Assembly (NCBI GenBank): GCA_049599895.1
Contig: JBMYPC010000109.1
Location: 1-10,370, forward strand
Source of the DNA: Bacteriovoracaceae bacterium
Lineage (GTDB): Bacteria > Bdellovibrionota > Bacteriovoracia > Bacteriovoracales > Bacteriovoracaceae
Reading direction: 5' to 3'
DNA length: 10,370 nucleotides
Numbering within the stretch: position 1 is the first letter of the stretch; each line of letters begins with the position of its first letter. Under the pieces are notes generated by a model, which saw only the letters and a program-made list of their open reading frames with translations, was not told the DNA's origin and made no database searches. Shown piece by piece: positions 1 through 10,370 of the stretch. Position numbers and translations under genes: made by a program.

Positions 1-328
1 AAAACTTAAAGGGATAGACCAGATAACTTGAAATTCGACCTAGGCGGATATCTTCAGAAAGGTTTCGACTGTGATGACTTTGAGCGAGGAGGGCCACTAA
101 TAATGTCCAAATCTGATATAGCATCATCTGATCAAGGGAATAGCCTTTAATCACAAGATTAGGGTCCCCTCCGTAAACAGTTTGCCAGAGATTATATTTG
201 ATCCAATAAAAACCAAGAGCTGGTCCAATGACTGTTAAGACGAGGTCAACTCGATAAGCGAGAATATTTGAGAGTTGATTTTTTATGGTTTGAAACCATT
301 TGGATGGACGAATTTCAAAGAGATACAC
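1..328 (-). CDS. ABC-2 family transporter permease (ABC2_membrane_6/DUF990-like), 5' part only, runs off the window
   Basis: Not in the ORF track. My translation from GTG at 328 (2 nt after the ATPase stop) is open to the window edge: MYLFEIRPSKWFQTIKNQLSNILAYRVDLVLTVIGPALGFYWIKYNLWQTVYGG...IKGYSLDQMMLYQIWTLLVALL...LSEDIRLGRISSYLVYPFKF. The 'aYR', 'GYs..qm..Y' and 'I..G.i..yL..P' patterns and hydrophobic segments fit this permease family. Confidence 0.85.
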   Translation of the reverse strand, partial: MYLFEIRPSKWFQTIKNQLSNILAYRVDLVLTVIGPALGFYWIKYNLWQTVYGGDPNLVIKGYSLDQMMLYQIWTLLVALLAQSHHSRNLSEDIRLGRISSYLVYPFKF

Positions 329-330
329 AA

Positions 331-1332
331 TCAGCCTTCTTCTTTCAAAAGAATTTGAGGGTTGTGCATAAGGGTTTCCATGACATTTTCAATGGGTGTC
401 TTCTCTGTCCCAAAGTCGATCACATCAAAGTCTGTGAGAATCTGGCTTGAAATCTCTCGAATCTTTTCTTCAGGAATTCGGAGCATGACCTTTTTGTTTT
501 CATTTTCCCAAACGGGTTCGAGGTTTTTCCAAATCTCGAGACTTGGATCTTGTGTGGTTTTAAAATTAAAACTCAAGCCTTTTTTATTACCAAGGATTTG
601 CTCAAACTCTTGAATGGGTCCATCGAAAGCTTTTTGACCTTTAAGGATGAGAATGATTCGGGGACATAGGGCCTGAACGTCCGCCATATAATGTGAGGTG
701 AGGATCACTGTCACTTTATTTTCTTTTTGATACTCTTTTAAAAAGCTTCGAATCTTATTCTGAGAAACAAGATCAAGACCAATTGTTGGTTCGTCGAGAA
801 AAAGAATCTTAGGGGAGTGAAGGAGTGAGGCCATTAACTCAACTTTCATTCTCTCTCCTAGAGAGAGTTTCCGAACATGAGTGTGAAGTTCGTTTTTGAC
901 TCCTAACATTTCAGAAAGTTCACCAACTTTCTTTTTGAATTCAGCATCTTCAACCTCATAGTATTTTTGAAGAAGAAGAAAACTATCCATTGCCGGGATA
1001 TCCCACCAGAGCTGAGACTTTTGTCCCATGATAAGAGCGAGGTGTTTTCGAAAAGGGATTTTTCTTTCACTAGGAGTAAATCCTATAACTTTAAGTTCCC
1101 CAGAGCTTGGAACAATGATTCCAGTAAACATTTTCATGAGGGTTGTTTTTCCGGCTCCATTGGGTCCTAAGAGTCCAACGAAAGAGTTTGATTCAATTTC
1201 AACATCGAAACTTTGGACTGCATTTTTAACAAAAGCTTCTCTTTTAACAAAAGAAGTAAGGGATCCTAAAAGACCTTCTTTTTTCTTGTAACTTACGAAG
1301 TTTTTGGAAAGGCCTTGAGCGATGATATCCAT
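331..1332 (-). CDS. ABC-2 type transporter ATP-binding protein
   Basis: Walker A GPNGAGKTT, Q-loop MGQKSQLWWD, signature LSLGERM, Walker B ILFLDEPTIGLD, H-switch LTSH; adjacent to the permease. Confidence 0.95.
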   Translation of the reverse strand: MDIIAQGLSKNFVSYKKKEGLLGSLTSFVKREAFVKNAVQSFDVEIESNSFVGLLGPNGAGKTTLMKMFTGIIVPSSGELKVIGFTPSERKIPFRKHLALIMGQKSQLWWDIPAMDSFLLLQKYYEVEDAEFKKKVGELSEMLGVKNELHTHVRKLSLGERMKVELMASLLHSPKILFLDEPTIGLDLVSQNKIRSFLKEYQKENKVTVILTSHYMADVQALCPRIILILKGQKAFDGPIQEFEQILGNKKGLSFNFKTTQDPSLEIWKNLEPVWENENKKVMLRIPEEKIREISSQILTDFDVIDFGTEKTPIENVMETLMHNPQILLKEEG

Positions 1333-1391
1333 GTTAGTGAACCGGTGAATTGTTTATGATTGATTTTGCTTTGTGTCCTGCTTCATCACTT

Positions 1392-1420
1392 TTCATACAA
1401 GATCACCTAAATGGGGTCAA
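1392..1420 (-). promoter_or_regulatory. Possible sigma70 promoter for the ABC operon
   Basis: Minus strand TTGACC (1420-1415), 17 nt, TATGAA (1397-1392). The -10 box lacks the conserved final T. Confidence 0.35.
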
Positions 1421-1636
1421 GGGGGGTTCGTTATTAATCGTGCTTGTTAAGCACTTGATAATGTTGCGAGTTTTGCTAAAATCAGTTTAAGAATCAATCA
1501 TCATTTTTGTGCCTCTAGTTAAGATTTCGAGCTTGCTAAACAGCAGAAAATTGATTATTTTTTCGTATTATTTCACGTGGTTTGGAAAGTTTAAGATATG
1601 GCCCGAGCGAGTACATTTGGAAAGCATGGAGAATGC

Positions 1637-1870
1637 ATGGAAATCGTAAAGAAAACAGACAAGTATTTATTCGTTAAAAAGCGTAACGGACGTTATGGAG
1701 TGAAGACTCTTAGAGGTCAGTGGATTAACGGAGAAGACAAAGTTAAGCTTCTGGCCGCTGAAGGATTTATCAAAGTTCAGGAAAAGAAAGCCGAAGAAGC
1801 ACCAGCTGAAGAAGCAGCCGAGGAAACAACTCAAGAAGCTGCTCCTGAAGAAGCAAGTCCAGCAGAATAG
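1637..1870 (+). CDS. Small hypothetical protein (77 aa): basic N-terminal domain plus acidic Glu/Ala/Pro low-complexity tail
   Basis: ATG at 1637 is preceded by SD-like GGAGA and is in frame with the ORF-track start at 1598. Protein MEIVKKTDKYLFVKKRNGRYGVK...INGEDKVKLL...EEAPAEEAAEETTQEAAPEEASPAE. Confidence 0.75.
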   Translation: MEIVKKTDKYLFVKKRNGRYGVKTLRGQWINGEDKVKLLAAEGFIKVQEKKAEEAPAEEAAEETTQEAAPEEASPAE

Positions 1871-2066
1871 TCTGCATAAGTTCCTACTTTTATATTCAAT
1901 ACAGGCTTTTATACAAGGCGATCGAAAATATTTTCCTATTGGGGAGCCCAAGACAAGAGCCTCTTTACCTACTTCTGAGAAGCTTAAAAACCACTAATTT
2001 TTGAGAGGGTGTGTTGATTTTAGACACACCAGCCCTTCTAACTGGTTGAAATTGTAGAGGATGTGT

Positions 2067-2083
2067 TTGGCACCTTAAGTGCA
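2067..2083 (+). promoter_or_regulatory. Sigma54 (RpoN) -24/-12 promoter motif
   Basis: TTGGCACCTTAAGTGCA with GG (2069-70), exactly 10 nt, GC (2081-82); close match to the consensus YTGGCACGNNNNTTGCW. Confidence 0.6.
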
Positions 2084-2093
2084 TACTATTAGG

Positions 2094-2159
2094 TACTCAA
2101 ACAAAGAGCCTATTAGATCAAATTAACCGTGTGCCAAGCTTTGATCTAATAGGTTTTTT
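2094..2159 (+). ncRNA. Candidate ~65-nt small RNA (sigma54 promoter to hairpin plus U6)
   Basis: Predicted +1 near 2094; no ORF; ends in a 14-bp perfect stem with a 17-nt loop followed by TTTTTT. No family recognised. Confidence 0.35.
2109..2159. terminator. Probable bidirectional intrinsic terminator
   Basis: CCTATTAGATCAAA (2109-2122) and TTTGATCTAATAGG (2140-2153) form a perfect inverted repeat. T6 follows on +; CTCTTTGTTT follows on -. It lies just after the YbaK-family stop codon. Confidence 0.75.
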
Positions 2160-2160
2160 A

Positions 2161-2640
2161 CTATTCTGAATTCTTAGAAAAATGACAGTATTTGGCCCTA
2201 ATAAGCTCGAGATAATCTTCAGTAGAAAGAATTATTGAAGTGGTGAGCTCTCCCGCATTAAATGCGACTCTTTCCAAATTTAAAATCGAAGTATCGACAA
2301 AGAAGTCAAACTCAAATAACGAAGAAAGGGGAGGAAGAGCACCTTTAGGAACTCCTGTGAGCTCTTGAAACTCTTCGTCTGTAGCAAAGCGTAGCCTTTG
2401 GGATTTTATGATTTTTCTTAGGCGATTAGAATCAACAGTTTTTTCAGCGGAAATAACAGCAATGAAAAAGGACTTTTTTCCTTTAAAGAGAAGGGTTTTG
2501 CCTCCATTTTTTAAGGGCTCACCGCGAGCTTCGGCACTTAGTTCACAGGTTGGTGCAGCTGCGTGTCTTACTATTTTATAGTTCACTTTTTTTTGATCGA
2601 GGAGTTTTAAGATCTTATCTTTCATTGCTTCAGTTGCCAT
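2161..2640 (-). CDS. YbaK/ProX/EbsC-family aminoacyl-tRNA deacylase (trans-editing) domain protein
   Basis: 159 aa; H...T...SA..RG, conserved Lys in GGKTLL, LRFATDEE...TGVPKGALPP (GXXXP loop), FNAG...SI.L...DY. Confidence 0.9.
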   Translation of the reverse strand: MATEAMKDKILKLLDQKKVNYKIVRHAAAPTCELSAEARGEPLKNGGKTLLFKGKKSFFIAVISAEKTVDSNRLRKIIKSQRLRFATDEEFQELTGVPKGALPPLSSLFEFDFFVDTSILNLERVAFNAGELTTSIILSTEDYLELIRAKYCHFSKNSE

Positions 2641-2652
2641 AGTAAAACCACT

Positions 2653-2680
2653 ATCATAAAAAATGAGGAATTGAAGTCAA
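2653..2680 (-). promoter_or_regulatory. Sigma70 promoter of the YbaK-family gene
   Basis: Minus strand TTGACT (2680-2675), 16 nt, TATGAT (2658-2653); the -10 box ends 12 nt before the ATG. Confidence 0.55.
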
Positions 2681-2703
2681 TATCATACGTTAAGGATGAG
2701 ATC

Positions 2704-3189
2704 GTGAAAAAAGTTTTATTAGGTGCGGGATGTTTTTGGGGTGTCCAAGACATTTTGAAAAAGCAAGAGGGTGTCGCAAAAACTCTTGTGGGCTACGCTG
2801 GTGGAATTATTTCAAACCCAAGCTATAAAGACATTTGTACAGGGCAGACAGGTCATACTGAAGTTGTTCAAGTTGAGTTTGATGAACGGAAGATTTCTTT
2901 TGTGGAGATTCTTAGTGTTTTCTTTCGACTTCACGATCCCACTCAACTGAATCGTCAGGGTGTTGATATCGGCAGTCAATATCGTTCGGCAATTTATGTT
3001 GAGAGTGAAACAGACTTAAATGAAGCAAAAGACTTTATTGAATCACTTGATAAGAAAAAAATCTTTGAAAATAAAATCGTGACTGAAGTAAAGATTGGTG
3101 AAGTCTTCTATGTTGGCGAAGAATATCATCAGGACTACTTCGATAAAAACCCTAATTCAGGTTGTCACTTCCTACGACCAGAGCTCTAA
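2704..3189 (+). CDS. msrA: Peptide-methionine (S)-S-oxide reductase MsrA
   Basis: GAGCFWG active site, [33 protein letters not shown]-terminal GCH. GTG at 2704 after AAGGA is a more likely start than TTG at 2671. Confidence 0.96.
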
Positions 3190-3618
3190 GAACTCACCAT
3201 AGCCTTCTTCTTCAAGCTTCGAAACAGGAATGAATCGCATCGCTGCAGAGTTCATACAATAACGTTTGTTTGTGGGGGCGGGCCCATCGTCAAAGACATG
3301 GCCCAAATGATTATCAGCGTTTTTTGATCTTACTTCAGTTCGAGCTCTTAAAAATAAAGAACGGTCTTCTTTGTAATCAACATTGTCTTGAACCAATGGT
3401 TTTGTAAATGAAGGCCAACCGGTTCCAGAATCATATTTATCAAGGGAGCTAAAGAGTGGTTCTCCGGAGAGAATATCAACATAAATTCCTTGTTCTTGAT
3501 TATCCCAATACTCATTTTTAAAAGCTGGTTCCGTTCCATCTTTTTGAGTTACTTTATATTGCAGCTTAGTAAGCTTTACCTTTAATTCTATTGGGGAAGG
3601 CTTTTTAAAGTCATTCAT
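3172..3618 (-). CDS. msrB: Peptide-methionine (R)-S-oxide reductase MsrB
   Basis: [31 protein letters not shown] and catalytic RYCMNS. Confidence 0.97.
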
Positions 3619-3705
3619 TCTCTAGTTCCTGGTATTTTTAGACTTGCTATCTTTTAACAATTAGCACCGGTTCAGCTTGTTTAAAAGGCTGTCGAATCTT
3701 TTCTT

Positions 3706-3734
3706 TTGAAACGCAGCTTATATTTCGCTATACT
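3706..3734 (+). promoter_or_regulatory. Sigma70 promoter upstream of the fructosamine kinase-DUF501 pair
   Basis: TTGAAA (3706-3711), 17 nt, TATACT (3729-3734). Confidence 0.55.
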
Positions 3735-3821
3735 TTCAGTAACTTATCTATTGATTTAGTGATACTAAACCTAGGATTAAGATAATCTTTAGTGATATTG
3801 GACACTTAAAGAGGGTTTGCT

Positions 3822-4715
3822 TTGGAAGCGTTAAGTTTAAACATTGAAAAAGACCTAGAATCTCGCTTAAGAGATCTTATGGATGAGAGCAATTTAAACG
3901 TTGGTCTTGCTCGAGAGATCTCTGGAGGCTCAATTAATAAGGTCTATCTTGTAAAAGTCTCAAGCTCAAAGCTTCCAGGGGAAGTCATTGTCAAAAGCCA
4001 TGAGAAGCCACCTAAGGACTTTTTCTTTAAAGAGGCCAATGGTCTGAAATCTCTGTCATTTCTCGCCAAAAAAGGCACAACCTTAAGAGTTCCTGAAGTT
4101 TATGGCCATAATGATCATATGCTCGTTCTTGAGTACATCCCAGCTGGATCAGAGAACTCCTATGACCAATTAGCAAAAGGGCTATTGGAACTTTATTCAT
4201 TTCATAGACCAAGCTTTGGTTTTGACGAAGATAATTATATTGGTCTCAATGATCAGAAAAATACTCTTTCCAATGATTGGGGAAGTTTCTTTTATAATGA
4301 AAGACTTCTTTTTCAAGTTGAAAAAACCGCTGATGAGTCTTGGAAAATGAAGCTTGAAGAGCTGAAACCTAAAATGATAGGCCTTATCACCAAGCATCAT
4401 CCTAAACCAAGTTTGGTTCATGGAGATCTTTGGAATGGGAATTTCTTTTTTGATCAAACCGGAAAACCGGTTCTCATTGATCCTGCGGTTTCCTATAGCG
4501 ACCCTATGGTGGATATTGCCATGACATCTTTGTTTGGAGAACTCCCTGATAGCTTCTATCAAACTATAATTAAAGGTCTTGGGCTTAATGGCGATCATGT
4601 GATGCCACTTTTTATCATTTATAACTTCTATCACATCTTGAATCACTACAATCTTTTTGGTAATTCCTATGCACCACAAGTGGAAAGAATGTTTCAAGAA
4701 ATCGAAAATCTTTAG
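3822..4715 (+). CDS. Fructosamine/ketosamine-3-kinase family protein
   Basis: ISGGSIN, F.KEA.GL..L, FGFDEDNYIG...Q.N, PSLVHGDLWNGN, LIDPA, D+AM..LFG, YH.LNH.NLFG..Y. Start uncertain (TTG 3822 after GAGGG, or ATG 3879). Confidence 0.92.
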   Translation: MEALSLNIEKDLESRLRDLMDESNLNVGLAREISGGSINKVYLVKVSSSKLPGEVIVKSHEKPPKDFFFKEANGLKSLSFLAKKGTTLRVPEVYGHNDHMLVLEYIPAGSENSYDQLAKGLLELYSFHRPSFGFDEDNYIGLNDQKNTLSNDWGSFFYNERLLFQVEKTADESWKMKLEELKPKMIGLITKHHPKPSLVHGDLWNGNFFFDQTGKPVLIDPAVSYSDPMVDIAMTSLFGELPDSFYQTIIKGLGLNGDHVMPLFIIYNFYHILNHYNLFGNSYAPQVERMFQEIENL

Positions 4716-4739
4716 AACTTTAAATTAGGTCAAACGCTT

Positions 4740-5237
4740 ATGCTTTCTGATGAAGACTTTAATAAAGTCAAAAACTTCCTTGGTCGTGATCCTGAAGGAT
4801 CCAAAGAAGTTTTAGTGCGAGATAAAAACGGAAATCCTCGAGTCATTAGAGTTTCGGCTTATTTCAATAAAACTCCTTTTCCTACAATTTACTGGCTTGT
4901 TTGTCCTATCTTAAAGAAGAGAATTGATGAAATTGAAGCTTCGGGTTTTATAAAGCACTTAGAGTCAGAAGTTTTCCTTAAAGGAAGCGACCTTCTTTTT
5001 GAACTTGAAGCTGACCAAAGAAGATGTATCGAGTCTCGAATGAATTCAATCAAAGACGATGGGATTGAAAAAGATATCCCAGAAAAAATCTTAAGATCAT
5101 TTCAAGAGCGCGGCATTGGTGGCATCCAAAAGTTTGAACAGGTGAGATGTCTTCATATGCATTATGCTTTTCATTTAGTTCACGGAGGAGTTGTTGGACG
5201 TCTTCTTGATGAGAAGTTTCAGTTAAGTCAGCTTTAA
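4740..5237 (+). CDS. DUF501 family protein
   Basis: LGR.P, G.P.V, PFPTIYWLVCP, E..G, GIGG, VRCLHMHYA..L pattern typical of DUF501. Confidence 0.85.
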   Translation: MLSDEDFNKVKNFLGRDPEGSKEVLVRDKNGNPRVIRVSAYFNKTPFPTIYWLVCPILKKRIDEIEASGFIKHLESEVFLKGSDLLFELEADQRRCIESRMNSIKDDGIEKDIPEKILRSFQERGIGGIQKFEQVRCLHMHYAFHLVHGGVVGRLLDEKFQLSQL

Positions 5238-5240
5238 AAT

Positions 5241-5268
5241 AAAAAAAGCTAGGTTTTAGACCTAGCTT
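5241..5268 (-). terminator. Intrinsic terminator of the histone gene (between convergent genes)
   Basis: AAGCTAGGT (5246-5254) and ACCTAGCTT (5260-5268) form a stem with a 5-nt loop; A7 on + gives a U7 tract on the minus strand. Confidence 0.85.
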
Positions 5269-5297
5269 CCTATAACAAAAATAAATTTTATAACTTA

Positions 5298-5531
5298 TTA
5301 TGCCATAATGTCGTATGGGCGGATTGTCTTTCTTCCGTTCGCAGCAGCTTTCTTTTGAGCTTGATCAACTAGCCAGTAAACATACTCGTTCATTGCATCT
5401 AGTGCATCAGCAGAAACATTAAAAGTATTCTTTCCAGAACCTTTAAGAGCTTCTTTAGTTTTTGATCCAACTAATAGCATTTCTTTTGCTGCTTTTTTTG
5501 CTGCTTTCTTTTTTGCTTTTTTCTTGGCCAT
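5298..5531 (-). CDS. Bacterial histone-fold protein (Bd0055/HBb- and Leptospira histone-like) with a Lys-rich N-terminal tail
   Basis: Core of about 60 aa: LLVGSKTKEALK (alpha1), NVSADALDAM (L1 into alpha2), long alpha2, then ANGRKTIRPYDI (L2 RKT motif and R...D clamp, compare archaeal HMf AGRKTIKAEDI). SD AAAGGA 6 nt upstream of the ATG. Confidence 0.88.
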   Translation of the reverse strand: MAKKKAKKKAAKKAAKEMLLVGSKTKEALKGSGKNTFNVSADALDAMNEYVYWLVDQAQKKAAANGRKTIRPYDIMA

Positions 5532-5575
5532 GAGATTTCCTTTGTTAGAAGTATTTGGCTATTTAAGTTTTAAAA

Positions 5576-5604
5576 ATCATAGGAAGCTTCGGTCTTCACG
5601 TCAA
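5576..5604 (-). promoter_or_regulatory. Near-consensus sigma70 promoter of the histone gene
   Basis: Minus strand TTGACG (5604-5599), 17 nt, TATGAT (5581-5576); 5/6 match in each box, with an AT-rich stretch upstream. Confidence 0.75.
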
Positions 5605-5622
5605 CACTAAAAATACTTCAAA

Positions 5623-6105
5623 TCAGCTTTTAGGAGCCTTTTTCGACACTTTAACGATAAAGTCAAACTCTGACTTTTCCACTGGAGTGATAGAAAGTCT
5701 CGATCCCTTTTGAAGCACGCGCATCTCTGAAAGCTCGTCATACTCCTTCATTTCCCTTAATCCGACTGTTCTTGTGAACTTTTTGACATAGGTGACATCG
5801 ACCATAATCCACCTTGGATTTTCAGGATCAGACTTGGCATCGTAGTACTTACTTTTTTTATCAAAAGCAGTATGGTCGGGATAACCCTCACGAGAAATTT
5901 TTGCCACTCCTACGACTCCAGGAACGTCACAATTGGAATGATAAAAGAGGACTTGATCACCAACTTTCATGTCATCTCTCATAAAGTTTCTGGCCTGATA
6001 GTTTCTTACACCATCCCAATGATCAGTTGATTTTGGTGCGTCTTTCAGGTCATCAATTGAAAAGACATCGGGTTCAGATTTCATTAACCAGTATTTTTTG
6101 GCCAT
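5623..6105 (-). CDS. EVE domain-containing protein (THYN1/Thy28-like, PUA superfamily)
   Basis: YWLMKSEPDVFSIDDL, WDGVRNYQARNFMR, GD.VLFYHSN, YPD.TAFD..S.YYD.KS....PRW..VDV, RLSITPV. Confidence 0.95.
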   Translation of the reverse strand: MAKKYWLMKSEPDVFSIDDLKDAPKSTDHWDGVRNYQARNFMRDDMKVGDQVLFYHSNCDVPGVVGVAKISREGYPDHTAFDKKSKYYDAKSDPENPRWIMVDVTYVKKFTRTVGLREMKEYDELSEMRVLQKGSRLSITPVEKSEFDFIVKVSKKAPKS

Positions 6106-6119
6106 AAGGATTTCCTTTT

Positions 6120-6977
6120 TTAATATTTTAAAAGATTTGAAAGTCGTTTTTTTAGAAAACTTGGAAGAGCAAAAGCTCCAACATGTATATCTTCGTTATA
6201 GTACTCAAACTCAAGGTTTGATTCGATAACTCTTTTTTTATCAAAATCATGAATAGGATGAAGTCCCTTGGAAGCAAAGCTAAAGCACCAATGCCCTCCT
6301 GGGTAGGTTAGATTGTGATAAGAGTAAAGAGTGCAAATAGGGAAAATCTCATTCAGGATACTAACAAGCTTCGTTTGCATTGTTTCTTCGTAATGAGGAG
6401 ATTCACATTGGGAGACAACAATCCCATTATCGGTGAGGCAGTTTGAGATGTCTTGATAAAACTCAGGCCCAAAAAGTGGTTGAGCTGGACCAATAGGATC
6501 TGTTGAGTCAACGAGAATGACATCAAACTTCTCTTTTGTTTCTTTTACAAATTTCAATCCATCTTCGATTTTAAGATCTAACAATTGATGAGAAAAAACC
6601 GAAGAAGTTTGAGGGATATGTTCTTTACAAGCATTGACTACCATCTCATCAATTTCGACCATGACACACTTTTTCACTTTAGGATGCCTTAAAACTTCTC
6701 TGGCGGTACCACCGTCGCCGCCTCCAATGACAAGAACCTTTTGTGGGTTCGGGTGAACAAACAGAGGAACATGGGCAATCATGTCGTGATAAATAAACTC
6801 ATCTCTTTCAGTCACCATGACCAACCCATCATTGAGGAGCATTTTTCCATGGCCTTTGGTTTCGACAACATCAACTTTTTGAAATTGGCTCTGTCCTGAA
6901 AAGAGAACTTTTTCGACTTTGTAACGATTCCCTAAATAATCTGAATGCTTTTCTTCAATCCACAGGTCTGAATACAT
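6120..6977 (-). CDS. speE: Polyamine aminopropyltransferase (spermidine synthase)
   Basis: S.FQ, L.NDG..M.TERDEFIYHDMIAHVPL, VLVIGGGDGGTAREV, VEID, FDVILVDSTDPIGPA, TYPGG.W.F, YYN..IH..AFALP. Confidence 0.95.
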   Translation of the reverse strand: MYSDLWIEEKHSDYLGNRYKVEKVLFSGQSQFQKVDVVETKGHGKMLLNDGLVMVTERDEFIYHDMIAHVPLFVHPNPQKVLVIGGGDGGTAREVLRHPKVKKCVMVEIDEMVVNACKEHIPQTSSVFSHQLLDLKIEDGLKFVKETKEKFDVILVDSTDPIGPAQPLFGPEFYQDISNCLTDNGIVVSQCESPHYEETMQTKLVSILNEIFPICTLYSYHNLTYPGGHWCFSFASKGLHPIHDFDKKRVIESNLEFEYYNEDIHVGAFALPSFLKKRLSNLLKY

Positions 6978-6987
6978 TAAATCCTCT

Positions 6988-7914
6988 CTATTTTAGATTG
7001 ATCGGCTTTATCGCCTGAACTTTGGGGTTAAAATAATGAGTGAAACTTACATAATAGCCACAGTCAATTTTGTCTTCCACACGTTTTTTGACCTGAAACT
7101 TAGGATGTTCATAAGTAAAATGCTTCTCAGGAGAAAAGGATATAAAGTCAAAGGAATCGGGCTTTAGAGCTTTAAGAAAGTGGGGAAGGAATGTCTCGGC
7201 AATTTCACTTAAATCAAGACTGGACTCAAAGCTTACGTATGAGTGACAGTCCTGAGGTGTGATATGAATAGTAAAATAATCTGAACCTTTAATACCATTT
7301 ATGGAATATCCATAAGGCTTAAAAACAAAGTCATCAAGAATATAGTCCTTGAAGTGTTTTTCAAATTCGAAGAAGTTTCGCAAATCTTCTTTGCTTTGAG
7401 ACTTTGTGAGAAAGTCAATAATGTCAGATCTTAAGTTATAAGCGAGAAGCTCGAAAGTCTCATCATCTTTTTCTGGGATATACTCTTTTGTAAGATGGTA
7501 GAGAAAAAGGTGATGTTCGTCATAGTTGCCAAAGCGAATGGCCTTTGAATCAAAGTGCTCGTCTAATAGTTTTTGATCGTCAAAGAAGCTTGAGTTTTGA
7601 AGATGCCCACAGTATTCATTTTTTCTTTGAAAGATAAGACTTTGGATATTCTCTTTGCCGAACTTTTCAACGATTTTATCAGCAGCATTGGCAAGTGTTG
7701 TTGTACCGCATGTGATCATTAAAATACGGTCATCCCAAACAAAGAGACTGGACTCAGATAAAAGAAAAGCTATGAGATCACTTGTTTCAACATCATTTAA
7801 AATCTGTGCTTTTGAGGCCTGGACAATCTCATCCCATAACGCAGTGGGCTTTTTCAAGAGTCCACCATCATTAAAAACAACTTCTAGTTTTTTCTCCGAG
7901 CCCTCGAAGATCAT
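6988..7914 (-). CDS. speD: S-adenosylmethionine decarboxylase proenzyme, eukaryote-type (class II) architecture
   Basis: FEGSEKKLEV, AFLLSESSLFV (E-S self-cleavage/pyruvoyl site), TCGTT, F.PYGYSING, YFTIHITPQ...SYVSFES. ATG at 7914 after AAGGTG (308 aa) is more likely than TTG at 7989. Confidence 0.92.
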   Translation of the reverse strand: MIFEGSEKKLEVVFNDGGLLKKPTALWDEIVQASKAQILNDVETSDLIAFLLSESSLFVWDDRILMITCGTTTLANAADKIVEKFGKENIQSLIFQRKNEYCGHLQNSSFFDDQKLLDEHFDSKAIRFGNYDEHHLFLYHLTKEYIPEKDDETFELLAYNLRSDIIDFLTKSQSKEDLRNFFEFEKHFKDYILDDFVFKPYGYSINGIKGSDYFTIHITPQDCHSYVSFESSLDLSEIAETFLPHFLKALKPDSFDFISFSPEKHFTYEHPKFQVKKRVEDKIDCGYYVSFTHYFNPKVQAIKPINLK

Positions 7915-8020
7915 TGCTTTCACCTTTTTGTCATTATTTTGGGCATAATTTAGCGAATCTTTTAAGTTCTGTGAATCATTGATTGGCAAAATCCCCTTAA
8001 TGTCGATAAAATTCCAATGG

Positions 8021-9028
8021 ATGCAAACATCAATTCAGAAGATCAATAGCTATTGCCTGGTGATACTGGCCCTTGTGGCCTTAACAGGTGTACTTATTTA
8101 CACCAAGGCTGCCTTACTTCCTTTTACAATAGGTCTCTTTGTTTATGCTTTAGCTTCCCCAACAGTTTCTCTTCTTGAGAAGAAGCTTAAGGTCCCAAAG
8201 TGGCTTTCACTCATCCTGACCATCATTTTAGTTTGTTCATTTGCAACCCTGGTGGTTTTTTTGATTACGATTTCAATTCAAGACTTCATTCAAGGCGCTG
8301 GTATTTATAAACAGAAGGTGATTCAGTTTGTGAACTGGGCAACAGAGTTTCTTCAGACGATGGGTTACGACTTCAATGTTCAATATCTAAAGCAAGAACT
8401 TCGAAATTTTCCAGTGTTTAAAATCATGCAAAACTTAACGGGAGATATTTTTTCTCTTCTCGGAAATGTTGTTCTTGTTCTGATCTTTTCAATGTTCCTT
8501 CTTATTGGGGACTTTCAAAGTAAGGAAAAACATCCTTTGTTTGAAGAAATTCAAAATAAAATTGCAAAATATGTCGCCACAAAGTTTCTTACTTCTCTAT
8601 CAACAGGAGTCATTGTTGGGGTCATTCTTTGGATTGTTGGGGGAGAGCTGGTTTTTATGTTTGCTCTACTGACAATGCTTTTAAACTTTATTCCTTCTAT
8701 TGGGTCGATTATAGCAACCCTGGTCCCCCTTCCTGTTTTACTGCTTCAGTTTGGGTTTGGTTGGGAGTTTATATCCGCTTTTATTGCAATGGGGATCACT
8801 CAGTTTTTTATTGGGAATGTTCTTGAGCCAAAGGTCATGGGTGAGTCGATGGACCTTCACCCTATCACAATAATGATCTTTCTTATCTTCTGGGGACTTG
8901 TTTGGGATGTTCCTGGTATGTTCATGGCGGTACCTATTACGGCCTTAGTTAAGATTGTTCTTGGGAGAATTCCAAGCTTACAACCACTCAGCGAGCTGAT
9001 GGCAGGAAGAATCAAAATCGAATCTTAA
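8021..9028 (+). CDS. AI-2E family (PerM/TqsA-like) transporter
   Basis: Multiple TM helices; LLPF.......P.V..LE, LLNFIPSIGSIIA, QFFIGNVLEPKVMGESMDLHP, FWG.VW..PGMFMAVPIT. Start uncertain (7979, 8000 or 8021). Confidence 0.92.
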   Translation: MQTSIQKINSYCLVILALVALTGVLIYTKAALLPFTIGLFVYALASPTVSLLEKKLKVPKWLSLILTIILVCSFATLVVFLITISIQDFIQGAGIYKQKVIQFVNWATEFLQTMGYDFNVQYLKQELRNFPVFKIMQNLTGDIFSLLGNVVLVLIFSMFLLIGDFQSKEKHPLFEEIQNKIAKYVATKFLTSLSTGVIVGVILWIVGGELVFMFALLTMLLNFIPSIGSIIATLVPLPVLLLQFGFGWEFISAFIAMGITQFFIGNVLEPKVMGESMDLHPITIMIFLIFWGLVWDVPGMFMAVPITALVKIVLGRIPSLQPLSELMAGRIKIES

Positions 9029-9034
9029 GAAATG

Positions 9035-9676
9035 CTACAGGTAAGTACCTTCTTCTTTTTCAATGACCTCTTCAGGTGAAAATTCGGGACATTTCTGCTC
9101 AAGAGAGGCGAAGAAATTAATATCTTTGAAATGAGTTTTCAAACAAGAATATGTTGTAGCAAGGGATTTAATTTTCCCACATCGCGAATAAAGTTTTTCT
9201 TTTAGGCAAGAAAACTTTTGATCTTTAGAGAACTTTGAAGCGACAGCTCTTTGTATGCCGCTATAGCGAACTTTAATTTTATCCTCAACATAGGCATCCA
9301 TTTGGGTTGTGAGATAAATGTTATAAAGAGTTTCGGGATAAAACTCATCGAGACTTTTAAGAGCACATTGATCTCTTAGTTCTAACCGATCAGAGACTTT
9401 GGGGAAAAGTTTTGAGTGAGTTCCATTGGCCTTCTCTGTTTTCACAAGACTTTCGATTGCATCAGATTGGCAACGGCAATAATTCAAAACTTCCTTTTGT
9501 TTGTTTTCTTCTTGCTGAAAATGAGGATGATGAAAATAGGTGATAGGGTTGTGAAAGATTAATTTTATACAGGAATCAAAGAGATAAGTGGTTTTAGTAA
9601 CGACAACTTTGGAACTCACATTTGAGCTAATCAGAAACAGGGAAAAAGTGAGAAATAAAACACTCAAAACCTTCAC
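9035..9676 (-). CDS. Hypothetical secreted protein with 8 cysteines
   Basis: GTG at 9676 gives MKVLSVLFLTFSLFLISSNVSS, a signal-peptide-like N-terminus (ORF-track start is 9682). No family recognised. Confidence 0.7.
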   Translation of the reverse strand: MKVLSVLFLTFSLFLISSNVSSKVVVTKTTYLFDSCIKLIFHNPITYFHHPHFQQEENKQKEVLNYCRCQSDAIESLVKTEKANGTHSKLFPKVSDRLELRDQCALKSLDEFYPETLYNIYLTTQMDAYVEDKIKVRYSGIQRAVASKFSKDQKFSCLKEKLYSRCGKIKSLATTYSCLKTHFKDINFFASLEQKCPEFSPEEVIEKEEGTYL

Positions 9677-9835
9677 TATCACTATTATATCGCAGTTTTT
9701 AAATATCTAAAAACACATGCAAAACTTGCTACTGTCTAGCTGATTCTAAGGCTTTAAAAGTGCACAAATGGCCTATTTTTCGCTATTCTGGGTGAAATTC
9801 CACAATTTTAAGGCAGCTTAAAGAATCAAAGGAAC

Positions 9836-10357
9836 ATGAGCATGGAACACAACATGGACGATAATGAAAAAGAGCGCTTGGCTTTAGAAAATGATTCTAA
9901 ACAAAGAGAGCGTCTTTCAAATTTAAACGCTGTCGAAGAACTTCTTCTTTATCATCTTAACAACTTTGCTTACCGTTACTTTGATTCAGATGAAAAGATT
10001 GAACCACTCTTTAAAGAACAAAAGATCATTACTGTTCAGTTCTATGAAACTAATCTTGCTAATGCTCTTAAAACTCAGGATAAAGAGTTGAGAAAAAAAC
10101 TCATTGAGTTTGCTAAATCTCACTCTAAAAAAGATAACCCGAAAATTTTGAATGAAATTGAAATTGACTTTAGGGCCTTAAGCGACAGTGGTGATGGAGA
10201 GGTCATTGTGAAAGCTCAAGTTAATTGGGACTTTCCAAATTTTGGAAGCTCAAGTGAAAAACTGATTCAAAAAAATCAAAAAGCTAAATTTGAGGATAGT
10301 TTAGAACTTCGAAATAAGTTTCCTCTTCTTCTTGAGGAAGCTTGCGAAGTTTTTTAG
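9836..10357 (+). CDS. Hypothetical soluble protein (about 170 aa)
   Basis: 173-codon ORF with SD-like AAAGGA upstream of several in-frame ATGs; charged, no TM segment; no family recognised. Confidence 0.75.
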   Translation: MSMEHNMDDNEKERLALENDSKQRERLSNLNAVEELLLYHLNNFAYRYFDSDEKIEPLFKEQKIITVQFYETNLANALKTQDKELRKKLIEFAKSHSKKDNPKILNEIEIDFRALSDSGDGEVIVKAQVNWDFPNFGSSSEKLIQKNQKAKFEDSLELRNKFPLLLEEACEVF

Positions 10358-10370
10358 TTGACGAAAAATT

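Follow-up and report, generated by a model that had tools for sequence, protein, structure and literature searches.

A face-to-face histone with a lysine- and alanine-rich tail of variable length in the Bacteriovoracaceae

Introduction

A contig of a Bacteriovoracaceae bacterium (GenBank assembly GCA_049599895.1, contig JBMYPC010000109.1; the whole 10,370-nucleotide stretch analysed is called the window here) encodes a 77-residue protein in which a tail of only lysine and alanine precedes a putative histone core. The locus raises the questions of which class of histone the core belongs to, whether the tail is actually produced, and whether such a tail resembles those of eukaryotic histones or has a bacterial source. 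A first-pass annotation had described a bacterial histone with a eukaryote-like tail and treated tailed homologues as a surprise; two papers (PMC10627809 and PMC12701072) still call histone tails generally absent in bacteria, at least in their accessible portions, which accounts for the surprise. The surprise does not hold up, as the available text of Schwab et al. 2024 (PMC11390915) names the Bacteriovoracia as a lineage with face-to-face (FtF) histones and calls positively charged N-terminal tails common, if not conserved.

Results

The histone gene and its genomic context

Translation of the minus strand gives 77 residues and a stop codon, with residues 2–16 consisting of nine lysines and six alanines and a C-terminal end of ANGRKTIRPYDIMA, exactly as first read (Table 1). 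The protein matches 695 others at E ≤ 0.001 (among 1853 candidates), with the nearest named homologues in Bacteriovorax, Halobacteriovorax, and Bacteriovoracaceae, and a genome-wide search of the host (3.27 Mb, 97% complete) returned it as the single full-length histone. For the comparison of loci, 113 were taken (30 from the genome search, 3 HU loci, and the best 80 of 268 further loci), of which the 98 with a core identity of at least 50% and an upstream start were kept (L099 was dropped for lacking such a start), representing 87 distinct proteins. All Pfam matches of the histone fall below the curated cut-offs (CBFD_NFYB_HMF, 0.007; Histone, 0.016; DUF1931, 0.017) and some annotation pipelines will therefore miss it. 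Several relatives are named 'hypothetical protein' at NCBI, but many carry the name 'histone H3/H4' at JGI. A weak match of the protein to AcrF2 (E 0.08–1.4) was dismissed as noise.

Table 1. Features of the histone locus in window coordinates
Feature	Position	Strand	Evidence
Histone gene, 77 residues plus stop	5298..5531	-	ORF translation; homologues; lone full-length histone match in genome
Lys/Ala tail, residues 2-16	5484..5528	-	Charge count; pLDDT; outside all confident interfaces
Histone-fold core, residues 17-77	5301..5483	-	Sequence match; homologue alignment; AlphaFold2 model; Foldseek; four-copy model
Sigma-70-type promoter-like site, TTGACG-17-TATGAT	5576..5604	-	Score 10/12; 44 nt upstream of start codon
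Shine-Dalgarno-like AAGGA	5538..5542	-	6 nt upstream of Met1
Intrinsic-terminator-like hairpin with T run	5243..5271	-	Between histone gene and convergent DUF501 gene

The sequence confirms a real gene equipped with its own sigma-70-type promoter-like site, a Shine-Dalgarno before Met1, and a terminator-like hairpin. Taken alone, the scan for such signals performs at chance level (three promoter-like sites against 2.4 expected, and one terminator against 0.8 expected), so that the promoter call draws its support from the position of the site and from similar sites in relatives, where promoter-like sites scoring at least 9/12 lie upstream of the histone gene in 65 of the 98 loci, a count without a shuffle control.

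The gene stands alone, flanked by a convergent DUF501 gene on one side and a co-oriented EVE-domain gene on the other; speD, speE, and then the EVE-domain gene (window 5623–7989, minus strand) run into it on the same strand. A functional link to the EVE-domain gene, speE, speD, DUF501, or a fructosamine kinase was considered and rejected, as none of these occurs near the histone in the other loci (1.5–3 kb flanks). The only recurrent neighbours of the histone are msrB (13 loci) and msrA (12 loci). Two genes of the window (2671–3618), which we take to be msrA and msrB-like, lie 1.7–2.6 kb from the histone, and msrA/msrB within 3 kb of the histone in the 12–13 other loci are arranged differently from those of the window. 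A domain search of the window found no modifying enzyme.

A histone core of the face-to-face type

Among histones of solved structure, the sequence is nearest to HLp of Leptospira perolatii (phmmer, 6.2e-10; PDB 9QT0–9QT2; PMC12701072), followed by HBb (Bd0055) of Bdellovibrio bacteriovorus (1e-4; PDB 8CMP, 8FVX, 9EZZ, and 9F0E) and HTkC (5e-4). An AlphaFold2 model (44 of 120 listed homologues aligned; mean pLDDT 85) places helices at residues 22–30, 41–64, and 72–76 and has the FtF shape, with a short helix 2 and a helix 3 truncated to one turn. The fold search with Foldseek that had been proposed at the outset returned a histone match, ranking HLp first (rmsd 1.4 Å, 43% identity) and HBb next (1.6–1.7 Å, 36% identity), while nucleosomal histones superpose at about 3 Å or more (HMfB at rank 49, 4.1 Å). 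With a one-turn helix 3 and no full-length helix 2 or 3 to build a four-helix bundle, the protein does not belong with the nucleosomal HMf-type and eukaryotic histones.

Residues of known role in HLp (PMC12701072) were mapped by way of the phmmer alignment, and most of the FtF features have a counterpart. The RxTxxxxD motif, or RD clamp, is present (R67, T69, and D74) and invariant in the 44 aligned sequences, as is N65, the equivalent of the conserved FtF tetramer asparagine (HLp N53, H. volcanii N45), which sits in the predicted dimer-dimer interface and where HBb has an aspartate. The helix-1 lysines K24 and K26 are invariant and K30 nearly so in the same alignment (HLp K15, K17, and K21), and five of the nine HLp DNA-contact residues are identical (S23, K24, K26, K30, and T69). 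The FtF tetramer arginine (HLp R49, H. volcanii R41) is a lysine here, Lys61, which remains in the predicted interface together with the C-terminal residue 77; among the 87 relatives this position is Arg in 53 and Lys in 34. Further departures from HLp are a loop 1 longer by three residues, an RKT motif, and the N-terminus, which in HLp is short, not Lys-rich, and unresolved in the crystals and is here a 16-residue tail of +9. HLp also differs in context, with no SMC/MAP neighbourhood in the window and with Leptospira lacking HU where the host genome carries three HU/IHF genes. Residue 62 is a cysteine in most relatives (alignment consensus) and an alanine in this histone.

HBb, from the same phylum, shares the truncated fold; it differs as a strict dimer without a long basic tail, and the higher likeness to HLp and the identity of N65 place the protein outside the HBb/Bd0055 type. 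Together, the alignment and the model confirm a histone fold nearest to the FtF histone HLp, in agreement with the first impression of a protein closer to the Leptospira type than to Bd0055. The protein falls within a described family and lineage: the available source data of Schwab et al. (PMC11390915) class E1WYC3 of Halobacteriovorax marinus SJ as 'Face-to-face', it is also named in a supplementary figure legend, and the lengths given there for bacterial FtF histones are 51 to 127 residues.

A predicted tetramer

Modelled in four copies, the protein gives a handshake dimer and a second contact at residues 57, 60–61, 64–65, 71–74, and 76–77, the surface used by HLp, including the equivalents of HLp R49, S52, N53, and T61. 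Oligomer modelling, which the first-pass annotation had suggested, gave a score of 0.91 against 0.01 for the best control (0.79 in one of three runs), at least 90% of contacts agreeing between runs, and a partner pLDDT of at least 75. Of the proteins solved as same-chain pairs, 20 of 30 attain the mark set for this score, as does 1 of 23 single chains; these counts hold only roughly for a run with its own alignment and four copies. The pass may reflect memory of the solved HLp and HTkC, and since both structures already exist, the model speaks for likeness rather than for binding. The contacts are listed for one copy only, a format in which a closed torus (both sides touching) is not visible. 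The tail is absent from every confident interface of the model. Residues 19–21 of one monomer meet those of the other next to the DNA-binding lysines of helix 1, and the tails would thus emerge near bound DNA.

Probable production of the tail

Translation could in principle begin at Met18, in which case the tail would never be produced. A start codon is found at this position in 75 of the 87 relatives and, according to the accessible text of PMC12701072, a shorter start is preferred over a longer annotated one in HLp. The signals around the two starts argue otherwise: no Shine-Dalgarno precedes Met18 in the window, a Shine-Dalgarno-like match of at least four bases lies upstream of the equivalent position in just seven of the 87 relatives, and 12 relatives have no start codon there at all (GTT or ACA), all of which have tails of 13–30 residues. 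Further, 74 of the 87 begin with Met-Ala-Lys. A Shine-Dalgarno before Met1 in 87 of 87 relatives was set aside as evidence, as the start was picked by that score and the count is circular. From these sequence signals the tail is very probably made and a Met18-only start is extremely improbable; the description of the protein as a tailed bacterial histone stands.

Composition and variability of the tail

The tail carries a net charge of +9 out of +11 for the whole protein and is predicted to be disordered (pLDDT 53 at residues 1–10), with no secondary structure before residue 22. Such a start is rare in the genome, where a Lys/Ala/Thr/Pro-rich 15-mer directly follows Met in 3 of 22,247 six-frame open frames. 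An alignment of homologues, proposed at the outset as a check on tail conservation, shows none: tails among the 87 relatives range from 4 to 43 residues (median 10) and consist of Lys/Ala/Thr repeat-type sequence, with no conserved sequence that would hold fixed modification sites. The family can do without a long tail, as 47 of the 87 relatives have tails shorter than 12 residues (at least 12 in the other 40). In 15 pairs that share a core identity of 93% or more, the tails are 10 or more residues apart in length. Composition is steadier, with long tails at 48% Lys, 26% Ala, 11% Thr, 2% Arg, and under 1% Gly, and with a net charge of at least +2 in 65 of the 87. In eukaryotes, the H3/H4 tails have a high content of Arg, Gly, and Ser. 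Of the 100 usable singlets among distant representatives (from 150 listed of 630 found), 50 have a tail of at least 12 residues and a charge of at least +4, a fraction biased upward by the presence of the tail in the search profile.

No compensation between tail and core charge was detected (rho +0.20, p 0.06, n = 87, rows not independent), nor a significant co-variation of histone-tail and SWIB-tail length (rho 0.43, p 0.29, n = 8 after removal of cut frames and genomes without either gene). A quick core tree has 14 long/short label changes against 29 when shuffled; built on 61 columns, with 4 of 82 branches strongly supported and a careful search unfinished, it falls short of proof that long tails were gained and lost repeatedly and is compatible with a single origin.

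H1-like repeats elsewhere in the genome

The host genome holds six other Lys-rich tracts of tail-like composition, one of 132 residues N-terminal to a SWIB domain, one at the C-terminal end of a frame of 756 residues (presumably a subunit of a type II topoisomerase), and four in further frames. Lys/Ala/Thr tracts were noted on contigs C107 (10136–10765), C97, C82, C64, C194, C219, and C141. The 4-mers of long histone tails are present in the six other tracts at 64%, against 29% when shuffled (maximum 36%, 500 shuffles), and the same repeats occur on SWIB proteins across the family, in genomes with and without a detected FtF histone. The match is one of shared vocabulary rather than proof of common descent, and by it the histone tail looks like the lineage's H1-like repeat module, not a relic of an H3/H4 tail. 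The label 'eukaryote-like' thus survives for charge and disorder, but not for the rest, given that neither length nor sequence is conserved and that the repeats match bacterial H1-like tracts of the same genome.

Distribution among related genomes

Some histone match occurs in 27 of the 41 genomes searched. With this histone as the query, the 24 genomes of the same family divide into 14 with a close homologue (E below 1e-13), five with distant matches only, and five with none. Given that 10 of the 24 family genomes yielded no close homologue and that the host has three HU/IHF genes, the histone is not necessarily the chief chromatin protein of its host.

Among the family loci, the histone of L008 is identical to those of L081 and L087 (Halobacteriovorax), and a Halobacteriovorax marinus locus (L095) has a core 80% identical with a tail of 22 residues. 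Three same-family genomes each have two FtF-type singlets (L006/L028, L003/L030, and L010/L029 in genomes G001, G009, and G023, respectively); in the last pair one tail has 16 residues and the other four, possibly a pair of tailed and tail-less variants. Eleven loci (L034, L036, L040, L042, L045, L051–L053, L062, L074, and L078), mostly Candidatus Omnitrophota records, have histone cores 74–90% identical and are scattered among Bacteriovoracaceae sequences in the weak tree, for which transfer between phyla, mis-binning, and strong conservation are candidate explanations.

No second full-length histone was found in the host genome, only a short remnant. A stretch of contig C141 (2145–2210, plus strand) codes for just the last ~15 residues of a ZZ- or doublet-type histone and lies directly 3' of a two-gene pair, presumably a RelE-like toxin and an XRE-type antitoxin. 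Neither a full-length ZZ or doublet histone nor a second copy of this DNA was found in the assembly, and the stretch may be what is left of a second histone gene that an insertion displaced. For another Bacteriovorax strain, the accessible part of PMC11789641 reports only a doublet histone.

Discussion

The gene most likely encodes a monocistronic FtF histone that forms a DNA-wrapping tetramer, from which disordered, translated tails add electrostatic grip, with the tail acting as a labile, H1-like DNA-tether module. Handshake dimers would join into the tetramer by contacts at the end of helix 2, in loop 2, and in the short helix 3, as modelled here and solved for HLp, and DNA would wrap the tetramer without sequence preference over about 60 bp, by extension from HLp, for which the available text of PMC12701072 describes a tetramer in solution without DNA and sequence-independent wrapping of that length. 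The 16-residue tail, in all likelihood translated and predicted to be disordered, bears most of the positive charge and in the model exits the core beside the helix-1 DNA-binding face; the most likely role of the four tails per tetramer would be an electrostatic hold on wrapped or linker DNA, with a gain in affinity and compaction. The tail itself would be a freely growing and shrinking Lys/Ala/Thr repeat of a bacterial DNA-tether kind and no homologue of eukaryotic H3/H4 tails. Counting against this explanation are Lys61 in place of the FtF arginine, the short tails of more than half of the relatives, the family genomes in which the gene was not found, the lack of a correlation between the tail and either core charge or the SWIB tail, and a tree too poorly supported to establish repeated expansions.

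The replaced arginine, along with a monomer fold matched nearly as well by HBb, could be taken to indicate a dimer of the Bd0055/HBb type, bending or coating DNA instead of wrapping it as a tetramer. The invariant N65, the higher identity to HLp, the confident dimer-dimer contacts of the model, and the naming of the Bacteriovoracia as an FtF lineage make this very unlikely. The variability of the tail lends itself to another account, in which the core does the work and the tail is a near-neutral repeat expansion whose length drifts by slippage; lengths of 4–43 residues on near-identical cores, the 14 long/short changes on the quick and poorly resolved tree, and the lack of a significant link to SWIB-tail length or core charge are all in keeping with it. 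Drift of that sort is rather unlikely in view of a tightly held composition, the positive charge of most tails, and the basic tails of half of the usable distant representatives, itself a figure biased upward.

A regulatory platform, as in eukaryotes and Asgard archaea, in which acetylation or methylation of lysines would toggle nucleoid compaction, for instance between the attack and growth phases of a predator, would exploit the concentration of charge in the tail, where neutralisation would matter, and the host genome encodes a single sirtuin and a single HDAC-family protein. For Asgard histones, the accessible part of one report (10.64898/2026.07.02.735847) describes tail acetylation with writers and erasers. 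The absence of a conserved tail sequence or length argues against site-specific reading in the histone studied here, a SET domain was not found in the 97% complete genome, sirtuins and HDACs are common in bacteria and thus not specific (10 and 9 of 14 control genomes, respectively), the window has no modifying enzyme, and a full-length ZZ histone, the proposed tail reader, was not found in the genome. Acetylation or methylation of the tail is a possible but unsupported speculation, and the regulatory platform is clearly unlikely. A bolder variant has one H1-like module shared by several nucleoid proteins (the FtF histone, SWIB, and topoisomerase-like proteins) that on the histone would serve as a built-in linker histone, its length and acetylation state tuning condensation between predatory phases, an independently evolved regulated tail; this is an unlikely proposition.

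Known systems share some features with the tailed histone. Pseudomonas AlgP (PMC9239181) and Chlamydia Hc2 (PMC2848022) are described, in the portions available, as DNA-binding proteins with Lys/Ala-rich short repeats whose length varies by repeat gain and loss; their tracts of ~150 residues or more occur without a histone fold and are of the same sequence kind, with no homology claimed. Asgard and eukaryotic core histones have a histone fold extended N-terminally by a basic, disordered segment, but are nucleosomal, with longer helices (rmsd ~3 Å or more) and tails for which modifying enzymes have been shown, whereas there is no conserved tail motif here. The accessible text of PMC11390915 describes the tails as 'H3-like'; the present data speak instead for bacterial repeats of the H1-like kind, and the sequence evidence favours an independent origin of the tail from such repeats.

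Both the class and the tail have already been described for the Bacteriovoracia, and the 77-residue histone is one more member of the same family and lineage as the tailed FtF histones of Schwab et al. In the literature searched, mostly without subscription journals, no bacterial FtF histone was found whose tail had been studied experimentally. The value that is left lies in the tail-length series and in the link to lineage-wide H1-like repeats. The family provides a natural series in which cores at least 93% identical carry tails of 8 to 37 residues, some of them in named Halobacteriovorax and Bacteriovorax strains, and the series makes both a role for a prokaryotic histone tail and its origin independent of eukaryotic tails directly testable.
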